A stretch of DNA of 64,000 bases. It comes from an uncultured Anaerolineaceae bacterium. Its GTDB lineage: Bacteria > Chloroflexota > Anaerolineae > JAAYZQ01. A model generated the notes under the pieces. It was not told the origin of the DNA and ran no database searches. It saw only the letters and a list, made by a program, of their open reading frames with translations. The position numbers were made by a program, and so were the translations under genes. This document shows positions 1 to 64,000 of the stretch, in pieces. The stretch covers positions 1,358-65,357 of the forward strand of contig CAZQKE010000089.1 of the NCBI GenBank assembly GCA_964593865.1, read 5' to 3'. Numbering within the stretch: the first letter of the stretch is position 1; every line of letters begins with the position of its first letter.

Positions 1-124
1 AATTTACTTACGAGTTTGCACCCAAACCGAGGTTTGGGACCAGGCCGCAACCTGGATTTGGCCCCAAAGGTGCTCGCAAGCTTTCCTATCACTCTTCAGC
101 TGTTAAGGTCCTTCATCCTCAAGG

Positions 125-160
125 GTGGCGGAGTATATCACGCTCTTTTCCCCTTGTCAA
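125..160 (-). promoter_or_regulatory. Near-consensus sigma70 promoter on the minus strand (-35 TTGACA at 160..155, 17-nt spacer, -10 TATACT at 137..132) firing toward and beyond window position 1
   Basis: Read directly on the reverse complement as ttgacaaggggaaaagagcgtgatatact. The downstream 1..125 is lower GC than the window average and has no convincing ORF. Confidence 0.4.
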
Positions 161-479
161 ATCGGGGCCGCTCTATGGCTCGCCACCCTGCTTGGGCCTT
201 CCTGCCAGGCTGCTATCTCCGGCCACCCTGACAAGCCCCATCGCCCTCTCCGGGCGAACCGAGGCGGGAGTTTACCACTACCTTTTGGTTTTGTCAAATC
301 GCGAGTTGCGTGTGGCTTGGAGATAAAACAACCAGCAGATCAATCCTTCAACCTGCTGGCCATCGGCCTGACATCGTCCCAGGCCCACATCCCATTAAGG
401 TCCAATTGCGCTGCTATTATACCAAAAGACTATCCCCTTGTCAAGCCCCTAATTTGCCGATTCTCAAAATTTTTCCGGG

Positions 480-1418
480 TCAGGCCAGGTCGTAGGCCAA
501 AAAAAGGGCCGTGACCGGACCGGACTGACCGGGTGGATAAAAAGCGTCTAGGAAGCCGCTGACACGAAACCCGATTTTGAGATAGACCAAAAGCACAGGG
601 TTGGTCACGGGGGCCACGGCCAATAAGGTGCGGGCTTGCTGCCGACGGGCTTGGGCAATGGCCCGGTTGATCAGGCAGGTTGCGATCCCCCAGCGCCGAT
701 AGTCGGGCCGGACAAAAACCTGATCTACATTGGCCGCCCAATCCCAGGGGCGGCGGCTGACCGAGGCGATGCCGACCAACTGTGTCCCATCCCAGGCCAG
801 TAACAACTCCCGATCCGGATCATCTAGATAGGCAGCACATTGTTCTCCCAGGTCCGGGTAGCGGCGGCTCAGGTCCACGACCGCTGCCCGATCTCGGGCT
901 TCGGCCCGTCGATAGATTACGGCTCGCGCCCGCCGCCAGTCGCGCAGGGCCTGCAAATGGGTACGAAATGCGATCTGGTCGTCGGCGGGCAAATCCTCCG
1001 GGGCAAAGGCACGGACTTCCTGAGCGTCATCTCCGGCCCGCAGTTCTCCACCCACGGTGTGGGCAGCATAGAGGATCAACACACCGGTTGGGGGTTCGTG
1101 ACCAAAGGTGTAAACCCCCAACATGCCGTCCAACTCTACCTCCAGGCCGGTTTCCTCCCGCACCTCGCGTACGGCGGCTTCCTCGGCCCGTTCGTCGGCC
1201 TCGACATAGCCCGCAGGCAGACACCATAACCCTCTCTTCGGCTCCACCCCTCGCCGTACCAGGACGACGCGCCTCTCTACTTCAACAAGAACGCCGGCTC
1301 CCACCACAGGGTTGAAGTAGAAGACAAAGCCGCACGCCGGACAGGTTGGTCTCTGTCTTTCCCCATCCCTGCGCCAGACCAATTCGGTGGCACATTTGGG
1401 GCAGTATTTGACATCCAT
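480..1418 (-). CDS. NudC-like NUDIX hydrolase (N-terminal CxxC..CxxC zinc ribbon followed by Nudix box) fused to a C-terminal GNAT acetyltransferase domain
   Basis: Zinc ribbon CPKCATEL..CPACGF, then Nudix box GLWCLPAGYVEADERAEEAAVREVREETGL. The C-terminal half carries a GNAT-like motif (QLVGIASV...RRWGIATCLINRAIAQA). Confidence 0.7.
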   Translation of the reverse strand: MDVKYCPKCATELVWRRDGERQRPTCPACGFVFYFNPVVGAGVLVEVERRVVLVRRGVEPKRGLWCLPAGYVEADERAEEAAVREVREETGLEVELDGMLGVYTFGHEPPTGVLILYAAHTVGGELRAGDDAQEVRAFAPEDLPADDQIAFRTHLQALRDWRRARAVIYRRAEARDRAAVVDLSRRYPDLGEQCAAYLDDPDRELLLAWDGTQLVGIASVSRRPWDWAANVDQVFVRPDYRRWGIATCLINRAIAQARRQQARTLLAVAPVTNPVLLVYLKIGFRVSGFLDAFYPPGQSGPVTALFLAYDLA

Positions 1419-1438
1419 GCGGGCCGCTTCACCATCGT

Positions 1439-1660
1439 TTAGCTCAAGGCGAAGGCCAAGATGATCAACAGGACGAACAAAGCAACGGCGGTGATGGCGA
1501 TCCGTTTCAGGTCTTCAATGACATAGTGGTACTCGGTGGCAAAGTCCACTTCTTTGGGTTGCTGTGTAACGGTGTGGATGGGTTGGGTCGGACGGGCTAC
1601 ACGCACCGGTTGCACAGGTTTTGCAGTGCGCCGTCGGGCGCGACGGGATTTCTTGGCCAT
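1439..1660 (-). CDS. Small tail-anchored membrane protein, polybasic N-terminus plus one C-terminal TM helix (hypothetical); last gene of the ABC operon
   Basis: 73 aa. A GGAGA SD sits 6 nt upstream of the ATG. N-terminus KKSRRARRR. C-terminus ITAVALFVLLIILAFAL is a TM helix. Confidence 0.5.
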   Translation of the reverse strand: MAKKSRRARRRTAKPVQPVRVARPTQPIHTVTQQPKEVDFATEYHYVIEDLKRIAITAVALFVLLIILAFALS

Positions 1661-1674
1661 AATTCAATCTCCTC

Positions 1675-2814
1675 TCAGGTTTTGACGATACGAATGCGAT
1701 AGCGTAACAGCACTTCGCTGCTGATAAGACAAAAGAGGATGATCCCCTGGATCAGCTTGGGGATGCCGGAAGGTTGGATCTCGCGCCCGGCCAGGAGAAG
1801 GGAACCGAACAGGATGGAGACCGGCACGACGACCAGAGGGTTCAGTTTGGAAAGCCAGGCGACGATGATGCCGGTAAAGCCGTAGCCGGGTGAGATGGCC
1901 GCCTGCAAGCGATGAACCACGCCCGAAATTTCGGACATGCCGGCCAGCCCGGCCAGCCCGCCGGAGACCATCATCACCAGCACGGTGTTGCGCACGATGT
2001 TGATACCGGCATAGCGAGCAGCTTGGGGGTTATCACCGGTCAGCTCAATCTCAAACCCCCATTTGCTGCGATACAGGACCCACCAAAGCACCACGGCGGC
2101 GACGATGCCGATCAGAAGGCCCAGGTGGGTGGTCAGGCCGCGAAAGGCCGGGACCCGGTCGGCGAAATCGGAAAGGCGAGGCATCCAGGCCGATTTGGGG
2201 AACATGGGACTCATCTGAAAGCCCCCCTCCGACCAGACGGCATAGATGAAAAAGTTGATCAGAGAAAGGGCAATGTAGTTCATCATCAGGGTTGTCACCA
2301 CCTCGTTGACGTTGAGCTTGGCCTTGAGGATGCCTGGTATAAAACCCCACAAGGCCCCGGCGGCGATCCCGGCGACGGCCATGGCCGTCAGCATGATGGG
2401 CGCGGGCGTCTCCGGCGGCAGGAGGGGCGTCAGGACGACGGCGCTGGCGGCAAAGGCCCCGACGAAGAGTTGCCCTTCCGCACCGATGTTCCACAGCTTC
2501 ATGCGGAAGGCGATGGTGCAGGCCAGGCTTGTCAGGATGATGGGCGTGGCTTTGACCAACGTATCGGAAAAGACACCGATGCTGCCAAAGGATGCCTGGG
2601 CGATGTGGGCGTAAGCCCGCAAGGGATTGCCGCCGACAACGGCCAATACGATCCCGCCCAAAAACAGGGCGACCACAATGGCCCCCACCGAGATCAAGGG
2701 AGGCATCCAGCGCGGAACTTCCTCTATGCGCGGCTCCACCCGAATTGCGAAGGGTATTTTCCCTTTCTTTCCCATCGTTGCCGTTTCAGACACCGTTCTT
2801 CTCCCCGTCGTCAA
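1675..2814 (-). CDS. ABC transporter permease, BMP/nucleoside (YufP/YufQ-like) family
   Basis: Multi-TM permease translation. In an operon with a duplicated ABC ATPase and a BMP lipoprotein. Overlaps the ATPase stop. Confidence 0.8.
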
Positions 2815-4357
2815 CTTGTCCCGTCATCATCAGCCCGATCCGCTCTCGTGTGGTCTCATCCACCTCACCGTGCACCTCGCCCACGATCCGGCCTTCGTAC
2901 AGGACGGCGATGCGGTCGCTCAAGGAGATGATCTCATCCAGTTCCTCCGAGACCAAGAGGATGGCCGCCCCCCGACGGCGCAGGTCCAGCAGCAGGCGGT
3001 GGACTCCCTCAATAGCGCCCACATCCAGTCCCCGCGTGGGTTGCATGGCGATCATCAGCTTCGGTTCCGCCGAGATCTCGCGGGCCAGGATGACGCGCTG
3101 CAGGTTGCCGCCGGAAAGAAAGCGGACGGGGGTATCCACCGACGGCGCGCTGATGTCATAGGCTTCTTTCAGCTCCTGGGCACGGCGGCGGGCGGTGGGG
3201 TAGTGGACGGCCCAGCCGTGGGCAATGGGCGGCCGGCGGTACGATTTGAGGATCAGGTTGTGGGTGATGCTCAGATTGGGGGCCGAACCGACCTCCTTGC
3301 GGTCCTCCGGTACGTGGGCCACCCCCTGCTCGATGGCGGTGCGGGCCGAGCGGTTGCTGACCTCCCGGCCGTTGACCAGGACGCGCCCGGCGGTGCAGGG
3401 GCGCAGGCCGGTGATCACTTCGGCCAGCTCCCGCTGACCGTTGCCCGCCACCCCGGCGATGCCCAAAATCTCCCCGGCGCGGATTTGGAAGGAGACATTG
3501 CGCAGGGCGGGCAATCCTTTGTCGTTTTCGGCGGAGACGCCCTCCACCGAAAGGACGATCTCCCCCGGCTCCTGCTCCTCCCGCTCAATGTGGAAGAGAA
3601 CCGGTCGGCCCACCATGAGCCGGGCCAGGTCGGCGGGGGTCGTTTCGGCGGGGCGCAGGCCGGCTGCCGTGACCCGCCCCTTGCGCAGGACGGTGATCCG
3701 GTCGGCGATTTCCATCACCTCGCCCAGTTTGTGGGAGATAAAGACCATAGATTTGCCTTCGGCGATCATGCTGCGCAGGATGGCAAACAGGTCTTCGATC
3801 TCCTGGGGGGCCAGGACCGCCGTGGGTTCATCCAGGATCAAAATATCCGCACCGCGATAGAGCATTTTGAGGATCTCGACGCGCTGCTGCTCGCCCACAG
3901 AAAGCTGCCAGATCTTGGCCCTGGGGTCCACATAGAGGCCGAAACTCTCGGCCAGCTCGGCGATGCGCCGCTCGTAGCGGGACAGGTTCATCACAAAGCG
4001 CGGCTCATCAAGGCCCAGCAGGACGTTTTCTGTGACGGATTGGGAAGGGACCAGCATGAAATGTTGGTGGACCATGCCGATCCCGCGCTCGATGGCGTCG
4101 CGGGGGGAGCGAAAGGCGACCGGTTGGCCGTGGACGCGGATGATGCCCTCTTCGGGCCGGTAGAGACCGGCCAGGACGTTCATCAGCGTGCTCTTGCCCG
4201 CGCCGTTTTCGCCCAGCAGGGCGTGAATCTCGCCGCTGCGCAGCGTAAAGTCCACCCGGTCGTTGGCCAACACGCCGGGAAAACGTTTGGTGATCCCCCG
4301 CATTTCTACGGCAAAATCCTGGGGATTAGACATAAGACTCTCCCCGTGCGAGATCAT
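2786..4357 (-). CDS. ABC transporter ATP-binding protein with two tandem ABC domains (sugar/nucleoside type)
   Basis: Two Walker A motifs (GENGAGKST and GVAGNGQ), LSGGQ-like signatures LSVGEQQR and LSGGNLQR, and two Walker B motifs ([18 protein letters not shown]). Confidence 0.85.
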
Positions 4358-4473
4358 CCAGGAAAGCTTGGAATTTGTCTATATCCTGCCAATGTCTATC
4401 GTGCATCGGCAACCCACTGCCCAGGGACAACAAAGGGCCGGGGAGACAAGCATCCCCCCGGCCCCTTCTCCCC

Positions 4474-5685
4474 TCAGTCTGACAACTCCGGCAGCTCGGC
4501 GGTGATGCCTTCGGCCCACCAGTACATGCAGTACTTGCATTCCAGACCGGGTGCACCGGGCGGGAACTGGTCTAGGTCGCTTTGCTCCATCTTTTCGCCT
4601 GCCGGGACGACAATGTTGCCCTGGTTGTCCTTGATCGGCCCGGCAAAGACGTCAAAGCGGGTGAATTCTCCGGCCAGCATCTTGGCCAGCGTGTCCTTTA
4701 CCAACTGCACATCCTCGGCAGGGAGGTCGGCGATGCCGGGCGGCGGCGTCTCCCCTTCCATAAAGCCAAAGAGTCCCAACGCGCCGCTATCGGCGTCAAA
4801 GTAGTGCCAGCCCACCTCATAGGTCCCGTCGCGGACACCCTCGGCAATCTGGACATAGACCGGCCCCCAGTTCCAGTAGGGCGCGGTCAGGCAGGCATCC
4901 ACCTTGCAGGAACCGTACCAGTCGTAGGTCACGCCCCACTTGCCCTTCTCCTGGGCCACGTCGGCCACGGCGGGCGTATCGGCCCCGGTAAAGACGACTT
5001 GGGCACCGGCGTCAAAGAGGGAGGCGGCAGCTTCCTTCTCCACAACCGGATCGTGCCAGGTGTGGATCCAGCGGACGTCCATCGTGCATTCAGGGCAGGT
5101 CTTTTTCATCCCCAGGGCGATGGCATTGCCCAAGCGGATCTCCTCCGGGATGGGGAAGGTGGCCATGTAGCCCAGTTTGGGGTTGCCGTCCACCTTGGCC
5201 CGCGAACCGGCCAGCATCCCGGCCAGGTACTTCATGTCTTCCATGGCCCCGAACAGGTTGCCAAAGTTCTTCTGGTTGGACTTGTAACCGCTGATGTGGA
5301 TGTAGGTGATGTCGGGGAATTCCTCGGCGACCGTCTCCATGGCATCCATGTAGCCGAAAGAGGTGCCGAAGATTAGGTCAAACCCTTTGCGGGAGAGGCT
5401 GCGAAAGACCTGTTCCGAATCCGCGCCTTCGGGCACGTTCTCGATGTAGGCCACGTGGACATTGTCCATGTGCTCACCCACATACTCCAAGCCTTCATAG
5501 TGAGCCTGGCTCCAGCCGCCGTCGTCGTGGGGGCCGATGAGGACCATCGCCACGTTGAACTTGCCCTTCTCAATGGCCGGAATCTCGAACCCGCCGACCA
5601 CTTCGGGCTTTTCCTCGCCGCAAGCACTCAGTGCCAGGGAGAGGAGCAACACGATCACAACCGCCCATGTTCCTTTTCTGGTCAT
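4474..5685 (-). CDS. BMP-family (basic membrane protein) ABC substrate-binding lipoprotein, probable nucleoside/purine binding
   Basis: Signal peptide with lipobox LSAC. Bmp/PnrA-like periplasmic binding fold motifs. First gene of the transporter operon. Confidence 0.8.
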   Translation of the reverse strand: MTRKGTWAVVIVLLLSLALSACGEEKPEVVGGFEIPAIEKGKFNVAMVLIGPHDDGGWSQAHYEGLEYVGEHMDNVHVAYIENVPEGADSEQVFRSLSRKGFDLIFGTSFGYMDAMETVAEEFPDITYIHISGYKSNQKNFGNLFGAMEDMKYLAGMLAGSRAKVDGNPKLGYMATFPIPEEIRLGNAIALGMKKTCPECTMDVRWIHTWHDPVVEKEAAASLFDAGAQVVFTGADTPAVADVAQEKGKWGVTYDWYGSCKVDACLTAPYWNWGPVYVQIAEGVRDGTYEVGWHYFDADSGALGLFGFMEGETPPPGIADLPAEDVQLVKDTLAKMLAGEFTRFDVFAGPIKDNQGNIVVPAGEKMEQSDLDQFPPGAPGLECKYCMYWWAEGITAELPELSD

Positions 5686-5734
5686 TTCATCCCTCCTCTA
5701 TTTTATTGTGACGGATTGAACACCGCGCCACAAC

Positions 5735-5770
5735 GGTTCGCCGTCGTCCGTCCGGCGCGGGTCAATTATA
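5735..5770 (-). promoter_or_regulatory. Candidate promoter of the BMP ABC operon (-10 TATAAT at 5770..5765, -35 TTGCCG 17 nt upstream), then a ~80-nt 5' UTR with a GC hairpin
   Basis: Reverse complement reads ttgccgcccatcagattttggggtataat. It is followed by cgcgccggacggacgacggcgaaccgttgtggcgcg and an AGGAGG SD. Confidence 0.4.
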
Positions 5771-6258
5771 CCCCAAAATCTGATGGGCGGCAAGTAAACG
5801 AAAGGTGGGAGCGCAAGCCCAAGCCGCAAGCAGGATTGAACCGGTCGCCGGAAAAGCGGATGGCGGGAGGTCGGCAAGCCGACCGTACGGGGATTCTGGG
5901 TAACCGCTTGCCTCTGTCGGCCCAAATGGCCAGGGGCGTGGTGCGTGGAGAGGAAACGGTCTGACCGGCGGCCGGGAGATTCTACCGCGAGAGCACGCCT
6001 TTGCTGCCGAAAGGACAAACCGGTGATTGTGGTTACCGTTGCCAACCTGCCCGTACCGGTGTTGATCTACGCCGGTCGGTTCTCCTCCGTGGCGGCCAAC
6101 CCTGGGCGGGAACCGGGAAGTTTATCGTGCTTTGTGCATCATCCGTGCCCTGTTTCCCGGAGACCGTTGCGCTTCGTCGGGGATGCGGATCCGACCGGTA
6201 GGTCTTTCTGGGCCGGTTGATGCTTTCCCGGCTGTCCCGTTGCAATGTGGCTCTGTAC

Positions 6259-6954
6259 TTATCCTTCTATGATCCGGTGGTAGGGGATGAATCCTTTGCT
6301 CCCCCAGCCTCGGCCTTCGCGGGCATCTAGGATTTCCACATTAATTTCGGCCAAGCCGTCTACCAGCGATTGCCGGTCCACGTCCTCTACTTTGACGGTG
6401 ACGAGCTGTTTGTCGGGTTCTTGGGCCGGTAGGGTGGTCAAGCGGATGATGTTGCCTCCTAGTTCGGCAATGCGACCTGTCAACCGCGCCAATTCCCCTC
6501 TGACATCGCGGACGACCAGAGTCAAGCGCACGCCGGTTGAGCGCGCGCCCAGTTGCTCGACAAAGATGTTGAACAGATCGGTCTCGGTGATGATGCCTAC
6601 CAACCGATCTTGGCGCACCACCGGCAGGCAGCCGATTTTGTGCTCGGCCATGACCAGGGCCGCCTCCTCCAGGGGGCAGTCTTCTTCAACGACGATGACT
6701 TTTCTGGTCATGGCGTCACGGACCTGCATTTTAGCCAGCAGAAAATTGATTTCCCAGACGCTCAAAGAGGTAGCCGGAGAAGGGGACGCTTGTAGTAAGT
6801 CGGTTTGGGTGACGATGCCTACCAATCGGTCCTTCTTTTTGACGACCGGTAGATGGCGCAATCGGTTCTTGCGCATCAAACGGATGGCTTCTTCGACAGA
6901 AGTTTTGGGTGAGACGACGATAGGATCTTTGGTCATCCAATCCCGCACGAACAT
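6259..6954 (-). CDS. CBS-pair x2 plus C-terminal ACT domain protein
   Basis: Two CBS pairs (RHLPVV..., GCLPVV...). The C-terminal segment resembles an ACT domain (LTLVVRDVRGELARLTGRIAELGGNI). Confidence 0.7.
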   Translation of the reverse strand: MFVRDWMTKDPIVVSPKTSVEEAIRLMRKNRLRHLPVVKKKDRLVGIVTQTDLLQASPSPATSLSVWEINFLLAKMQVRDAMTRKVIVVEEDCPLEEAALVMAEHKIGCLPVVRQDRLVGIITETDLFNIFVEQLGARSTGVRLTLVVRDVRGELARLTGRIAELGGNIIRLTTLPAQEPDKQLVTVKVEDVDRQSLVDGLAEINVEILDAREGRGWGSKGFIPYHRIIEG

Positions 6955-6966
6955 CGGTTCTCCTCC

Positions 6967-7455
6967 TCATCTTGCCCGCTCGAATTTATCCAGCTGCACA
7001 CCGGCGGCTTCCAAAAAACCGACGGCGATCTCGTCGGGGTATTCGCCGCCGTAGACGACACGGACGATCCCGGCATTGATGATCATTTTGGCACAGGTCA
7101 AGCAGGGTTGATGGGTGACGTAGATGGTGCTACCCGAAACATCCACGCCGTGGAGGGCCGCTTGGATGATGGCATTCTGTTCGGCGTGGAGGGTGCGCAC
7201 ACAATGGCCGCCGACCATGAGGCAACCAACTTCGGTGCAGTGGGGCAAGCCGGTTGGTGCGCCGTTGTAGCCGGTGGTCAAGATTCGCTTATCGCGGACG
7301 ATGACGGCCCCTACGGCGGCGCGCGGGCAGGTGCTCCGTCGCGCTACCTGGAAGGTAATCTCCATGAAATAATCGTCCCATGCCGGGCGCCGCACCGATT
7401 CCGCAACCTGCCGGTCATTCCCCCATTCCCTATCGGTCATTCTTCCATTCCCCAT
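6967..7455 (-). CDS. dCMP deaminase (cytidine/deoxycytidylate deaminase zinc-binding family)
   Basis: HAEQNAI and PCLTCAKMI zinc-binding motifs. The N-terminus RPAWDDYFM is typical of ComEB/dCMP deaminase. The start could be the MTDREW Met at 7440. Confidence 0.8.
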   Translation of the reverse strand: MGNGRMTDREWGNDRQVAESVRRPAWDDYFMEITFQVARRSTCPRAAVGAVIVRDKRILTTGYNGAPTGLPHCTEVGCLMVGGHCVRTLHAEQNAIIQAALHGVDVSGSTIYVTHQPCLTCAKMIINAGIVRVVYGGEYPDEIAVGFLEAAGVQLDKFERAR

Positions 7456-7461
7456 TGGTCA

Positions 7462-8133
7462 TTAAGGAATCCTCTCCGTCTCATCCGCCTTTGTACCGAA
7501 CAGGCGATCTCCCGCATCGCCCAGACCGGGGACGATATAGCCCCTGTCGTTGAGGCAGCAGTCGGCAGCGGCGATGTAGATGTCCACGTCGGGATGGGCC
7601 TGTTGCATGGCGGCGATCCCTTCCGGTGCGGCAATGAGGCCCACATACTTGATGCGCTGCAGGCCGTGGCGTTTGAGAATGTTGCAGGCCGCCACCGCCG
7701 AGCCGCCGGTGGCCAGCATCGGGTCCAGCAGCAGACAGAGGTCTACTTCCTCGGCGGAGGGCAGCTTGCAATAATATTCGACCGGCTGCAAGGTCTCTTC
7801 ATCGCGGTAAAGGCCGATGTGCCCGATCTGGGCTTCGGGCAGCAGGTTCCAGATAGGGTCCACCATGCCCAGCCCTGCGCGCAGGACCGGGACCAGGGCC
7901 ACCCGCTCGGCCAGGGCGTAGCCGGTCGCCGGGGCCAGAGGGGTCATGACCGTTTTGGTGACCAAAGCCAGGTCGGCCAGGGCTTCGTAGGCCAGGAGGG
8001 TGGTGATCTCCCAGGTCAACTCCCGGAAGCGACGCACGCCGGTATCGGCCCCCCGCAGGACGGTCAGCTTATGGCGCACCAGCGGGTGTTTGGATTCATA
8101 GACATTTTTGGGTACCTTGTTTGCAGAGTTCAC
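7462..8133 (-). CDS. upp: Uracil phosphoribosyltransferase
   Basis: Full-length UPRT signature: KHPLVRHKLTVLRGADT, PRPP-binding LLLDPMLATGGSA, and C-terminal GYIVPGLGDAGDR. Confidence 0.9.
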   Translation of the reverse strand: MNSANKVPKNVYESKHPLVRHKLTVLRGADTGVRRFRELTWEITTLLAYEALADLALVTKTVMTPLAPATGYALAERVALVPVLRAGLGMVDPIWNLLPEAQIGHIGLYRDEETLQPVEYYCKLPSAEEVDLCLLLDPMLATGGSAVAACNILKRHGLQRIKYVGLIAAPEGIAAMQQAHPDVDIYIAAADCCLNDRGYIVPGLGDAGDRLFGTKADETERIP

Positions 8134-8206
8134 GGATTTCCCCCTGTATCCAAGCTACCTGCGGCGATCCGTTCGGTGAATCGGGTGTTTTTGATTCTGC
8201 TGCCCG

Positions 8207-9367
8207 TCAGCCATGCCGTTGGGCAAAGCGGGCCATGCGCTCCAACGCCTCCTCTATCTGTTCATAGGCGGTGGCGTAAGAGCAACGCACGTGCCCCGCG
8301 CCGCAGGCACCGAAGGCACTGCCCGGTACGCAGGCCACCTTTTCCTCCATCAGCAACCGTTCGGAAAATTCCTCGTCGCTCATGCCGGTTGCCTCAATGG
8401 AGGGGAAGGCGTAGAAGGCCCCTTTCGGCTCAAAGCAGGTCAAGCCGATGCTGTTCAGCCCGTCTACGATGAGGCGGCGGCGGCGGTCGTAGCGGGCGCG
8501 CATCTCTTGAACCGCTTCTTCGCCGCGACGCAGGGCTTCCAGGGCGGCGAACTGGGCCGTGGTCGGTGCGGACATGATGGTGTACTGATGGACTTTGCGC
8601 ATCGCGCCCAAAATCTCCGCCGGGGCGGCGGCGTAGCCGATACGCCAGCCGGTCATGGCATAGGATTTGGAAAAGCCGCCCAGCAGGATCGTCCGCTTTT
8701 GCATCCCCGGCAAGGAGGCGAAGCAGGTGTGCTCCACGCCGTAGACCAAGCGGTCATAGATCTCGTCCGAGATGACCAACAGGTCATGTTTTTCGGCCAC
8801 GCGGGCAATATCCAGCAGACGTTCGCGGCTCATCACCGCGCCGGTGGGGTTGTTGGGGTAGGCCAGCAACAGCGATTTGGTCCTCTCGGTGATGGCTGCT
8901 TCCACTTGGGAAGCAAGCAGCTGAAAATCGTTCTCCACATCGGTACAGACATTGACCGGCTCTCCCCCGGCAAAGATCACCTCCGGGTTGTAGGAGACAA
9001 AGCACGGCTCCGGGACGATCACCTGATCGCCGGGGTCCACGGTGGCGGTAAGGGCCAGATAGAGGGCCTCGGAGACGCCGACGGTGATGAGCAGCTCGGT
9101 CTCCGGGTCATAGCGCACGCCGTAGAGCCGTTCCAGGTGTTCGGCCAGGGCGACGCGCAACTCCATGATGCCGGAGTTGGAGGTGTAGTGGGTTTCCCCA
9201 GCTTCCAGGGAATCGATCCCGGCGCGGACGATGCCCGGCGGCGTGGCAAAATCGGGTTCACCGATGCCTAACGAGATCACATCATCCATCGTAGCGGCAA
9301 TGTCAAAAAAGCGACGGATACCGCTGGGTGGCACGGCCTGGACTTTTTGGGCGACAAAGGTCTTCAT
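8207..9367 (-). CDS. PLP-dependent aminotransferase, class I/II (aspartate/aromatic type)
   Basis: PLP lysine motif SFSKSYAMTGWRIGY, NPTG, and overall AAT fold. Start re-picked at MKTF (9367) with an AAGGAG SD 9 nt upstream. The track ORF starts earlier at 9421. Confidence 0.8.
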   Translation of the reverse strand: MKTFVAQKVQAVPPSGIRRFFDIAATMDDVISLGIGEPDFATPPGIVRAGIDSLEAGETHYTSNSGIMELRVALAEHLERLYGVRYDPETELLITVGVSEALYLALTATVDPGDQVIVPEPCFVSYNPEVIFAGGEPVNVCTDVENDFQLLASQVEAAITERTKSLLLAYPNNPTGAVMSRERLLDIARVAEKHDLLVISDEIYDRLVYGVEHTCFASLPGMQKRTILLGGFSKSYAMTGWRIGYAAAPAEILGAMRKVHQYTIMSAPTTAQFAALEALRRGEEAVQEMRARYDRRRRLIVDGLNSIGLTCFEPKGAFYAFPSIEATGMSDEEFSERLLMEEKVACVPGSAFGACGAGHVRCSYATAYEQIEEALERMARFAQRHG

Positions 9368-9396
9368 TTGTCCCATCTCCTTTGATTGGTCATTGT

Positions 9397-9645
9397 TCAT
9401 TCTTTGGTTTCTACGGTCCAACGGTCTTTCCGCTCGCAGTAATGCAGGTCAAACCGTCGGGCCGTGTCGGTGCATACCCGAAATGCAGGGCCTTGCGGCG
9501 TGCGCCAACGGGCTTCTATCTCGGCAACGGCGTAGTGGTGGCCCTGCCAGGTAAAAGCACGCGGCTCTTGGGCGTATGTGTAACCGGAATAGCACTCCAC
9601 CCGCGCCTCGGCAACCCCTGTGCCGGGGCCTGGTTCCTCGGCCAT
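9397..9645 (-). CDS. Hypothetical small protein (82 aa) between transaldolase and the aminotransferase
   Basis: ATG with an SD-like GTGAGGGG upstream. Not antisense to anything. Coding-like composition. Cys/His rich (C..C...H..H). Confidence 0.4.
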   Translation of the reverse strand: MAEEPGPGTGVAEARVECYSGYTYAQEPRAFTWQGHHYAVAEIEARWRTPQGPAFRVCTDTARRFDLHYCERKDRWTVETKE

Positions 9646-9652
9646 GTTCCCC

Positions 9653-10738
9653 TCACTTCTTGGCTTCTATGACGGCCAGCAAGGAATCGAAGGAGCGGGA
9701 AAAAGCGATCACCCCATCATCCAGCAGCTGACGGGTCACGGCGTCCAAACTGATGCCCAGGTCGGCGAGCCGTCGTAGCAGATCACGGGCTTCATCTATC
9801 CCTTCTTCCAGGGTGAGGGCCACCCGACCGTGGTCCAAGAACGCTTCCAGGGTGACGGGCGGCAGGGTGTTGACCGTATGAGGGCCGATGAGCGGCTCCA
9901 CGTAGAGGGTATCGGGGTAGGCCGGGTTTTTGGTGCTGGTGCTGGCCCAAAGGGGCCGTTGGACCCGCGCACCTCGGTCTGCCAGCCGTTCCCACCGTTC
10001 ACCGGCAAAGATCTCTTTGAAAAGGGCATACGTAGATTTGGCGCAGGCGACGGCGATCTTGCCCTTCAGGGCCTTTGCTTGGGGGCTGGCAATGGAATCC
10101 AAGAGGCGGTCTACGGCGGTGTCAATGCGGCTGACAAAGAAGGACGCCACCGAGGCCGATTGGGAAAGGTCCAACCCGGCGACGGCCCGCCGTTCCAACC
10201 CGGCGATGTAGGCGAGGGCCACGTCGCGGTAGACATCCAATGAGAAGATGAGGGTCACGTTGACGTTGACCCCCTGACCGATGAGGGATTCGATGGCGGG
10301 AATGCCCTCCGACGTAGCCGGGACTTTGATCATCACATTCGGTCGGTCTAGGGCGGTGTAAAGGCGCTTGGCTTCGGCGACGGTCCCTTCGGTGTCATGG
10401 GCCAAGTGGGGGTTGACCTCCAAACTGACGTAGCCGTCTTCCCCTTCGCTCGCCTCAAACACAGGGCGCAAGATGTCGGCAGCCCGCCGAATATCCTCAA
10501 TGACCAGATCTTCGTAGATCTCCAGGGTGGATTTGCCCGTGGTGGCCAAAAGGGCCAGGGCGTCGTCATAGTCGTCGCTGTGGCCGATGGCTTGGTTCAG
10601 GATGGTGGGGTTGGAGGTGACGCCGCGCACTCCCTGTTCGACCAGGGCTTGCAGCCCTCCGCCGTTGAGCAATCCCCGACTGATGTTGTCATACCAGATT
10701 GACTGGCCCAATTCGGCCAAGCGGTGTAGTTTCGTCAT
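9653..10738 (-). CDS. tal: Transaldolase
   Basis: N-terminus LAELGQSIWYDNISRGLL, plus the active-site Lys region and overall TalB-like length. An upstream promoter TTGACA-17-TAATGT lies at about 10850..10880 on the minus strand. Confidence 0.9.
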   Translation of the reverse strand: MTKLHRLAELGQSIWYDNISRGLLNGGGLQALVEQGVRGVTSNPTILNQAIGHSDDYDDALALLATTGKSTLEIYEDLVIEDIRRAADILRPVFEASEGEDGYVSLEVNPHLAHDTEGTVAEAKRLYTALDRPNVMIKVPATSEGIPAIESLIGQGVNVNVTLIFSLDVYRDVALAYIAGLERRAVAGLDLSQSASVASFFVSRIDTAVDRLLDSIASPQAKALKGKIAVACAKSTYALFKEIFAGERWERLADRGARVQRPLWASTSTKNPAYPDTLYVEPLIGPHTVNTLPPVTLEAFLDHGRVALTLEEGIDEARDLLRRLADLGISLDAVTRQLLDDGVIAFSRSFDSLLAVIEAKK

Positions 10739-10933
10739 GATGCGTCTCCCTAAAAAATGGCGGACCGTCTACGAATTGAGTGCGGATGTACCCGACCCGG
10801 CGGCACAGGTTTCCGTCGGTTGAAGCCGCACCTTGCAGGCCGTGGCTGCGGTCCGGTGCGGGCAACCTTTTGAAAACATTAGCACGAACCGATCATTTTG
10901 TCAACTGCATCATCGCACATCACCCTCGGCCCT

Positions 10934-13297
10934 TTAGTCGGTAAGCAGGTGTGCGATGGTCACGCCGGTTCCCCCTTCTCCCTGCTCGCCGGAACGGTAG
11001 GAGCGGACCAGAGGATGCTCCCGTAGGTGTCGGCGGACGGCCCGGCGTAACGCACCGGTCCCTTTGCCGTGGATGATGCGCACCCAGGGCAGCCCGGCCA
11101 GAAAGGCGTCGTCCAGGTAGCGGTCCAGCTCCGGTAGGGCGTCCTCCACCCGTCGACCGCGCAGGTCCAATTCAATGCCGGGGGAAGGGGGCGGTTTCGG
11201 CAAGGAGACGGTCGGCTCCGGCGCGGCCTTGCGCGGCTTCCGCCGTTCCAAGTCGCTCCGCTGGACACGGACGCTAAAGGCCCCGACCTGCACCTCGGCC
11301 CTGTCGCCCTCCAGGGCGGTGACCTGCCCCGTGGTTCCCAGACCGACGATGAACACCGTGTCGCCGACGGCGATCTCTCCGGGCAGGGCTTCCGGCTCCG
11401 GTGGCGGCGGTGGGGGCGGAGGGGCAGCGGCTTTTTCCTGGGCGGCCAACCGCTCCCGGGCCTGGGCCAGCCATCGGGCCGTCAGGGAGGATTGGCGGCG
11501 GCGTTCGTCCAGTTCCTCTTGCAACGATTCAATTTCCCGGCGGAAGCGGGCCAACTCCCGGCGGGCTTCGGCCCGCGCCTCGCCCAAAATGGCCGCCCGT
11601 TCCCCTTCAATGGCGGCCAGGTGGGCGGCCAATCGCCGTTCTTGCTCCTCCACCCGCCGTTTGGTCTGAATCGCTTCATCACGGGCGGCGGCCGCTTCTC
11701 GGTGCGCCTGCTGAATCTCGGCCAGGAGCGATTCGGCGGCCCGTTCATCGGGCGAAACCAGGGCACGGGCCGCTTCTACAATCTCGGCGGGCAGCCCTAA
11801 CCGCTCGGCAATGGCGAATGCGTTGCTGCGCCCCGGCAGCCCGATCCGCATCCGGTAGGTGGGCGAGAGGGTGTCCAGGTCAAACTCCATGCTGGCGTTT
11901 TCGACGCCGGGTGTGGTCTGGGCGAAGGCTTTCAGCTCCGAATAGTGGGTGGCGACCAGGGTGGTAATGCGCCGTGCCAACAGATGGGCCAACAAGGCGC
12001 GGGCCAGGGCCGAACCCTCTACCGGGTCGGTGCCGGCCCCTAGCTCATCCAGCAGCACCAGACTGTGCTCGTCGGCCCGCTCCAGAATGTGGATGATGTT
12101 GATCAGGTGGGCCGAAAAGGTGGAAAGGGATTGCTCAATGGATTGTTCGTCGCCGATGTCGGCATAGATGCCGCTGAACACCGGCAGGCGACTGCCTTCG
12201 GCGACGGGCAGGTGCAAGCCTGCCTGGGCCATAGCCGCCATCAGCCCCACCGTTTTGAGGGAGACGGTTTTGCCGCCTGTGTTGGGACCGGTGATGACCA
12301 GGATGCGGTTGCCGTCAAGGTGTACGTCAATGGGCACGACCGTTTCGGGGTCAAGTAAGGGATGCCGTGCCTGTCGCAGGTCCAGGGGGGAACCGATGGC
12401 CGGGTCGGCGTCGGGGACCATCGTCGGCGGGACGGCCTGAATGGCGTCGGCGTAGCGGCCTTTGGCCAGGGCCAAGTCCAGGGCGGCCAGGGCCTCTACC
12501 GTCCAGGCCAATTCCTCACCGTGCCCGGCGACTTGGGCCGAAAGGTCGGCCAGGATGCGCTTCACCTCGCGGTCTTCCTCGACCTGCAGTTGCCGCCAGC
12601 GGTTGCCCATCTCCACCAGGGATAGGGGTTCAACGAAAAGGGTTGCGCCGCTGGCCGATGTATCGTGGACGATGCCGGGGATGCGCCCTTTGAAGTCGGC
12701 CTTGACGGGGATGACGTACCGCCCACCCCGCCGGGTGATGATCGCCTCTTGCAGGTAGGGCGCGTTCTGGGGGTTGGTGAGGATGCGGTTCAGCCGGTCC
12801 AGCAGTCTTTCGTGGACGGCCCGCAGGTCGCTGCGGATGCGGGCCAGTTGGGGGCTGGCCTGGTCCACCACTTCGCCTTGGTCGTTGAGGCAGCGGCGGA
12901 TTTCGTCGGCCAGGGCCGGGCAGGGTTCGATGCGGGCGGCGATGTCGGCCAGGAGGGGAACCCGGTTGCGCAGGCGGTGCAGGGTGCGGCGCACCCGCCC
13001 TCCGGCGCGGAGGGTGCCGAGGATGTCCAGCAGGTCGTCCGGTTGAAGGATCGCACCCCGTTGGGCACTGTGGGCCAGGGGGCGGACATCGCGGACACCG
13101 CCCAGGGACAGGCCGCCCTGGGTGTCCAGCAGGTAGCGGGCTTCGGCGGTTTCCTGCAGCCGTTCCCGGACCTCATCGGCAAAGGGGGTAGGAGTGAGGG
13201 CCAGAGCCATTTCCCGCCCGGCGGAAAAGGTGGTGTGCCGGGCCAAATGGGCCAAGACCTGGGGGAATTCCAGGGTCTGGAGCGATTTGGAATCCAT
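10934..13297 (-). CDS. mutS2: Endonuclease MutS2 (MutS domain ATPase plus C-terminal Smr domain)
   Basis: Walker A GPNTGGKT. MutS domain V. Long coiled-coil. C-terminal Smr domain (LDLRGRRVEDAL...IIHGKGTGALR). Confidence 0.9.
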   Translation of the reverse strand: MDSKSLQTLEFPQVLAHLARHTTFSAGREMALALTPTPFADEVRERLQETAEARYLLDTQGGLSLGGVRDVRPLAHSAQRGAILQPDDLLDILGTLRAGGRVRRTLHRLRNRVPLLADIAARIEPCPALADEIRRCLNDQGEVVDQASPQLARIRSDLRAVHERLLDRLNRILTNPQNAPYLQEAIITRRGGRYVIPVKADFKGRIPGIVHDTSASGATLFVEPLSLVEMGNRWRQLQVEEDREVKRILADLSAQVAGHGEELAWTVEALAALDLALAKGRYADAIQAVPPTMVPDADPAIGSPLDLRQARHPLLDPETVVPIDVHLDGNRILVITGPNTGGKTVSLKTVGLMAAMAQAGLHLPVAEGSRLPVFSGIYADIGDEQSIEQSLSTFSAHLINIIHILERADEHSLVLLDELGAGTDPVEGSALARALLAHLLARRITTLVATHYSELKAFAQTTPGVENASMEFDLDTLSPTYRMRIGLPGRSNAFAIAERLGLPAEIVEAARALVSPDERAAESLLAEIQQAHREAAAARDEAIQTKRRVEEQERRLAAHLAAIEGERAAILGEARAEARRELARFRREIESLQEELDERRRQSSLTARWLAQARERLAAQEKAAAPPPPPPPPEPEALPGEIAVGDTVFIVGLGTTGQVTALEGDRAEVQVGAFSVRVQRSDLERRKPRKAAPEPTVSLPKPPPSPGIELDLRGRRVEDALPELDRYLDDAFLAGLPWVRIIHGKGTGALRRAVRRHLREHPLVRSYRSGEQGEGGTGVTIAHLLTD

Positions 13298-13300
13298 CGG

Positions 13301-13879
13301 CTACCGCAAGGATCTGAAGATGTCGGGCGCGAGACCTTTGGGCATCCAGGGTCGGATCGTGAACATGAAAATGGGATACAGCCTGATAAAGATGGGAACC
13401 AGGTGAGAGGTGCGAAAGAACATCAGCATATTTTCGCGCAACGCGCTGCGTGCAATGTCGGTGGCGTACAGGACAAAAGAGATGGCGATCAGGGATAGGC
13501 CGATCCAAAAGCAGGTCAGGAGGAAACCGAGGACCATACCGCCGATCTGGTCAAATTGGCGAATGCCGGGCAAGGCGGTATCTCTGTAAGTGCGCCCCAA
13601 GACGAAGGTGGTCAAGGCGTAAAAGAGGATGAGGATCAGACCAAAGGCGATGCTCTGGCTTGAGGTTGCCGGAAGGGCACCGCTGGTCAGATAGCGGATC
13701 CAGCCGCCGACGGGGATGTACAGGGTCATAGCCAAGACGGTGGCAACATAGAGCACCAGGAGGCCGAGGGCCATCCGCACCAAGCCTTTGGTGAAGCCAT
13801 AAGCAATGCCGGCCAGCAGAGCAAAGGTGATGACTACGTCAAAGGGGTTGAGCCAGGCCGGGAGAAAGTCCATCTCCAC
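13301..13879 (-). CDS. CvpA-family membrane protein (colicin V production protein-like)
   Basis: About 4 TM helices. N-terminal FDVVITFALLAGIAYGFTKGLV is typical of CvpA. Immediately downstream of mutS2, as in many genomes. Confidence 0.7.
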   Translation of the reverse strand: MEMDFLPAWLNPFDVVITFALLAGIAYGFTKGLVRMALGLLVLYVATVLAMTLYIPVGGWIRYLTSGALPATSSQSIAFGLILILFYALTTFVLGRTYRDTALPGIRQFDQIGGMVLGFLLTCFWIGLSLIAISFVLYATDIARSALRENMLMFFRTSHLVPIFIRLYPIFMFTIRPWMPKGLAPDIFRSLR

Positions 13880-13883
13880 CCCC

Positions 13884-14291
13884 TCACCTGTCTCCGCCGT
13901 TGGCGGGTGACTTGTAAGAGCGGAGGACGCGTTCTATGCGGGCGATCAGCTCACGGCGCGGCAGTTTTGATTTGACGATAAAATCCTGCAGGTCGGTGCG
14001 GGCCAGCCACATGAGTTGATCAAAGGGTGAATCCAAAGCGGTGAGGGCAATGACCGGGATGTCACGGATGGCGGGGTCCTCTTTTTTGTGGAGCAGCACC
14101 TCCGCACCGTCCATGCCGGGCATCATCAGGTCCAAGAGGACCAGATCGGGTGATTCGCGGCGCATGGCCTCCAGCCCGGCTTCTCCTCCTTCCGCGCCGA
14201 TCACGTCGTACCCCGCTTTGCTCAAGACCAGGCTGATGTACTCAATCATATCGGGGTCGTCTTCAATGCACAAGATCTTGGCCTGGGTCAT
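13884..14291 (-). CDS. Single-domain response regulator (CheY-like receiver)
   Basis: KILCIEDDPDM, phospho-acceptor region LVLLDLMMPGMDG, and a conserved Lys region. Start trimmed to MTQAK (ATG at 14291). The longer track ORF is an upstream extension. Confidence 0.8.
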   Translation of the reverse strand: MTQAKILCIEDDPDMIEYISLVLSKAGYDVIGAEGGEAGLEAMRRESPDLVLLDLMMPGMDGAEVLLHKKEDPAIRDIPVIALTALDSPFDQLMWLARTDLQDFIVKSKLPRRELIARIERVLRSYKSPANGGDR

Positions 14292-14749
14292 TCCCCTTTC
14301 CCCTCCTGAGCGGTCAGGGCCGCATCGATGGCCGCCAGTAATTCTTTGCGCTTGAAGGGCTTGGTGATGTAATCCTTGATCTCGGTATGCTCCCGCCACA
14401 TGATCTGATCAAACGGTGAGGAAAGAGCCGTCACGGCGATCACCGGAATATCACAGATGAGTGGGTCTTGGCCTTTTTCGAGCAGGACCGCTGCGCCGTC
14501 CATGTTGGGCATCATCAGGTCCAACAGCACCAGGTTGGGGCGGTGCTGCCTCATCATCTGCAGCCCTTCCATCCCGTCGCGGGCCACCAGGACCTCATAG
14601 CCCGCCGCTTCCAGGATGAGCCGCAACAGGTCCTGCATCCCCGGTTCATCTTCCATGCACAAAATACGCCCTCTCACTTCAATCACGCTCCCTCCCCAGA
14701 GGACATTGCCCAATCCATTGTAACAGAATCGGGGGTGAAAGTCAAACAT
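14288..14749 (-). CDS. Single-domain response regulator (CheY-like receiver), paralog of the downstream one
   Basis: RILCMEDEPGM, LVLLDLMMPNMDG. The start is uncertain and may be the internal GTG near VIEVRG. Confidence 0.7.
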   Translation of the reverse strand: MFDFHPRFCYNGLGNVLWGGSVIEVRGRILCMEDEPGMQDLLRLILEAAGYEVLVARDGMEGLQMMRQHRPNLVLLDLMMPNMDGAAVLLEKGQDPLICDIPVIAVTALSSPFDQIMWREHTEIKDYITKPFKRKELLAAIDAALTAQEGKGE

Positions 14750-14926
14750 GGTCGGTCAATGTTAGAGTTCGGGCCACAGGCCGTATTGCCCTTGCCCGAA
14801 ACCCAAAAGTGGATTTTGCATTTCCCCCTTGAATGAGGTATAATCGCTCCGGTTTGGCGGAACCCACCCTGGCCACAGAAGTTGTTTGCGGATGGCCCGG
14901 TACACCCCGACCGAGATAGGTGTGTG

Positions 14927-17782
14927 ATGCGAAAGGTTCGGTCTCATCCCTTCCTCTGGGCCGTGCTGAACCTGACCGGCTTGACGGCGGTCATCATCCT
15001 GCTGGCCTGGTTGTGGCGTAGACGGAAAACGGTCCGTCTCGCGCCGCCGCGCCGCGCCGTCCCCTCCGTCATCCCCACCGACATCCGGGGGTTGACCCAA
15101 TCCGAGGCAAAAGCCCGCCGCCAAGAGGGCCAGGATAACGCCATCTTTGCCACGCCGCCGCGCACCGTCCGCGACATCTGGCGCGAGAACCTCTATACCG
15201 TTTTCAATTTCAGTCTGGTGGGATTGGCCGTCGCCCAGTTGATTCTGGGCCAGCCCCTGGGCGCATTGGTCAGCTTGGGAACCATCTTTTTGAACATCGG
15301 CCTCAACATTGCCCAGGAGATGCTGGCCCGCCGTCGTCTGCGGGCCGTCGAGCAAGCCGGGCGGCCCCAGGCTACCGCCATTCGGGAAGGCCGCGTCCAC
15401 AGCATAGACCCTGCCGAGATCGTCGTCGGCGATGCGTTGGTCGTCGGCCCCGGCGACCAGGTGTTGGCCGACGGTGTGTTGATCGGCCGGGGCCGGATCG
15501 TGGTGGATGAGGCGATGTTGGGCCGGGGGCGGCGGGTTCCTAAAGGACCGGGCGATCCCCTCTACGCCGGTAGCATCTGCCTAGATGGGCGGGCCGTCTA
15601 CGAAGTGCAGCGGGTGGGTGATGAACGGCTCATTGCCATCCGGCTCAAAGAGGCCCCTGCCGCCCGCCCCGAATCGACCCCCCTGGAGCGGATCGTTGAG
15701 CGGGTTCTGTGGGTGTTGCTGGGCGTCGTCGCCCTACTGACCCTCCTGCTGCTGGGCGTCTACTTCCGGCTGGACCGGGCGTTGCAGGTGGATGTGGAAC
15801 CCTTTACCGATGCCGTTTCGGTCATTTTTAACATTGCCCCCAGCAGCCTTTATTTTATGATCGTGCTGACCTACGCGGCAGGTACGGCGGACCTGGCCCG
15901 CTTGGGTGCGCTGGTACACCGCGCCCGGTCCGTCGAATCGCTGGCCCAGGCGACGGTCGTTTGCTTTGCGCAGGCGGGGTTCCTCACCGGAACCCATGTT
16001 GAGATGCAGCCCATCGCTCCGCCGGAAGGCCACGAACCGGTGGCCGAATCGCGGCTGCGGCAGATCCTGGGCGATTTCGTGCGCAACACCTCCCTGGATA
16101 ACCTGGCGACGCGGGCCATGCTTTCGGTGTTTGAAGGGACGCCGCGCACGGTGCGGGAAGAAGCTCCCTTCCTCTCGGTCTACGGTTGGTGTGCCGTCGC
16201 CTTTGACGATGACGACCTGCAGGGCGTCTACATCTTGGGCGAGCGGGAAGCGTTGGCGCCATGCCTGCCCGCCGGAGGCGAAGCTCCACCGCCGGAGGGC
16301 GGGGCGGTGGAGGTGGGCCGTCAGGTGCTGGACAAGATCGCCTCCCCCCTGGGGCGTCTCTTCCGCCGCCCTGCGCCTCGGCCTGAAGGGACGCTCTCCC
16401 AAGAGCTGCGCCCCATCTCCCCTGCTGCAGGGCCGGGTGCCGCAACGCAGACGCCTGCTCTTTCGGAGGAGGAGCCACCCCGCAAAGGATTTTGGCGGCG
16501 ACTGGGCGGAGAGCGGGGGGCGGGCCTGCTGCGGAAGTTGGGCGGGCGGTTGGGCACGCTCCTGCGCCGGGGGGAAAAGCCGGATGGAGGAGCGGCCCCG
16601 GAGCGCGAGCCGTTGCAGGAAACCGTCTTGCTGTTCGCCTACACGCCGGAGCTCCGACCGCTCCACGGGGCCGACGGACGCCCCCGCCTGCCTGCTCCAT
16701 TGATCCCCCTGTGCGAACTCCATTACACCGAGCAGGTCCGTCCCGAAGCGGTCGAAGCGATCCGCACCTTCACCGAAAGCGGCATCGGCGTCAAAGCCTT
16801 TACCTACGACGATCCGGCGCAGACGACGGCGATCTTGCGCCGGGCGGGGCTGGAGGAGTCCCTCCTGCGGACCATCACCGGGCCGGAGCTGGAGGCCCTC
16901 GGTGAGGAAGAGCGGCAGCAGGCGGCGGAGGAGCACACCGTCTTTGGGCAGGTCACTCCCGAACAGGTGGGCGACCTGGTCCGCGATTTGCGCCGCCGGG
17001 GGGAATTGGTGGTCGTCGTCGGCGACCGGGTGAGCGATCTGCCTGCCATGCGCCGGGCCGATCTGGCCATCGCCCGCCAGAGCAGCAGCCAGGCCGCCCT
17101 CAGCGCGGCAGACATTGTGCTCCTGGGCGATTCGGCGGATGTGTTGCGGCGGGTGCTGGACAAGGGGCAACGCATCGGCCGCGGCCTGTTGGATGTGCTC
17201 AAACTGAACCTGACCCAGGTCTCCTATTTGGCGATCCTCATTCTGGCCCTTTATCTGCTTTCCGCCGGGTTCCCTTTCAGATCGGGGCAGGTGACGGTCA
17301 TCAACCTGGTTACCGTTGCTCTGCCGGCGGCCGGCTTTTCCCTGTGGGCCAGGGCGGGCGTCCTGCCCCGCAGGGGATTGGGCCGCATTCTGGCCCGCTT
17401 TGTGTTGCCCGCGGCCCTGACCCTGGGCACGGCAGCCGTCCTCACCTACCGCCATTTCTGGCTCCGAAGCGGGGAAATGGATTATGCCCGGCAGGCCATC
17501 ACCCACCTGTTGGTCCTGGCCGGGCTGGGGTTGGTGATGCTCATGTCCCCGCCCTTGCGGTTGGAGCGGGGGTTGCGGGTGCGCCTCGGCGATCCCCGTT
17601 TCACCGCCTTGGCCCTCTCCCTGCTGATCCTGTTCGTCGCCGCGACCGTCATCCCCCTGGCGCAAAAGTACCTGTTTATCGCCCCTTTGCACCGTCCGGC
17701 AGACTATACCCTGGTGGGGGCGGCAGCTCTGGCCTGCATTGCCGTCCTGCGCCTGGTTTGGACGGTGCTGCCGGTGGAATAG
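14927..17782 (+). CDS. P-type ATPase homolog with degenerate catalytic motifs (pseudo-ATPase) and a large low-complexity Pro/Gly/Arg-rich insertion
   Basis: Canonical P-type N-terminus (GLTQSEAKARRQEGQDN) and M1-M4 region. TGES is replaced by LGRGRR. DKTGTLT is replaced by FAQAGFLTGT, losing the phosphorylated Asp. GDGVND is replaced by GDRVSD. About 6 C-terminal TM helices. Upstream promoter TTGCAT-17-TATAAT at about 14813..14841. Confidence 0.7.
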   Translation: MRKVRSHPFLWAVLNLTGLTAVIILLAWLWRRRKTVRLAPPRRAVPSVIPTDIRGLTQSEAKARRQEGQDNAIFATPPRTVRDIWRENLYTVFNFSLVGLAVAQLILGQPLGALVSLGTIFLNIGLNIAQEMLARRRLRAVEQAGRPQATAIREGRVHSIDPAEIVVGDALVVGPGDQVLADGVLIGRGRIVVDEAMLGRGRRVPKGPGDPLYAGSICLDGRAVYEVQRVGDERLIAIRLKEAPAARPESTPLERIVERVLWVLLGVVALLTLLLLGVYFRLDRALQVDVEPFTDAVSVIFNIAPSSLYFMIVLTYAAGTADLARLGALVHRARSVESLAQATVVCFAQAGFLTGTHVEMQPIAPPEGHEPVAESRLRQILGDFVRNTSLDNLATRAMLSVFEGTPRTVREEAPFLSVYGWCAVAFDDDDLQGVYILGEREALAPCLPAGGEAPPPEGGAVEVGRQVLDKIASPLGRLFRRPAPRPEGTLSQELRPISPAAGPGAATQTPALSEEEPPRKGFWRRLGGERGAGLLRKLGGRLGTLLRRGEKPDGGAAPEREPLQETVLLFAYTPELRPLHGADGRPRLPAPLIPLCELHYTEQVRPEAVEAIRTFTESGIGVKAFTYDDPAQTTAILRRAGLEESLLRTITGPELEALGEEERQQAAEEHTVFGQVTPEQVGDLVRDLRRRGELVVVVGDRVSDLPAMRRADLAIARQSSSQAALSAADIVLLGDSADVLRRVLDKGQRIGRGLLDVLKLNLTQVSYLAILILALYLLSAGFPFRSGQVTVINLVTVALPAAGFSLWARAGVLPRRGLGRILARFVLPAALTLGTAAVLTYRHFWLRSGEMDYARQAITHLLVLAGLGLVMLMSPPLRLERGLRVRLGDPRFTALALSLLILFVAATVIPLAQKYLFIAPLHRPADYTLVGAAALACIAVLRLVWTVLPVE

Positions 17783-17791
17783 AGGTTGTTC

Positions 17792-18775
17792 ATGATGGAA
17801 GGAACCGTCGTCATCCGCAAGACGCCCTTTTTGTTTTTCAAACGCTTGATCCTGGTTGAATTCTTTTTCGCCCTTTTGCCGCTGGCACTCACCCTGCTTG
17901 CCGACCTGCGGGCCAGTTACGAAGCAACTCCCCTGGCGGCCAGTGTATCCTACCCTCTCCTGTTTGCCCTGGGAATTGCCACCCTGCAGGTGCTCATCCT
18001 CATCGTCGCTTTTGTGTTGTGGTATTTCCCCGTTTATGAAATAGACCGGGAGCGTGTTCTCTACCGTCGGGCCAATCTGTTTGAGGACCGGGTGCTGACC
18101 GCCACCCAGAGCATCACCGCCGTAGAACCACGGCAGAGCCGGTTAGGGCGGCGGTTGGGCTACGGCTCCCTCCTTATTTACAGCCGCGGGAACGACCGCC
18201 CGATCCACCTCCGCGACGTGCCCGATCCGGCCCGCCGCGCCGGGCAGATTTTGGCTCTGGTCGAGAAGCCACCCGCGCCTGACCGGGAACCCTCTTTGGC
18301 CGAGCTGCTTGCCCAGGGGGAAAATCAGCATGTGGAGTTCAAATCCAGCCTGCTGTGGGACTACCGTCGGCAAAAGGTGAACAAAGAGCTTTACGTCCCG
18401 GTGATGAAGAACATCGTCGCCTTCCTCAACACTACAGGGGGTACGCTGCTCATCGGTGTAGACGACGAAGGGCAGGTCCTGGGCTTGGAACCGGACTATC
18501 GCTCCATTCCCAAGCCCAATGCCGACGGTTTTGAGAATGTCTTCAACATGGCTTTCAACAAGATGATCGGCGTTGAATTCCGGCGGTTTGTAGACGTGCG
18601 CTTTGCCGAGATGGAGGGCAAGGAGGTCTGCATCGTTTCTGTGCGGCCTGCTTCCGAACCGGCGTTTTTGACCCACAAAGGGACGGAAACCTTTTACATC
18701 CGTGCCGGGAACGCAACCCAGCCCCTTTCGGTCAGCAAGGCGACCCACTATATCCGCGAGCATTTTGGGCAATGA
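17792..18775 (+). CDS. Membrane protein with N-terminal TM pair, YdbT-like bPH_2 domain, and C-terminal AlbA_2 (Schlafen-like putative nucleic-acid-binding) domain
   Basis: bPH_2: YEIDRERVLYRRANLFEDRVLTATQSITAVEP...LLIYSRG. AlbA_2: ENQHVEFKSSLL...IVAFLNTTGGTLLIGVDDEGQVLGLE...FYIRAGNATQPL. An AGAGG SD sits 6 nt before the ATG, 9 nt after the pseudo-ATPase stop. Confidence 0.7.
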   Translation: MMEGTVVIRKTPFLFFKRLILVEFFFALLPLALTLLADLRASYEATPLAASVSYPLLFALGIATLQVLILIVAFVLWYFPVYEIDRERVLYRRANLFEDRVLTATQSITAVEPRQSRLGRRLGYGSLLIYSRGNDRPIHLRDVPDPARRAGQILALVEKPPAPDREPSLAELLAQGENQHVEFKSSLLWDYRRQKVNKELYVPVMKNIVAFLNTTGGTLLIGVDDEGQVLGLEPDYRSIPKPNADGFENVFNMAFNKMIGVEFRRFVDVRFAEMEGKEVCIVSVRPASEPAFLTHKGTETFYIRAGNATQPLSVSKATHYIREHFGQ

Positions 18776-19278
18776 GCCGTCAAACCTTGCCGCGCTTTTC
18801 CGCTCTGTTGGATGTGGGCTGGAAACTGGCCCGTAGGCTTCTCTATGCCCGCTATCGGCTGGGGGCGGCGGCGGTTATCGTCAACGAAAGGGGGGAAGTG
18901 CTGCTGGTACAGCACAACTACGCCCGCCAGGATTGGACCCTGCCCGGTGGGGCGGCCGATCCCCGCGAGTCGATCACCGAGACGGCCCTGCGTGAAGTGC
19001 GCGAAGAGACCGGCTTGACGGTGGTGGCCGAGTATGTGACCGGCCTGTACTACGAGCAGGATCTGGATATGCTCAATGTGGTGTTTTGGTGCACTACGCC
19101 CGACGGGCGTTTTGATCTGCGGCCCGGCAGGGGAGAGATCAGCCGCTGTGCCTTTTGGCCGCCCGACGCCCTGCCCCGGCCCATCAGCGACTACACGGTG
19201 CTCCGCATCCGGGATGCCCTGGCCGGGGCGCGATACCCCTTGCCCACCGTCGTCGGCCCGCGCCGCTGGCTTGAGTAA
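18772..19278 (+). CDS. NUDIX hydrolase
   Basis: Nudix box GGAADPRESITETALREVREETGL. The start codon overlaps the upstream stop (ATGA), indicating translational coupling. Confidence 0.85.
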   Translation: MSRQTLPRFSALLDVGWKLARRLLYARYRLGAAAVIVNERGEVLLVQHNYARQDWTLPGGAADPRESITETALREVREETGLTVVAEYVTGLYYEQDLDMLNVVFWCTTPDGRFDLRPGRGEISRCAFWPPDALPRPISDYTVLRIRDALAGARYPLPTVVGPRRWLE

Positions 19279-19283
19279 ACGCC

Positions 19284-20105
19284 TTACCGTATGTCGTACA
19301 CGCCCCGCACCTGATTGAGCTTGACCCGTGTCACCTCGCGGGCCATGTTGAGCGATTCGTGGATGTAACGGGCCATCTCCCCCCGTTGGCCTTTGGTGTC
19401 GCTTTCGTCGCGGTTGCGCCATTCCACGCGGACCTCGCGAATGCGATACCCGGCCCGATCCACCAGAAACAGGAATTCAACGTCAAAAGCCGTGACCTTC
19501 CAGCCGGTGGGCCTTTCCGCACGGCGTAGGAACTCCAAGTGGGGAAAGATCTCCATTGCCACGGAGCGGCGGCAGAGCTTGAACCCGCACTGGGTGTCTT
19601 CAATTTCGGGCAGGAGAACCAGGCGGCGCAGGGTGAGGAAGACGATGCTGCCCACCTTGCGCAGCAGCGACGTTCCCTGCCGCACCGTCTGGCGCGAACC
19701 GATGACCACGTCGTACCCTTGTTCGTACCAGGGCAGCAGTTTATCCAATTCATAGATGGGGGTGGATTGGTCCATATCGGTAAAGAGGACGGCTTCCCCT
19801 CGCGCCTGCCGGATGCCGGCCCAGACGGCCGCCGGTTTGCCGCCGTGGGGGATGTCTAGGAGGGAAAAGTTTTCCTTGTTCCGGATGCTTTGTTCAATCA
19901 GGGCGCGGCTGCCATCGGTGGATTCGTCGTTGACGATGATGACTTCCCAGGGGAAGGTCTGCTCCGTGAGATAGGCGTACACCTCGTCCAATACGCCTCG
20001 TTCCAGGTTTTTCGCCTCGTTGTAGCATGGGATCACAACAGAAATCATCGGCTCTGTCTCGCTGGCATAGTCTCCCGGCACAGGTCCAGGGTCTTCATGA
20101 TACAC
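19284..20105 (-). CDS. Family 2 glycosyltransferase (polyprenol-phosphate sugar transferase-like)
   Basis: ISVVIPCYNEAKNL, IIVNDESTDGS, and a DxD-like region. The start is uncertain and could be the MISVV Met at about 20048. Confidence 0.75.
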   Translation of the reverse strand: MYHEDPGPVPGDYASETEPMISVVIPCYNEAKNLERGVLDEVYAYLTEQTFPWEVIIVNDESTDGSRALIEQSIRNKENFSLLDIPHGGKPAAVWAGIRQARGEAVLFTDMDQSTPIYELDKLLPWYEQGYDVVIGSRQTVRQGTSLLRKVGSIVFLTLRRLVLLPEIEDTQCGFKLCRRSVAMEIFPHLEFLRRAERPTGWKVTAFDVEFLFLVDRAGYRIREVRVEWRNRDESDTKGQRGEMARYIHESLNMAREVTRVKLNQVRGVYDIR

Positions 20106-20214
20106 TGGGCAGCCGACTTTGTCAACCGCGTCATGGGCAGCGGGCAGGGCCGACGCATTTATCGGTCAGGGCCTTGTAACCGTCCTCAATCCGGCCGTTT
20201 CATCCCTCACCTCT

Positions 20215-20709
20215 TTATGGGCAACCGTTGGCGTTGAAGGTAGTGCCCCGCGACACGGCCACACAGGTTACCGTGCCGTATACCGCACCGCCCACCGGCC
20301 GGGAGTTGCTCGCGGTGGCGGTGCCGCCGCCGAACAGGTAGATGCCGTAGTTCGTTGTGTTGTTCCCCTGGGCGCGCACCGTCACGTTTGTCACCGGTGC
20401 ATCGGTCGTCCCTTCCGGCGCCAACAAGGCCGCGGCGAGATCGCCTACTTCTTCATTGATCACCGTCACGCAGGCTGACGTTAGAAGTCAAAACCAACGT
20501 GGTAAAGGACGTGTCGGGGCCGGTGCCGGCAACGGTGCTGGTGATGACGTCACCTCCTGCCCTGCCCCTTGCAGGTGGATGTAAGGCCTGATCGTCACCG
20601 TCTCGCTATAGACCCCCGGCGCCACCCGCACCGGGTACGGCCTGGCCGCCGTGGCGTCGGTGATGCTGTCTATGGCCGCCTGGATGGCGCCCACCCCTAG
20701 AAGCCGCAA
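20215..20709 (-). pseudogene. Frameshifted fragment of a right-handed parallel beta-helix (pectate-lyase fold) protein N-terminus
   Basis: Two adjacent short ORFs in different frames. The 20709..20488 piece has IQAAIDSITDATAARPYPVRVAPGVYSETVTIRPYIHLQGAG, a typical beta-helix N-cap. The next frame gives T/N/G-rich beta-strand repeats. No complete gene. Confidence 0.45.
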
Positions 20710-20771
20710 GGACGGTGGCGAAACATGGGGGAAATTTGTTTGGAAAAAGTTGGGTGGCCGTACCGTTTGCG

Positions 20772-21545
20772 CTACTGTTTGATGTTCTCCTGAAGCCAGG
20801 TGGAGTATTCAAATTCACCCTGCAACCCAATGGCTCTGCCACCCTTGAGGGAACTTTCGGGAAGTACGGTGTAGTAGCCAAACCTACCTGTGAGCGACCG
20901 AGGTTCCTGGTCGAACCCGATTTTAGGCTTGTTTGGATAACGCTCGATGTCTCCGGGAAACACGTGGACGTAGAGGCCTTGCCGACTTTGGTACACGCGC
21001 ACCCACGTAAGGGTCAATGCAAGACTGTTTAGAGGCATACCGCCATCAATATCATTCACAAGCGGTGGTATCTGAAAACTGGTATCAACATAAAATTCAG
21101 CAGTGCTTTTATCGGAAACTTGTGCAATTATGGGAACAACGTCGCTCAACGGCTGCTGAAGAATGTCGCCGTATTGAGGCCAGATGTACCTGCCTTGCAC
21201 CTGAAAGAATAGAATATCTTTGAATAAAGTGTAGGGAACGGGTGGCCCATCATAAATGACCCGAAATGACCCCGTTGCTTTGCCGTCCGTGGTTACTTGC
21301 AGATCATCAGACGTCCAGGAAACTACATACTGTTGAGTAAATCCCCTGTTGTCAAGTTCGTTAAATGTCATTGCACCCACGAAGATTGGTATTTCTTTTA
21401 GGGAAGCCATAGGTGTTGCATATACAGGCCAATCTGATGTTAGGGTTGGGGTTGGTGCAATCGATTGTAAGCCGCAACTACTCAAACAAAACAGGGCACA
21501 AATACCCCCGATGATTTGTGGCACCAATCTTTGCCTTTCCATCAT
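20772..21545 (-). CDS. Lipoprotein of unknown function encoded in a low-GC islet
   Basis: Signal peptide with lipobox MMERQRLVPQIIGGICALFCLSSCG. The region around 20715..21560 is clearly AT-richer than its flanks. The track ORF extends to 22037 across the repeat and is an over-extension. Confidence 0.55.
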   Translation of the reverse strand: MMERQRLVPQIIGGICALFCLSSCGLQSIAPTPTLTSDWPVYATPMASLKEIPIFVGAMTFNELDNRGFTQQYVVSWTSDDLQVTTDGKATGSFRVIYDGPPVPYTLFKDILFFQVQGRYIWPQYGDILQQPLSDVVPIIAQVSDKSTAEFYVDTSFQIPPLVNDIDGGMPLNSLALTLTWVRVYQSRQGLYVHVFPGDIERYPNKPKIGFDQEPRSLTGRFGYYTVLPESSLKGGRAIGLQGEFEYSTWLQENIKQ

Positions 21546-21583
21546 TGAACAATCCCTTCGGCGACCGCTTCTTCGGTTTGTGT

Positions 21584-21740
21584 CGTAGAAAATAGCGGTT
21601 GAAACCGCCCCTGGCGGGTTGTTGGCCGACCGCCCGCCTGCGCGGGCGGAAGCGGGAGCGCCCGCGTAGGCAAACGCCCGGCCCCAGGCCCGAAAGGAGC
21701 GACTTGAGTCGCCACTTGGCGATGAGCCGGGGATCGGTCC
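21584..21740 (-). repeat. Copy A of a GC-rich hairpin-forming intergenic repeat family (longest copy; carries an internal ~50-nt insertion relative to copy B)
   Basis: Shares TAGAAAAT-GCGGTTGAAACCGC-GGCGG-GTTGGCCGACCGCCCG...ACTTGAGTCGCCAC with 25527..25640 in opposite orientation. The same frame translates to RSANNPPGAVSTAIFY in both copies. Confidence 0.6.
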
Positions 21741-21920
21741 GCTTCCTGCGTTCTGACGAAGCAACACCGCGCGCAAACCGACCGGGCGCCCCGGTATCAC
21801 AGCCCCATTATACAACAAGGCGTACCTGTTGACAACTGGCACGCTTGCGTTCCGGCGCGGGCCGGGGACGGACGCTTCCGGGCGGAGCAAAACAGGGGGC
21901 CGCGAGTCCGGCATTCGCCA

Positions 21921-21949
21921 TTTGTCAAAACAGGGACTCTTTGTTATAG
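21921..21949 (+). promoter_or_regulatory. Candidate promoter of the uspA-transporter operon (-35 TTGTCA, 17-nt spacer, -10 TATAGT)
   Basis: Sequence ttgtcaaaacagggactctttgttatagt, about 50 nt upstream of the 21999 start. Confidence 0.35.
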
Positions 21950-21998
21950 TGCCCCCACCGACGAAAGCCGAAGGCAAAACAGATGATGGAGGTAGCTC

Positions 21999-22442
21999 AT
22001 GGGAGGCATCATTTGCGCCATCCGAGGCGGGCCGCACAGCCGACCTACCATCGCCAGGGCCATCGCCCTGGCCCAGGAAACAGGCCAGCCGCTCTACTTT
22101 TTGTATGTGGTCAACCTGGATTTTCTATCCCACACCAGCAGCACCCGCGTCCACACCATTTCGGAGGAGATGGACCAGATGGGCGATTTCATCCTGCTCA
22201 TGGCCAAGGATGAGGCAGCCCGCCATCGGGTCGAAGCCCAGGGGGTGATCCGCCACGGCAACGTGCTGGACGAGATCATTGCCTTGTGCCATGAGCTCCG
22301 GGCCGAGTACCTGGTGCTGGGGCATCCCAAGATAGGCCGGGAGGACACGGTCTTCACCCACGAGCAGCTGCAGCGGTTCGTCGCCCGCATTGAGGAGCAG
22401 ACGGGGGCGAAGGTCATCCTGGCCGGGGAGGCGGTCCCATGA
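21999..22442 (+). CDS. Universal stress protein (UspA family)
   Basis: USP fold motifs: N-terminal ICAIRGGPHS and C-terminal ATP-binding-like VLGHPKIGRE...KVILAGE. Confidence 0.8.
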   Translation: MGGIICAIRGGPHSRPTIARAIALAQETGQPLYFLYVVNLDFLSHTSSTRVHTISEEMDQMGDFILLMAKDEAARHRVEAQGVIRHGNVLDEIIALCHELRAEYLVLGHPKIGREDTVFTHEQLQRFVARIEEQTGAKVILAGEAVP

Positions 22443-24151
22443 GCAAGCAGGTGCGTCTTTGGGGGTTGCTCGCCCTGCTGCTGGCGGGCAGCCTGCTGCT
22501 GACCCTCCTGACGGGGCCGGACAGCCGAGCCGATGAGCCACTGCCCGCCCTCCTCACCGGCAGCGTCTACGACCGCCAAGGGACGCCGGTGCGCGACGCC
22601 GAGGTGCGCCTGTACGACGGTTCCGGCGGTGAGCCGCTGGCCGAAACGACGACCCAGCCCGACGGCCGCTACGCCCTGGTCCTGCCCGAAACCTTTGGTG
22701 ACAACCTGACGGTCCACATAGAACGCGCCCACTTTGCTGCGACGGACATTCCCCTGGACGCCGAAACGGTGACCGCCCTGCGGGCCGGGCAGTCGGTCGT
22801 CCTGCCCGATACCACCCTCCTGCGGCGCATTACCGCCGCCTTTTGGATCGCCACGGCCATCTTTGCGGCGGTGTTGATCCTCATCGCCACGGGGCAGCTG
22901 CACAACACCCTGGCCGCTCTGCTGGGGGCCAGCGCCCTCTTTGCCGTCAGCTACCTGGGGCCTCTCCTGGCGCCGGAGCTGTTCATCTTTGATTTTGAGG
23001 GTGCGCTGCGCTACATTGACTGGAACGTGATCTTTCTCATTATGGGCATGATGATCGTCATCGCCGTTGTGGAGCGGACCGGCATCTTTCAGTGGCTGGC
23101 CTTTATGGCCTACCGCCTGTCGCGGGGCAAATTGTGGCTGATGCTGCCGATCCTGATGGTCGTCACCGGCGTTGCTTCCGCCTTTTTGGACAATGTGACG
23201 ACGATGCTGTTGATGACGCCCATGACGGTCCAGATCGCGTTGGCCATGGGCGTCAACCCCCTGGCCCTCCTCATCCCGGAGGTGCTGGCCTCCAACGTGG
23301 TGGGCATCAGCACGCTGGTCGGCACGCCGACCAACATCCTCATCGGTTCCTACGCCAATCTATCCTTCAACGACTTTTTGCTCAACCTGACGCCGGGGGT
23401 GGTGCTGGCCCTGCTGGGCCTCATCGTCTACAGCGAGTTGGTCTACCGCAAGAGCTTCCGGGCCGCCGGGGGCGGCGGCCTTTCGCCGGTGTTGCTCCAG
23501 GCCCTGGCCGAGCGGGGGCGCATCACCCAACCGGACCACCTGAAAAAGGCGGGGGTGGTAGGCGCGGGCATGATCGTGCTCTTTGTCCTGGGCGAACACA
23601 TCCATCTGCTGCCGGCGGTGACGGCCATCATGGGGGCCACGGCCCTGCTGGTCTGGATACGGCCCAACATTGAGGAGATGATCGAGGCGGTGGATTGGAC
23701 GACGCTGGTGTTCTTTATGACCCTCTTTATCTGCGTCGGGGCCATTCAGGAGGTGGGGCTGATCAGCTTCATCGCCGACCTGATCGGCAACCTGGTGGGC
23801 GAAAACCTGCTGCTGGCCATGCTGGTCGTCACCTGGTCCAGCGCGCTGCTCTCCACGGTCATTGCCAACATCCCCTTTACGGCGGCCATGCTGCCGGTCA
23901 TCGGCTATCTGACGTTGACCATCCCCGGCGCGGAGAGCAAAGTTCTGTTTTACTGCCTCTCGGTCGGTTCGGCCATGGGCGGCAACGGTTCCCTCATCGG
24001 CGCGTCGGCCAACATGGTCACGGCGGGCATCGCCGAGCGGGCCGGGCATCCCATCACTTACGGCTATTTCTTCAAAAAGGGCTTTCCGGCCTTGCTGATC
24101 ACCGTCAGCCTGGCGATGCTGTGGCTGTTACTGCATTTTTTGGTGTTATGA
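22439..24151 (+). CDS. ArsB/NhaD-superfamily (DASS/CitMHS-like) anion permease with N-terminal signal peptide and extracytoplasmic carboxypeptidase-regulatory-like (CarbopepD_reg) domain
   Basis: N-terminus LTGSVYDRQGTPVRDAEVRLYDGSGGEPLAETTTQPDGRYALVLPE is a CarbopepD_reg beta-sandwich. Then about 11-12 TM helices with duplicated ArsB/NhaD permease halves. Overlaps the uspA stop (ATGA). Confidence 0.7.
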   Translation: MSKQVRLWGLLALLLAGSLLLTLLTGPDSRADEPLPALLTGSVYDRQGTPVRDAEVRLYDGSGGEPLAETTTQPDGRYALVLPETFGDNLTVHIERAHFAATDIPLDAETVTALRAGQSVVLPDTTLLRRITAAFWIATAIFAAVLILIATGQLHNTLAALLGASALFAVSYLGPLLAPELFIFDFEGALRYIDWNVIFLIMGMMIVIAVVERTGIFQWLAFMAYRLSRGKLWLMLPILMVVTGVASAFLDNVTTMLLMTPMTVQIALAMGVNPLALLIPEVLASNVVGISTLVGTPTNILIGSYANLSFNDFLLNLTPGVVLALLGLIVYSELVYRKSFRAAGGGGLSPVLLQALAERGRITQPDHLKKAGVVGAGMIVLFVLGEHIHLLPAVTAIMGATALLVWIRPNIEEMIEAVDWTTLVFFMTLFICVGAIQEVGLISFIADLIGNLVGENLLLAMLVVTWSSALLSTVIANIPFTAAMLPVIGYLTLTIPGAESKVLFYCLSVGSAMGGNGSLIGASANMVTAGIAERAGHPITYGYFFKKGFPALLITVSLAMLWLLLHFLVL

Positions 24152-24173
24152 GCGATTCTGTCTGAGAGGGGGT

Positions 24174-24632
24174 ATGATGGGCGAGAAGATCAATCACATC
24201 CTCTGCGCCGTGCGGGGTAGCCCGCAGAGCCGTGCGACGGTGACGCGGGCCATTGATCTGGCCCTGGAACATGGAGCGCGGCTGACCTTTGCCTACATCG
24301 TAGACGCCGAATTCCAGGCCCAGACGATCATCGGTCGCCCGCTGAGCGTCATCTACCGTGAGCTGGTCCAGATGGCCGAGTTTATGATGCTGATCCTGGT
24401 GGACCGGGCGCAGCGGCGCGGCGTTCGGGAGGTGGATTATATCATCCGCGAGGGCAATGTGCGCCGGCAGCTGCTCCGGCTGGCCGCCGAAAGCGGGGCC
24501 GATATGCTGGTCATGGGTTGGCCGCTGAAGGGGCCGGGCCGCCCCACCTTCCGCCCTCAAGATTTTGAGTCCTTTGTGGCCGAGCTAAAGCAGGTGGCGG
24601 ATCTGCAGCTGGTCACGGTCCCGCCGGATTGA
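24174..24632 (+). CDS. Universal stress protein (UspA family), second copy
   Basis: ILCAVRGSPQS...DMLVMGWPLKG. An SD sits 8 nt upstream. Confidence 0.8.
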   Translation: MMGEKINHILCAVRGSPQSRATVTRAIDLALEHGARLTFAYIVDAEFQAQTIIGRPLSVIYRELVQMAEFMMLILVDRAQRRGVREVDYIIREGNVRRQLLRLAAESGADMLVMGWPLKGPGRPTFRPQDFESFVAELKQVADLQLVTVPPD

Positions 24633-24775
24633 CCGACGGAACTCGGTCGTCGCCCAGGCGCGTGTGGAATGTCACCCGGATTCCACGGATTCACACGGAT
24701 ACGTTTGGTCTTCTACTTGTTCTCGTTCGTCCGTATCCTGTCAGATTTGTCTATCGGGAAACAACGCCTGGGCGT

Positions 24776-25507
24776 TCATCTCCCCTCGGTCGTACCCAAT
24801 TCGGTCCCACGGATGATGTCAATGATCTCGGAGGGGGTGTAACCGCTCCGGTCGGCCAGGGTGCGGACGCGGGACGAGGCGTCGGCCTCGATCCCATAGT
24901 CCGCCAGGTGGGCCAGGCCATCGGCGAGGGATACGTTGTACTCGGTGCAGATCTCCTCCACCGTGAAGCGTCCCCAACCCATGCTCCCATGACTTTCCTC
25001 ATGCTCTTCTTCGCCCGGCTCTGCCGTGGGCGGCGCATCTGCCGGGGTAGGAGTGGCCGGATCGCCGTGGTCCTCGTGCTCTATAATCACGCCCCCCGTA
25101 TCCCATGCGTTCTTGAGCGATTCGCCCCAATCCATCACCGTGCTGAACGGTGGAATGGCCGCAATGGACCCGGCGGCGATGAGGAGGGTGAGGATCAGGG
25201 CGACGGTGAATTCGGCCTTGACCTTGTAGGCCCGGCTGACCCGATCCCGCAGGTAACTGAGCAACACCTTCCAGTTCAACACCAGATGCCAAATGCCGAA
25301 CAGAAGGACGGCGTAGCCAAAGAGGGTATGCACCGCTTCCCACTGGCCCTTGTCCAGGGCGAGCAGCCGCCAATCGGTGAAATTGGCGATGCGGCCCGGT
25401 GGGGCGACGTACAGGGCGATCCCCGAAACCGTCAGGATGATACCGGAAAACAGGAGAAAATATGAAACGAGGCTGTGCCATTTCCAAGAACGCCGTGTCT
25501 TTGTCAT
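24776..25507 (-). CDS. DUF4405-like membrane protein (3-4 TM, His-containing) with acidic linker and soluble C-terminal domain
   Basis: TM helices with conserved His (WEAVHTLFGY, WHLVLNW). A weak terminator hairpin gaacgcccaggcgttc lies just downstream at about 24756..24771. Confidence 0.5.
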   Translation of the reverse strand: MTKTRRSWKWHSLVSYFLLFSGIILTVSGIALYVAPPGRIANFTDWRLLALDKGQWEAVHTLFGYAVLLFGIWHLVLNWKVLLSYLRDRVSRAYKVKAEFTVALILTLLIAAGSIAAIPPFSTVMDWGESLKNAWDTGGVIIEHEDHGDPATPTPADAPPTAEPGEEEHEESHGSMGWGRFTVEEICTEYNVSLADGLAHLADYGIEADASSRVRTLADRSGYTPSEIIDIIRGTELGTTEGR

Positions 25508-25526
25508 CTTTTCCTCCTTCTAGGTC

Positions 25527-25640
25527 TTGTGCGTGGCGACTCAAGTTGTCCCCCTTGGGCTTGCGGCCGACCGCCCACCTGCACGGGCGGTCGGCCAACG
25601 ATCCGCCGGGCGCGGTTTCAACCGCGATTTTCTACCAACC
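25527..25640 (+). repeat. Copy B of the hairpin-forming intergenic repeat family; fills the whole 124-nt spacer between two minus-strand genes
   Basis: Contains a perfect 12-bp stem ggccgaccgccc/gggcggtcggcc and a cgcgg-ttgaaa-ccgcg hairpin. Reverse complement of copy A. Confidence 0.6.
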
Positions 25641-26513
25641 GCCTTGACCGTGGCCCTGTCCACCCCGGCCCCGGCCCATGCCGCCGGAGGGCATTCCGCC
25701 CTGTCCGCCGCCCCGCTCTACGGGCGAGCCGATGATGGCGTCATACGCTTCCTGACTCAGGTACTGGGGTGTGTAGGTCTCCCCTTCCCGTTCCAGCGTC
25801 GAGACAAAAGCCCGCAGGTGGTTGCGCGATCCCTTCATCAGGTTCTCGTAGACCAGGGTAATGTCTTCGGCGTCGGTCTGGGCCAGATTTTCCTCCAGGT
25901 CCAGGATGTCAATTTCCTCAATGGCCGCGCCCACCCGCAACGCATCCACCAACGATTGGCTGCCGGTTTCAACCAGGGAGTTGTAGAGGTCCTGAAGGTC
26001 CTGGTTGGTGAATTCACCGAGGTCCTTGCCCTCGGCAGGGTCTTCCAGGCCGTAGCGATCCAGCAAAGTCTTGACCGAGTCGGTGTGGGTCTGTTCGCTG
26101 TTGGCGATGTTCTGGAACACCTGTACCTGCCATTGGTCATAGAGGGTCAGGTACACGTCACGGGCCAGTTTTTCCTCCTCCCGCATGTACAGGAGACCGG
26201 CGATCTCGGCTTCGGTCAGGGTGGAATCGGTCGCCACCGGGGCGAGAGCCTCGGCCAATGCCTGCTGGTCCACGTCGGTAGCGCCATCCTGCCCGCTCAC
26301 CTGGGTTACATCGGTCGCCGGTGGGGCGACGGCCGCTTCCTCCTGCGGCACGGGCGAAGCGACCGGGACCTCGTCCGGGACCGATGTCGCCACATCTGCC
26401 GCTTCGGCGGTGGGCGTAGCAGGGACGGCCGTCGGCGTCCCGCACGCCGCCAGCACCAGAGCGATGATCGTCAAAACGGCAAGGCTCAAGCCTATCATTT
26501 TCTGCTTTCTCAT
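25632..26513 (-). CDS. DUF2202-type ferritin-like lipoprotein with Gly-rich C-terminal tail
   Basis: Start re-picked at MRKQK (ATG 26513) with an AGGAGG SD. Lipobox LAAC. Acidic Pro/Ala-rich linker, then a ferritin-like four-helix region (EEKLARDVY...LMKGSRNHLRAF). Confidence 0.65.
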   Translation of the reverse strand: MRKQKMIGLSLAVLTIIALVLAACGTPTAVPATPTAEAADVATSVPDEVPVASPVPQEEAAVAPPATDVTQVSGQDGATDVDQQALAEALAPVATDSTLTEAEIAGLLYMREEEKLARDVYLTLYDQWQVQVFQNIANSEQTHTDSVKTLLDRYGLEDPAEGKDLGEFTNQDLQDLYNSLVETGSQSLVDALRVGAAIEEIDILDLEENLAQTDAEDITLVYENLMKGSRNHLRAFVSTLEREGETYTPQYLSQEAYDAIIGSPVERGGGQGGMPSGGMGRGRGGQGHGQGGW

Positions 26514-26768
26514 TTTGTCCTCCTTACTTTCGCGCCGGGGCGAGATGTGCATCCCCTGCCCCGTTAGGTTGCTTTGATCATAGCACCTACTTTTGAAAAA
26601 GTTGTGAAGGACTTGTGAAACAAATGAGAGGATAAAGGGCAATCCCGCGGCCAACGACCCGCAAGCAGCGTTTGACTTTTCACCGTGGAGCCGTTAGAAT
26701 AGAAACGCAAGGGGGAGAAAAGGACGGGGCAAAGAACCGGAGATCACTGCAAACGAGGAGGTCAAGAC

Positions 26769-27218
26769 ATGCGAGCCGTCATCCAACGGGTGCGTCGGGG
26801 GCGGGTTTCGGTGGAGGACAAGACCATCGGCGAGATCGGGCCGGGGTTGGTCATCTTGCTGGGGGTCGGTCGGGGCGACGGCGAAGCCCAGGCCGATAAG
26901 CTGGCGGCCAAGATCGCCCGTTTGCGCATCTTTGCCGATGCCCGGGGCAAGACCAACCTTTCGCTTCTGGATGTGGATGGGGAGGCGTTGGTCGTCTCCC
27001 AGTTCACCCTGTACGCCGATTGCCGCAAGGGGCGACGGCCCAGCTTCGTCCATGCCGCGCCGCCGGAGGTCGCCGCGCCGCTGGTGGACTATTTCGCCGA
27101 GCGGCTGCGCCGGGCCGGCGTCCGCCGGGTGGAGATGGGCGAGTTCGGGGCCATGATGTTGGTCGAGATAGAAAATGACGGGCCGTTCACCGTGATCTTG
27201 GATAGCGATGATCTCTAA
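26769..27218 (+). CDS. dtd: D-aminoacyl-tRNA deacylase
   Basis: MRAVIQRV...SQFTLYAD...GPF motif set of Dtd. 149 aa. Promoter TTGACT-17-TAGAAT about 60 nt upstream. Confidence 0.9.
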
Positions 27219-27349
27219 CGACGCACCGGGCGGCTCTTTTGGATCTGAACCCGGCGGGAACCGGCAGCCGTTCACAAAATCGCATACCGCAGGGCCGGAG
27301 TGCGCCGGGGAACGGCTGATTTTCCACCTCCGGCGTCTCAAAATGCACC

Positions 27350-27376
27350 GTTCCCGGACGGGAACGGATGGGTCGT
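27350..27376. promoter_or_regulatory. Near-perfect inverted repeat upstream of the hsp20-lon promoter (candidate heat-shock operator or dtd terminator stem)
   Basis: Sequence ccgttcccg-gac-gggaacgg. The promoter TTGGGC-17-TAGAAT follows at about 27395..27425. Confidence 0.3.
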
Positions 27377-27452
27377 GCGAACATAACGGTTTGGGCAGAT
27401 CGGCCAGGTGTGGTAGAATAGTAGTGCAAGAAAGCGTAATCTTCGGAGTAGC

Positions 27453-27899
27453 ATGATGGGGCAATACCTGGACATTGATCCTTTGCAAGCAGAACAAATG
27501 GACGGCGGATTGCTGGGCTTGTTGCGCGAACCGGTGCCCGGACGGGGATGGGTGTCTGCCGGGCAATCCAAAATCTGGCGACCGCCTACCGATGTCTATG
27601 AAACCGATACTTATGTGATCGTCAAAGTCGAGATCGCCGGGATGAAAGAGAGCGACTTTTCCATCTCCCTGGATGCCAAAACGTTGGTCATCAGCGGCGT
27701 GCGCCACGATCCGGCGGACAAATTAGGCTATCAGCAAATGGAGATCATGTACGGTCACTTTGAGACCTACGTTCATTTGCCCCGTGCCATTGACCTAGAC
27801 GGGATCGAAGCAACCTACCAGAACGGCTTTCTTGACATCCGCCTGCCCAAAGTCCGACCACGCCAGATCCCCATCGTGAACGGAGACGAGACCGCGTGA
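27453..27899 (+). CDS. Hsp20/alpha-crystallin family small heat-shock protein
   Basis: ACD motifs: [32 protein letters not shown]. Confidence 0.9.
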
Positions 27900-27915
27900 T
27901 GAGGGAACGAGACCG

Positions 27916-30438
27916 ATGACAGAGCCACAAAACACCCAGAACACAGAACCGGATCAACAAGAAGAAGAAACCGCCATCCCTTCTGAGTTGGCCATCTTGC
28001 CTCTGCGGGGGGTAGTCGTCTACCCGTTGACCTTCCAGGCCCTCAACGTGGGCCAGCCCCGTTCCATCCAACTGGTGGATGAAGCCACCGTCAAAAAGCG
28101 GATGATCGGCCTGGTCACGATCCACAACGACGAAGTGGAGGAAGCCGGACCGGATGATGTGTACCGGGTCGGCGTGGCCGCCGCCATCCACCGCATGATC
28201 AAAGCTCCCGATGGAACCATCCGCCTGCTGGTCCAGGGCGTGGAACGCATCCAGATCGACGAATGGACCGCGACCGAGCCGTACCTGCGGGCACGGGTTC
28301 ACCCCATTCCCGACACGGTAGAGGAAGGGCTGGAGATAGAGGCGTTGATGCGCAACGCCACCGATCTGTTGCGCCGCATGGTCTCTTTGGTCTCCCAACT
28401 GCCCGATGAGCTACTCATGGCCGCCATCAACCTGGACGACCCTCGGCAGTTGGTCTATTTCATCGCCACCAATATCCGCATGGAGATCCCCGACGCCCAG
28501 GCCATCTTGGAAATCGACAGCGTCCGCGAAAAACTGCTCAAACTGACCACCATCCTCACCAAGGAGCTAGAAGTGCTGGAACTGGGCCGCAAGATCCAAA
28601 GCGAGGCCCAGGGCGAAATGGAGAGGATGCAGCGCGAATACTTCTTGCGCGAGCAGCTCAAGGCCATCAAAAAGGAACTGGGCGAAGAGGATGAACAGGC
28701 CCTGGAGGTCGAAGAATACCGCAAAAAGATCGCCGAAGCGGGGATGCCGGAGGAGGCAGAAAAGGAGGCCCTGCGCGAACTGAGCCGTATGGAAAAGATG
28801 CCGCCCCAGGCTGCCGAATACTCGGTCATCAAGACCTATTTGGACTGGCTGACCGAGATGCCCTGGCAGGTGACGACGGAGGACCAACTGGACGTGGCCC
28901 ACGCCCGCAAGGTCCTGGACGAGGACCACTATGACCTGGAGGACATCAAAGAGCGCATCCTGGAGTACCTGGCCGTGCGCAAACTCCGCCTGGAACGCCA
29001 AGCGGAGCGGGAGGAAGACGAGCCGACAGACCTGATCCGAGGCGAGCGGGAAGGTGTCATCCTTTGCTTCGTCGGGCCGCCGGGCACGGGCAAAACCAGC
29101 CTGGGCCGTTCCATCGCCCGCGCCCTGGGGCGCAAGTTTATGCGCATGAGCCTGGGCGGGATGCGCGACGAAGCCGAAATCCGAGGCCACCGGCGGACCT
29201 ACATCGGGGCCATGCCGGGCCGCATCATCCAGATCATCAAGCGGGTGGGGACCAAGAACCCGGTCATCATGCTCGACGAAATTGACAAAGTGGGCAGCGA
29301 CTGGCGGGGCGACCCTTCCTCCGCCTTGCTGGAGGTGTTGGACCCGGAACAGAACCGCGATTTCCGCGACCACTACCTAGATGTGCCCTTTGACCTCAGC
29401 CAGGTGATGTTCATCACCACGGCCAACATGTTGGGGGCCATCCCTCCCGCCCTGCGCGACCGGATGGAGGTCCTGGAGCTGGACGGCTATACCGAGGATG
29501 AAAAGGTCCACATCGCCAAAAAATACCTCATCCCGCGCCAGATCAGGGAAAACGCCCTGCGCCCGGAAGAGATCTCGTTCGACGACGAAGCCATCCGGGG
29601 CATCATCCGCGACTATACCCGCGAAGCCGGTGTCCGCAACCTGGAACGACAGATCGGCAAAATCTGCCGCAAGGTTGCCACCCGCGTCGCCGAAGCGGAA
29701 GAGGACATCTCGGTCCGCGTGACAAAGGAGGACCTGGTCGAGTTCCTGGGCCGCCCTCGCTTCTACTACGAAGTGGCCCAGCGGACCGAAATCCCCGGCG
29801 TCGCCACCGGCCTGGTGTGGACGCCTGCCGGTGGGGACATCACCTTCGTTGAGGCGACGCGGATGCCGGGCAACAAGCGGCTCATCCTGACCGGCAAACT
29901 GGGCGATGTGATGAAAGAGTCGGCTCAAGCCGCCGTCAGTTACGTCTACTCCAAAGCGGAGGAACTGGGCATTGACCCCGATCTCATCCGCAAGAGCGAC
30001 CTGCACATCCACGTTCCGGCGGGAGCCGTGCCCAAGGATGGGCCGTCGGCGGGCGTGACCATGGCCACCGCCCTCGTCTCCCTGCTGACCAATCGCAAAG
30101 TGCGGGCCGATGTCGCCATGACCGGCGAGATCACCCTGCGGGGCCAGGTGCTGCCGGTGGGCGGCATCAAACAGAAGGTCCTGGCCGCCGCCCGTGTAGG
30201 CATTGACACCGTGATCCTGCCCGCCCGCAACGAGCCAGACCTGGAAGACATCCCGGAAGAGGTGCGGGAAAAGATGACCTTCATCTTTGCCGACCGCGTG
30301 GACGAAGTCTTTGCCGCCGCCTTGCGCCCCCCGGAGCCGGAAGAGGAGCACGCACCCAAAGATTCGGAAAACATCGAAGCAGACAATGAGGAGCAAAAAT
30401 CCGGTGCAAACGGTTCGGAAGAAGATTCTGATCATTGA
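27916..30438 (+). CDS. lon: ATP-dependent protease La (Lon)
   Basis: Lon N-terminal domain. AAA Walker [10 protein letters not shown]. Catalytic Ser/Lys proteolytic domain (DGPSAG...K). Confidence 0.95.
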
Positions 30439-30775
30439 CGATGACCCTGCGGGCACACGGTTGCTTTCCGCCGTGTTGGAGATGGAGGGGTTTCAGCCCC
30501 TGATCCTGGAGAATTGGCGAGATCCCCTCAAGGAGGTAGCGCAATTACAACCGGACCTGGTGATCATGGACGTTTACCTGCGGACGACCACCGGGTTGCA
30601 CCTTCTCAGCCGCTTGCGGGAGCATCCCGACCCCCAAGTGGCCCGCATCCCGGTCCTGATGATGTCCGCCGAGAACCAGGCACACAAAAGCGCCCAGGCA
30701 GGAGCCAACGGGTTCCTGGAAAAACCGTTCCAGATTCAAGATCTCCTCGACGCCATCCGAAATGCCACGGCTTGA
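30386..30775 (+). CDS. Single-domain response regulator (CheY-like receiver); the start overlaps the lon 3' end
   Basis: [20 protein letters not shown], and a conserved Lys region. Start chosen at MRSKNP. The track ORF begins earlier at 30287. Confidence 0.7.
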
Positions 30776-30869
30776 ACACACCCCACGCAAGCCCCGTAGG
30801 CGTTCCTGCCGGGCGCGAGGCATCACCCGCTTTGCCGTAAACGAGATTTCAGAAAAGTGAGGAATTCAT

Positions 30870-32567
30870 GTGACAAAGAAGAAAAAAAAGAAGATGCAGT
30901 GGTACAAGATGGACCTGCATCTCCACACACCCGCTTCTGCCGATTGGCAAGAACCGGGGGTTGACTATTTGGACCTGCTCCACACAGCGGAGATGCGGGG
31001 GTTGGACATTATTGCCATCACCGACCACAACACCGTTGCCGGTTGCGCGGCATTGCAGGCGGACATTGAGAAACTTGATTTATTGGAACGATTGGGGAGA
31101 ATCCAGCCTGACGAACAGCGCAGATTGGACGAGTACCGGCGCATTGGGAACAAGATTTTGGTATTGCCGGGGTTTGAATTCACGGCCACATTGGGATTTC
31201 ATATTTTGGCCGTCTTCCCGCCCGAAACCTCGATCCGCCGATTGGAACATTTGCTGCTGGAGTTGAACGTACCGGCTTCCATGCTGGACGAAGGAGCGAC
31301 CGAAGTCGGGGCCACCGTTGATGTCCTGACCGCCTACCGCCTCATTGACGAAGCGGGGGGCCTGGTCATCGCCGCCCACGCCAACTCAAGCCACGGCGTG
31401 GCCTTACAGGGCCTCAACTTTGGCGGCCAGACGCGCATCGCCTACACCCAAGACCGTCACCTGCACGCCCTGGAAGTCACCGACCTGGAAAAGCGAGGCC
31501 GCCGGACGACCGCCTCCTTTTTCAGCGGGCGCAAACCGGAATACCCCCGGCGGATGCACTGCATCCAGGGATCCGACGCCCACCGCCGCAACCGCGATCC
31601 CGACGATCCCGGCCGTTTGGGGTGGGGCGACCGCGTGACCGAAATCCTGTTGCCGGAGCCGACCTTTGAGGCCATCAAGGCCGTCTTTTTGGGCGATGAC
31701 TTTTCCCGAACGCGGCCCTACCGCCCGGCCAAAGCCCCTTTTGACCACGTCCAAGCCGCCCGCGAAGAAGGCCCCAGCATCGTCCAAGCCTTCCACGAGA
31801 GCATGACCAAGCGCGGTGGGCGGCTCCATGCCATCCTGCGGGATGTGGTCGCCATGGCCAACACCAACGGCGGGACCATCTTTGTCGGCGTCAAGGCCGA
31901 TCCTAAGGCGATCCCGGCGGGCATCTCCGACCCGGAGGCGGCCGCCGCCACCCTCAAGGCCGAGATCCAACGCATGATCACCCCGCCCCTGGACGTAGAG
32001 ATCACAACGGTAGAAACCCATGGCCGTCCTGTGCTGCAGCTGAGCGTCCCCCTGGGCGAAGATGTACCCTACGCCCTGGACGGGACCAAAATCTACCTCC
32101 GCCAAGAGACCGAGACCCACCAGGCCATGCGCGACGAAATCGTCGCCCTGGTCCGCCGCGCCCTGCAGGGCAAAGAGCAGGATGCGGAAAAGGCCGAAGC
32201 AGAAGAGACGGCAGCCGGGGGCGTTGAACCACCGGGAACCGGCGTCCAAATCCTGGAAACCGTAGAGCGCAAGGGAACCCTTTACCACACCATGAAGAAC
32301 CTGCGCAACGGCAGCATCGTCCACAACGTGACCCGCTCCTCGGCCCGGAAGCTATGGCGATACGCCATCACCGAACATGAAAACAACCCGGTGCAGGAGG
32401 ACAAGGTCCGTTGGCAAGGCAACTTGGGGCTGTGGAAATCGTCGCGTCGGGCGGGAAAAGTGCGCTATGACCTGGTCCAGCGGATGCCCGACGGCCAGCT
32501 GCATGTCTACTATGGCGTCACGGAGGACGGCATAGACGGCCCCTGGCGCGTGTTTTTGGAAGAGTAA
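30870..32567 (+). CDS. PHP-domain (TrpH/YciV/RNase AM-like metal-dependent phosphoesterase) protein fused to an AlbA_2 (Schlafen-like) domain, with a poly-Lys N-terminus
   Basis: GTG start after a GTGAGG SD. N-terminus MTKKKKKKMQWYKMDLHLHTPAS...ITDHNT...PGFEF is a PHP fold. Middle region AILRDVVAMANTNGGTIFVGVKAD...YALDGTKIYLRQETETHQAM is AlbA_2. The C-terminal ~130 aa are unassigned. Confidence 0.7.
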   Translation: MTKKKKKKMQWYKMDLHLHTPASADWQEPGVDYLDLLHTAEMRGLDIIAITDHNTVAGCAALQADIEKLDLLERLGRIQPDEQRRLDEYRRIGNKILVLPGFEFTATLGFHILAVFPPETSIRRLEHLLLELNVPASMLDEGATEVGATVDVLTAYRLIDEAGGLVIAAHANSSHGVALQGLNFGGQTRIAYTQDRHLHALEVTDLEKRGRRTTASFFSGRKPEYPRRMHCIQGSDAHRRNRDPDDPGRLGWGDRVTEILLPEPTFEAIKAVFLGDDFSRTRPYRPAKAPFDHVQAAREEGPSIVQAFHESMTKRGGRLHAILRDVVAMANTNGGTIFVGVKADPKAIPAGISDPEAAAATLKAEIQRMITPPLDVEITTVETHGRPVLQLSVPLGEDVPYALDGTKIYLRQETETHQAMRDEIVALVRRALQGKEQDAEKAEAEETAAGGVEPPGTGVQILETVERKGTLYHTMKNLRNGSIVHNVTRSSARKLWRYAITEHENNPVQEDKVRWQGNLGLWKSSRRAGKVRYDLVQRMPDGQLHVYYGVTEDGIDGPWRVFLEE

Positions 32568-32834
32568 GGTCGGTCCAAGTTGCTCTTTTGGGGCTTGGCC
32601 GTCCGCAAGTGCGCCCGAATACACGAGTGGGCCGGGCACACTTGCGCGTTCGGCTCGATTCGCGGACGGCCCGCCCTGGCCGAGGGGATGGGCCGTCCCG
32701 CGGTACGTCGACGGGGATGAACCGCCGGTCGGTTCGTGCCGGGCTGCAATCCGGCATAAGGGCGCAATCTGTGACCGATTCCGGAGACCTGCGCCACGGT
32801 CCGGCGGGGGGGGTACCTGCAGAAGGGTTGTGCT

Positions 32835-34145
32835 ATGACAACGAAATCATCTACCGATCCTTATGAGCAATACATCCCGGAGCCGAAATCTATCGAGGAA
32901 ACGGGCCTGACCATGGGCTTTATCGCCGATCTGGTGCTCAAACTGGTCTACTACAAGAGCGAGATGAGCAGCATGGAGATCGCCGAGGAACTGGCCCTGC
33001 CCTACGTGGGCATCATGGAAAAGGTTCTGGACTTTCTCAAGAGAGAAGAATACATAGAGGTCTCCGGTTCCAAGGGGTTCGGGGAAAGGGGATACCAATG
33101 GGTTATCACCGGCAAGGGCAGCGACCGGGCGGTCAAGGCCCTGGATCGGGATATGTACATCGGCCCGGCCCCCGTCCCCCTGGAGGCGTATAACCAGATG
33201 GTCCGGCGGCAGACCATAGGCCGTTTACGCGTCGGCCCGGCGGAGGTTCGTCAGGCCCTTTCCCACCTGGTGTTGAGTGGGGAGTTGGTCAACCGGATCG
33301 GCCCTGCGGTCAACTCCGGGCACTCCCTCTTCCTGTACGGGCCGCCGGGCAACGGCAAGACGGTCATCGCCAAGGGCATTATCCGGATGCTCAAAGGACA
33401 CGTCTACATTCCCTACGCCGTGACGGTGGACGGTCAGATCATCCGCGTCTTTGATGAGATGAATCACAAGCGGATCAAAGGGCCGCCGGAGCGGGAACGG
33501 CAGGAGGGCAGCGGCTTGGGCGCCCGGCGGTTGGACCCCCGTTGGGTGCGGATTCGTCGCCCGGAGATCGTCGTCGGCGGTGAGCTGACCATGCATAACC
33601 TGGACCTGATCTACGATCCCATCTCCAAAACCTACGAAGCCCCCCTGCAGATGAAGGCCAACAACGGGCTGTTCGTCATTGACGACTTTGGCCGCCAGCC
33701 GATGCGTCCCCAGGACCTGCTCAACCGCTGGATCGTCCCTTTGGAAATGCATATTGACTTTCTGACCCTGCAGACGGGCAAAAAGATAGAGATCCCCTTT
33801 GACGAACTGATCGTCTTTTCTACCAACCTGGACCCCAAAGACCTGGTGGATGATGCCTTCCTGCGGCGCATTCGCCACAAACTGCTGATTGATTACCCCG
33901 ATGAAAAGATGTTCTACCAGATCATGCAACAAGAATGCGCCCGCCGGAACATGGACCTACCGCCGGAGGCGTTTGTCTACCTGATCCAAAAACATTACAT
34001 CGCCGCCGACCGGCCCTTGCGCTCCTGCCATCCCCGCGACCTGTTGGACCAGATTGAAGATATTGCCTCCTATCTGGGAATCAAACCGGTCCTTTCCAAG
34101 CAGCTCATTGATGCTGCTTGCGAGAGCTACTTTGCCGAGGTCTGA
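32835..34145 (+). CDS. AAA+ ATPase (classical clade with SRH) with an N-terminal winged-helix-like domain; family not recognised
   Basis: Walker A GPPGNGKT. Walker B LFVIDDFG. Sensor-1/SRH FSTNLDPKDLVDDAFLRRIRH. N-terminal ~110 aa look like a winged-helix domain. Confidence 0.7.
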   Translation: MTTKSSTDPYEQYIPEPKSIEETGLTMGFIADLVLKLVYYKSEMSSMEIAEELALPYVGIMEKVLDFLKREEYIEVSGSKGFGERGYQWVITGKGSDRAVKALDRDMYIGPAPVPLEAYNQMVRRQTIGRLRVGPAEVRQALSHLVLSGELVNRIGPAVNSGHSLFLYGPPGNGKTVIAKGIIRMLKGHVYIPYAVTVDGQIIRVFDEMNHKRIKGPPERERQEGSGLGARRLDPRWVRIRRPEIVVGGELTMHNLDLIYDPISKTYEAPLQMKANNGLFVIDDFGRQPMRPQDLLNRWIVPLEMHIDFLTLQTGKKIEIPFDELIVFSTNLDPKDLVDDAFLRRIRHKLLIDYPDEKMFYQIMQQECARRNMDLPPEAFVYLIQKHYIAADRPLRSCHPRDLLDQIEDIASYLGIKPVLSKQLIDAACESYFAEV

Positions 34146-34146
34146 G

Positions 34147-34665
34147 ATGGCGATCCGAGTCGGAATCTTGACCGTCAGCGACCGGGGCTACCGAGGCGAA
34201 TACCGCGATCTCAGCGGCCCCTTGATCCGCGAGATGGTGCAAGAGCGTTTGGGGGCCGCCGTCGAGCAGGAAACCATCGTGCCCGACGAGCGGGCGGTCA
34301 TCGCGGCCACCTTGCGCACCTGGGCCGATGCTGCGCACCTGGACCTGGTGCTCACCACGGGAGGGACGGGGTTCGCTCCCCGCGATGTGACGCCGGAGGC
34401 AACCCGCGATGTCATTGAGCGGGAAGCACCGGGCTTGGTCGAAGCGATGCGGGCTGCCGGCCTTGCGGTCACACCCTACGCCATGCTCTCGCGGGCCGTG
34501 GCCGGGATCAGAGGGCGGACCCTCATCGTGAACCTGCCCGGCAGCCCCAAAGCGGTGCGCGAAAACCTGGAGACGATCTTGCCTGCCTTGCCCCACGCCG
34601 TAGAGCTGCTACAGGGCCGCAAAGGGACAGACCGCCACCCGGACGAACGTTCCCGGTCGGCCTGA
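34147..34665 (+). CDS. mog: Molybdopterin adenylyltransferase / molybdenum cofactor biosynthesis protein (MogA/MoaB family)
   Basis: MAIRVGILTVSDRG..., GGTGFAPRD motif. Start trimmed to MAIRV, 2 nt after the upstream stop. Confidence 0.8.
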   Translation: MAIRVGILTVSDRGYRGEYRDLSGPLIREMVQERLGAAVEQETIVPDERAVIAATLRTWADAAHLDLVLTTGGTGFAPRDVTPEATRDVIEREAPGLVEAMRAAGLAVTPYAMLSRAVAGIRGRTLIVNLPGSPKAVRENLETILPALPHAVELLQGRKGTDRHPDERSRSA

Positions 34666-34870
34666 TCCCGCCACGCCACGACGGGGCGCAGGCAGAGGCG
34701 TCTATCGTTCCCGGTGTCGGCTTTGAGGCCGGGCGTGTGCCCTCATCTTGCCCGCCGTGGGATCGCGGAGGGGAAGCGCAAACCCTGTCGTCTCTCGGCG
34801 GTCCCTGCGCCACTACAGCGCGAACCTTGTAAAAAGGATATGGTGTCAACGGCGTATCCCGGAGGTAACG

Positions 34871-36115
34871 ATGGAAGCAGATCTCCTCATCTATGATGCA
34901 GATCAGGTGTTGACGCTGGCCTCCCCCGGTGGCCCCAAACGGGGCGCGGCCATGAGCGATCTGGGGATCATCCCCAACGGAGCGGTAGCCATCCGCGATG
35001 GGCGCATTGTAGATGTCGGTCCTTCTGAAGAGCTGCGCAGCCAGGTGCGGGCTGCCCATACGTTGTACGTCAAGGGGGTTTTGGTCATGCCCGGCTTTGT
35101 GGACCCCCACACCCACCTGGTTTGGGCCGGGGAGCGGTCCGATGAATTTGAAATGCGTGTGGCCGGGGCCAGCTACCAAGAGATCATGGCCGCCGGTGGC
35201 GGAATTATGAACACCGTGCGCCATACGCGGGCGGCTTCCCTGGACGATCTGACGGCCCAAAGCCTCGCCCGCCTGGAGCAGATGTTGGCCCACGGCACGA
35301 CGACGGTTGAGATCAAAACGGGTTACGGCCTGAACGTCGCCGACGAATTGAAGCAATTGGAGGTCATAAGCCGTTTGCAGGCCGATACGCCCGCCCGCTT
35401 GGTCCCGACCTTTTTGGGCGCCCATGCCATCCCCGCCGAATATACGGATCGCGCCGATGAATATGTGGACCTTGTTGTGGAGGAAATGCTGCCCGCCGCC
35501 GTCGCTTCCGATGCCCCGCCGACCTTTTGCGATGTCTTTTGTGAGGAGGGGGCCTTTTCGTTGGAGCAATCGCGGCGGGTATTGGAAGCGGCCCGCGATC
35601 TGGGCTTGGGCCTCAAGATACACGCCGACGAGTTCGCAGCCCTGGGCGGCACGCGGCTGGCCGTTGAACTGGGGGCCGTCTCGGCGGACCATCTGGTTTG
35701 TACCCCACCCGAAGAGATCGAGATGCTGGCCCGTTCGGATACGGTGGCCGTAGCCCTGCCGGGCACACCCTTCGGCCTGGGGCAGCAGGATTACACCCCG
35801 GCCAGGGCCATCATTGAGGCAGGAGGGGCGGTGGCATTGGCCACCGATTGCAATCCGGGGACCTCTTGGTGCGAAAATATGCAGTTCATGATCGCCCTGG
35901 CCTGCCGTTACATGGGCCTGACCCCGGCGGAAGCCGTCAGCGCGGCGACCATCAACGCCGCCTATGCCGTCGGCCTGGGCCACGAGGTCGGCAGCTTGGA
36001 ACCGGGCAAGCGGGCCGACCTAATCCTGCTCGATGTGCCCTCCCATCGTCATCTGGGCTATCGCTTTGGCTCCAACCTGGTCCGAGCGGTCATCGCCGCA
36101 GGGCAGGTCCTCTGA
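34871..36115 (+). CDS. hutI: Imidazolonepropionase-like amidohydrolase
   Basis: HTHLVWAGERSDEF..., metal-binding His/Asp set of the amidohydrolase superfamily, with HutI-like spacing. Start re-picked at MEADLL with a GGAGGT SD. Confidence 0.7.
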   Translation: MEADLLIYDADQVLTLASPGGPKRGAAMSDLGIIPNGAVAIRDGRIVDVGPSEELRSQVRAAHTLYVKGVLVMPGFVDPHTHLVWAGERSDEFEMRVAGASYQEIMAAGGGIMNTVRHTRAASLDDLTAQSLARLEQMLAHGTTTVEIKTGYGLNVADELKQLEVISRLQADTPARLVPTFLGAHAIPAEYTDRADEYVDLVVEEMLPAAVASDAPPTFCDVFCEEGAFSLEQSRRVLEAARDLGLGLKIHADEFAALGGTRLAVELGAVSADHLVCTPPEEIEMLARSDTVAVALPGTPFGLGQQDYTPARAIIEAGGAVALATDCNPGTSWCENMQFMIALACRYMGLTPAEAVSAATINAAYAVGLGHEVGSLEPGKRADLILLDVPSHRHLGYRFGSNLVRAVIAAGQVL

Positions 36116-36161
36116 ACGCCCGGTCCGAGGCCTGGCCGGTCACCGACCGGCATCAGACTCC

Positions 36162-36374
36162 TCAAAAGCCGTTGAACCCCACCGTCACCTGCCCATCCCG
36201 GAGGATGGTAGGCACATGGCGGCGACCGCCGTTCAGCTCCAACATGCGCTTGAGGGCGTCGGGATCGGCTTTGACGTTGTACTCGGTGTAGCGGATGCCC
36301 TGCCGCCGGAGATCGGCTTTGGCCGCCGCGCAGTAGGGGCAGCCCGGCTTGGTAAAAATCGTCACTTCGCTCAT
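36162..36374 (-). CDS. Glutaredoxin-like protein (NrdH/Grx family, CPYC active site)
   Basis: MSEVTIFTKPGCPYCAAAK...TVGFNGF. 70 aa. Confidence 0.85.
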   Translation of the reverse strand: MSEVTIFTKPGCPYCAAAKADLRRQGIRYTEYNVKADPDALKRMLELNGGRRHVPTILRDGQVTVGFNGF

Positions 36375-36725
36375 CCGATACCTCCTTTACGTCACATTTT
36401 GCGTCTGAAACGGTCCTTTGGCCGTTCCGGCTGTGCATTCCGCGCCACAACGGCGGGGTGTGCCGAGGACCGGTCCCCGCGTTCCTCTGCCGCCTTTGGA
36501 CCGCGGGCCGGAGGTTGTGCGACGGCGTGCCGCCCGTGCATGGGTAACCCTCACCCTCCTGCAGAGTAGGGCCGGTGCGTTTGCCGTTCCCGCGCCGGTC
36601 GCGCCGCCGGGGGATGGCGTTTCCCTGCGGCTTCTGCCCCCGCGGTGTGCCGTCTTGGAAGTGCCTTGCCCTCTCCCACAGGCCCCCTGCAGGAGGGTGT
36701 CTACGGAGCATTCGGCAGGGGAATC

Positions 36726-37034
36726 TCAGGTATCTTGGGCGATCAGCTGCACGTTGGCGTCATCGGGCGGGCGGTTCTTCTCGATCCATGCCTCAAACCA
36801 TTCGGGATCCCACCAATGGATGAGGGCCGCTGCCCGGTCCGGTCGCTGGCTGAGGAGACTGTTGATGGCATACTTTTCCTGGTATGCTTTGTCCACCGCC
36901 TTGTCCACCTCGGTATGGCTTACCTTCCCGGCTTTCCACGCCTGGAAGGTTTCGCACAGGGGTTCCATAATTTTATGCCAGCGGTAGTTCCAATAATCGT
37001 CGGTCAGCTTCTCTTCCCACGTTTTGAGCGTCAT
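36726..37034 (-). CDS. Hypothetical Trp-rich small protein co-transcribed downstream of the HdrD-like gene
   Basis: 102 aa. Start 17 nt after the upstream stop. No motif recognised. Confidence 0.45.
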   Translation of the reverse strand: MTLKTWEEKLTDDYWNYRWHKIMEPLCETFQAWKAGKVSHTEVDKAVDKAYQEKYAINSLLSQRPDRAAALIHWWDPEWFEAWIEKNRPPDDANVQLIAQDT

Positions 37035-37050
37035 CTTGTCCCCCTTCTTA

Positions 37051-38301
37051 TCAGACGATCAGGGCATCGGCAATCAGGTCAATGACCCCTTTGATCTCAA
37101 TGTTCAGTTCGTAGTGTTTGTTCAGGTCTTCCAACTGGGCTTTGCAGTTCTCGCACGCGGTGACGACCCACTTGGCCTCGGTCTGGCGGATCTGTTGGAC
37201 TTTGGGCAGGCCACCCTCCATCCGCCGTTCGAATTTCTCATCGGCGGCGGCAATGAGACCGCCCCCACCACCACAGCACCAGTTCAGTTCACGGTTGGGC
37301 GTCATCTCCCGAAAGTCGGTGGCAACGGCATGGATCAGCGCCCGCGGCTCGTCGTACATGCCGGAGCTGCGCCCCAGGCTGCACGAATCGTGGAAGGTCA
37401 TGGGGGTATCAAAAAGATTCGGTTTGATCTTGATCCGCCCTTGTTTCAGGTATTCGTAAGTCAAGGGCACGATGTTAAGCCGCTCAATGCCGGCGATCTC
37501 ATCGCCGAACCAGCTTTCAAAGTAATTGAACAGAGTTCGGCTGGCGTGCCCGCATTCGGGATACACGATGGCTTTGACACCCAGTCGCTTGGCCTCGTCT
37601 ACGATCCACTGGGCTGCCTGTTTGGATTTGGCCCCATCCCCGACAAAGTAGGAATGGTTGGTGGCCGTGAACATGCTCAGCGTCCAGTTTTCCCCGGCGG
37701 CGAAAAAGATCTTGGCCGCCGGAATGATGGCGTGTTCGCCCACAAGGGGCACGTACAGCATGTCGGCCCCTTCCTTGCCCACGGGGATCGTGAGATCGGG
37801 GTGGAACTCGGCCTGCAATTGAGCCTCCAGCTCGCTGACCTGTTCCAGGAAAAAGTCCTTGACGAATTCTATGATCTCGCCTTTGGCCACCTCCGAATCG
37901 CCGATCTCGGCGATGATCTCCGGCCCGATCCCCTCCTTGAGGATGGCGTAGCGGGCCGTGCCGACCAGTAAGCCGGTATCCAGGTCAAAAGGACAGAAGA
38001 CGGCACAGCGTCGGCAACCGGTGCAATCCCACAGGGCCTTTTCCAACTGGGCGGCCAGAACGGCGTCGTTGTGGGGTAGCTCGTGGTACCAGTCCGCCAG
38101 CTTATTGTTGCCGGCCTTGCTGGCCTCCAGGGCCTGTTTGATCAAGACCATGCGCTGAGCCGGGATGTGAGCAGGGTCTTGGGAAACGGTGTAAAAGTGG
38201 CAGGCATCGGCGCAGGAGCCGCAGCGGACGCAAATGTCGGCATAGTATTGGATGGGCCGGTTGAAGCGGTCGCGCATTGTTTCGACAAATTGGTTCAACA
38301 T
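37051..38301 (-). CDS. HdrD/DsrK/GlpC-like iron-sulfur protein: two [4Fe-4S] ferredoxin motifs plus two CCG cysteine-rich domains
   Basis: CVRCGSCADAC and CTGCRRCAVFCP. CCG domains YPECGHA and NWCCGGGGG...ACENCK. About 416 aa, matching HdrD size. Confidence 0.75.
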   Translation of the reverse strand: MLNQFVETMRDRFNRPIQYYADICVRCGSCADACHFYTVSQDPAHIPAQRMVLIKQALEASKAGNNKLADWYHELPHNDAVLAAQLEKALWDCTGCRRCAVFCPFDLDTGLLVGTARYAILKEGIGPEIIAEIGDSEVAKGEIIEFVKDFFLEQVSELEAQLQAEFHPDLTIPVGKEGADMLYVPLVGEHAIIPAAKIFFAAGENWTLSMFTATNHSYFVGDGAKSKQAAQWIVDEAKRLGVKAIVYPECGHASRTLFNYFESWFGDEIAGIERLNIVPLTYEYLKQGRIKIKPNLFDTPMTFHDSCSLGRSSGMYDEPRALIHAVATDFREMTPNRELNWCCGGGGGLIAAADEKFERRMEGGLPKVQQIRQTEAKWVVTACENCKAQLEDLNKHYELNIEIKGVIDLIADALIV

Positions 38302-38314
38302 GGTGAGGACCTCC

Positions 38315-39028
38315 TTAGCTCCGCATAACCATTTTGTTCAAGCCCGCGCCAACGGTGTGGAGCAGTTTACCAAAGGGGAAGTAGATCATCAAAATCTGGA
38401 CCAGGGTAAAGTGCCAGATAAAGACAACACCGGCACTTTCCGGCACGGGTTGCCAGCTAAATTTGAACAACCCCTGCATGAATTCCCGGATCGCCTGTTG
38501 ATCCACTTCCAGGACCAGACGCATGTGGAGACCGGTGATGGCAATGCTCGCCAGCAGGACCAGGGCGAAATAGTCTTCCGGCGTGGAAAGGACCTTGATC
38601 GTCCCCCCCCAGCGGCGGAGGAAGAGGTAGATGAGGGGGATGAAAAAGAGCAACCCGGCGGTCATCCCGGCAATGGCCGAGAAGGTATGCGTTTCCTCTT
38701 CCCCCCAGCCGAGCAGATCCCACAGGAAGTAAAAATCGGTCACGGTGCGGATGTGGCCCAAGAACAGGAGCAAAAGCCCGACGTGCATGATAAACCCCCC
38801 GGCCCACAGCAGGCGGTTGACACGAAAGACGCTCCGCATGGTGAACATGTCCACCAGGGCGTCGGCAATGCGCCCCAGGCGGCTTTCCGGGCGGGGGTAG
38901 AGGGAAAGGTGGGCCGTCACAGGGGGCTTTTGGAACCAGTTTCGCAGCCGATAGATCAACCCACCGATCAGGATGATCACTGCCAGGTAGGGTGTGATAT
39001 AGGCCAGGATATACTCAACAGTTTCCAT
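38315..39028 (-). CDS. NarI/HdrE/DsrM-like integral membrane b-type cytochrome subunit (5 TM)
   Basis: Five TM helices with conserved His. Nitrate reductase gamma subunit-like fold. Adjacent to the HdrD-like gene. Confidence 0.7.
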   Translation of the reverse strand: METVEYILAYITPYLAVIILIGGLIYRLRNWFQKPPVTAHLSLYPRPESRLGRIADALVDMFTMRSVFRVNRLLWAGGFIMHVGLLLLFLGHIRTVTDFYFLWDLLGWGEEETHTFSAIAGMTAGLLFFIPLIYLFLRRWGGTIKVLSTPEDYFALVLLASIAITGLHMRLVLEVDQQAIREFMQGLFKFSWQPVPESAGVVFIWHFTLVQILMIYFPFGKLLHTVGAGLNKMVMRS

Positions 39029-39113
39029 ATTGCCTATCCTCCTTGATGTACCGTTTATGAAGGGAGGCCGGAAGCCGCGGTCGGGTTTGGCGCGGCTTCC
39101 GGCACGTGCCCGG

Positions 39114-39353
39114 CTACGCGGTACGGCGGATGTAGAACTTGAACACGCCTTCTTCCTTTTTGGCCTCCAGCAGCTCGTTGCCGGTGCTCTTGGCCCAGGC
39201 GGTGATGTCGGCCATAGAACCGGGATCGGTGGCCAGCACCTCCAAGATTTCGCCTACGGCGATCTTGGCGATCTCTTTCTTGGTTTTGACCACGGGCATC
39301 GGGCACTTGAGGCCCTTTGCGTCCAACGTCCTTGCAGGTGTGTATTCGCTCAT
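39114..39353 (-). CDS. tusA: TusA-like sulfur carrier protein
   Basis: CPMP motif (LKCPMPVVKTKKEI). 79 aa. Confidence 0.85.
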   Translation of the reverse strand: MSEYTPARTLDAKGLKCPMPVVKTKKEIAKIAVGEILEVLATDPGSMADITAWAKSTGNELLEAKKEEGVFKFYIRRTA

Positions 39354-39374
39354 CTTTGTCTCTCCTTTTTGTTT

Positions 39375-39851
39375 TTAGATGAATAGCTGAATGTCGGAAT
39401 CCTGTGCTTCGGCGATAAAGGTTGCCGCGCCGACCGCGTCCTCTACTTCGTCAATCAGATCCTCCTTGTCAATTTCCATGACCTCCATGCTCATCTGGCA
39501 GGCCAAGAGTTTCACATCCAGATCAATGGCCATCTGGCGCAGTTCGGGCAGGGTAGTCACGTTTTGGGCCTTCATCATCTTTTTGAACATCCAGCGCCCC
39601 ATGCCGCCAAAGTTCATCTTGCTGGGGCCGATGCCGTCAATGTCCTTCAGGAACATGCTCAACATGCGCCCGAAGAAACTTTTGCCCGTCCCCGTCTTCT
39701 TTTTGATGGCCTGCAGGCCCCAAAAGGTAAAGAACATGGTTGTTTCCATGTCCATTGCGGCAGCGGTGGTGGCGATGATAAAAGCACCCATCACCCGGTC
39801 CATGTCTCCGCTAAAGACGACGATGGAACATTTTTTCTTCTCCTCGCTCAT
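39375..39851 (-). CDS. DsrE/DsrF-like family protein (DsrE2-type)
   Basis: DsrE fold motifs: CSIVVFSGDMDRVMGAF..., conserved Cys in KLLACQMS. Confidence 0.75.
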   Translation of the reverse strand: MSEEKKKCSIVVFSGDMDRVMGAFIIATTAAAMDMETTMFFTFWGLQAIKKKTGTGKSFFGRMLSMFLKDIDGIGPSKMNFGGMGRWMFKKMMKAQNVTTLPELRQMAIDLDVKLLACQMSMEVMEIDKEDLIDEVEDAVGAATFIAEAQDSDIQLFI

Positions 39852-39865
39852 TCTTTCCTCCTTTG

Positions 39866-40630
39866 CTAGATTCTACTCATTTGGGCGATATGTTGCAGGC
39901 GGCTGAGCAGGTTCAGCCGTTCGCGTCCGATCTCCGCCAGGGTGTCTGCCACCCGCTGCAGCAAACGGGAGACGCGTCGGGGGTGGTCATCGGGCACGAC
40001 GTGTACCGTCTCGGCGGCGGCGTGCAGGGCTTGTTCCGAAAGGCCCAGGTCGGTCGCCAAGCGGGAAAGACGGACTTGCCAGGCCGATCGGTCGGCGGAT
40101 GGCGGTTGTGTGGTGAACTGGCAACAAGCGGCGATGGCAACTTGGTGCTCTTTGACGATGACCGCGGCACTGGCGCACAACAAACCGGCATGGCAAAAGT
40201 GGACTTTGGCATCCTGCGATTGTTTCCAGGAGATGGCACAGCGTCGTCGCCCCTCGGCGGTGGAGAGGATCAGGTCACAAAATTTGCCGGAGTTGCTGAT
40301 TTCGGCCATGGGGGAGCCTTCCGGATCGGTGATGATCGCAGCAACACCCAATGCCTCGGCGCAGATATTTTGAATGGCCTGGATGCAGGAGGGGGGCAAT
40401 GCTTGATCGGAGGGGAGTGTCCCCGCTGCGGTGGGGTCGGTGGAAGGTTGGCCGCCGGTGCGCTGCCCCTGGAGCCAACGCTCAATTTCCCGGCGCGAAA
40501 ACCGCCACTGACCGCCTACTTTGAAACCGTGTATCCGGCCGTCGTGCAACATGCGGTAGATGGTGATGCGGTCTACCTGCAGCAGGTCTTGCAGTTGTTT
40601 GGTTGTGAGTAGATCATCCACTGCCCACAC
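39866..40630 (-). CDS. Transcriptional regulator: N-terminal excisionase/MerR-type HTH plus C-terminal PocR-like Cys-containing sensory domain
   Basis: HTH LLTTKQLQDLLQVDRITIYRM. C-terminal conserved Cys (CIQAIQNICAE, FCDLI, CHAGLLCASAAV) resembles PocR. Confidence 0.6.
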   Translation of the reverse strand: MWAVDDLLTTKQLQDLLQVDRITIYRMLHDGRIHGFKVGGQWRFSRREIERWLQGQRTGGQPSTDPTAAGTLPSDQALPPSCIQAIQNICAEALGVAAIITDPEGSPMAEISNSGKFCDLILSTAEGRRRCAISWKQSQDAKVHFCHAGLLCASAAVIVKEHQVAIAACCQFTTQPPSADRSAWQVRLSRLATDLGLSEQALHAAAETVHVVPDDHPRRVSRLLQRVADTLAEIGRERLNLLSRLQHIAQMSRI

Positions 40631-40737
40631 CGGCTTTTCAAAGGTGTGGGCAGTGTATCACAGAAGGGGGAGGTTGTCAAATTTGTAATTGCATGTTGTA
40701 ACAAGATATAACAGAAGATACAGAAGGAGGCGTTTTG

Positions 40738-42579
40738 TCATTCAACCGTCACGCTCTTGGCCAGGTTGCGCGGCTGGTCCACGTCCGCGCCGCGCTGCAC
40801 GGCCACGTGATAGGCAAAGAGCTGCAAAGGGATGACGGTCAGTACCGGTGTCAGCAGGGGCAAAGTAGGCGGCACATAGAGCACATGATCGGCTTTGCCG
40901 GGGATAAAATCATCGCCCTCCGTGGCGATGGCGATGACCGTTCCACCGCGGGCCTTGACCTGTTCCACCTGGCTGATCATCTTTTCGTACACCCGGTCGC
41001 GAACGGCGATGGCTACGGTCGGCATTTTCTCATCAATGAGGGCGATGGGACCGTGCTTCATTTCACCGGCAGGATAACCTTCGGCATGGATGTAGCTGAT
41101 CTCCTTGAGTTTGAGCGCACCTTCCAGGGCAATGGGATAGTTGATGCCCCGTCCCAGGTAGAGGAAATTCTCCGCCTTGTGGAAAAGGTGGGCCAGCGCG
41201 TCGTATTCTTTGTCGTTATCCAACACCCGACCGACCAGGTTGGGCAACGCCAGCAGCGAATCCAGCAGGGGAAGCATCTGTTCCGAGGAGATGAGGCCCC
41301 GCGCCTGCCCCAGGTACAGACCCAGGAGGTAAAGGTCCACCAGGGAGGTGGTAAAGGCTTTGGTGCTGGCCACGCCGATCTCCGGCCCGGCGTGCATGTA
41401 GATCACCCCATCGGCCAGGCGGGCGGCCTGGCTGCCGATGACGTTGACAATGGACCACAGTTTTGCCCCCTTGCGCCGCGCCTCCTCCATCGCCGCCAGG
41501 GTATCCACCGTCTCGCCGCTTTGGGTGATCGCCAACACCGCCGTTTGCCCATCTACCAAAGGGTCACGGTAGCGGAATTCGGAGCCGTAATCTACCTCAA
41601 CGGGAATACGGGCCAGGTTTTCTATGAGGAACTTGCCCACCAGCCCGGCGTAGGCCGATGTGCCGCAGGCAACAATGGCGATCTTGGCGATGCGCCGGGC
41701 TTCTCGCTCGCTCAGGTTCAGGTCGTCCAGAACGACGCGGTTGGCGTCAAAGTCCACCCTCCCACTGATGGTATGGGAGATGGCCTCCGCTTGTTCATAG
41801 ATCTCTTTCTGCATAAAGTGGCGGAACTCGCCTTTGGCCGCCGAGACCGGATCCCAGGGGATGGTGTGGGTTTGCTTTTGCCGAGAACGTCCGTCCAGGT
41901 CTGTGATGCGGACCCCTTTGGCGGTGACGACGGCCACTTCGCCGTTATCCAAGTAGACCATCCGCTGGGTGTGTTCCAAAATGGCGGGGATGTCGGAGGC
42001 AACGAACATCTCTCCTTGTCCCAAACCGATGGTTACGCCCCCGGCGTTGCCCAGACGGGCGGCTATCAGTTTATCCGGTTCGCGGCTGCTCATGACTACG
42101 ATGGCGTGCGCTCCTTCGATGCGCTTCAGGGCCAGGCGGACCGCCGTTGCCAGGTCTGCACCTTGCTTCATGGCCTCTTCCACCAGGTGAACGATGGTTT
42201 CGGTGTCGGTTTCGGAGGAGAAGGTGTGCCCGGCAGCCTGCAGCTCACGGCGCAAGGTGCGATAGTTTTCCACGATCCCGTTCTGGATGAGGACGATCTC
42301 ACCGCTGCAATCCAGATGGGGATGGGCATTGGTCTGAGAGGGACGCCCGTGGGTGGCCCAACGGGTATGCCCGATGCCGATTGTCCCCTGCATCGGTTCG
42401 GCGTTCAACAATCTTTCCAGGTTGATCAGTTTGCCCACCTCGCGGCGGATCTGTATCCGACTTCCTTGTATGACGGCGATCCCCGCCGAATCGTAGCCCC
42501 GATACTCCAACCTCTTCAATCCTTCGAAAATGATGTCCGTCGCTTCCCGGCTGCCTACGTAGCCGACGATGCCGCACAT
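40738..42579 (-). CDS. glmS: Glutamine--fructose-6-phosphate aminotransferase
   Basis: N-terminal MCGIVGY (Ntn Cys), two SIS domains, and C-terminal ...VAVQRGADVDQPRNLAKSVTVE. Confidence 0.95.
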   Translation of the reverse strand: MCGIVGYVGSREATDIIFEGLKRLEYRGYDSAGIAVIQGSRIQIRREVGKLINLERLLNAEPMQGTIGIGHTRWATHGRPSQTNAHPHLDCSGEIVLIQNGIVENYRTLRRELQAAGHTFSSETDTETIVHLVEEAMKQGADLATAVRLALKRIEGAHAIVVMSSREPDKLIAARLGNAGGVTIGLGQGEMFVASDIPAILEHTQRMVYLDNGEVAVVTAKGVRITDLDGRSRQKQTHTIPWDPVSAAKGEFRHFMQKEIYEQAEAISHTISGRVDFDANRVVLDDLNLSEREARRIAKIAIVACGTSAYAGLVGKFLIENLARIPVEVDYGSEFRYRDPLVDGQTAVLAITQSGETVDTLAAMEEARRKGAKLWSIVNVIGSQAARLADGVIYMHAGPEIGVASTKAFTTSLVDLYLLGLYLGQARGLISSEQMLPLLDSLLALPNLVGRVLDNDKEYDALAHLFHKAENFLYLGRGINYPIALEGALKLKEISYIHAEGYPAGEMKHGPIALIDEKMPTVAIAVRDRVYEKMISQVEQVKARGGTVIAIATEGDDFIPGKADHVLYVPPTLPLLTPVLTVIPLQLFAYHVAVQRGADVDQPRNLAKSVTVE

Positions 42580-42675
42580 AGTCGCTCCTCCCGTGCTGCA
42601 ATCGCAGAATGCTTTTGCAAAATTGCGGCTTGATGGCCGCGATGGGTTTGGGGCCGAATCCTCCGGAAACAGGTC

Positions 42676-44010
42676 CTAAACAACCTTGACGGTCACTTCA
42701 TAGATCTCAACGCCGCCGTCCAGGCGGATGATCTTGAGTCGGTAGGTGGTCGTTGCGGTGGGACAGACTTGGCGAGAGCCGTGACCGACGACCCCTTCAC
42801 CGTCCAAGTAGACCTCTCGGACATTTTCTACGTCCCAGCGCAACCAGGTGCACCCTCCCGCAGGGATGGTGGTGGCATCGGCCCGAAAGTCGACAACCGG
42901 TGCATTGGCCGGTGGGGACGTGGGCTTGGGGGTAGGCGTCGGCGGGGCGGATTGGGCGCAGCTCAGATCGTCAACATAGATGACGCCGCTTCCGCTGAAG
43001 CTATCGGGCACATCATCCAATACCAGGGCGCGGAAGTCAATAGGATAGTCCACGACGCCGTTGGAAGGGCCGTCAATGTGCCCCACCGGCCAGGGGGCGG
43101 TGGGATCAATCCAGGCATCCATCTGTTGCCAGCCGGTGTGTTTGACCTGCCCAAAGGTGAACTGCCAGGTTTCCCCTTGGGCGTCCTTGATCCAAGCGTT
43201 CAGGTAATGCTTACGCCCGTCGCCGTATACCCACATGCTGAGGCGGTTGGGCCGTCCACCCAGGGGAAAGGTGTGCAAAAAGACGACGAAATCGTTGCCG
43301 CCGGTGGGGAAGTTGTAGGCCAACTTTCCCGCATAAGAGCCGCTGTGGACCTGCTCGGTGGTCTGACTAAATGTGCCGTTGGGTTGATCGCCCCTGCGCC
43401 ACCTGCCGAACTCCTCAAATCCCGTGATGGGGCCGGGCGCAGCAGGTCGGCCCTTTGCACCGGAGGGTGTCTTGGTCGCCGTCGGTGGGCGAGGGGACGG
43501 CACGGTGGGCGGTGGGGCGGTGGGCGAGGCGGCGGGCGGCGTTTTGATGCTGATGGGTGTCCAGGTGAGCGTGGGAGGCGGACCGACGGCCCCCGTAGGC
43601 ACCCAGGTGGGAGTCGGTTCGGCGGTTTCTACAACGGTGATGTTGACCACAGCAGGGGCACCGGCAACCCCCGCCGTGTTGTATGCCACGGCCATCACCG
43701 CGTGGGATCCGGGTTGTTCTGCACGCCAGGGCTGGCGCACTTCAAAAGGGACGTTGGCCGCCGGGGAGGGGTTCTCAAACGCACCCAGCAGAACTCCGTC
43801 CACCCCGACTTCGACCTTGGCGACACCCTGACCGTCGGTCGCGGCGACGACGATGGCGATCTCCGTCCCCTGCGGGACCTGTTGTCCGGCCGTCGGCTCG
43901 GCGATGATGACGACCGGCGCGGTTGCCTGCCCGGCCTGCTGACGACCGCAGGAGACCAGGAGTATTGCCGCCAAGAACCACACCATCCCGAACCGTCTGT
44001 GCAGAAACAT
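42676..44010 (-). CDS. Secreted lipoprotein with Ig-like domain(s), Pro/Thr-rich linkers and a C-terminal beta-sandwich; unknown function
   Basis: Signal peptide with lipobox LVSCG. PT-rich linkers. No catalytic motif recognised. Confidence 0.55.
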   Translation of the reverse strand: MFLHRRFGMVWFLAAILLVSCGRQQAGQATAPVVIIAEPTAGQQVPQGTEIAIVVAATDGQGVAKVEVGVDGVLLGAFENPSPAANVPFEVRQPWRAEQPGSHAVMAVAYNTAGVAGAPAVVNITVVETAEPTPTWVPTGAVGPPPTLTWTPISIKTPPAASPTAPPPTVPSPRPPTATKTPSGAKGRPAAPGPITGFEEFGRWRRGDQPNGTFSQTTEQVHSGSYAGKLAYNFPTGGNDFVVFLHTFPLGGRPNRLSMWVYGDGRKHYLNAWIKDAQGETWQFTFGQVKHTGWQQMDAWIDPTAPWPVGHIDGPSNGVVDYPIDFRALVLDDVPDSFSGSGVIYVDDLSCAQSAPPTPTPKPTSPPANAPVVDFRADATTIPAGGCTWLRWDVENVREVYLDGEGVVGHGSRQVCPTATTTYRLKIIRLDGGVEIYEVTVKVV

Positions 44011-44175
44011 CGGTGCACCTCCTCCACAATTCGGACCCTGGCATTGTACACGGAAATAGGCACGTGGGCAAATCTCCGAAGGGCAGGTTGTTCATCCCCC
44101 GCCCACACCTTGCGAATTGACACCGCCCCCCCGATCTGTGGTATAATCACCCCACGCAACCAGGAGGAAAGGATC

Positions 44176-44823
44176 ATGCCGACCGAAATACCCGTCGTGG
44201 AAAAGATTTTGAGCGCGAACGACCGCATCGCAGCCGAAAACCGCCAACTATTGGATGCACACGGCGTCGTTGCTTGGAACGTCATGGCTTCCCCCGGCGC
44301 AGGCAAAACCAGCTTGATTTTGCGGACCATCGAGGCCTTGCGCGACCGGGTGCGCATCGGCGTCATTGAAGGCGATCTGGCCGGCCGCGTAGACGCCGAC
44401 AAGGTGGCCGCTGCCGGTGCCCCGGTGGTCCAGATCAACACCGGCGGCGGCTGCCATTTGGACGCTCCCCAGGTGCAGAGCGCACTGGCACGGCTCCCCC
44501 TGGAGGAGATTGATCTGCTGTTTATTGAAAATGTGGGCAACCTGGTTTGTCCCAGCGGTTGGGATCTAGGCGAGCATTACAAAATGATGATCGCCCATGT
44601 GCCGGAAGGCCACGATAAGCCGATCAAGTATCCCAACATGTTCGTCGTGGTAGACGCTTTTGTGCTCAACAAGATTGATCTGATCCCCTATTTGGATTTT
44701 GACACCGACGCCTTTCGCCGGGCGGTCCGCGCCCTCAACGCAAAGGCTCCTCTTTTTGAGCTTTCGTGCAAGACGGGGGAAGGGGTGGATGCTTGGGTGG
44801 AATGGCTCCGCTCTCATCGTTGA
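44176..44823 (+). CDS. hypB: Hydrogenase/urease nickel-incorporation GTPase (HypB/UreG family)
   Basis: G1 SPGAGKTS, CH motif GGGCHLDA, G3/NKID. Lacks a His-rich N-terminus. Start re-picked with an AGGAGG SD. The track ORF is an antisense run-on. Confidence 0.8.
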   Translation: MPTEIPVVEKILSANDRIAAENRQLLDAHGVVAWNVMASPGAGKTSLILRTIEALRDRVRIGVIEGDLAGRVDADKVAAAGAPVVQINTGGGCHLDAPQVQSALARLPLEEIDLLFIENVGNLVCPSGWDLGEHYKMMIAHVPEGHDKPIKYPNMFVVVDAFVLNKIDLIPYLDFDTDAFRRAVRALNAKAPLFELSCKTGEGVDAWVEWLRSHR

Positions 44824-44840
44824 GGTTGTGAGGATACAAA

Positions 44841-44866
44841 GAAGCGGCCCGCAAGGGCCGCTTCTT
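44841..44866. terminator. Bidirectional rho-independent terminator between hypB and tRNA-Tyr
   Basis: gaagcggccc-gcaa-gggccgcttc: 10-bp perfect stem with a GNRA loop, flanked by T-runs on both strands. Confidence 0.7.
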
Positions 44867-44951
44867 TGGTGGGCAGGGAAGGATTCGAACCTCCGAAGGC
44901 TGAGCCAGCGAATTTACAGTCCGCCCCCTTTGGCCACTTGGGTACCTGCCC
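44867..44951 (-). tRNA. tRNA-Tyr (anticodon GTA), class II with long variable arm, CCA encoded
   Basis: Hand-folded. Acceptor GGGCAGG/CCTGCCC. Anticodon loop cuGUAaa. T-arm GGTTCGAATCC. 3' ACCA. Confidence 0.8.
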
Positions 44952-44969
44952 GTAAAGCGAGGCCCATTA

Positions 44970-45005
44970 TACCCAAATCGCCGGATTTGTCAACCTCGGA
45001 CCGTT
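44970..45005 (-). promoter_or_regulatory. tRNA-Tyr promoter (-35 TTGACA, 17-nt spacer, -10 TATAAT), about 7 nt before the mature 5' end
   Basis: Reverse complement reads ttgacaaatccggcgatttgggtataatggg. Confidence 0.55.
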
Positions 45006-45095
45006 GTTTTGCCGGGGCAGGGGAAGTGCATCTATTTTTCACCAATGCAAAGCCGGGGCGAGTTCCCCCGCCCCGGCGTCACAATAACCCGGCCG

Positions 45096-46862
45096 TCAGC
45101 CCCCCAGCCGCGCGTATTCTTCATCGATCAACCGTTCGTCCAGCTTCTTGAAGAGAGGTGCGGGCTTGCGCAACGCCTGCCCCGGCGGGAGTCGGCTCGG
45201 CTGCCAACGCCCTACCGCGCCACCGTGGTCATAGGTCAATGCCCGGTGACTGCGGGTTTCTTCCCGGTATTCAACCACCTGCTGCGTTCCGAACAGCCGC
45301 CCTTCGTAACCCAAGTACTCGTGCAACCGCTGGGCCGTATGGGGCAGGATGGGCGACAGGATCGTTTTCAGGTTGTCCACCACCTGCAAGATGACATAGA
45401 CCGTCGTCGCCGCCGCGGCTCGGTCTTCCTTGATCTGGAACCACGGGGCCTTGCGGTCCAGATAAACGTTAGCCTCCCGCGCCAGGGCCATTGCTTCCCC
45501 CAGGGCCGCCCGGAACTTGCAGGCGTTGTAAAGCGCACCCACCGTCTCAAAGCCTGCTTCCACCTGGGCCAGCAGTGCCCGGTCGGCTTCGTCCAACTCG
45601 CCCGGTTGGGGAACGCGCCCTGCGAACCGCTTGTAGGCAAAACTGAGCATCCGGTTGGCCAGGTTGCCCCAGGTGGCGACCAGCTCATTGTTGTTCCGCT
45701 CAACAAAGTCCTCCCAGGCGAATTCGGTATCGCGGGTTTCGGGGGCTACGGCGGTCAGATAAAAGCGCAAAGGGTCGGGGTCGTACCTGCTCAGGAAATA
45801 GGGTACGTCCACCGCTGCACCCCGGCTCTTGCTGAACTTGCCTCCGCGGAAGTTGAGGTACTCGTTGGCAGGCACGTCGTAGGGCAGGTTCAGGCGGGCA
45901 TCGGGATCGTCGTGATACAGCCGCCCCACGGCCAGCAGCTCCCCCGGCCAGATGACGGTATGGAAGGGGATGTTATCCTTGCCGATGAAATAATAGGTTC
46001 GCGCTTCCGGGTCGTACCACCATGCCTTCCAAGCGTCGGGTGTGCCTCGGTTCTTGGCCCATTCAATGCTGGCCGAAAGGTAGCCGATGACTGCCTCGAA
46101 CCAGACGTAGAGCCGCTTGCCCTCATAGCCCGGCAGGGGAATGGGGATGCCCCAATCAATGTCGCGGGTGATGGGCCGCCCTCGCAGGTCCCGGACATAG
46201 TTGCGGGCAAAGTTGATGACGTTGGGCCGCCAGTGCTCCTTGTCGTGGGCCAGATAGTCACGGAGCCGATCGCCCAGTTTCGCCAGGTCAAGGAAGTAAT
46301 GCTCCGTCTCGCGGACTTCCAGATTGGTATCGCCGCTGGCCTTGCTGCGGGGATTGATCAGCTCGGTTGGTTCCAGCAGCTTGCCGCAATGGTCGCACTG
46401 GTCGCCCCGCGCGTCGGGGTAGCCGCAGTAGGGGCATTCGCCTTCCACATAGCGGTCGGGCAGGAAGCGGCCTTCCTTGGGGCTGTAGAGTTGTTGCTGT
46501 ACCTCTTTGTAGAGATAACCGTTCTCCAAAATCTTGAGAAAGATGTCCTGGGCAACGCGGTAATGGTTTTCCGTGTCGGTGTGGGTGAACAGGTCAAAGG
46601 TCAGGCCGATCTGTTGGTAGGTTTCCAAAAAGGTTTCGTGGTAGCGTTCAAAAATCTCGCGGGGCGAGACACCTTCTGCGTCGGCGCGGACGGTGATGGG
46701 CGTGCCGTGGGTGTCGGAACCGGAGACCATCAGCACATCGTTGCCCACCAGACGGTGATAGCGGGCGAAAATATCGGGTGGCAGGTAGGCCCCCGCCAGG
46801 TGGCCCAGGTGCTGGTAGCCGTTGGCGTAGGGCCAGGCAACGGCGACAAGAATCTTGGTCAT
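45096..46862 (-). CDS. metG: Methionyl-tRNA synthetase (short form, no C-terminal EMAP domain)
   Basis: HLGH motif, zinc knuckle CPYCGY...CDHCG, KFSKS (KMSKS). Start re-picked at MTKILV with a GAGGAGG SD. Confidence 0.95.
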
Positions 46863-47095
46863 GAATTCCTCCTCTACCAAAAAACTGAGCGAGGGAGTCC
46901 CCTCGCTCAGTTCGTTCGTGGCGTTCTTTACCGCACAGACAACGGCAAGGGACTCAGCGGGGATGCATCTTGATCGTCGGGGGGCACGCCCCCATGATGC
47001 CCGTGGCCGTTGAAACCTGGCGGATGATATGCGGTTGTGAGATATGAGTACCCGCAAACATAACTTCCCTCACCGTTGTCATTCTACCACAAGTC
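46863..47095 (-). promoter_or_regulatory. metG promoter (-35 TTGCCT, 17-nt spacer, -10 TAGAAT at about 47085..47055) and ~230-nt leader ending in a terminator-like hairpin plus U6 immediately before the SD
   Basis: Leader 3' end reads ctgagcgaggg-gact-ccctcgctcag-tttttt-GGTAGAGGAGG. The upstream segment gctgagtccc can pair with the 5' arm and loop as an antiterminator. Confidence 0.45.
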
Positions 47096-47225
47096 GTTGA
47101 AAAAGGCAAACAGGTTCTGATCCTTTCGTTTCTCATTTCTCAAGGGCATGGGTGAGCGGGGTGAGCAAACGCCACCTCCCGGTTTGACAAAAAAAGCGGT
47201 TTGCGTTAAAATGCAAGCCAAAGAT

Positions 47226-47298
47226 GCCGCGGTAGCTCAGTTGGTAGAGCATTTGACTGAAAATCAAAGGGTCCCCAGTTCGAATCTGGGCTGCGGCA
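47226..47298 (+). tRNA. tRNA-Phe (anticodon GAA)
   Basis: GCCGCGGTAGCTCAGTTGGTAGAGC...cuGAAaa...GGTTCGAATC. Promoter TTGACA-17-TTAAAAT just upstream at about 47180..47215. Confidence 0.85.
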
Positions 47299-47311
47299 CT
47301 CAAATTCAAAA

Positions 47312-47382
47312 GTTTGTCTTTGCGGGCGTGGCTCAGCGGTAGAGCATCTCCTTGCCAAGGAGAGGGTCGTGGGTTCGAATCC
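47312..47382 (+). tRNA. tRNA-Gly (anticodon GCC)
   Basis: GCGGGCGTGGCTCAGCGGTAGAGC...uuGCCaa...GGTTCGAATCC. Confidence 0.85.
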
Positions 47383-47418
47383 CATCGCCCGCTCTCGGTT
47401 TATTTAGGCAGCGGATCG

Positions 47419-47489
47419 GGCGACGTAGCCAAGTGGCAAGGCAGCGGTCTGCAAAACCGCGATCACGGGTTCAAATCCCGTCGTCGCCT
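47419..47489 (+). tRNA. tRNA-Cys (anticodon GCA)
   Basis: GGCGACGTAGCCAAGTGG...cuGCAaa...GGTTCAAATCC. Confidence 0.85.
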
Positions 47490-47546
47490 CTGAGGGCAAA
47501 CGGGCTGGTAGTCTCGGTGGGGGCTATCAGCCGTTTGTGATTAGGC

Positions 47547-47630
47547 GGGGCGGTGGCGGAATGGCAGACGCTGCGGACTTAAAATCCGCTGGAGGAATAC
47601 TCCGTATGGGTTCGAATCCCATCCGCCCTA
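47547..47630 (+). tRNA. tRNA-Leu (anticodon TAA), class II with long variable arm
   Basis: ...GCGGAATGGCAGACGC...cuUAAaa...long variable arm...GGTTCGAATCC. Acceptor closes with a G1-U72 wobble. Confidence 0.75.
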
Positions 47631-47894
47631 CTTTTCCCCACTCTGGGCCGATTGCATTCTGACGGAACCGTATCCCTTTCCCCAACGTCTTACAGACAGA
47701 AGTCGGTGGCGACTCAACTTGCAGGCCATTGGACGGGTGTATTTATCGTTCCCACTGCCGGTCTCCTCGCGGAGACGCCGAGAGCGCGGGGAGAAACCAG
47801 GCAAGATCAACCGTTCCTCGGCGCACTCCGATGCGAAATTCTGTAAAGACCGTCGGCCGTGCGATTGGGAGCGTACATCGAAAGGAGAAGAGCC

Positions 47895-48782
47895 GTGAAA
47901 AAGGCGATCAAGTTTACCTCGGTCTTGCTGCTGGTCATGTTTTTAGCTTCCTGTGGAGCGATGTCCTACCAAGATGAGGTCCCGCCCCCCGAAGTCGTCG
48001 TGGAGAAACTGGTGGAGCGCGAAGCCGTTGGCGGACCTATTGCCGAAAGCGGTGGTATTGCCGATGTGAACCCGGTAGACCTGGCGACGGAGCGGATGAT
48101 CATCTGGAACGCCAACATCTCCCTAACGGTGGAGGATGTGGAAGAGAGCATGACCGCCGTGCAATCTCTGGCCCGCGAGATGGGAGGCTATCCTATCAAC
48201 ATCTCTTCATGGACGGAAAAGGAGCAGCTCTACGCCACGGTGACGATCCGCGTGCCCGCCGAGCGGTTTGATGAAGCCATGGCCCGTCTGCGCGAGATGG
48301 GAATCCGGGTCAACCGCGAAAACGCCAACAGCGAGGATGTGACCGACCGGTATGTGGACCTGGAATCGCGGCTGCGCCATTTGGAGGCCAAAGAGGCTCA
48401 GTTGCTCAAGTTCATGGAAGACGCCGAGGATACCGAGGCCGTCTTGGCCGTTTATGAGCACCTGGACGAAACCCAGGCCGAAATTGAGCAGGTCAAAGGG
48501 CAGATGAAATATCTGTCCACCCTGGCGGCCATGGGGACCATCACCGTTGAGCTGTATCCGGAAGAAGCCGAACCGCCGGTTGTTGATGAGGATGGCTGGG
48601 ATCCGGGCCGCACTCTGCGCAATGCCCTCCGGACGTTGCTCAAGGTATTGGAGGCTTTGGCCAATGTGGCGATCTGGATGGCCGTCTTTACGCTGCCGCT
48701 TCTCCTCCTGGTGGGGTTGCCCATTGTCCTAATCGTGGGTGTCGCGCGCCGCCGCAGCCGCAAAGCACGGCGGGGTGAATAG
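47895..48782 (+). CDS. DUF4349-like lipoprotein with C-terminal TM anchor
   Basis: GTG start after an AAGGAGA SD. Lipobox FLASCG. Central coiled-coil-like region. C-terminal hydrophobic helix plus RRRSRKARR. Confidence 0.55.
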   Translation: MKKAIKFTSVLLLVMFLASCGAMSYQDEVPPPEVVVEKLVEREAVGGPIAESGGIADVNPVDLATERMIIWNANISLTVEDVEESMTAVQSLAREMGGYPINISSWTEKEQLYATVTIRVPAERFDEAMARLREMGIRVNRENANSEDVTDRYVDLESRLRHLEAKEAQLLKFMEDAEDTEAVLAVYEHLDETQAEIEQVKGQMKYLSTLAAMGTITVELYPEEAEPPVVDEDGWDPGRTLRNALRTLLKVLEALANVAIWMAVFTLPLLLLVGLPIVLIVGVARRRSRKARRGE

Positions 48783-48786
48783 CAAT

Positions 48787-49614
48787 TCATCGGCGGGCGG
48801 TCCACTCCGGCGAAGCGTAACGACGGCGGATCTCGGCGACCAACGCCCGCTCCCGCTCGGTGAGGGGCGCGGGGGTCAGGATCAGGTGTAACGCCTGGGC
48901 AAAGCCGGCGGACAGGGCCTGGGCTGCCTCTGTAAAAGAGACGGTGCGCCCTAGGGCTTCTTCCAACGTCATCGCCCGCCGATGCACTCGTGCCCGTTCG
49001 GTCTCCCGCTCCTCCGGCGTCAGGGCCAAGCAGTCCACAATGCGGGCCGGGTCGCCGTGGAGGGGGAGGCTGCCGTGTTGCAAGAGGCCGCCTTGTGTCC
49101 GCCATTGTGCGCTGCCCACCAGTTTGCGGCCGGCGACGATAATCTCGTAGTCGGAAGGGGTCTCGAAGCAGATGGCCGAAGGGGCAAGGCCGTGCTTGGC
49201 TGCCCCCGCCCGGCGGGCATCGGCTCCCAGAAGGCGCAATCCGACCAACAGCCCTTCGCTGAGACGGCGGTAGCTCTCTACCACATCACCCGTGGCGCGG
49301 GGATCGCTTTGCAACAGGGCCAAAGAATAGGTCAATTCATCGGTGTGAAGGATGGCCCGCCCCCCTGTGGGCCGCCGTACCACGTCCACACCGGCACGGA
49401 TGCAGGCTGCCCGGTCCACATCGGCCAGGGGCTGATTGCGCCCCAGGCTCAGGCAAGGCGGAGACCAGCCGTAGAACCGAAGGGTGGGCGGGCTGGAGCC
49501 TTCCAGGACGGCGGTCAGGATGGCTTCGTCTACGGCCATGTTGGTCGCGCCGTCGGCCTGCCCGTCCAGGATCAGTCGCCATGTCGCAGAGGCATAGCCC
49601 ATCGTCATTCGCAC
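48787..49614 (-). CDS. Lipoate--protein ligase / octanoyltransferase family protein (BPL/LPL catalytic domain)
   Basis: BPL/LPL catalytic domain motifs (RRPTGGRAILH, KLVGSAQ). 10-nt overlap with the rimO stop. Confidence 0.7.
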   Translation of the reverse strand: MRMTMGYASATWRLILDGQADGATNMAVDEAILTAVLEGSSPPTLRFYGWSPPCLSLGRNQPLADVDRAACIRAGVDVVRRPTGGRAILHTDELTYSLALLQSDPRATGDVVESYRRLSEGLLVGLRLLGADARRAGAAKHGLAPSAICFETPSDYEIIVAGRKLVGSAQWRTQGGLLQHGSLPLHGDPARIVDCLALTPEERETERARVHRRAMTLEEALGRTVSFTEAAQALSAGFAQALHLILTPAPLTERERALVAEIRRRYASPEWTARR

Positions 49615-50921
49615 CTTTCGGCGAGCAGGTCGTATTCCAACGCCTGGGTGATGCGGACCTGCACCATTTCCCCCGCAGGCAGGCTGCCGGGCAGGAGCAC
49701 CAACCCGTCGATTTCGGGGGCGTCTCGGTAGGAACGGCCCACGTTCCAGCCGTCGCCTTCCCCCTCAACGAGTACTTCCAGGGTGCGCCCTACTTGCTCT
49801 TGGTTGATCTCCAGGGAGATCCCCTGTTGCAGGGCCATCAGCCGTTCAAACCGTTCCTGCCGAACCCGGAGGGGCACGGGGTTGGGCAGCTGTGTTGCGG
49901 GGGTCCCTTCCTCCTCCGAGTAGATGAAAACTCCCACTCGGTCAAAGCGCACCTGGGCGACAAAATCAAGCAACGTTTGGAATTCCGCTTCCGTTTCGCC
50001 GGGGTAGCCGACGATAAAGGATGTGCGCAAGGCCAGGTCGGGCATGGCGGCCCGCAGGTCGGCGATGAGCCGCAGGGTGCGGTCCACATCCGACGGTCGC
50101 CTCATGCGCCGCAAGGTCGCCGGATGGGCGTGCTGTAGGGGGAGGTCCAGGTAGTGACAGATGCGGGGGTCGGTAGCCATGGTTTCAATGAGGCGTGGAC
50201 CGATGTGGCCCGGATAGGCGTACAACAGCCGCAACCAGCGGAGATCGGGGGCGGCCTCCAAAATGGCCCGCAGTAGATCGGGGAGGGCATCCTTTTCACC
50301 CCGGTCACGGCCGTAGGCGGTTGTATCCTGGGCGATGAGGATGATCTCGCGGACACCTGCCTCAACCAGGGCGACGGCGTCACGCACAACGGCCCCTGCC
50401 GGACGGCTGCGGGCCGGCCCCTTGATGAGGGGGATGGCACAGAAAGCGCAGGTTGCGCTGCACCCGTCGGCGATCTTGAGGTAGGCGGAGGCCCCTTGGC
50501 GTGCCACCCGCCGCTCCTCCACCCTCTGCAACGGATCATCCAGCCAGACCGGCGGAGCGGAGCGACGGGCGGCAGCATTCGTCAACCGGTCCAGCAAGGC
50601 ATCAATTTCGTTCCAACGCCGGGTTCCCAGTAGCCCATCCAAGCCGGGAACGACTTTGCTCAAGCGCGTTCCCCATCGCTGAGAAAGACAGCCGGCAGCG
50701 ATCAATAACTGGTCCGGGCGTTTGCCTTCGGACAGGTTGCGTAACGTTTCCAGCGATTCTTGGCGGGCGTCGGCAATGAACCCGCAGGTGTTGACGATGA
50801 GCACCTGGGCTTGGTCGGGATCGGCGACGATGGTATGCCCCCCGGCGACGAGCCGTCGGATCATGCCGTGGGCATCGACCAGGTTCTTGGGACAGCCCAG
50901 GGATTCAAGATAGATGCGCAT
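49605..50921 (-). CDS. rimO: Ribosomal protein S12 methylthiotransferase RimO (radical SAM MTTase with TRAM domain)
   Basis: N-terminal MTTase Cys triad, radical SAM CxxxCxxC (CSATCAFC), C-terminal TRAM. Confidence 0.85.
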   Translation of the reverse strand: MRIYLESLGCPKNLVDAHGMIRRLVAGGHTIVADPDQAQVLIVNTCGFIADARQESLETLRNLSEGKRPDQLLIAAGCLSQRWGTRLSKVVPGLDGLLGTRRWNEIDALLDRLTNAAARRSAPPVWLDDPLQRVEERRVARQGASAYLKIADGCSATCAFCAIPLIKGPARSRPAGAVVRDAVALVEAGVREIILIAQDTTAYGRDRGEKDALPDLLRAILEAAPDLRWLRLLYAYPGHIGPRLIETMATDPRICHYLDLPLQHAHPATLRRMRRPSDVDRTLRLIADLRAAMPDLALRTSFIVGYPGETEAEFQTLLDFVAQVRFDRVGVFIYSEEEGTPATQLPNPVPLRVRQERFERLMALQQGISLEINQEQVGRTLEVLVEGEGDGWNVGRSYRDAPEIDGLVLLPGSLPAGEMVQVRITQALEYDLLAERCE

Positions 50922-51125
50922 CCTTTTCTCCGAGCGTTTTGTGAACGTAGAGTAGTCGTCAAGGACTCATCCAGCATAACGACGCCGAGTATGGTATGAT
51001 AAACGCAGTTGGAAGGGCATGGCCCATGGCGGGCGAGCAACCGCCGGGCCAGGAACCACAATCGGGTGGAACCATCCGTCCGGAGGTCATCATGGGCCAT
51101 GCGGATTCCGAAAATCTCTTCTCCT

Positions 51126-51172
51126 CCTTTTGACAGAGAGCCGGGGGTTTGGGGCCGCCCCCGGCTCTCTTG
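51126..51172. promoter_or_regulatory. Perfect 13-bp inverted repeat (agagagccggggg...cccccggctctct), flanked by TTGACA-like hexamers, in the divergent rimO/trxB promoter region
   Basis: Seen directly. Both flanking genes point away from it. The trxB promoter TTGTCA-17-TACAAT lies downstream at about 51252..51282. Confidence 0.35.
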
Positions 51173-51315
51173 ACGTTCGCAACCTTTCCCATTGTAGTTG
51201 AGGGAGCGAAAAAAGTCAAATCTCTCCGGCAACATACCCCCTGTGGCTTTTTGTCAAAGGGCACAAAACAAGGTACAATAACGCCGTTCAACAACTTGAA
51301 CCAGAGGGGTGAATC

Positions 51316-52257
51316 ATGGAAAAGGTGATCATTATCGGAAGCGGCCCGGCAGGCTATGCTGCGGCGATCTACACGGCGCGGGCCAAGCTGAATCCCCTGG
51401 TCATCGCCGGTCCTTCCCTGGGCGGGCAGGTGGCCATCAGCAGCGAGATCGGCAACTATCCCGGCTTCCCGGAAGATATTGCCGGGGCGGAGTTGGCCCA
51501 ATTGATGCAAAACCAAGCCCAGCGGTTCGGGGCGCGGATTGAGATGGATATTGTGACCGGTGTGGACCTCTCCTCCCATCCTTTCAAAGTGACGACCTAC
51601 AGCGGCGATCTGGAGACCCAGGCGTTGATCGTTGCCAGCGGCGCGTCGCCCCGCAAGCTGGAAGTGCCCGGCGAGCAAGAGTTTTCCGGGCGGGGGGTGT
51701 CCTACTGCGCCACCTGCGACGGCTTTTTCTACACCGGGCGCGAGATCGTTATGGTCGGCGGCGGCGATGCTGCCGTGGAGGAGGCGTTGTTCCTCACCCG
51801 CTATGCCAGCAAGGTGACCATCATCCACCGCCGGGATCAGCTCCGCGCCGAGCCGATCCTCCAAGAGCAGGCGTTCAATAACGAAAAAATTGAATTCCTG
51901 TGGGATACGGTCGTCACCGAGATCTTGGGTGAGGAGATGGTGACGGGGCTGCGGGTGCGTAACGTCAAAACCGGCGAGGAAAGCCTGTTCCCCACAGAAG
52001 GCGTGTTCATCGCCGTCGGCTATGTGCCCAACACCGACTTTTTGGGCGGCCAACTGGAGCTGGACGATCACGGCTACATCGTGGTCGATGCCGACCAGCG
52101 AACCAGTGTAGAGGGGGTATGGGCCGCCGGAGACGTGTGCGACCCGGTTTATAAGCAGATCGCAACGTCGGTGGGGGCCGGTTGTAAAGCGGCTCTGCAG
52201 GCCGAGCACTATATCGCGCGGTTGGAGAACCGTGCTTACCCCGGCAAGATGGGATGA
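51316..52257 (+). CDS. trxB: Thioredoxin-disulfide reductase
   Basis: FAD GxGxxG (GSGPAGYAAA), redox-active CATC, NADPH-binding GGGDAAVEEA. Confidence 0.95.
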   Translation: MEKVIIIGSGPAGYAAAIYTARAKLNPLVIAGPSLGGQVAISSEIGNYPGFPEDIAGAELAQLMQNQAQRFGARIEMDIVTGVDLSSHPFKVTTYSGDLETQALIVASGASPRKLEVPGEQEFSGRGVSYCATCDGFFYTGREIVMVGGGDAAVEEALFLTRYASKVTIIHRRDQLRAEPILQEQAFNNEKIEFLWDTVVTEILGEEMVTGLRVRNVKTGEESLFPTEGVFIAVGYVPNTDFLGGQLELDDHGYIVVDADQRTSVEGVWAAGDVCDPVYKQIATSVGAGCKAALQAEHYIARLENRAYPGKMG

Positions 52258-52269
52258 AAAGGAGGTCCC

Positions 52270-52503
52270 GTGAGCGTAATTACCAAAGATATGCCCATCG
52301 GCGAAGTGGTGCAGACCTACCCCCAGACCATTGAGGTCTTTTTGCGGCATGGGTTGATGTGCTTTGGTTGCGCCATTGCCCGCTTTGAGAACGTGGAGCA
52401 AGGGGCTTTGGCCCACGGCATTGACGTTGAGGCGTTGATGCGGGATTTGAACGCAGCAGTGCCGGTGGACAATGAGCAATGGGCAATGACCAATGAGCAA
52501 TGA
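52270..52503 (+). CDS. DUF1858-type small redox protein (hybrid-cluster-protein-associated disulfide domain)
   Basis: Motif IGEVVQTYPQTIEVFLRHGLMCFGCA. 77 aa. Confidence 0.6.
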   Translation: MSVITKDMPIGEVVQTYPQTIEVFLRHGLMCFGCAIARFENVEQGALAHGIDVEALMRDLNAAVPVDNEQWAMTNEQ

Positions 52504-52556
52504 CCGATGGGCATTGCTCATTGCTCATTAGTCATTCGTCATTGATTGTCGGGAGG
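52488..52556. repeat. Tandem heptamer array (CAATGAG/CAATGGG/CAATGAC x5) directly followed by its reverse complement, giving a long imperfect palindrome. It overlaps the 3' end of the DUF1858 gene.
   Basis: Sequence caatgagcaatgggcaatgaccaatgagcaatgaccgatgggcattgctcattgctcattagtcattcgtcattg. Confidence 0.5.
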
Positions 52557-52562
52557 CAAACC

Positions 52563-53732
52563 ATGTGGTTCTTTCGCAGCCCGGAGATCGTCTTTGGGGC
52601 GGGGGCGTTGGACTACCTGACCGATCTGCCGGGGCATAAAGCGTTCATCGTCACCGACGAGAACATGGTCAAACTGGGGTTCGTCCGGCGGGTGCAGGAA
52701 GCTTTGGCTCAAGCAGGGATTGAAACGGAAGTTTTTGCCGAAGTGGAGCCGAATCCTTCGTTGCAGACCGTCAAGCGGGGGGCGGAGGCGGCCCGGGCTT
52801 ACGGGCCGGATTGGATCATCGGCCTGGGCGGAGGCTCGGCTATGGATGCGGCCAAGTCGGTGTTCGTGCAGTATGAGCGGCCTGACCTTCCCCCCGATGA
52901 CCTGGCCCCCATGGGGCACCTCGGCCTGCGTCAGAAGGCCAAACTGATGGCCATCCCCACCACCAGCGGCACGGGAGCCGAGGTCACCTGGCCCATCGTC
53001 CTCACCGATTTGGCCGAAGGGCGCAAGGTCACGGTGGGCCATGCCGAAAACATCCCCGATCTGGCCATTGTGGACCCGGTGTTCACGTTGCACCTCCCCC
53101 CTCAGATCACCGCCGATACGGGGATGGATGTGCTGACCCACGCCGTTGAGGGGTATACCGGTCAGTGGCGCAACGACTTTTCCGATGGCTTGTGCCTCAA
53201 GGCGGTCCAGATGGTGTTCACATATCTCCCCCGCGCTTACGAATCGGGCGCGGAGGATGAGGAAGCCCGTGAAAAGATGCACAACGCGGCGACCATCGCC
53301 GGGCTGGGGTTCGGCAACGCCCAGGCGGCTACGGCCCACGCGCTGGGGCATTCGCTGGGGGCGGTGTTTCACGTTCCCCACGGGCGGGCCGTGGGCCTTT
53401 TTTTGCCCTACACCATAGAGTTTGCCGTGCGGGGCTACCTGCCCACCCGTTACGCCGACCTGGCCCGCTTCCTGGGCTTGCCCGCGGAGGACGAAGCCCA
53501 GGGCGCGGCCGGCTTTGTCGCCGCCGTCCGCGACCTGGCCCGGCGCATCGGGCAGCCGACCTCGCTGCAGGAAGCAGGTATCTCCCCGGAAGAGTTTGAA
53601 GCCAAATTGCCCAAACTGGTGGATAACGCCCTCAATGACAGTGCCATGCTCATCGGCTCCCGCTTCCCGGAAGAGGAAGAGGTTGAAAAGATATTTCGCT
53701 ATGCCTATGAGGGCAAGCCGATAGATTTCTGA
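52563..53732 (+). CDS. Iron-containing (group III) alcohol dehydrogenase
   Basis: GGGSAMDAAK, the His-rich metal site (HAVEGY, HALGH...HG), and NAD-binding TSGTGAEVT. Start re-picked at MWFFRS with a GGAGG SD. Confidence 0.85.
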   Translation: MWFFRSPEIVFGAGALDYLTDLPGHKAFIVTDENMVKLGFVRRVQEALAQAGIETEVFAEVEPNPSLQTVKRGAEAARAYGPDWIIGLGGGSAMDAAKSVFVQYERPDLPPDDLAPMGHLGLRQKAKLMAIPTTSGTGAEVTWPIVLTDLAEGRKVTVGHAENIPDLAIVDPVFTLHLPPQITADTGMDVLTHAVEGYTGQWRNDFSDGLCLKAVQMVFTYLPRAYESGAEDEEAREKMHNAATIAGLGFGNAQAATAHALGHSLGAVFHVPHGRAVGLFLPYTIEFAVRGYLPTRYADLARFLGLPAEDEAQGAAGFVAAVRDLARRIGQPTSLQEAGISPEEFEAKLPKLVDNALNDSAMLIGSRFPEEEEVEKIFRYAYEGKPIDF

Positions 53733-53769
53733 GCAGCGGGCATGGCCTCCGCTTCTGGGAGTAGCTGCG

Positions 53770-54408
53770 ATGGACATCACTTGGTACGGTCATGCTTGCT
53801 TTCGGCTGAGCGAGCGTGGCGTCGTTATCGTCACCGACCCGCCTACCGACGCTTTAGGGTACACGCGGCCCCGCATCCGCGCCGATGTGGTGACCATCAG
53901 CCATGACCATCCGGGGCACAACAACCGCGTCGGTTTCCGGGGCGGCCCTCGTTTTTTCGATGGGCCGGGCGAATATGAAGTCAAGGGAGTGTTCATCACC
54001 GGCATTGCCGCTTATCACGATGGGCGCAAGGGAGCCAAACGGGGGCGTAATACCATCTTTCTCTTTGATTTTGACGGCTTGACCGTTTGTCACCTGGGCG
54101 ATCTGGGGCATGTGCCGGACCAGAACCAAGTGGAAGCCCTCAGTGCGGTAGATGTCCTGCTCATTCCCGTCGGCGGCTTGCACACCATTGATGCTTCCAA
54201 AGCCGCAGAGGTGATCAGCTTGATCGAGCCACGGCTGGTGATCCCCATGCATTACAAAACGCCCAAAGAAAAGGCTCGCTTGCACAAGGTGGAGATCTTT
54301 CTCAAACAGATGGGATTGGCCTCCTTATCCCCCCAGCCGGATTTACGCGTGACCAGGTCCTCCCTGCCGGAGGAAACCGAGGTCGTCCTCCTCGACTATC
54401 GGCACTGA
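53770..54408 (+). CDS. MBL-fold metallo-hydrolase
   Basis: HxHxDH motif (SHDHPGH) and other beta-lactamase-fold His/Asp positions. Confidence 0.75.
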   Translation: MDITWYGHACFRLSERGVVIVTDPPTDALGYTRPRIRADVVTISHDHPGHNNRVGFRGGPRFFDGPGEYEVKGVFITGIAAYHDGRKGAKRGRNTIFLFDFDGLTVCHLGDLGHVPDQNQVEALSAVDVLLIPVGGLHTIDASKAAEVISLIEPRLVIPMHYKTPKEKARLHKVEIFLKQMGLASLSPQPDLRVTRSSLPEETEVVLLDYRH

Positions 54409-54433
54409 ACCCCTGGGCCGGGCTGCAACCCGG

Positions 54434-55699
54434 TTAGCAGCGTGGATCCTGTGGCCGGTACATGCTCCGGGCCAGCTGCTCCTGCCTACGCCACTGGCCG
54501 ATCTGATGGCCCTGACCGGCCAACCGATCCAGGAGAGGGCGCAGGGCCTGGTCCACGCGACCGGGCGGCGCGTGCTCCAGCGGCGTGCCGGGCAGGGGCA
54601 TGAAGGTATGGGTGTGAAGGACCGCTCCCCGTGCCACCAGTTCCTCCATCAGGTGCAGAGTAGCGGCCACATCCTCCGCTTCTTCGCCGGGCAGACCGAA
54701 AATCAGGTCCACCACCGGCGTCAACCCCTCGGCGGAGACCACCTCGGCGGCGCGGAGCACGTCGGCGACGGTGTGGCAGCGGCGCAAAGCACGCAGCATC
54801 CGCTCCGAGCCGCTTTGCGCCCCGAAAATCAGGTTGTCGTTGCCGCAGTAACGGCGCACCAGGGCCACAGCCTCCGGCGTCACCGTCTCCGGCCCTACTT
54901 CGGAAGGAAATGTGCCGAAATAGACCCGCTCCCGGCCCACCAGGGCGGCCATCTCGCGCAGCAGATGCTCGATGGCCTCCAGGTTGACGGTGCGGCCGTT
55001 GTCGGGCGATTGGTAGGCGAAGGCGTTGGGCGTGATGAAGCGCAGGTAGCGGTAGCCCTTTTCCATCGCCCGCCGCACCCAAGCGACGATGCTCTCCACG
55101 GAGCGGTGGCGCATCCGCCCGCCGAACAGGAACGAAGTCTGGCAAAAAGAGCAAGCACAAGGACACCCCCGCGTGATCTCAATGGGGGCAAAGCGGCGGT
55201 GGGCCAGGCCCAGGGGTGGGTAATCGTCCAGGCGGATGGGCCGAGGGCGGGGGCCGCGCACCGGCTGTCCCGCCTCATCCAAAACGACCAAGCCGGGCAG
55301 CCCGGCCAACGGCCCCCCTCCTTGCAGCCGGTCCAGGAGCGCGGGCAGCGTCTCCTCCCCTTCGCCGACGACCACCGCATCGGCCCCTAACCCCAGCACC
55401 TCAACGGGACGGGCCGAGGGGTGCGGCCCCCCGGCGACGATGAACGCCCCATCCAGGCTGCGCAGCCGGGCCAGCAGGTCCGCCATGGCCGGAAGGTCGG
55501 CGGTGGCGAAGGAAAGGGCGATTACCAATCGCTCTGCTCCGGTGGAAAGGGCGTGCAGCCGGGGCAGCAACCGCTCATCGTGCCACAGAAAATCCAGGGG
55601 GATGTGGCGGGTGCGCGGATCGGCTTCCAGCGCGCCGGTCAGGACGGCGATGCTGTTGCGGTTGTGTTTGCGGACGACAAAGGCCAGGCGCAGCATCAT
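54434..55699 (-). CDS. B12-binding domain / radical SAM domain protein
   Basis: N-terminal cobalamin-binding Rossmann-like region. Radical SAM CxxxCxxC (CPCACSFC). Confidence 0.75.
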   Translation of the reverse strand: MMLRLAFVVRKHNRNSIAVLTGALEADPRTRHIPLDFLWHDERLLPRLHALSTGAERLVIALSFATADLPAMADLLARLRSLDGAFIVAGGPHPSARPVEVLGLGADAVVVGEGEETLPALLDRLQGGGPLAGLPGLVVLDEAGQPVRGPRPRPIRLDDYPPLGLAHRRFAPIEITRGCPCACSFCQTSFLFGGRMRHRSVESIVAWVRRAMEKGYRYLRFITPNAFAYQSPDNGRTVNLEAIEHLLREMAALVGRERVYFGTFPSEVGPETVTPEAVALVRRYCGNDNLIFGAQSGSERMLRALRRCHTVADVLRAAEVVSAEGLTPVVDLIFGLPGEEAEDVAATLHLMEELVARGAVLHTHTFMPLPGTPLEHAPPGRVDQALRPLLDRLAGQGHQIGQWRRQEQLARSMYRPQDPRC

Positions 55700-56811
55700 G
55701 GCGATTCTCTGGCAACCAGGGGCAGGTAGACGCCGTAGCCCCAGAACGCCTCCTCCATAAAGTCGGCGATCAGCACCGTGGGGGTGGCGGTGACGAAGGC
55801 GATGGCCGCCATCTCCGAGACATGGTCGTAGCCGGGCAAAAAGTCGTGCCGGACATCAAAGCCCAGCTGTCCCAGTTTGTTATAGAACATGATCGCCTGT
55901 TCGGGGAGGGAAGGTAGGTCTTGCCCGCAGTGGAGCAGGTAAAAGGGCGGCAGGGTGGCCCCTTTCGTGACATAGGTGGTGGGGGAGCCTTCGTCCAGGG
56001 CTTCGGTGTCGGTGATCCCGCCGGGCCAGGTCTGGTTGATGTTCGCGCCAAAGACGACCATATTCAGGTCTTTGACCGAGTAGGCTCCGCTCAAACCGAC
56101 CACGCCTTTGATGGCCGGGCGGAGGCGGGCGTAGGCGGGATGAGTAGCCAGGAGGGCGGCCAGGTGGCCGCCCGCCGAATGGCCGAACACGACGATCTGC
56201 TCCGGGTTGCCGCCGTAATCGCCGATGTACCCCACCGTCCGGCTCAGGGCGGCGGCCACATCCTGGATGTTGTCGGGATACCAGGCCGCTTTGGTCGCCG
56301 TGAGGACGCCTGCAGGGCCGCTCCCGCTCCGCCGGGCAGGGCAGTTTTCGGCCAGGGTCACCTGATCGGAGGTCAACCGGTAGTCAATGACGACCGTAAC
56401 CCAGCCCAGCTCGCCGCTGAAGGAGCGGGAGACAAAGCCGTATTGGTCGGCATAACCGTCGGTCCAGCCCCCGCCGTGGACGAAAAAGACCACAGGCCGC
56501 CTGTCCAAGGGGGTTCCATCCTGGACGGGGCGGTAGACCGTCAGGGTGTGGATGTCAAAGCAGGTTTTGGCATAGCGGGGATCGTCAATCAGGAAGGGAG
56601 GCGAATAGGGAAGGGTGTAAGAGATGACGGTGTAAGCGGAGTTGGACAGGTCGGCGGTTCCCGGAAGGGACGCGCGTTCGGGCAACTCGTAAGGAAAGGT
56701 CGCCCTATCCGCACTTCCGGCGTCCTGGGCGGTGACGCCGACGGTAAACACTGCCGCCAGCGTCATCAGCAGCAAGGCAACGGCGAGTGTCGCTCCCCAT
56801 CCTGTCCTCAT
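55696..56811 (-). CDS. Secreted alpha/beta-hydrolase (carboxylesterase/lipase type, HGGGW oxyanion motif, GHSAGG nucleophile elbow)
   Basis: Signal peptide. VVFFVHGGGW. GHSAGGHLAA. Confidence 0.8.
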   Translation of the reverse strand: MRTGWGATLAVALLLMTLAAVFTVGVTAQDAGSADRATFPYELPERASLPGTADLSNSAYTVISYTLPYSPPFLIDDPRYAKTCFDIHTLTVYRPVQDGTPLDRRPVVFFVHGGGWTDGYADQYGFVSRSFSGELGWVTVVIDYRLTSDQVTLAENCPARRSGSGPAGVLTATKAAWYPDNIQDVAAALSRTVGYIGDYGGNPEQIVVFGHSAGGHLAALLATHPAYARLRPAIKGVVGLSGAYSVKDLNMVVFGANINQTWPGGITDTEALDEGSPTTYVTKGATLPPFYLLHCGQDLPSLPEQAIMFYNKLGQLGFDVRHDFLPGYDHVSEMAAIAFVTATPTVLIADFMEEAFWGYGVYLPLVARESP

Positions 56812-56911
56812 AGTTTAGTTCCCCCGGAGATGGCGGGCCGTCCGCAAATAGAATACGAATGCGCGAATTTGCCCGGCCCGTTCATGTGTCGCGGCGCATT
56901 CGCGGATGACC

Positions 56912-56995
56912 AAGCCGAGTGGTTGGACCCGCACCGGGCGGGCCGTTGACCGACCGCCCGGCCACGGCCCCGAAAGAGGTGTTTCAATTGTCCGT
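56912..56995 (-). repeat. Copy C (divergent) of the hairpin-forming intergenic repeat family
   Basis: gtggttggacccgcaccgggcgggccgttgaccgaccgcccggccacggccccgaaagag aligns with copy A minus its internal insertion. Confidence 0.45.
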
Positions 56996-57030
56996 ACGGC
57001 CACGTCGCTCGGCGAGGGTCATAGGCTCCG

Positions 57031-57246
57031 TCAATGCTTTTCCGCTTCGGTGGCGGCGGAGGCGACGGCCCAGGCGACCACGCCCCACGACCCGCCGCCC
57101 AGCAGGACGCCCAGCAGCAGGGAACGAACGGTCAACGGGGCGAGATTGCCGCTGAGCAGACCGGCTACGGTCAACAGCGCGCCGAGCAGCCCCGCGATCA
57201 GGCCGATTTTGAGGGGAGCGTCCAACCGTGCCCAACGTTGTCTCAT
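57031..57246 (-). CDS. Possible small membrane protein (2 TM), low confidence
   Basis: Hydrophobic 71-aa ORF (LKIGLIAGLLGALLTVAGLL...LLLGVLLGGG). No clear SD. Confidence 0.25.
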   Translation of the reverse strand: MRQRWARLDAPLKIGLIAGLLGALLTVAGLLSGNLAPLTVRSLLLGVLLGGGSWGVVAWAVASAATEAEKH

Positions 57247-57496
57247 AACACCTCCACAGGCCGGAAACTTGCGATTTTCGGATCGGACCGGAATCCGGAC
57301 GGCTCCGTGTATTATAAGGCACGATCCCCTGCAAGTCAATTCGGCAAGCCCGGTTTTGCGCCCGGAGCGGAGGTGGATGCCTTGCCCCGGAAACGAAGGC
57401 GCGGAGAGGGGCCGTGTACGGTCAACCGCTCCGCGGCGAGTTTTGCCTCCGCGGTGCGGAATCTTGTAAATGCCTTTGCCCTGCCGCCTTGCCGGT

Positions 57497-57530
57497 CGGA
57501 CATTGACAAGCAGAGGGGGATGGTGTATTA
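57497..57530 (+). promoter_or_regulatory. Promoter (-35 TTGACA, 17-nt spacer, -10 TATTAT) driving a ~180-nt structured 5' UTR ahead of the LysM/L,D-transpeptidase gene
   Basis: Sequence ttgacaagcagagggggatggtgtattat. Confidence 0.5.
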
Positions 57531-57715
57531 TGCTTCCGCTGCCGCTGGCCGAAAGGGGTGGGATGGCTTCGGCTCATACGGTCCCGGCGGCGCTCCCCTT
57601 GCGCCGGACCGCCGCGCGGGAGGGCACAGGCCCGAAAGCTTGGGCTGCGGCGAGGCCGAGATTTTGGAGTGGAAAGGAGGTCTGCGGATCAAAAGTGCGC
57701 GGATTTTGGTACACG

Positions 57716-58708
57716 ATGCTGCGCAGCCTGACAGACCACAAGAGTCGTCGTACCCGAATGTGGGTGCTTCTCTTGTTGTTGGCCCTGCCGACCGTGTTGC
57801 CTGTTTACGCGCAGGGGCAGCGGGTGCATGTTGTCCGGCGGGGGGAAACCCTCTACAGCATCGCCCGGCGTTACGGGACGACCGTGACCGCCATTGTCCA
57901 AGCCAACGGTTTGACCGATCCCGGCTTCATCTATGCCGGGCAGCGGTTGGTCATTCCCGGCAGCGGGAGCAGCGGCGCGACGGCTGCCGGCAGGACCTAC
58001 ATCGTCCGCCCCGGCGATACCCTATCGGCCATTGCTTACCGTTATGGAACGACGGTGGCAGCCCTTGCCCAGGCCAACGGCTTGCGCGATCCCCGCTTGA
58101 TCTATGTCGGGCAGCGGCTTGTCATCCCCGGCGGTGGTGGGGATGGCGTGGCTCCTACCGGCGGAACCTATGTCGTCCGCGCCGGGGATACGCTGGCATC
58201 TATTGCCTACCGCCACGGAACCACGGTGGCGGCCCTTGTCCGGGCCAACGGTCTGCGCAATCCCAATTTCATCTACCCCGGTCAGCGGCTGACCATCCCC
58301 GCCGGGGGTGCGGCTCCGGCGGCGGGCGGCGGCAAGCGCATCGTCGTAGACCTTTCGGCCCAACGGATGTATGTTTACCAGGACGGTCAATTGCTCTGGA
58401 ACTGGGTTGTTTCTACAGGGCGGCCCGGTCAGGCAACGGCGGTGGGCCACTACAAAGTGCTGAACAAGATCCCCAACGCTTATGCTTCCACCTGGGGCCT
58501 GCAAATGCCCTATTGGTTGGGCATCTATTGGGCCGGTAGTTTGCAGAACGGCATCCACGCCCTGCCCATCATGTCCGACGGTCGGCGGCTGTGGGAAGGC
58601 TACTTGGGGACGCCCGTCTCCTTCGGTTGTATCATCCTCAGCACGGAGAACGCCCGAACCTTGTACAACTGGGCCACGGTCGGTACGCCGGTGGATATTG
58701 TCTGGTGA
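57716..58708 (+). CDS. Secreted peptidoglycan-binding protein: four LysM repeats plus a C-terminal YkuD-type L,D-transpeptidase catalytic domain
   Basis: Signal peptide. Four copies of a YxVxxGDTLxxIAxRYGTTVxAxxxANGL repeat. Catalytic HYKVL...SFGCIIL (His/Cys). Confidence 0.85.
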   Translation: MLRSLTDHKSRRTRMWVLLLLLALPTVLPVYAQGQRVHVVRRGETLYSIARRYGTTVTAIVQANGLTDPGFIYAGQRLVIPGSGSSGATAAGRTYIVRPGDTLSAIAYRYGTTVAALAQANGLRDPRLIYVGQRLVIPGGGGDGVAPTGGTYVVRAGDTLASIAYRHGTTVAALVRANGLRNPNFIYPGQRLTIPAGGAAPAAGGGKRIVVDLSAQRMYVYQDGQLLWNWVVSTGRPGQATAVGHYKVLNKIPNAYASTWGLQMPYWLGIYWAGSLQNGIHALPIMSDGRRLWEGYLGTPVSFGCIILSTENARTLYNWATVGTPVDIVW

Positions 58709-59892
58709 TGATGATGACACATCACGCGATCCCGACGGAGGCCGGAAGATTCCAGGCCGACCGCGTGGTGACGATCAGCGCGGGCCATGCCGTCCACGAC
58801 ACTTATACCGCCTTTTTGAATCCCCTCCTCCCTGCTTTTAGGGAGAATTTGGCCCTTTCCAACACGGAGGCGGGGTTGTTGTCGGTGTTTACCCAGGGGC
58901 CATCCTTATTGCAACCGGTCATCGGTCACCTGGCCGACCGCAAAGACTTGAGTCGCTTGGTGATCCTGACTCCGGCCATCACGGCGACGGCCATGGGGCT
59001 GTTGGGCATTGCCCCCGGTTACCTGGTGTTGGCTTTGCTGCTTTTGGTCGTCGGCCTTAGTTCGGCGACGCTCCATGCCGTTGCTCCTGTGGTCGCCGGG
59101 CGACTTTCGGGCCGAAGCCTGGGGCGGGGCATGGGGATTTGGATGCTGGGCGGTGAGTTGGGGCGGTTCCTGGGGCCGTTGGTCATCGGTGCTTACTTTT
59201 TGCTCCACCCCGAAAGCTTGCGCAGCTTGCCCTTGCTAATGGTCGGTGGATGGCTGGCTTCGGCTCTGCTCTACATCCGGCTGCAGGGGGTGGAGTGGCG
59301 GCCTGCCGACGGCGACAACGGTCTGCCCTGGCGTCAGGCATTGCGGAGCATGGGGCCGTTCTTGATCCCGCTGGCGGTCATAATCGCCGTGCGTTCCTTC
59401 ATGTCTGCTGCGTTGACCACCTATTTGCCCCTCTTTTTGGTGGACGAAGGGGCGGCGACGGCAACGGCCAGTTTCTCCCTTTCCATTTTGGAAGCGGCGG
59501 GCGTTGCCGGAGCGCTGTTGGGGGGGAGCTTGAGCGACCGACTGGGCAGGCGAAAGATGTTGCTTCTTTCCTTGCTCGGCACACCGCCGTTGATGCTGGC
59601 CTTCTTGTTCGCCGATGGTTGGCTTCGCCTTCCGTTGTTGTTGCTGTTGGGACTTGTGGCTCTTTCGGTGACGCCGGTCATCATGGCCCTGGTGCAGGAA
59701 AGCTTCCCGGAAAGCCGTGCCCTGGCGAACGGAACCTACATGGCCTTGAGCTTCGGCATCCGCGCCGGGGTGATAGTCGTCGTCGGGCGGATGGGCGACA
59801 TGTGGGGGTTGTCGCCGGCCTTTGGCTTCAGTGCGCTGATCCCCTTGCTGGGCGTGCCTTTTCTTTGGATGCTGCCCGCCCGGAGCCGCTGA
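58708..59892 (+). CDS. MFS transporter
   Basis: 12 TM helices. MFS signature around GRLSDRLGRRK. ATG overlaps the upstream stop (ATGA), indicating translational coupling. Confidence 0.8.
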   Translation: MMMTHHAIPTEAGRFQADRVVTISAGHAVHDTYTAFLNPLLPAFRENLALSNTEAGLLSVFTQGPSLLQPVIGHLADRKDLSRLVILTPAITATAMGLLGIAPGYLVLALLLLVVGLSSATLHAVAPVVAGRLSGRSLGRGMGIWMLGGELGRFLGPLVIGAYFLLHPESLRSLPLLMVGGWLASALLYIRLQGVEWRPADGDNGLPWRQALRSMGPFLIPLAVIIAVRSFMSAALTTYLPLFLVDEGAATATASFSLSILEAAGVAGALLGGSLSDRLGRRKMLLLSLLGTPPLMLAFLFADGWLRLPLLLLLGLVALSVTPVIMALVQESFPESRALANGTYMALSFGIRAGVIVVVGRMGDMWGLSPAFGFSALIPLLGVPFLWMLPARSR

Positions 59893-59950
59893 TCCGGTGG
59901 GGGTGGGCTTGCCAACGGAAAACCTGCCGTTGCGTGTTGGGGGAAAGATC

Positions 59951-61222
59951 ATGAAAAGACGAGCCATCCATGAGCGTGTCGTCATTACCGGCATGGGAGC
60001 CATTACCTCTGTGGGCCTGAATGTGGAGGAGACGTGGCGGAACCTGCTGGCCGGACGGTCGGGAATCGCCGCCATCACCCAGTTTGACGCCAGCCACCTG
60101 CCGGTTCGCATTGCCGGGGAGATCAAGGGTTTTGATCCCACCGAGTACATCCCTTTCAAGGAGGCGCGGCGTATGGCCCGTGCTTCCCAGTTGGCCCTGG
60201 CAGCCAGCGTGCAGGCCATGCAGGATGCCGGTCTGGGCGAACGGGTCCCCGTGCCGGAGCGGTCGGGGGTGATTGTGGGGACCGGCGTCGGTGGCCTGGA
60301 TGCGGGCTTTGCTGCCTGGAAGACCTATCAGGCCAAAGGGTTGCGGCGGGTCAATCCCTTTGCCGCAATGTCCGTCTTGTGCAACATGCCTGCCCACCAC
60401 GTGAGCCATCGCTTCCAATGCCAAGCGTACAACAACACCACCGTCACCGCTTGTGCGGCGGGGACCATTGCCATCGGTGACGCCGCCGAAGCGATCCGGC
60501 GGGGGGCCGCCGACCTGATGCTGGCCGGTGGGGTGGAGGGCATGATCCACGAGGTGATCATCGGTGCATTTTCCATCATGCGCGTCCTGGCGACCGATAA
60601 CGAACACCCGGAGCAGGCGTGCAAACCCTTTGACGCCCGCCGTGACGGTTTCTGCAGCGCGGAAGGGGTGGCCATGGTGGTTCTGGAGCGGCTGGACAAG
60701 GCGATGGAACGGGGCGCAACCATTTACGCCGAGGTTCTGGGGTATGCCGCCAGTTCGGATGCCTTCCATGCTGCTATTCCCGACCCGGAAGGAGCGGGGG
60801 CGGTGCGTGCCATGAAATGGGCATTGGAGGATGCCGGGATCGCGCCGGAGGAGGTTGACTATATCAATGCCCACGGCCCCGGTACGGTGGTAGGCGATCC
60901 CATAGAGACCAAGGCCATCAAAACCGTGTTCGGCGACCATGCCTACCGTGTGCCGATCAGCTCCACCAAGTCCATGACCGGCCATGCCTTGGGGGGCAGC
61001 GGGGCCATTGAGACGGTCGTTTGCGCCAAAACCATCGGCGAGGGTATCATCCATCCGACCATCAACTATCAGGTTCCCGATCCGGAGTGCGATTTGGACT
61101 ATGTACCCAACGTCGCCCGCAAGGCGGAGGTCCGCACGACGCTCAACAATTCCTTTGGGCTGGGAGGGCAGAACGCTTGCTTGGTCTTGCGCCGTTTTGA
61201 GGGACTTGAGGAGAGAACATGA
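59951..61222 (+). CDS. fabF: 3-oxoacyl-ACP synthase II
   Basis: Active-site Cys (TACAAG), catalytic His-His (HGPGT, GHALG), KAS II length. Start trimmed to MKRRAIHERVVITGMG. Confidence 0.9.
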   Translation: MKRRAIHERVVITGMGAITSVGLNVEETWRNLLAGRSGIAAITQFDASHLPVRIAGEIKGFDPTEYIPFKEARRMARASQLALAASVQAMQDAGLGERVPVPERSGVIVGTGVGGLDAGFAAWKTYQAKGLRRVNPFAAMSVLCNMPAHHVSHRFQCQAYNNTTVTACAAGTIAIGDAAEAIRRGAADLMLAGGVEGMIHEVIIGAFSIMRVLATDNEHPEQACKPFDARRDGFCSAEGVAMVVLERLDKAMERGATIYAEVLGYAASSDAFHAAIPDPEGAGAVRAMKWALEDAGIAPEEVDYINAHGPGTVVGDPIETKAIKTVFGDHAYRVPISSTKSMTGHALGGSGAIETVVCAKTIGEGIIHPTINYQVPDPECDLDYVPNVARKAEVRTTLNNSFGLGGQNACLVLRRFEGLEERT

Positions 61223-61908
61223 AACAGATCACCAACGAGAAAAAGATCGTGCGGGGGGCGCGGGTGGGCAAAGTTGCCACCTTGATCGGCCTGGGGTTCT
61301 TGGTAGGGGGGTTGATCATCTCTTTGGTCTTTCAAGATTCGCCCCAGTTGTGGCTTTCTTTCCTCTGTTTGCTCCTGGGGTTGATCGTCTCCAGCATCGG
61401 TACGGCGAATATGAACCGTTGGGTGCGTGAACCACGCGCCGATCAGGCCCTGGCCCGTGCCCTCAAAGGGTTTGATGACCGTTATAAACTCTACAACTAT
61501 TGCTTGCCTGCCCCTCACGTTCTGCTCAGTCCACTGGGCCTGTTTGTCCTCACCGCCCTGGGCCACGATGGAACGATCCGTTTTGACGGCAAAAAGTTCC
61601 GCCGTGATTTCAGCTTGGGCCGCCTTTTGCGCTTCATGGCCGAGGAGGGCTTGGGCAATCCTCTGGCCGAAGCCGATGCCCAGGTGCAGGCGTTGCAGAA
61701 ACTCCTCCAGGCCCATGGGGTGGAGGCAGAGGTCAAAAACATTTTGGTCTTTTTCAGTCCCCAGGTTCGGCTGGAGGTGCAGGACCCGCCTCGCCCTGTG
61801 GTCGTTCCCAAAGGGCTGAAAAAAGCACTGCGCAAGATGGGAGATAAAATTCCGGGGGAGCAGTACCGTCGGCTGGAGCAACTGCTTGAATCTGAAGCGG
61901 AGTTGTGA
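61219..61908 (+). CDS. NERD (nuclease-related domain) protein with two N-terminal TM helices
   Basis: TM pair, then a NERD-like core (YKLYNYCLPAPHVLLSPLGLFVLTALGHDGTIRF). Start overlaps the fabF stop (ATGA). Confidence 0.55.
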   Translation: MKQITNEKKIVRGARVGKVATLIGLGFLVGGLIISLVFQDSPQLWLSFLCLLLGLIVSSIGTANMNRWVREPRADQALARALKGFDDRYKLYNYCLPAPHVLLSPLGLFVLTALGHDGTIRFDGKKFRRDFSLGRLLRFMAEEGLGNPLAEADAQVQALQKLLQAHGVEAEVKNILVFFSPQVRLEVQDPPRPVVVPKGLKKALRKMGDKIPGEQYRRLEQLLESEAEL

Positions 61909-61911
61909 TCT

Positions 61912-63033
61912 TTACAGGAGGCGCAGCAAGCGATCCAGGTCCTCCTCTGTGTTGTAAAAATGGGGGGCGACACGGATCAACCCACCCCGCAGGGAGATGA
62001 TGACGTCTGCTTTTTGCAGTCGTCGGGCCAACGCCTCCGAGGTGATGGTGGGGTGCCGGAAGCAGACGATCCCCGAACGCTCGCTGCGGTCGGCGATGGG
62101 TGAGGCGATCTCGCAGCCACGCGCCTGCAGCCCGGCGATGAGAAAGTCGGTCAGGGCAAGGATGCGCCGTTCAATGCGCTCTATGCCCACCTCCAGCAGC
62201 AATTCAACGGCCGCCGCCATGCCTACCAATCCGACCTGGTTGAGCGACCCCGGCTCGAACCGCTCCCCTGTCTTGCGCAGCGGTGAATCGTAACGGTAAT
62301 AGTCGTCGCGGTCTACGACGGATCGCCAGCCGCTCATCACCGGTTCCAGCAGAGGGAGCCGGTTGCGTTGCACGTAAAGAAAGCCTGCGCCGATAGGTCC
62401 CAACATCCATTTGGCGGCATGGGCTGCCATGAAATCCAAAGGCGTTTCCTCCAGGCTGAAGCGCAGTGCCCCCAAGCCTTGAATGCCGTCTACGCACAGG
62501 AGAACTCCCCTCTCGCGGCAGAGGCGGCCCAGGGCGGCCAGGTCGTTGCGGTAGCCGCTGCCGAATTCAACCCAGCTGATGGCGACTAAACGGGTTCGCC
62601 CATCCATCAGGGCGGCGATGTCCGTCGGGGTGATGCGGTAGTCGTGGGCCGGGGCAAAACGAACCTCCACGCCGCGCCGCTGCAGGTTGACCCAGGGGTA
62701 GACATTGGCCGGAAATTCGGTCTCGGCACAGATCAGGTTGTCGCCGGGCTGCCAGGGCAACCCTGCGGCGACGATGTTCAGCCCGTGGGAGACGCTGCCG
62801 GTCAGTACGATTTCGTCGCGGTGGGCGCCGATCAGCTTGGCGCACAGGCGGCGAATCCCCTCCAGACGGTCTTCCCAGTCGTGCAACGCTTCGCTGCCGC
62901 CTTGCGCCCGTTCGGCCAGGTAGCGGTTCATGGCCTTTGTCACCGGATCGGGCAGGGCGGCAACGGAGGCGTGGTTGAGGTAAGCGTAACGGCGGGTGAC
63001 GGGAAACAGAGGGCGGAACGCGCTCAGGTCCAT
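61912..63033 (-). CDS. Class V aminotransferase (cysteine desulfurase / selenocysteine lyase-like)
   Basis: PLP-fold motifs and Lys region (CAETEFPANVY...SWVEFGSGYR). Length typical of class V. Confidence 0.75.
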   Translation of the reverse strand: MDLSAFRPLFPVTRRYAYLNHASVAALPDPVTKAMNRYLAERAQGGSEALHDWEDRLEGIRRLCAKLIGAHRDEIVLTGSVSHGLNIVAAGLPWQPGDNLICAETEFPANVYPWVNLQRRGVEVRFAPAHDYRITPTDIAALMDGRTRLVAISWVEFGSGYRNDLAALGRLCRERGVLLCVDGIQGLGALRFSLEETPLDFMAAHAAKWMLGPIGAGFLYVQRNRLPLLEPVMSGWRSVVDRDDYYRYDSPLRKTGERFEPGSLNQVGLVGMAAAVELLLEVGIERIERRILALTDFLIAGLQARGCEIASPIADRSERSGIVCFRHPTITSEALARRLQKADVIISLRGGLIRVAPHFYNTEEDLDRLLRLL

Positions 63034-63049
63034 AGGTGATTCCGTGGTA

Positions 63050-63802
63050 TCAATCCCGCAATGCGCGGACGATGGCCGGGAGCACCTGGGTTACATCGCC
63101 GTGGATGACCACATCGGCCCGCCGGTCGAAAGCTGTTGGCTGTAGATTGACGATAATTGCCCGCGCTCCGTGGTCTACGGCCAGGGTGGGGATGTCGGCA
63201 GCGGGCATGACCTCCAGAGAGGAGCCGGAGACGAGGATCAGGTCACAGCGACGGGCCTCGGCCAGGGCGCGGTTGAGGATCTGGATAGGCAGTTGTTCGC
63301 CGAAAAGGATGACGTTGGGCTTGAGGGGGCCGCCACAGGCGCAGCGGGGGACGCGGCCTGATCGTACTTCTTCTTCCAGGGCCGCATCTACCGGATACGT
63401 TCTGTAGCAACGGATGCAGGTTGCCTCCCGCAAGTGGCCGTGGATCTCCAATACGTGCCGGGAACCGGCTTTTTGGTGCAGGGCGTCGATATTTTGGGTA
63501 ATGATGGTCTTGAGGTAGCCCAGGGATTCCAGTTCGGCCAGGGCGGTGTGGGCCGGGTTGGGTTCGGCGTGGAGCAGAAGATCCATCATAGGACGGATCC
63601 AATCGTAAAAGGCTTGGGGCTGCAGGCGGAAGGCCCAAATGGAGGCGACCAGCAAGGGGTTGGCCTTTTCCCATAGGCCGGAGCCGGGGCTGCGGAAATC
63701 GGGGATGCCGGAAGCGGTGCTCTGCCCCGCGCCGGTCAGGGCGATCATGTGCCGCGAATGGCGGATCAAATCCACAGCGCGTTCAATATCCTTGGCATTC
63801 AT
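63050..63802 (-). CDS. cobB: NAD-dependent protein deacylase, Sir2 family
   Basis: [14 protein letters not shown], zinc ribbon CxxC...CxxC (CIRCY...CACGG), catalytic His. Start re-picked at MNAKDI with an AAAGGA SD. Confidence 0.85.
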
Positions 63803-64000
63803 GAGGGTCCTTTCCGTTGTTGGGTGGCAGGAGGAAATGCTCCCCGTGACGCACCCTGGGAGGGTGTCGGCCACAATGCCATTTGCCTTTCGCCGATCTG
63901 AATCGCCGCGCCCCCGGCTACCTTGTGTGCCCAGCGCGTTGTCTCCGGCAGACGATAGCGGGTAGTACAGCGCAACACAAAATCAACGGCCGTCGGCAGG

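Follow-up and report, generated by a model that had tools for sequence, protein, structure and literature searches.

A conserved P-type ATPase-derived pseudoenzyme in a putative lineage-specific operon with a membrane-bound Schlafen-like protein and a Nudix hydrolase

The phosphorylated Asp of the DKTGT motif (PROSITE PS00154) is present in 99.77% of P-type ATPases (PMC3896382). A described departure from this pattern is found in the P4-ATPase modules of alveolate guanylate cyclases (P4GC), which lost the DKTGT Asp; in Cryptosporidium, P4GC-beta, gregarines, and Tetrahymena, both the catalytic Asp and Glu are missing, yet function still depends on the module (PMC13466520). Prokaryotic and mammalian Schlafen nucleases (Cash; SLFN13, SLFN11, and SLFN14; the SAMD9 tRNase) are built on the AlbA_2 domain with a known catalytic triad (PMC5862951, PMC13462974), and a prokaryotic Schlafen tRNase has been characterized (PMC13462974). 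In bPH_2 membrane proteins of the YdbS/YdbT type, two N-terminal transmembrane (TM) helices are followed by a bacterial PH domain.

Here we analyze a 64,000-nucleotide window from an uncultured Anaerolineaceae bacterium, in which three closely packed genes on the + strand (14927-19278) encode a P-type ATPase homolog, a protein combining two TM helices with bPH_2 and AlbA_2 domains, and a canonical Nudix hydrolase. The trio faces two receiver genes on the opposite strand (Table 1). The domain architectures that an initial annotation had proposed for the three proteins all hold, with Pfam matches above the gathering cut-offs. The first gene has an alternative in-frame TTG start at 14882, which would extend the product to 966 aa. 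As already noted in that annotation, 9 nt separate the TAG stop of the first gene from the ATG of the second, and the start of the third overlaps the end of the second as ATGA. No convincing terminator was found between the three genes, and, judging from the spacing, they are likely to be co-transcribed in this genome.

Table 1. Features of the locus (positions in the window; residue numbers refer to the respective protein)
Feature	Position	Strand	Properties and basis
Stand-alone receiver 2	13884-14291	-	52% identical paralog of receiver 1; ATG overlaps upstream stop as ATGA
Stand-alone CheY-like receiver 1	14288-14749	-	Response_reg; likely true start GTG at 14686
Sigma-70-like promoter candidate TTGCAT-17-TATAAT	14816-14844	+	upstream of the ATPase homolog; sequence match
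ATPase homolog (pseudo-P-type ATPase)	14927-17782	+	951 aa from ATG; 1 extra N-terminal TM helix, 10-TM core, A/P/N domains, no catalytic Asp
Extra N-terminal TM helix, residues 7-31	14945-15019	+	hydropathy; AF2 helix 8-37; ahead of GLTxxEA motif
Degenerate A-domain dephosphorylation loop LGRGRR (for LTGES)	15518-15535	+	alignment to LMCA1
M4 PSSL (for PEGL), ion-binding Glu lost	15839-15850	+	alignment; family consensus P-[AS]-[SG]-L
Former phosphorylation site FAQAGF (for (S/T)DKTGT)	15965-15982	+	nucleophile position Ala; alignment
114-aa Gly/Pro/Arg-rich disordered insertion in N-domain	16274-16615	+	pLDDT ~30
Conserved basic motif PLGRLFRR in insertion	16346-16369	+	family comparison
Conserved basic motif LRKLGGRLGTLLRR in insertion	16529-16570	+	family comparison
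GDRVSD, remnant of Mg2+-binding GDGVND	17021-17038	+	both Asp kept; alignment
2-TM + bPH_2 + AlbA_2 gene	17792-18775	+	327 aa; start ATG
Two TM helices, residues ~11-42 and ~47-85	17822-18046	+	hydropathy
bPH_2 domain	18020-18235	+	Pfam
Schlafen-like AlbA_2 domain	18320-18727	+	Pfam
Family-invariant E177, E182, D225	18320-18466	+	invariant columns; SLFN14 profile alignment
Nudix hydrolase gene	18772-19278	+	168 aa
Canonical Nudix box GAADPRESITETALREVREETGL, residues 60-82	18949-19017	+	pattern G-x5-E-x7-R-E-U-x-E-E-x-G-U

By fold and homology, the product of the first gene belongs to the P-type ATPase superfamily. It matches the Pfam profiles E1-E2_ATPase (100.2 bits, cut-off 28.1) and HAD Hydrolase (38.7 bits, cut-off 26.4) and, among NCBIfam models, passes only the generic TIGR01494 (108.4 bits, cut-off 62.3), with no equivalog cut-off reached. 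Its best PDB sequence match is the Listeria Ca2+-ATPase LMCA1 (9euq, E=4e-41, phmmer), and the top Foldseek matches are all P-type pumps, namely LMCA1, SPCA1, Pma1, and MgtA (E ~1e-28 to 1e-24); the AF2 model is of moderate quality (pLDDT 62.8, pTM 0.40). With Type II P-type ATPases (LMCA1, SPCA1, Pma1, MgtA, and SERCA), it has in common the A-domain and HAD-type P-domain, a 10-TM core that is supported by hydropathy, the N-terminal GLTxxEA motif, the Pro of M4, and a GD...D remnant. What sets the homolog apart from these pumps is the absence of the DKTGT Asp and TGES Glu, of TGD and the P-domain Lys, and of the Glu in M4 and the Asp in M6. In addition, it has one extra TM helix at the N terminus, where the family consensus likewise shows a hydrophobic stretch, and a disordered basic insert of about 110 aa in the N-domain.

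A residue-by-residue alignment to LMCA1 supports the earlier observation that the chemistry-bearing motifs are mutated. MLTGESEAV of LMCA1 is aligned by phmmer with ML-GRGRRV, and CTDKTGTLT with CFAQAGFLT, where neither Asp nor Glu is present at or beside the nucleophile position (TVVCFAQAGFLTGT). Changes that had not been listed include those of TGD to TYD and of PENK to PEQV, the latter eliminating the P-domain Lys, and, in the membrane domain, those of PEAL to PSSL in M4 and of N-D to T-V in M6 (LVTV). The GDGVND motif, which had been counted among the mutated ones, is indeed altered (TGDGVNDAPA to VGDRVSDLPA), but both Asp residues are retained, and G and the two D are all that survives of it. 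Thus, none of the features expected of a functional pump, that is, the DKTGT Asp, the TGES Glu, TGD/Lys/GDGVND, and the M4/M6 ion ligands, is found intact. With the catalytic Asp and Glu, TGD, the Lys, and the M4/M6 ligands lost, the protein is predicted to be unable to run the phospho-enzyme (Post-Albers) pumping cycle.

The initial annotation missed that this dead ATPase is not a one-off but belongs to a large conserved family. The clade, found here almost only in Chloroflexota metagenome-assembled genomes (MAGs), comprises about 100 clusters at 50% identity, with 2-3 paralogs in several MAGs, and we found no description of it in the literature searched. DKTG is absent from the phosphorylation site in all 120 closest homologs (45-75% identity): the family consensus there is C-F-A-x-A-G-I-L-T-G, with an invariant C, and the nucleophile column contains A in 103 sequences, S in 10, T in 5, and P in 2. 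Among the 45 genome loci, which extend down to 37% identity, every one that covers the site lacks the Asp, as do about 100 of the best 150 representatives at 50% identity. Conservation across the family is likewise lacking for TGD, the P-domain Lys, the ion ligands of M4 and M6, and the TGES Glu, the column of which is unconstrained among the 120 close homologs (K34/E27/D21/Q16); the columns of the GDGVND remnant are G in 120, D in 110, and D in 118 of them. Deeper dead branches keep xKTGTLT, with the Asp alone replaced by Gly or Ser, a pattern that would fit stepwise decay. P4GC offers a precedent for retention of the P-type fold after loss of both catalytic residues, the Asp and the Glu; however, P4GC is eukaryotic, of the P4 type, and cyclase-fused, with a patchy loss, whereas the homolog described here is prokaryotic and stand-alone, and its whole clade is dead.

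The high sequence divergence, the low-complexity insert, and the MAG-like source of the contig could be signs of a pseudogene in decay or an artefact of assembly, or else of a pump that remains active with a shifted nucleophile. These possibilities are extremely improbable. The reading frame is intact over 951 codons, the same substitutions and insert motifs recur in hundreds of homologs, and dN/dS against the ortholog is 0.19, which points to a maintained pseudoenzyme rather than a decaying gene. The lack of any acidic residue at or beside the site, together with the A/S/T/P composition of the family column, argues against a shifted nucleophile, and the loss of the TGES Glu, TGD, and the Lys argues against any active pump. 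The gene is kept by purifying selection.

The low-complexity stretch had been described as replacing much of the N-domain. It is instead an insertion (residues 450-563; G20 P16 R15 L14 E12 A12), with predicted N-domain strands flanking it on both sides. All 120 close homologs carry an Arg/Gly/Pro-rich insert, 84-191 aa in length, with the family motifs PLGRLFRR and FRR..RV...LRR.

Among catalytically intact P-type ATPases, the nearest relatives are unclassified active proteins of about 800-860 aa (29-40% identity), for which generic TIGR01494 is again the sole passing model and which align to the homolog in two stretches that bypass the insert region. Like the dead clade, the active one lacks the M4 Glu (VPNGL/VPQGL) and the M6 Asp, and both have the M6 pattern ...T(V/L)x(I/L)P...; the CtpE/P6 family, in contrast, has been described with PEGL in M4 (PMC10654040). 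The active relatives, unlike the dead clade, keep TGES, DKTGTLT, (S/T)GD, the Lys, and GDGVND intact, in the forms DESLLTGESD, LCxDKTGTLT, ISGD, TPxQKE, and GDGVNDVL.

Many pseudoenzymes regulate their active relatives. The existence of this related active clade (~820 aa) and the expansion of the dead family to 2-3 copies per MAG are consistent with the dead ATPase being a non-catalytic partner that regulates an active P-type paralog by hetero-oligomerisation, and the titles of PDB entries 8uy7 and 8uy8 and of a preprint (bioRxiv 10.1101/2024.02.28.582502) describe MgtA as dimeric. We consider such a partnership unlikely, as none of the 46 dead-ATPase loci has an active P-type ATPase for a neighbor and none is encoded in the 64-kb window.

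Alternatively, the protein might use the P-type membrane domain without ATP, as a passive channel or facilitator. The helix-unwinding Pro of M4 is kept in the family (A-P is nearly invariant), with small residues in place of the Glu, the TM core is conserved as much as the cytoplasmic domains, and the recurrent neighbors of the dead ATPase are small membrane proteins, namely DUF308 (7 of the 46 loci) and DUF1269 (6 of the 46), and TauE, MscS, and bestrophin-like genes occur as well. However, M4 and M6 no longer contain any of the canonical charged ion ligands, and a simple pore would give no reason for the conservation of large cytoplasmic domains and the insert, which makes a channel quite unlikely.

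Our preferred reading, which we consider probable, is that the block is a lineage-specific operon of three independently distributed conserved families, with the first gene encoding a maintained pseudoenzyme and no dedicated three-part system involved. The first protein is a member of the large clade of P-type ATPase-derived pseudoenzymes. Any positive role assigned to it is conjectural: it might act as a non-catalytic membrane regulator, sensor, or scaffold that would reuse the coupling between cytoplasmic domains and membrane helices inherent in the fold, and it may still bind Mg2+ or nucleotide via the retained GD...D motif and Phe415, a conserved residue of the N-domain. Co-transcription in this genome would then reflect local gene order. 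Spacing of this kind, with a gap of 9 nt and an ATGA overlap, does have the look of a functional operon, an observation that goes against this reading.

The 327-aa product of the second gene contains SLFN_AlbA_2 (PF04326, 77.5 bits, cut-off 25.3) and bPH_2 (PF03703, 33.4 bits, cut-off 22) domains, and its two TM helices precede bPH_2. The AF2 model (pLDDT 83.6) has Foldseek matches to DIP2311, SAMD9, SLFN13/14/11, and the bacterial PH domains 3dcx and 3hsa. E177, E182, and D225 do not vary among 25 family members; in the profile alignment, the two Glu residues coincide with the E-x4-E pair of the SLFN14 nuclease lobe, and D225 lies within a GVDD motif aligned to the Schlafen GVDD. Thus, the AlbA_2 domain, E-x4-E, and GVDD are common to this protein and Schlafen nucleases, whereas the former has two TM helices and bPH_2 in place of Csx15, Ago, helicase, or GHKL modules, and lacks a defence context (PADLOC is negative, and the neighbors are housekeeping-like and variable). 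Relatives are named 'membrane protein YdbS with pleckstrin-like domain' in JGI, and the arrangement of the N-terminal region is that of the YdbS/YdbT type, to which a C-terminal Schlafen-like domain is added. The protein is a Schlafen-like domain tethered to the membrane, in which the E-x4-E...D triad is intact, and it may have nuclease activity, which for a Schlafen/AlbA_2 domain would be cleavage of RNA or tRNA.

The third protein matches NUDIX (71.1 bits, Pfam cut-off 21.1) and has a canonical Nudix box, with no NCBIfam equivalog cut-off reached. By these sequence features, it is an ordinary, active-looking Nudix hydrolase.

The three genes had been interpreted as one dedicated sensor-effector module, acting in signalling, nucleotide-messenger turnover, or phage defence, with the ATPase relic as the sensor. 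The tight packing without a convincing terminator speaks for such a module, as do the proven defence nucleases among prokaryotic Schlafen domains (PMC13462974) and an AlbA_2-Nudix pair with the same 4-nt overlap, which is kept in three close-relative contigs only (~82-84% DNA identity). Conservation of the gene neighborhood, sampled in loci found by pattern scans, points the other way. The trio does not recur in this sample: a bPH_2/AlbA_2 or Nudix homolog is found near none of the 46 other dead-ATPase loci (0 of 45 genome loci within up to 8 kb), including that of the closest ortholog (75% amino acid and 80% nucleotide identity). The initial annotation had named lack of synteny in other genomes among the observations that would refute its proposal, and this is essentially what is seen. 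This ortholog, which comes from the same sample as the AlbA_2-Nudix contig of the relatives, is flanked by DUF308 upstream and by RadC and a gene that reads as GatB-like downstream. The proteins within two genes on either side of the dead ATPases (138 in total) represent 121 Pfam families. Conversely, the bPH_2+AlbA_2 family (883 matches at E<=1e-5) occurs in variable contexts, with the dead ATPase at none of 85 loci and Nudix at only two, both weak matches; about 30 Anaerolineae-type AlbA_2 loci lack the ATPase. Searches against PADLOC-DB 2.0 matched neither the ATPase homolog nor the AlbA_2 protein; the Nudix hydrolase gave a weak match (31 bits) to the candidate system PDC-S07, and the receivers gave weak domain-level ones. 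The three families behave as single chromosomal genes in varied contexts, not as island cargo, and a dedicated module appears improbable.

An association that had been overlooked is that bPH_2+AlbA_2 genes recur beside active P-type ATPases, directly downstream or within a few genes, in several low-GC lineages that are unrelated to one another. In one low-GC clade, they lie 6-13 nt downstream of active CopA-type ATPases, and in three more lineages, they are found near other P-type ATPases. This distribution also counts in favor of the dedicated module, and, given its recurrence, the ATPase-AlbA_2 adjacency at the present locus may not be pure chance.

The two receivers facing the trio had been recognized as stand-alone domains, and both pass the Response_reg profile (81.8 and 72.2 bits, Pfam). 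Reading by eye, the acceptor-Asp motif LVLLDLMMP and the T and K residues are visible in each of them. The sigma-70-like site upstream of the ATPase homolog is present as annotated and is called by a promoter scanner as TTTGCA-18-TATAAT (10/12 matches); four promoter-like sites were found, compared to 0.8 expected in shuffles. The reported 132-nt divergent spacer was measured to the TTG codon, which conflicts with a 951-aa product. For receiver 1, the GTG start is more likely, being preceded by GGAGG and located downstream of a TTGACT-17-(TG)TACAAT site (14745-14717). With this start, the divergent region would span about 240 nt and contain back-to-back promoter-like sites.

Aligned with phmmer to the Listeria Ca2+-ATPase (9euq, E=4e-41), the P-type ATPase homolog encoded by the first gene reads ML-GRGR in place of ML-TGES, C-F-AQAGF-LT in place of C-T-DKTGT-LT, TYD in place of TGD, PEQV in place of PENK, and GDRVSD in place of GDGVND; in M4, PEAL is replaced with PSSL, and in M6, N-D is replaced with T-V. 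The alignment thus bears out the motif losses described in the initial annotation. A retained or shifted nucleophile was rejected because neither the nucleophile position of the window protein nor its immediate neighbours are acidic (TVVCFAQAGFLTGT); a subset of homologs carries a Glu two positions past the site, which is not the nucleophile position. All four defining features of functional pumps that were tested are lacking, and membership of this protein among the functional pumps is therefore not supported. Hydropathy and the AF2 model indicate a 10-TM core with one extra N-terminal helix. The model is of moderate quality (pLDDT 62.8), and we made no residue-level structural claims from it; the structures that it matched best in Foldseek are without exception P-type pumps, namely, LMCA1, SPCA1, Pma1, MgtA and SERCA. 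The generic TIGR01494 was the sole NCBIfam model to pass its cut-off, and assignment to a named P-type subfamily was rejected, given that neither the query nor its nearest active relatives reached the cut-off of any NCBIfam transporter equivalog.

A word-indexed protein search yielded 365 matches at E<=1e-10, of which the best 120 were examined. These 120 homologs are 870-1069 aa long and 45-75% identical to the window protein, and the named sources among them are Anaerolineae or Anaerolineales MAGs. DKTG is absent from the phosphorylation site of all 120, the column counts there being C(120) F(112) A(103)/S/T/P x A(102) G(117) I(103) L(116) T(106) G(118). Across the same set, the column of the TGES Glu is unconstrained (K34/E27/D21/Q16), M4 is A-P-[AS]-[SG]-L, and GDxxxD retains its G and its two D. 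Among GTDB genomes, scanned at one per species, 45 loci were detected that encode such dead ATPases, down to 37% identity, all in Chloroflexota MAGs (Anaerolineae, Caldilineae, Ardenticatenaceae, Promineifilaceae and 'Chloroflexia') except for one bin labelled Acidimicrobiia; wherever the site is covered, the catalytic Asp is missing in all of them. Several MAGs carry two or three copies (loci L001/L002, L006/L032, L010/L014/L041, L004/L030 and L044/L045), so that the dead family has expanded by duplication. When 1.84 billion representatives were searched exhaustively with HMMER, DKTG was missing from about 100 of the top 150 clusters (50% identity level). In five divergent dead members (P0253, P0256, P0268, P0269 and P0312), the motif is still xKTGTLT, Gly or Ser having replaced just the Asp, and another, P0275, reads FDKADTLT. 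Judged from these motifs, the divergent members look as if successive steps of motif decay had been preserved; the xKTGTLT form is what one would expect if the nucleophile was lost first and the remaining motifs decayed later.

Relatives with intact catalytic motifs are first encountered at 29-40% identity. These proteins are about 800-860 aa long, align with the query over two segments that leave out the region of the insert (see below), and carry DESLLTGESD, LCxDKTGTLT, ISGD, TPxQKE and GDGVNDVL; their M4 is VPNGL or VPQGL, and their M6 lacks an Asp. They are themselves unclassified, reaching no NCBIfam equivalog cut-off.

The phospho-aspartate is the defining feature of P-type ATPases. Chan et al. 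(2010), on the FUPA families, reportedly mention a fusion with a non-functional half, FUPA24, as well as isolated pseudogenes. In a published census, DKTGT was found in 99.77% of the P-type ATPases, with only 22 exceptions, all single point changes (PMC3896382). Term searches of the 2023 family review, which covers P1-P6 plus 'undescribed diversity' in prokaryotes, yielded no reference to a dead clade (PMC10654040). In concept, the closest precedent is offered by alveolate guanylate cyclases, whose flippase module has lost both the Asp and the Glu in some lineages (PMC13466520). The full-text literature searched yielded no description of this clade, an absence that is not proof that none exists; the dead ATPase is a genuine, apparently undescribed variant of a very well-known family. 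In the source annotations, members of the clade are called 'magnesium-transporting ATPase (P-type)' or 'HAD-IC family P-type ATPase'. Annotation as an Mg2+ or cation pump is almost certainly wrong, and the error is systematic, distorting the transporter inventories of Chloroflexota from wastewater, sediment and groundwater metagenomes.

The ATPase gene has a dN/dS of 0.19 relative to its ortholog in L046, the locus encoding the closest homolog (80% nucleotide and 75% amino acid identity). Together with the conservation of the family, this value led us to reject a pseudogene, and the missing acidic residue equally speaks against a pump that is still active; either possibility is highly improbable. 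The Gly/Pro/Arg-rich stretch (residues 450-563, pLDDT about 30), initially taken to replace much of the N-domain, is instead an insert: it lies between the conserved N-domain elements EEAPFLSVYGW...GVYVLGEP and VLLFAY...LIPLC, indicating that the N-domain core is retained. An insert of 84-191 aa occupies this place in every one of the 120 homologs and carries the conserved motifs PLGRLFRR and FRR..RV...LRR.

The dead ATPase retains the fold and has lost every residue that phosphoryl transfer, dephosphorylation and canonical ion binding require; its replacement sequence and basic insert are conserved, its gene is held by purifying selection, and it has no obligate neighbour. Such a protein would be unable to pump, and its role in the membrane is probably non-catalytic, that of a regulator, sensor or scaffold. 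It could still bind Mg2+ or a nucleotide via GD...D and a conserved Phe of the N-domain, and the Arg-rich motifs of the insert may be a docking or autoinhibitory element. Two other roles can be envisaged for the dead ATPase: that it is the partner of an active paralog, which we consider unlikely, and that it forms a passive pore, which is doubtful. A stand-alone dead clade that is multi-copy and under purifying selection implies that the P-type fold has been re-used for something besides pumping, and offers a natural system for exploring what A/N/P-to-membrane coupling can do without ATP hydrolysis.

The gene neighbourhoods of the dead ATPases are diverse, with 121 Pfam families among the 138 proteins encoded within two genes on either side at the 45 genome loci. 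A conserved partner was rejected: only DUF308 and DUF1269 recur, both enriched and far from universal. DUF308 (HdeD-like, a small membrane protein) is found at 7 of 46 loci (L010, L011, L012, L015, L027, L033 and L046) and DUF1269, also a small membrane protein, at 6 of 46 (L002, L006, L018, L020, L029 and L032); both dead-ATPase paralogs of one MAG have a DUF1269 neighbour. This recurrence, which extends to a bPH_2+AlbA_2 gene (contig L047, below), may point to a shared membrane-stress neighbourhood. The gene for the closest homolog, P0002 in L046, is preceded by DUF308 and followed by RadC and a GatB-like gene, none of which occurs anywhere in the 64-kb window.

The initial annotation, whose overall observation otherwise held with small corrections, proposed that the ATPase homolog, the bPH_2+AlbA_2 protein (gene 2) and the Nudix hydrolase (gene 3) could form one sensor-effector module. 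At none of the 45 genome loci did the flanks of the dead-ATPase gene, up to 8 kb, carry a bPH_2/AlbA_2 or Nudix homolog, and conserved synteny of the three genes was rejected on these loci, the 75%-identical ortholog, five long contigs and 80 metagenome loci. The junction between the ATPase and AlbA_2 genes was seen in the window only. The AlbA_2-Nudix pair, with the same 4-nt overlap, is present in three short contigs that are 82-84% identical to the window at the DNA level, and hence is a lineage-level feature; where visible (two of the three contigs), an M24 peptidase gene follows. Elsewhere, in the five long contigs and 80 metagenome loci, the context of the AlbA_2 gene is variable. DUF308 and DUF1269 genes lie beside the bPH_2+AlbA_2 gene of contig L047 (7275-8328 and 12470-12967). 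PADLOC gave no match for the ATPase homolog or the AlbA_2 protein, and a role in phage defence, one of the functions suggested at the outset, was rejected on this result. The three-protein module is unsupported and improbable, and the trio is not worth pursuing as a unit.

All the Pfam assignments made initially scored above the curated cut-offs. The gene 2 protein combines two TM segments (about residues 11-42 and 47-85) with bPH_2 and AlbA_2 domains and belongs to a family of 883 matches at E<=1e-5, the best 120 of which are mostly about 330 aa long and 48-62% identical; E177, E182 and D225 are invariant in the family. In a PDB profile search, GENQ.VEFK...GG.LLIGVDD of gene 2 aligned with ...ESTHVEFK...GGYVLIGVDD of the SLFN14 nuclease lobe. 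The residues so aligned make up the E-x4-E...D triad that has proved catalytic in SLFN13 (PMC5862951); their counterparts in Cash, a prokaryotic tRNase, are also catalytic (PMC13462974). The AF2 model of gene 2 is good (pLDDT 83.6) and matches DIP2311, the tRNase and DNA-binding domains of SAMD9, SLFN13/14/11 and bacterial PH domains. The gene 3 protein contains a canonical Nudix box and reached no substrate-specific NCBIfam cut-off. Compared with L132, a relative's contig, dN/dS is 0.135 for the AlbA_2 gene and 0.07 for the Nudix gene.

At ten loci (L083, L087, L088, L092, L095, L097, L104, L105, L108 and L109), the genes of distant AlbA_2 homologs (31-39% identity, on metagenome contigs of 36-47% GC) are immediately preceded, in the same orientation, by the gene for an active CopA-type pump. 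All ten pumps have DKTG and GDGxND; TGE and CPx occur in the fragments that extend over them, with two loci giving no scripted CPx match. The gap between the CopA and AlbA_2 genes is 6-13 nt where they are adjacent and 69 nt in one locus. The pairing holds even at L092 and L105, where CopA is of another version (about 45% identity to the rest) and AlbA_2 still shares 77-87% identity with most of the group. Between their CopA and AlbA_2 genes, L092 (4120-4921) and L109 (4106-4907) have two small ORFs in common (157 and 106 aa), which gave no Pfam match for L092; the CopA genes of these two loci are only about 43% identical. In three further lineages (L113, L122 and L125; AlbA_2 only 40-46% identical), other active pumps, one Cd/Zn-type P1B and two P2A Ca-type, are located 2-5 genes from AlbA_2, bringing the pump kinds beside bPH_2+AlbA_2 homologs on low-GC contigs to at least four (two CopA versions, Cd/Zn P1B and P2A Ca-type). 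When the AlbA_2 loci were collapsed to 41 clusters at 65% identity (160 neighbour genes within ±4), a P-type ATPase was found within ±4 genes in 3 of the 41 (Poisson P of 6e-4 to 3e-2 for assumed background frequencies of 0.1-0.4%), and none was found beside AlbA_2 at roughly 30 Anaerolineae-type loci. By these P values, adjacency beyond chance is suggested, not decisively. That bPH_2+AlbA_2 membrane proteins are functional partners of P-type-ATPase-fold proteins, with the conformational or occupancy state of the pump, or of a dead derivative serving purely as sensor, gating a membrane-tethered RNA nuclease, is unlikely; if true, the partnership would couple translation control to ion or membrane stress.

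Features of the three-gene block and its surroundings (window positions)
Feature	Position	Strand	Remarks
Two stand-alone receiver genes	13884-14749	-	tandem paralogs, 52% identical
Promoter-like TTGACT-17-TACAAT	14745-14717	-	TG extension (TTGACT-17-TGtTACAAT)
Promoter-like TTGCAT-17-TATAAT	14816-14844	+	
P-type ATPase homolog	14927-17782	+	951 aa from ATG
Gene 2 (bPH_2+AlbA_2)	17792-18775	+	327 aa; ATG 9 nt past TAG stop of ATPase gene
Gene 3 (Nudix)	18772-19278	+	168 aa; ATGA overlap with gene 2
Glycosyltransferase gene	19284-20105	-	convergent, closing the block
ORF just past the glycosyltransferase gene	20772-22037	-	421 aa

An in-frame TTG at 14882 would lengthen the ATPase homolog by 15 codons. 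The two receivers are translationally coupled, the second starting on the end of the first (ATGA overlap at 14288-14291), and are followed on the same strand by cvpA and mutS2. The annotated ATG of the first receiver (14749) lies upstream of the minus-strand promoter-like site; past this site come GGAGG and then a GTG at 14686, and we therefore consider the GTG to be probably the actual start, giving a protein of ~132 aa. With this start, the divergent control region would be ~240 nt long, and its two promoter-like sites ~70 nt apart. The plus-strand promoter sequence reported initially was recovered, and the 132-nt length given for the divergent spacer would need to be revised. The stretch containing the 421-aa ORF is lower in GC (0.565 vs about 0.61-0.66 on either side).

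Follow-up and report, generated by a model that had tools for sequence, protein, structure and literature searches.

What is a gene for a PHP-AlbA_2 fusion protein doing between a receiver gene and an AAA ATPase gene in an uncultured Anaerolineaceae bacterium, and do these three genes form a nucleic-acid-targeting module? The first-pass annotation of this 64,000-nucleotide stretch of DNA (the window) had proposed such a module, composed of a nuclease, a Schlafen-like sensor and an AAA motor and resembling anti-phage systems. The domain architecture that it assigned was essentially right (a receiver; PHP, AlbA_2 and a C-terminal domain; a winged helix and AAA), and we agree that the PHP-AlbA_2 protein is uncharacterised. 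The three genes and their neighbours are arranged as follows:

27392-27419, + strand: promoter-like site 5' of hsp20 (TGGGCA-16-TG-TAGAAT, extended -10), from a consensus scan
27453-27899, + strand: hsp20 ORF, small heat-shock protein, which opens the conserved block
27916-30438, + strand: lon ORF, ATP-dependent protease La
30386-30775, + strand: receiver ORF, stand-alone and CheY-like, its 5' end overlapping the lon stop codon
30870 (GTG)-32567, + strand: PHP-AlbA_2 ORF, 565 aa
32568-32834, + strand: GC-rich intergenic spacer, 266-267 nt
32835-34145, + strand: wHTH and AAA ATPase ORF, 436 aa
34147-34665, + strand: mogA-like (MoCF_biosynth) gene, starting 1 nt past the AAA stop

The assignments of the outer genes agree with the domains of their orthologues, namely PF00011 for hsp20 (in L001, L002 and L084), LON_substr_bdg, AAA and Lon_C for lon, and PF00994 for mogA.

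The distribution of the PHP-AlbA_2 gene gives a clue to its nature. At E<1e-30 the family comprised 202 clusters at 50% identity. The species genomes that carry the gene number at least 494, and in almost every case their titles name Chloroflexota or Anaerolineae. When the same 52 genomes were compared, mean identity was 62% for PHP-AlbA_2 and 67% for Lon, which means that PHP-AlbA_2 evolves about as slowly as Lon. The flanking genes dtd, hsp20, lon, mogA and hutI are of the housekeeping or backbone kind, the locus and the remaining window agree in GC content, the flanks contain neither an integrase nor mobile genes, and a search of the viral contigs in IMG/VR found no relatives of the PHP protein. 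The hallmarks of defence or mobile elements are thus absent from the locus. Unlike a patchy defence gene, PHP-AlbA_2 behaves as a vertically inherited, conserved chromosomal backbone gene across Anaerolineae, belonging to a Chloroflexota-restricted family, and the anti-phage likeness suggested earlier finds no echo in this class-wide, Lon-like conservation with housekeeping flanks and without phage or viral relatives.

The gene order around PHP-AlbA_2 is also widely shared. In most related loci hsp20 lies 5' of lon; lon lies upstream of the PHP gene in 48 of the 72 loci with enough flank (∼33% lack it there), a receiver lies directly 5' of the PHP gene in 60 of 84 loci (∼29% are without one), and mogA lies downstream in 38 of 79. 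Many loci have no AAA gene, and there mogA begins 6-100 nt after the PHP gene; mogA is the ancestral downstream neighbour. We therefore read the locus as part of a conserved Anaerolineae chromosomal block, hsp20 - lon - receiver - PHP/AlbA_2 - (AAA) - mogA, and consider this explanation, taken as a whole with the enzymatic role proposed below, to be slightly better than evenly balanced. The linkage of receiver and lon to the PHP gene is frequent and non-obligatory, and inherited gene order alone could account for it.

Several features bear on the expression of this block. The genes are tightly packed, with lon overlapping the receiver gene, 1 nt separating AAA from mogA, and PHP and AAA sharing 4 nt in the nearest relatives. 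No + strand terminator was found between the block genes, and a TGTGGTA(G/A)AAT motif occurs upstream of hsp20 in 31 of 48 related loci. Probably, hsp20-lon and PHP-AlbA_2 would be transcribed together from this conserved promoter upstream of hsp20, and the PHP-AlbA_2 gene is probably co-expressed with these proteostasis genes. A search for a CIRCE or HAIR operator found neither, so that heat-shock regulation is assumed solely from the neighbouring genes; the PHP-AlbA_2 gene may be linked to heat stress.

The AAA gene has a different history. It follows the PHP gene in all nine loci at 75% PHP identity or above and in none of the 70 at 66% or below, and in these 70 more distant loci it is missing from the entire 15-kb neighbourhood. 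The wHTH-AAA gene represents a separate family, and its insertion between PHP-AlbA_2 and mogA is confined to a single sub-lineage. Since the synteny of the PHP-AlbA_2 and AAA pair is limited to one narrow clade, the proposed three-gene module does not hold. The following motifs were located in the AAA ORF:

33339-33362, + strand: Walker A, GPPGNGKT
33669-33686, + strand: Walker B, IDD (Asp-Asp, not Asp-Glu)
33819-33875, + strand: sensor-1 and SRH-like segment (sensor-1 Asn N331; FLRRIRH)

Both the Walker A region and the SRH-like segment can be aligned with NSF, Cdc48 and VAT, and PDB profile matches, spastin among them, ranged from 1e-7 to 5e-8. These classical AAA proteins are distant relatives, from which the protein studied here differs by its Walker B (DD rather than DE) and by ∼90 extra residues between Walker A and Walker B. 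Its Pfam AAA score was 21.0 bits against a cut-off of 21.2, and the core of its structural model is of low confidence. The winged-helix-like N-domain noted earlier (about residues 10-125) was confidently modelled as a winged helix and matched MarR-like proteins. Collinear homologues with 33-40% identity were found in Tad/Flp pilus loci of Proteobacteria in all five replicons inspected, including a wHTH-AAA 'ATP-binding protein' of Rhizobium etli p42e (WP_011428170.1; 39% identity, collinear over 421 residues). The window contains no tad genes, and neither phage records nor IMG/VR contigs contained relatives of the AAA protein.

Within the clade that carries it, the wHTH-AAA protein might have come to cooperate functionally with PHP-AlbA_2, for instance as a remodeller or DNA-targeting subunit, with the wider family working without it. 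Besides the adjacency in nine of nine clade loci, such a co-option is favoured by the 4-nt overlap of PHP stop and AAA start (ATGA) in L089 and L090 (PHP 93-94% identical), by the short spacers of 37-93 nt in L001, L002, L084 and L086 (spacing in the other clade members is 37-200 nt), and by an AAA identity of 72-80% that tracks the PHP identity of 81-83% in L001-L004. However, AAA and mogA are packed equally tightly (1 nt), so the closeness of PHP and AAA may reflect a compact operon only. Moreover, this genome tolerates an insertion of ∼266 nt between the two genes, no domain change specific to the PHP proteins of this clade coincides with the gain of AAA, and AAA homologues elsewhere have unrelated neighbours. 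Co-option therefore seems to us possible but unlikely.

The insertion just mentioned is the GC-rich spacer, which had been described as structured. The spacer exists, but it is a later insertion specific to this genome and is missing in the nearest relatives. Its predicted folding exceeds that of shuffled sequences by a modest margin only (z = -2.06). It had no Rfam match and no further copy in the window, and metagenome_contigs did not contain a 30-mer taken from it.

With PHP-AlbA_2 as the distinctive gene of the block, the question becomes what its product does. The protein has five parts:

30873-30893, + strand: basic N-terminal tail TKKKKKK, partly encoded by an A8 run
30897-31769, + strand: PHP metal-dependent phosphoesterase domain (about residues 10-300)
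31785-32159, + strand: AlbA_2 (Schlafen-like) domain (about residues 306-430), probably non-catalytic
32160-32225, + strand: short acidic linker, from the alignment, of variable length; elsewhere in the family it is expanded by low-complexity sequence to hundreds of residues
32226-32567, + strand: family-specific C-terminal domain (about residues 453-565), predicted beta3-alpha-beta4-alpha

The MTKKKKKKM start that had been pointed out is present, as is an A8 run. Slippage in this A-rich tract is not indicated, because the tail has the same eight-codon length in eight close relatives and varies by K/R substitution. As a K/R-rich tail precedes the QW(Y/R) motif throughout the family, the Lys tract is one version of a family-wide, substitution-tolerant basic tail.

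The PHP domain has both the fold and the metal-ligand pattern of the PHP superfamily, even though its Pfam PHP score lies under the cut-off (20.6 versus 26.4 bits). In an alignment of 16 members with 35-100% identity, the ligands D15, H17, H19, D25, H53, E103, H111, H170 and H238 were invariant, and the trinuclear metal site is predicted to be intact. The earlier label 'TrpH/RNase AM type' proved too specific and was rejected: the RNase RNM model (NF047791; compare YciV, 9etk) reached 22.3 bits where its cut-off is 375, in an alignment restricted to residues 14-69. EndoQ (5zb8, 7k30) and TM0559 (2anu), of the CehA/McbA-type PHP branch, show 17-25% identity to the PHP domain. The second half of this domain is modelled with low confidence (pLDDT <50, residues 171-305), so the similarity to EndoQ rests mostly on the first half; EndoQ aligns with no other part of the protein, and its lesion specificity cannot be carried over.

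The AlbA_2 fusion is well founded, with a match of 6.5e-18 that lies above the gathering score of SLFN_AlbA_2 (PF04326). The domain has clear likeness in fold and sequence to the Schlafen/AlbA_2 nucleases SLFN11, SLFN13, SLFN14 and CbCash, of which CbCash uses E17/D22 as its catalytic acidic pair (PMC13462974). In every member tested, the Pfam AlbA_2 alignment begins at HMM position 19-24. The catalytic N-terminal strand of CbCash is unmatched, with E17 and D22 outside the aligned region and the CbCash and SLFN14 alignments starting past this acidic pair, and the column under the GV(H/D)D motif of SLFN5 and SLFN14 is variable in the family. Identification as a Schlafen-type endoribonuclease was consequently rejected, as the catalytic acidic residues (E/E(D)/D) are not conserved in the sequence alignment. 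The AlbA_2 domain has probably lost the Schlafen nuclease residues and is probably non-catalytic; it resembles binding-type members such as the N-domains of RecG-related putative regulators (2kyy, DIP2311).

Other members of the family are 574 to 1358 aa long, and their similarity falls into two separate stretches. The C-terminus, first described as an unassigned region of ∼130 aa, turned out to be a real conserved domain of about residues 453-565 without a Pfam family. Its model reached a pLDDT of 73-90 in each block of 10 residues between 451 and 565; P455, G458, L478, R479, V487, A499 and I500 are invariant, and W496, W515 and W559 nearly so. No PDB fold match was attributable to it. The domain is duplicated in P0285, P0290 and P0314.

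In sequence, the PHP domain most resembles the PHP modules at the N-termini of two proteins, TrlF (8e-30, residues 9-278) and Ppl (4e-23, residues 10-295). Ppl is a single-gene anti-phage protein of ∼880 aa that combines PHP with an ATPase, and its PHP domain is presumed to hydrolyse phosphodiesters (PMC11482910). TrlF, from the Photorhabdus TRL operon, has ∼944 aa and combines PHP with an AAA-like ATPase. The gene studied here belongs to the conserved backbone, in contrast to a sporadic defence gene, and PHP-AlbA_2 carries AlbA_2 and a new C-terminal domain instead of their ATPase. Only the N-terminal ∼270 of 880-944 profile positions match, with scores well below the cut-offs, and membership was rejected for Ppl (NF042955, 81.3 bits versus 1000, profile positions 3-254 of 882) as well as for TrlF (NF045780, 104.3 bits versus 350, positions 3-268 of 944). 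With PADLOC-DB 2.0, PADLOC returned partial-domain matches only at the locus (for Ppl 1.8e-18, positions 6-217 of 894) and no catalogued anti-phage system. The IetAS system was rejected as well: the IetA/IteA matches of the AAA protein span 29-53 residues around the P-loop at 32.8 bits versus 510, its gene is flanked by PHP-AlbA_2 and mogA, and there is no IetS-like protease partner at the locus.

These comparisons bear on the idea that the receiver, PHP-AlbA_2 and AAA belong together in a dedicated defence module, in which AlbA_2 would sense foreign nucleic acid, AAA would remodel or activate, and PHP would degrade. It draws on the relationship to the PHP modules of Ppl and TrlF, the weak IetA matches, the adjoining or overlapping PHP and AAA genes of the close clade, and the action of Schlafen domains in prokaryotic defence (PMC13462974). 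The Ppl, TrlF and IetA matches, however, do not extend beyond the PHP domain or the P-loop, conservation of the catalytic residues of Schlafen nucleases is lacking, and in other organisms the AAA family is associated with Tad loci. Together with the absence of AAA from all distant loci, the class-wide conservation and the housekeeping context, this makes a defence module highly improbable.

The stand-alone receiver upstream of the PHP gene was confirmed (PF00072, 2.6e-23), with its DD pocket, phospho-acceptor Asp, Ser/Thr and Lys in place; D19, D20, D62, S94 and K113 are invariant in all 63 receivers adjoining the PHP gene. PHP-family tyrosine phosphatases of the CpsB type act on phospho-protein. 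The PHP domain could likewise act on phospho-protein, for example by dephosphorylating the adjoining receiver, so that the two would be a signalling pair. In line with this, the receiver is a frequent upstream neighbour with an invariant phospho-acceptor set, and neither a histidine kinase nor a known receiver phosphatase was found in the conserved block at L001, L002 and L084. On the other hand, the PHP domain is fused to the nucleic-acid-binding AlbA_2 and to basic tails, and it is most closely related to the PHP modules of ATPase-nuclease-type proteins, to EndoQ, to TM0559 and to RNase AM. Domain and family searches gave no match to the CpsB-type family, and more than a quarter of the loci have no receiver. 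We consider a signalling pair very improbable.

Alternatively, PHP-AlbA_2 could mainly be a DNA-binding transcription regulator of the hsp20-lon block or of other genes, with PHP as a metal or ligand sensor. Some relatives are named 'transcriptional regulator' or 'putative DNA binding domain-containing protein' in sources including NCBI, although these names are automatic annotation derived from the AlbA_2 match. In putative regulators related to RecG, AlbA_2 makes up the N-terminal domain, with 2kyy and 3lmm as top fold matches, and the PHP-AlbA_2 protein carries basic tails. Yet domain searches detected no HTH domain in the PHP-AlbA_2 protein, and the full PHP ligand set is invariant over the family, which argues for catalysis. 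A role mainly as a regulator is accordingly improbable.

A nucleic-acid-directed activity of PHP-AlbA_2, as envisaged in the first-pass annotation, is plausible. Most likely, PHP-AlbA_2 is a lineage-specific enzyme acting as a housekeeping or stress-associated, metal-dependent nucleic-acid phosphoesterase, be it a nuclease or an end-processing phosphatase, and is probably guided by its AlbA_2 domain. DNA or structured RNA would be bound by AlbA_2, by the basic tail and possibly by the C-terminal domain, and would be cut or trimmed at the PHP site. The phosphorylatable receiver encoded just upstream may modulate this protein.

The PHP-AlbA_2 gene lies in a series of genes on one strand that reaches from dtd to hutI.

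Genes and intergenic insertion around the PHP-AlbA_2 gene (coordinates, strand, feature)
26769-27218, +, dtd ORF
27453-27899, +, hsp20 ORF
27916-30438, +, lon ORF
30386-30775, +, receiver ORF, 129 aa, overlapping the end of lon
30870-32567, +, PHP-AlbA_2 ORF, 565 aa, with a GTG start at 30870, followed by a 267-nt gap and then the AAA gene
32568-32834, +, GC-rich insertion of 266-267 nt between the PHP and AAA genes
32835-34145, +, wHTH-AAA ORF, 436 aa
34147-34665, +, mogA-like ORF, beginning 1 nt past the AAA stop codon
after the mogA-like gene, +, hutI ORF

The GC content of this region (0.59-0.63) is the same as that of the remaining window, which is ordinary chromosome encoding MutS2, transaldolase, a P-type ATPase, GlmS, MetRS, a MiaB-like enzyme and tRNAs (one gene at 44870-44951 on the - strand, and a cluster of four at 47226-47630 on the + strand, downstream of metG). 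Directly downstream of the P-type ATPase gene (14882-17782), a second AlbA_2 protein of 329 aa is encoded at 17786-18775 (+). In it, a bacterial PH domain (bPH_2) is joined to an SLFN_AlbA_2 domain matched over its full length (HMM positions 1-117); it thus retains the N-terminal part of AlbA_2, unlike the copy fused to PHP. Inverted-repeat pairs of 65 nt (83% complementarity) and 60 nt (72%) at 21585-21715 and 25533-25635 enclose about 3.9 kb encoding Usp, a CitMHS-type transporter, Usp and a DUF4405 protein; this stretch may be a cassette that is mobile or regulated. A near-palindrome of CAATGAG/CAATGGG/CAATGAC heptamers (52470-52544), with 36-nt arms that are 81% complementary and 3 nt apart, is located where an Fe-dependent alcohol dehydrogenase ORF (52500-53732) has its 5' end.

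The PHP-AlbA_2 family comprises 202 clusters at 50% identity (E<1e-30) and is present in at least 494 species-representative genomes, nearly all of them titled Anaerolineae or Chloroflexota. The first-pass annotation had treated the PHP and AAA genes as a pair; their synteny was surveyed by tblastn over 88 related loci of about 15 kb each. The AAA gene came next after the PHP gene in all nine loci at ≥75% PHP identity and in none of the 70 loci at ≤66%, where no AAA homologue was found within ~15 kb either; the two genes are neighbours in a single narrow clade. Since mogA begins 6-100 nt past the PHP gene in many loci without AAA, the AAA gene was inserted between them in one sub-lineage. A receiver lies directly upstream of the PHP gene in 60/84 loci, lon upstream in 48/72 and mogA downstream in 38/79. 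In the same 52 genomes, mean identity was 62% for the PHP protein and 67% for Lon; that of the receiver was 37% (62 genomes), while its residues D19, D20, D62, S94 and K113 were invariant in all 63 PHP-adjacent receivers. The best-supported reading is that PHP-AlbA_2 is a conserved, vertically inherited Anaerolineae enzyme. Its closest relative, on a hydrothermal-vent metagenome contig (L089; PHP protein 94% identical), lacks lon and the receiver upstream and has instead a 475-aa unannotated ORF and a GT4 glycosyltransferase gene, so the gene block can be rearranged even between near-identical PHP genes.

The combination of nuclease, Schlafen-like domain and AAA ATPase had been likened to anti-phage systems. 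PADLOC returned partial-domain matches alone (the Ppl PHP module and the IetA P-loop), PHROGs gave generic AlbA_2 and P-loop matches alone, and IMG/VR contigs contained no relatives of the PHP or AAA protein. Together with the conserved backbone setting, these results argue against the proposed module: the locus is a conserved backbone locus with a lineage-specific insertion, neither a defence module nor a new kind of system.

The domain assignments of the PHP protein and the receiver were largely borne out. The upstream ORF is a canonical PF00072 receiver (2.6e-23), and the fused AlbA_2 domain matches PF04326 at 6.5e-18. The PHP domain scores weakly in Pfam (20.6 bits, under the cut-off), but in NCBIfam the PHP modules at the N-termini of TrlF and Ppl align to residues 9-278 (8e-30) and 10-295 (4e-23), respectively. 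The RNase AM alignment is confined to residues 14-69, and the narrower label 'TrpH-like' is therefore too specific, even though the PHP assignment itself stands. Across 16 aligned family members (35-100% identity), the metal-ligand set D15, H17, H19, D25, D52-H53, E103, H111, H170, S235 and H238 does not vary, and 14 members retain the full GSDAH motif. AlphaFold gave a model that is confident for residues 10-170, AlbA_2 and the C-terminal domain, and poor for residues 171-305. A profile search for more diverse homologues led back to the same close clade, which explains why this model and that of the AAA protein, whose core is poor, are only partly confident.

In every member tested, the AlbA_2 match begins at HMM position 19-24. 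Profile alignments to CbCash and SLFN14 likewise start past the strand that bears the catalytic acidic pair of CbCash (E17/D22; PMC13462974), and the column beneath the GV(H/D)D motif of SLFN5/SLFN14 is variable. From this unmatched strand and variable column we infer that AlbA_2 probably serves binding and not cutting.

The C-terminus, previously noted as unassigned, is a conserved domain (residues ~453-565) with a confidently modelled beta3-alpha-beta4-alpha arrangement; its one Pfam match, to DUF4757, is below threshold, and a fold search gave no match attributable to these residues. It is duplicated in three distant members (P0285, P0290 and P0314). Apparent proteins consisting of this domain only proved to be metagenomic fragments, truncated at the N-terminus, that share the same architecture. 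In other members, the linker that joins AlbA_2 to the C-terminal domain grows to hundreds of low-complexity residues, often with K/R-rich tails; in P0349, P0364, P0371 and P0382 the linkers are very long and rich in Pro/Ala/Glu, and the C-terminal tails are K/R/A-rich and resemble histone H1.

The A-rich tract encoding the N-terminal lysines had been regarded as slippage-prone. In eight close relatives the GTG start and GAGGAG Shine-Dalgarno sequence are kept, and the basic tail, always of the same eight codons, varies through substitutions (TKKKKKKM, TRKKKSKM, TTKKREKM, TRKRKQKM, AKKRKKSM, AKKRKRNM, TKKKSDKM). Given this invariant length, with K/R substitutions, slippage or phase variation was rejected, as no sign of it was seen. 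Over some 85 loci, a K/R-rich segment precedes a conserved QW(Y/R) motif irrespective of whether Lys or Arg codons are used, so that the A8 run is one encoding of a selected basic tail.

The intergenic spacer is GC-rich, as described before, but its predicted structure is modest, with folding only slightly better than that of shuffled sequences (z = -2.06). In the two closest relatives, whose PHP protein is 93-94% identical, the stop codon of the PHP gene and the start codon of the AAA gene overlap as ATGA (4 nt), and elsewhere in the clade 37-200 nt separate the genes; the spacer is therefore an insertion confined to this genome. A known RNA was rejected, since Rfam searches of the whole window (gathering threshold) and of 30700-32900 (E≤1) gave no match to the spacer. 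A repeat element was also rejected: the window holds no second copy, and the motifs GCGGACGGCC and GGCCGTCCGCAA are slightly enriched and define no family. An exact 30-mer from the spacer was absent from metagenome_contigs.

The N-domain of the AAA protein (residues 10-125) has a confident model with winged-helix topology and matches MarR-type proteins, in agreement with the earlier assignment. The ATPase carries GPPGNGKT, a Walker B IDD, a sensor-1 Asn and an FLRRIRH segment. Alignments to NSF, Cdc48 and VAT cover its Walker A and SRH-like segments. Some 90 extra residues separate Walker A from Walker B, and the model of the core is poor. 'Classical-clade-like AAA with wHTH' is a fair description of the 436-aa protein. 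IetA/IteA matches are limited to the P-loop.

Full-length homologues (33-40% identity) were detected by tblastn on 76 proteobacterial replicons, with hosts including Rhizobium, Sinorhizobium, Burkholderia, Paraburkholderia and Salipiger, and none was detected in phages. In each of the five loci inspected, on Rhizobium, Paraburkholderia, Salipiger and Burkholderia replicons (L087, L088, L091, L092, L093), the gene belongs to a Tad/Flp pilus cluster or adjoins one, either following tadC or flanked by the prepilin peptidase gene and cpaB. These homologues are named only 'ATP-binding protein', and the Rhizobium one aligns collinearly with that of the window (39% identity, E 5e-103). No tad genes were found in the window, and a literature search returned no description of a wHTH-AAA component of Tad pili. 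The Tad/Flp settings elsewhere indicate a family history separate from that of PHP-AlbA_2, and this unnamed family may interest pilus researchers. A secondary functional coupling of the AAA and PHP proteins could have arisen within the close clade, as the 4-nt gene overlap in loci L089 and L090 would suggest, but AAA and mogA are tightly packed as well. A lineage-specific insertion of the wHTH-AAA gene and a strain-specific insertion of the spacer remain the best-supported reading.

Upstream of hsp20, an extended -10 promoter (TTGAGy-17-TGTGGTAGAAT) is conserved in 31 of 48 Anaerolineae loci (window site 27392-27419), and no + strand terminator was found between the genes from hsp20 to mogA. 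Heat-shock control through CIRCE or HAIR was rejected, as neither operator occurs upstream of hsp20 in any of the 48 loci. The block shared with hsp20, lon and an orphan, phosphorylatable receiver suggests that the PHP gene is co-expressed with proteostasis genes and that the receiver may control its product. PHP-AlbA_2 itself is probably a metal-dependent nucleic-acid phosphoesterase, predicted from its sequence to be guided by the non-catalytic AlbA_2 domain and basic tails. Of the named proteins, the PHP domain matches TrlF best, and a temperature up-shift induces the Photorhabdus operon that encodes TrlF (bioRxiv 10.1101/2020.06.02.129163); this parallel may be coincidence. A bolder scenario, which we consider rather unlikely, is a hitherto undescribed, class-wide nucleic-acid quality-control enzyme of Anaerolineae: a receiver-linked PHP nuclease or end-phosphatase whose dead Schlafen-like domain and new C-terminal fold would select damaged DNA or structured RNA (tRNA/rRNA), acting alongside Lon and Hsp20 in stress, with one sub-lineage having recruited a wHTH-AAA partner from Tad-pilus loci.

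Literature searches returned no paper combining a PHP domain with Schlafen or AlbA_2, and nothing relevant on the hsp20-lon-receiver-PHP block in Anaerolineae. What is new here is an architecture that joins known domains to a single unassigned one, in a class that has received little study. The analysis removes a false lead, namely a defence-looking neighbourhood of nuclease, Schlafen-like domain and AAA ATPase. What remains is a strongly conserved, Chloroflexota-restricted family (mostly Anaerolineae) that recurs beside lon, hsp20 and an orphan receiver and in which a PHP site that looks active is joined to a non-catalytic Schlafen-like domain and to a C-terminal domain of no assigned family. 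Since Anaerolineae are abundant in wastewater, sediments and the subsurface and are genetically little studied, this class-wide enzyme is a reasonable biochemical target.

Follow-up and report, generated by a model that had tools for sequence, protein, structure and literature searches.

The analysed window, a 64,000-nucleotide stretch of DNA from an uncultured Anaerolineaceae bacterium, contains a six-gene operon that combines the sulfur carriers DsrE2 and TusA with a membrane cytochrome b, an iron-sulfur subunit, a regulator and a small protein (Table 1). As judged from its genes, the operon probably links protein-carried intracellular sulfur to the respiratory quinone pool. A core of four of these genes recurs across phyla, and a full-text literature search found no published description of it. 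An ORF check of the window confirmed the seven minus-strand genes listed in an earlier note on this DNA in position, strand and family, the family assignments being backed by Pfam and NCBIfam for all ORFs except that of the 102-aa protein. Genes one to six are separated by only 13–85 nt, and a gap of 351 nt lies between the gene of the 102-aa protein and that of the glutaredoxin.

Table 1. Genes and promoter elements of the locus (positions in the 64-kb window).
Feature	Position	Strand	Evidence or remark
HTH_17 + PocR regulator, 254 aa	39866..40630	-	Pfam; PocR 98 bits; first gene of the operon
DsrE2-type carrier, 158 aa	39375..39851	-	DrsE_2, PF13686, 1.8e-50
TusA-family carrier, 79 aa	39114..39353	-	PF01206, 2.3e-28
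NarI/DsrM-like cytochrome b, 237 aa	38315..39028	-	Nitrate_red_gam, PF02665, 4.7e-20
CCG iron-sulfur subunit, 416 aa	37051..38301	-	Fer4_8 + CCG
Small Trp-rich protein, 102 aa	36726..37034	-	No Pfam or NCBIfam family
Glutaredoxin	36162..36374	-	Family match; beyond the 351-nt gap
Sigma-70-type promoter	40652..40680	-	TTGACA, 17-nt spacer, TG-extended TACACT
Conserved 20-nt site TGTTATATCTTGTTACAACA	40694..40713	-	Just upstream of the -35 element

The conserved core consists of DsrE2, TusA, a NarI-like di-haem cytochrome b and a DsrK-like CCG protein. Among 65 loci representing individual species and offering enough upstream DNA, 63 carry the DsrE2, TusA and NarI genes directly upstream of the CCG gene, a recurrence which places the arrangement far beyond chance, and the order DsrE2-TusA-NarI-CCG is kept in 59 of the 63. 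These loci belong to Chloroflexota, Actinomycetota/Coriobacteriia, Desulfobacterota, Spirochaetota and Bacteroidota, Chitinophagales and Dehalococcoidales being included. The earlier note had named a lack of conservation of TusA and DsrE2 as neighbours among the outcomes that would refute its idea; this did not occur, as both accompany the CCG gene in several phyla. Across loci, the identity of each partner protein climbs with that of the CCG protein. One locus (L072) encodes related CCG and NarI proteins without the carriers. Neither in the window nor in four loci examined from other phyla are recognisable dsr, sox or hdrABC genes found beside the core, its flanks being made up of housekeeping genes; in one Anaerolineae relative, a haem-copper oxidase adjoins the module. 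Because of this gene context, the module looks self-contained and Dsr-independent.

Five hydrophobic segments were detected in the cytochrome b by a hydropathy scan, and together with the positive-inside rule they predict an N-out/C-in topology as in NarI. Three of its histidines, H82, H92 and H224, are invariant (79 of 79 sequences) and H206 is kept in 78 of 79; they align exactly to H56, H66, H205 and H187, respectively, of E. coli NarI. The check for haem-ligating histidines suggested in the earlier note therefore had a positive outcome, and the subunit is predicted to carry two haems b via these four ligands. Its score against the NCBIfam DsrM model is 100 bits (cut-off 300). None of the other operon proteins contains a hydrophobic segment which, given the topology of the cytochrome b, argues for a cytoplasmic catalytic side.

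The CCG subunit combines two [4Fe-4S] motifs of the ferredoxin type with a single complete CCG motif, CX34CCGX39CXXC (C307, C342, C343, C383 and C386); Pfam likewise detects only one CCG domain. The N-terminal CCG lobe, over which HdrB and LutA align for about 250–290 columns, is degenerate in that its fold is kept together with one invariant cysteine (C250). The two CCG domains claimed previously hence exist at the level of fold, whereas only one of them has a complete motif. All 14 cluster cysteines are kept in 82–83 of 83 sequences. The best NCBIfam matches are TmcB, DsrK and HmcF (about 245, 244 and 217 bits), all of which stay below their cut-offs (735, 400 and 750). In a neighbour-joining tree of 47 sequences, built without a verified HdrD reference, the DsrE2/TusA-linked CCG proteins form a clade of their own (190 of 200 bootstraps), located inside the DsrK/HmcF/TmcB superfamily and distinct from true DsrK as well as from HmcF/TmcB-like proteins; one clade member is annotated as DsrK in a public record. 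The grouping with GlpC or LutA that would have refuted the earlier note did not occur, as both scores (33–45 bits with GlpC models) and tree place the protein far from either. By sequence and fold, the closest solved structure is EtfD of Mycobacterium smegmatis (9ojn), and LutA and HdrB also match by fold; in the AF2 model of the subunit, the ferredoxin domain is poor (pLDDT <50 for residues 1–55 and 84–147). Fused NarI-CCG proteins such as P0122 occur, which argues for a physical complex of cytochrome b and CCG subunit.

Both carriers have kept their active-site cysteines. Cys118 of DsrE2 is invariant in 69 of 69 orthologues, and Cys17 of TusA, located in the C-P-x-P motif, is present in 71 of 74. 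DsrE2 contains no hydrophobic segment according to the hydropathy scan, falls below the NCBIfam DsrE2 equivalog cut-off (99 versus 210) and has 3pnx (1.9e-26) and 2qs7 as nearest solved structures, the latter being the DsrE2B protein SSO1126 (PMC4175335). We therefore predict that it is of the soluble, DsrE2B-like type. The only DsrE2B studied in vitro, that of Metallosphaera cuprina, reacted with none of the sulfur compounds offered and showed no binding of TusA (PMC4175335). The TusA protein matches the E. coli TusA structures 1dcj and 3lvj, and also resembles YeeD/TsuB, the TusA-like component of a thiosulfate uptake system (8k1r).

Outside the Chloroflexota loci, neither the PocR regulator nor the 102-aa protein was found, and both are accessories. 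The latter is Trp-rich and helical with a single invariant cysteine (C27 in EPLCETFQxWKAG), and its gene starts 16 nt past the CCG gene. Tblastn and phmmer located it behind the CCG gene of 13 loci. It matches just 22 clusters among 5.8 billion proteins, all of them at least 55% identical, and its AF2 model (pLDDT 85.5, four helices) found no match in a PDB fold search. The glutaredoxin, by contrast with its earlier listing as a cluster member, is an unrelated neighbour that is conserved beside the cluster in no relative. Its ORF ends at 36153 if a TGA is read through; this codon is most likely read as selenocysteine, and the protein is probably a UXX-star selenoprotein.

The regulator, encoded 14 nt upstream of the DsrE2 gene, combines an N-terminal HTH_17 domain (excisionase/MerR-like; 1.4e-15) with a Cys-rich PocR sensory domain (6.2e-28) in which C82, C118, C131, C146 and H147 are kept in 6–7 of 7 sequences. 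Its assignment as PocR equivalog was rejected (29 bits; NCBIfam cut-off 500). A PocR regulator heads the cluster only in Chloroflexota loci such as this one; tblastn and phmmer both located it in six loci, and precomputed Pfam annotations add the contigs L083 and L085. ArsR-type or MarR-type regulators occupy the upstream position in other lineages. The regulators thus come from three families that are not related, all of them with conserved cysteines, which would fit thiol- or persulfide-based sensing. The promoter matches the consensus at 10 of 12 positions, and an alignment of seven upstream regions of relatives showed that TTGACA and the extended -10 element are conserved. The 20-nt site upstream of it is unique in the window even when three mismatches are allowed (0 expected from shuffles) and occurs at the corresponding place ahead of the PocR genes of L003, L026, L083 and L085. 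The HTH_17-PocR regulator that the operon encodes may bind to this candidate site.

Our preferred reading, held tentatively and with a little less than even confidence, is that the operon's product is an HdrDE/DsrMK-type S-S oxidoreductase which sits in the membrane and is coupled to quinone. In place of DsrC or CoM/CoB, TusA and DsrE2 would most likely serve as its thiol substrates. By analogy with the action of DsrMK on DsrC, menaquinol would most likely reduce sulfane sulfur or an S-S bridge on these carriers. The sulfur may sit on TusA Cys17 and/or DsrE2 Cys118 as a persulfide or, analogous to the DsrC trisulfide, in a TusA-S(n)-DsrE2 bridge, and the loaded carrier would dock at the putative CCG-type non-cubane [4Fe-4S] site (C307, C342, C343, C383 and C386, with C250). 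The cytochrome b would take up electrons from menaquinol at its outer face and pass them via the distal haem (H92/H206), then the proximal one (H82/H224), to two cubane [4Fe-4S] clusters and on to the CCG site, where cleavage of the S-S bond would release H2S and regenerate the carrier thiols. The conserved promoter, with the 20-nt site upstream of it, is expected to drive expression, which would be controlled by a Cys-rich regulator that differs between lineages, and in Chloroflexota the 102-aa protein may serve as an extra subunit or carrier. HdrDE operates in the reductive direction. At about -74 mV for menaquinol and about -270 mV for S0/HS-, reduction of sulfane sulfur by menaquinol is uphill under standard conditions. 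The sequence data fit the reverse direction equally well.

It is possible, if somewhat unlikely, that the complex instead oxidises carrier thiols or sulfide and passes the electrons to menaquinone, for example by converting TusA-SH and HS- to TusA-SSH or by forming a carrier trisulfide, and would thereby represent a cytoplasmic, protein-mediated counterpart of sulfide:quinone oxidoreductase. Such a role has been proposed for DsrMK(J) in sulfur oxidisers, it is downhill towards menaquinone by textbook potentials, and the sequence evidence for the preferred reading counts equally for it. The haem-copper oxidase adjoining one module points in the same direction. By contrast, many carriers of the module are Coriobacteriia/Anaerosomatales, Dehalococcoidales and Desulfobacterales MAGs, largely anaerobic lineages that would have little use for extra quinol, and the flanks examined show no linked enzyme that would oxidise sulfane sulfur further downstream. 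In a model for cable bacteria, DsrMKJ forms the DsrC trisulfide while reducing quinone (PMC13293266), and EtfD, the closest solved structure, belongs to a protein named ETF:(methyl)menaquinone oxidoreductase which reduces quinone (PMC11094781); both support this direction. EtfD, with ETF as its partner, may also be taken to suggest that TusA and DsrE2 are not substrates at all: they would feed sulfur into the assembly of cofactors or clusters or serve a separate pathway, while the cytochrome b/CCG pair would act on a disulfide of low molecular weight or, as EtfD does, on a soluble redox partner. We consider this rather unlikely. Biosynthetic roles of TusA are well known (PMC4175335) and locus L072 lacks the carriers; yet in 63 of 65 loci the four genes occur together across phyla with very short gaps, and they diverge in step, and etfAB was not seen in the flanks examined. 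Moreover, to our knowledge, other DsrK/HdrD-family complexes need no dedicated TusA/DsrE2 genes.

Quite unlikely in our view is that the carriers hold a thiosulfonate derived from thiosulfate or tetrathionate, and that the complex reductively cleaves carrier-S-SO3- or the resulting mixed disulfide, so that thiosulfate or tetrathionate would be processed in the cytoplasm at the expense of quinol. In M. cuprina, tetrathionate, but no persulfide donor, converts TusA and DsrE3A to Cys-S-thiosulfonates (PMC4175335), and the likeness of TusA to YeeD/TsuB fits this chemistry; yet M. cuprina DsrE2B did not react with tetrathionate (PMC4175335), and genes for a YeeE/YedE transporter or DsrE3A are absent among the recurrent neighbour families and the flanks examined. 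That the operon simply encodes the canonical DsrMK of this organism, with its partners DsrC and DsrAB encoded at other genomic sites, is highly improbable. DsrK and DsrM are among the top NCBIfam matches and a clade member bears the name DsrK, but both scores are far under the curated cut-offs, proteins which do reach the DsrK cut-off fall outside the clade, and recognisable dsr genes are missing beside the operon in the window and the other loci examined. In addition, the module occurs in Leptospiraceae, Chitinophagales and, beside a haem-copper oxidase, Anaerolineae, none of which we know as sulfite or sulfate reducers.

With DsrMK, the core of DsrMKJOP (Hme complex), the module shares a NarI-type di-haem cytochrome b, a cytoplasmic two-[4Fe-4S]/CCG subunit and, as proposed here, a substrate in which sulfur bridges cysteines of a small sulfur-relay protein. 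It differs in clade and model scores, and in having TusA and DsrE2 as linked small proteins instead of DsrC, with dsrJOP, dsrC and dsrAB not nearby. HdrDE, the methanophenazine-dependent CoM-S-S-CoB heterodisulfide reductase of Methanosarcina, likewise pairs a cytochrome b with a CCG iron-sulfur subunit, and quinol-type oxidation outside with disulfide reduction inside would be common to both. HdrD, however, has two complete CCG motifs whereas the bacterial protein described here has one, and the neighbours are protein carriers and nothing related to coenzyme thiols. TmcBC and HmcEF, modules of transmembrane complexes of Desulfovibrio, show the same pairing and contribute top-scoring NCBIfam models, but lie on a separate tree branch and score far below cut-off, and their multihaem cytochrome c subunits are not encoded here. 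EtfD/EMO exchanges electrons with menaquinone through a cytochrome b and an HdrD-like Fe-S/CCG domain; it is a single fused chain partnering ETF, unlike the module, whose conserved partners are sulfur carriers. Genetic linkage of TusA and DsrE2 to a heterodisulfide-reductase-type enzyme is also known from the rhd-tusA-dsrE2 and tusA-dsrE2 sets of rDsr or sHdr systems (PMC4175335, PMC11094781). Those sets go with soluble sHdr (HdrAB1B2C1C2) and lipoate-binding proteins or with DsrEFH/DsrC/DsrAB, whereas here the enzyme is a membrane DsrMK-type pair, DsrE2 is of the soluble DsrE2B-like kind, and rhodanese, LbpA and hdrA genes were not seen nearby. Finally, the YTD cluster of sulfur disproportionators (yedE-tusA-dsrE plus conserved hypothetical genes) combines TusA with a DsrE-family protein in anaerobic, sulfur-cycling Desulfobacterota (PMC12998232); it has the YedE transporter and no redox enzyme, whereas the module has a quinone-linked Fe-S/haem enzyme and no transporter. 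If our preferred reading of a quinol-dependent reductase acting on TusA and DsrE2 is true, the module would let the cell dispose of its intracellular sulfane sulfur, or respire it, independently of oxygen.

The seven open reading frames that the earlier note had placed on the minus strand of the window were all present, and each assignment was upheld by profile searches (table). Gaps among the first six genes measure 13–85 nt, and 351 nt precede the glutaredoxin gene; this spacer gave no Rfam match at E ≤1, and terminator-like sites are not in excess there. The G+C content of the window is about 60%. The cluster is flanked by housekeeping genes encoding Lon protease, a MoCF_biosynth-domain protein, an amidohydrolase, GlmS, a CobW/HypB-family GTPase and MetRS. 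The CCG iron-sulfur protein is identical to the protein P0298, encoded on a metagenome-assembled contig of 109.8 kb, and other members of the 90% cluster of P0298 are labelled Anaerolineae. Elsewhere in the window, a 565-aa protein with a Schlafen/AlbA_2 domain (30870–32567, plus strand) is followed by a 436-aa protein (32835–34145, plus strand), for which Pfam gave no match at E ≤1e-5 and which contains a Walker-A-like GPPGNGKT motif; the two might form a defence-type or regulatory unit.

Genes of the cluster, with positions in the window
Product	Position	Strand	Length
HTH_17 + PocR-domain regulator	39866–40630	-	254 aa
DrsE_2 protein (PF13686, 1.8e-50)	39375–39851	-	158 aa
TusA	39114–39353	-	79 aa
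Nitrate_red_gam cytochrome b	38315–39028	-	237 aa
Fer4 + CCG iron-sulfur protein	37051–38301	-	416 aa
Protein without family	36726–37034	-	102 aa
Glutaredoxin (as annotated)	36162–36374	-	70 aa

Four of these genes form a conserved core. A scan with an alignment of the CCG protein against one genome per GTDB species yielded 80 loci, which were then searched with the seven window proteins (tblastn, phmmer). Upstream sequence amounts to 1.8 kb or more in 65 loci, and 63 of them have genes for DsrE2, TusA and a NarI-like protein directly upstream of the CCG gene and on the same strand, the order being DsrE2-TusA-NarI-CCG in 59 of the 63 and DsrE2-NarI-TusA-CCG in three. Core loci occur in Anaerolineae and other Chloroflexota, Dehalococcoidales, Coriobacteriia and other Actinomycetota, Desulfobacterota, Spirochaetota/Leptospiraceae and Chitinophagales; also among the loci is one on a Heimdallarchaeota contig, truncated just upstream. 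Identity of the CCG proteins to that of the window ranges from 36 to 74%, and partner identity climbs with it (Spearman coefficients of 0.65 for DsrE2, 0.45 for NarI and 0.26 for TusA). From this parallel rise the four core genes appear to travel together. Neighbours are unrelated in four annotated loci of other phyla (Feo, exonuclease VII, a group II intron, an aldo-keto reductase), and a haem-copper oxidase adjoins the module in one relative. Given the conserved synteny and the unrelated neighbours across phyla, we regard the core as a self-contained four-gene module. The genes around the operon, in the window and in the related loci examined, included no recognisable dsrC, dsrAB or dsrJOP, and a tblastn search of PLSDB for occurrence on plasmids gave no match.

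Some loci depart from this picture in detail. The Desulfobacterales bin36 chromosome (CP070746.1) carries two DsrE2-TusA-NarI-CCG copies (loci L019 and L067), about 6.2 Mb apart by coordinates, one of which is adjoined by a group II intron reverse transcriptase gene. Locus L072 (5022–10341) is the sole clade locus without DsrE2 or TusA; there, a NarI-like gene is surrounded by three CCG-protein paralogues. An apparent DsrE2-TusA fusion in L018 and a NarI-CCG fusion in L021 turned out to be artefacts of ORF calling, since the frames differ.

The CCG protein has no hydrophobic segment and contains two ferredoxin-type CX2CX2CX3C motifs (C24/27/30/34 and C93/96/99/103) as well as one complete CCG motif, C307-X34-C342C343G-X39-C383-X2-C386. 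The cysteines of these motifs, together with C250, are kept in 82–83 of 83 sequences. With these features and a Pfam CCG score of 51 bits, the protein falls within the CCG-domain heterodisulfide-reductase superfamily (HdrB/HdrD/DsrK/TmcB/HmcF), in which the paired ferredoxin-type motifs mark the D/K-type subunits. The two CCG domains claimed in the earlier note are borne out at the level of fold, where two lobes are discernible, but not at that of motifs, where a single Pfam CCG domain is found and the N-terminal lobe keeps only C250. Support for two lobes comes from the fold search: over 250–290 columns (about 280 for HdrB), the AF2 model, reliable for residues 150–416, can be aligned with HdrB and LutA, both of which have two CCG domains, and its best match is Mycobacterium smegmatis EtfD. 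A direct hhalign comparison of the N and C lobes placed C250 against C383 and was not significant (E = 0.067). Based on the fold alignment and the single complete motif, the protein keeps the two-lobe fold with a full cluster-binding motif in its C-terminal lobe only. HdrD proper has two complete CCG motifs (ten cysteines), as in HdrB; by motif count the CCG protein, with one, is thus set apart from HdrD.

The highest NCBIfam scores of the CCG protein were obtained with TmcB (245.5 bits), DsrK (244.1 bits against a cut-off of 400; equivalog NF045796) and HmcF (216.8 bits), all well below the curated cut-offs and far above the scores with GlpC, GlcF and lactate-utilisation models. Grouping with GlpC or LutA homologs, which would have spoken against the reading in the earlier note, did not occur: GlpC models gave 33–45 bits against cut-offs of about 279 and GlcF 37.5 against 333, and the likeness to LutA is confined to the shared fold. 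In a neighbour-joining tree of twenty 50%-cluster representatives labelled by NCBIfam and 26 locus proteins, the DsrE2/TusA-linked CCG proteins form one clade (190 of 200 bootstraps) and DsrK-labelled proteins a separate one (186 of 200), with HmcF/TmcB-like proteins outside both. P0131, P0138 and P0165, three related proteins that reach the DsrK cut-off, are placed in a clade other than that of the window protein. By sequence, the linked CCG proteins are a distinct subfamily that is neither DsrK nor GlpC nor LutA. Public labels of its members read '(Fe-S)-binding protein' or 'Fe-S oxidoreductase', and in one case 'DsrK (=HmeD)'.

The cytochrome b is of the NarI type (PF02665; 72.6 bits against a Pfam cut-off of 22.9), with five hydrophobic segments and an N-out/C-in topology predicted by the positive-inside rule. 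Haem-ligating histidines, of which a di-haem cytochrome of this type has four on transmembrane helices 2 and 5 and whose presence the earlier note had left to be checked, are conserved: H82, H92 and H224 are invariant in 79 of 79 sequences and H206 is found in 78. In the alignment with E. coli NarI they correspond to its haem ligands H56 (H82), H66 (H92), H187 (H206) and H205 (H224), which makes H92/H206 the predicted outer and H82/H224 the predicted inner haem pair. The DsrM model NF038037 gave 100 bits with partial model coverage, short of the cut-off of 300. Fused cytochrome b–CCG subunit proteins exist (for example P0122), which suggests a physical complex between the two subunits.

DsrE2 is a soluble protein with an invariant Cys118 (69 of 69 sequences). 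It scores 171 bits with Pfam DrsE_2 (PF13686) and 99.4 bits with the equivalog NF047629 (cut-off 210); the closest structures are 3pnx and 2qs7, of the soluble DsrE2B type (PMC4175335). TusA carries Cys17 in a C-P-M-P motif, the cysteine being kept in 71 of 74 sequences. As its score was 98.3 bits with PF01206 and 59.7 with the E. coli-type TusA equivalog (cut-off 78), it is better viewed as a family member than as a TusA orthologue. TusA and DsrE2 are known to occur as a pair beside soluble sHdr or rDsr systems, and also in the YTD cluster (PMC4175335, PMC11094781, PMC12998232). No report of such a pair beside a membrane DsrMK-type pair was found in the full texts accessible to the search.

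Regulation of the module differs between lineages. The gene at the head of the window operon encodes, as anticipated in the earlier note, a protein with a PocR domain (PF10114, 98 bits) next to an HTH_17 DNA-binding domain; a gene of this kind heads the cluster only in Chloroflexota loci. With 29 bits against a cut-off of 500 for the PocR equivalog NF047788, the protein is by sequence a PocR-domain protein and not PocR. In Actinomycetota, Dehalococcoidales and some Chloroflexota an ArsR/HTH_5 gene with a conserved C-x-H-x3-C motif precedes DsrE2 (18 loci), and in Desulfobacterota this place is taken by a MarR gene, with QCC and RC cysteines conserved (23 loci). Reactive sulfur is suggested as inducer by the presence of cysteine-rich regulators from three unrelated families. 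Upstream of the window regulator gene we recognized a promoter consisting of TTGACA, a 17-nt spacer and a TG-extended TACACT. Conserved in seven aligned upstream regions of relatives are the -35 element, the extended -10 element and a 20-nt site, TGTTATATCTTGTTACAACA, located just upstream of the -35 element. The window contains this site only once (0 matches expected), and it occurs at the same position in the related loci L003, L026, L083 and L085. It is a plausible candidate binding site for the operon's own regulator. A 16-nt inverted repeat with 94% complementarity and an 11-nt spacer (40616–40631/40643–40658) extends across the -10 element and the regulator's GTG start codon, and was set aside as an operator because it is not conserved in relatives. 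In the close relative L085 (8505–12192, plus strand) a second HTH_17-PocR gene lies just downstream and precedes a gene for a 955-aa FAD_binding_4 + Fer4 + 2xCCG protein, a glycolate/D-lactate-oxidase-like fusion; the 20-nt site is absent there. PocR-domain regulators may repeatedly control CCG-type oxidoreductases in this lineage.

Genes downstream of the core are likewise lineage-specific. Like the PocR-domain regulator, the 102-aa protein was found only in loci of Chloroflexota, which have CCG identities of 61% or more, and its family comprises 22 clusters among 5.8 billion proteins. It has one invariant cysteine within the motif EPLCETFQxWKAG and a confident, helical AF2 model, for which a Foldseek search of the PDB gave no match below E = 3. 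A role as substitute for DsrC, the small sulfur-relay protein substrate of DsrMK, was rejected because a DsrC-like C-terminal cysteine pair is missing. In 14 of the 23 Desulfobacterota MarR loci the CCG gene is directly followed by a gene for a FadL/TodX-type outer-membrane channel (PF03349, about 430 aa). It is co-oriented and lies some 1.4 kb beyond the start of the CCG gene in L035, L041, L042, L052, L053, L055, L058–L060, L062, L066, L075 and L081, and on the other strand in L080. As channels of this type carry hydrophobic molecules, it is conceivable that the gene is linked to uptake of a hydrophobic substrate, be it elemental sulfur or some other.

The glutaredoxin could not be retained as a partner of the cluster, as had been supposed, for the two occur side by side in no contig other than one identical to the window. 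Its reading frame ends in ...FNGF-TGA-GGA-GTC-TGA, where read-through of the TGA annotated as stop (36162–36164, minus strand) gives U-G-V-stop and a gene spanning 36153–36374 (minus strand). Members of UXX-star family 1 (NF041114) are defined by a score of at least 72 bits and Sec or Cys three residues before the stop codon. The protein scores 75.5 bits as annotated and 82.6 with read-through, which covers the whole model (1–70 of 70) and places U at that position; the Uxx_star NCBIfam model likewise scores higher with read-through (111.5 bits, full length). A stable hairpin (-31.6 kcal/mol) that starts at the TGA could be a bacterial SECIS element. Thus, the gene probably encodes a UXX-star selenoprotein with TGA predicted as selenocysteine.

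By homology, the core module would work like DsrMK or HdrDE. To our knowledge, substrates have been assigned to no other membrane heterodisulfide reductases, the numerous genome-encoded DsrMK-like paralogues included. As in DsrMK and HdrDE, the cytochrome b would take part in electron exchange with the quinone pool on the outer side of the membrane, and two haems and two cubane clusters would connect it to the cytoplasmic CCG cluster, where an S–S bond would be made or broken. TusA and DsrE2 are the only conserved candidates for a thiol partner, and we therefore propose as substrate a persulfide of either protein or, by analogy with the DsrC trisulfide, a TusA-S(n)-DsrE2 bridge. That the module is kept across phyla, away from recognisable dsr genes in the flanks examined, leads us to the hypothesis that the carrier pair replaces DsrC as protein substrate. 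A version in which TusA and DsrE2 are not substrates is less likely, as is one in which they act as thiosulfonate carriers. The same holds for a canonical DsrMK. By score, the module proteins fall outside DsrK, DsrM, TmcB and HmcF alike.

We favour the reductive direction, in which quinol would be consumed and H2S released. Most module-bearing genomes come from lineages known as largely anaerobic, and this, together with the cysteine-rich regulators and the described role of DsrMKJOP, argues for it. Electrons pass from the menaquinone pool to DsrC via DsrMKJOP (PMC13490349), and the title of Barbosa et al. 2024, as cited in PMC13293266, names the same direction. The main rival is the same complex run in reverse, with oxidation of thiols or sulfide feeding menaquinone; it fits the sequence data equally well and, judged by textbook potentials, is thermodynamically easier. 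Taken as a whole, the reading of the module as a widespread, unrecognised respiratory or detoxifying DsrC-independent menaquinol:protein-persulfide (or carrier-trisulfide) oxidoreductase is a tentative one, and we hold it to be rather unlikely than probable.

The proposal gives DsrE2, and with it one family of orphan DsrMK-like complexes, a concrete function that can be put to the test. If true, it would assign a function to DsrE2, whose role is called unclear in the sulfur-oxidation literature (PMC11094781). Metagenome matches to 'DsrK' would have to be read differently, at least one member of the clade being publicly labelled as such. A new route would join intracellular sulfane sulfur and the quinone pool, a direct and possibly energy-conserving link in the cytoplasm of bacteria not regarded as sulfur specialists, such as Anaerolineae, Coriobacteriia, Leptospiraceae and Dehalococcoidia, with consequences for the cryptic sulfur cycling of lineages that abound in sediments and the subsurface.
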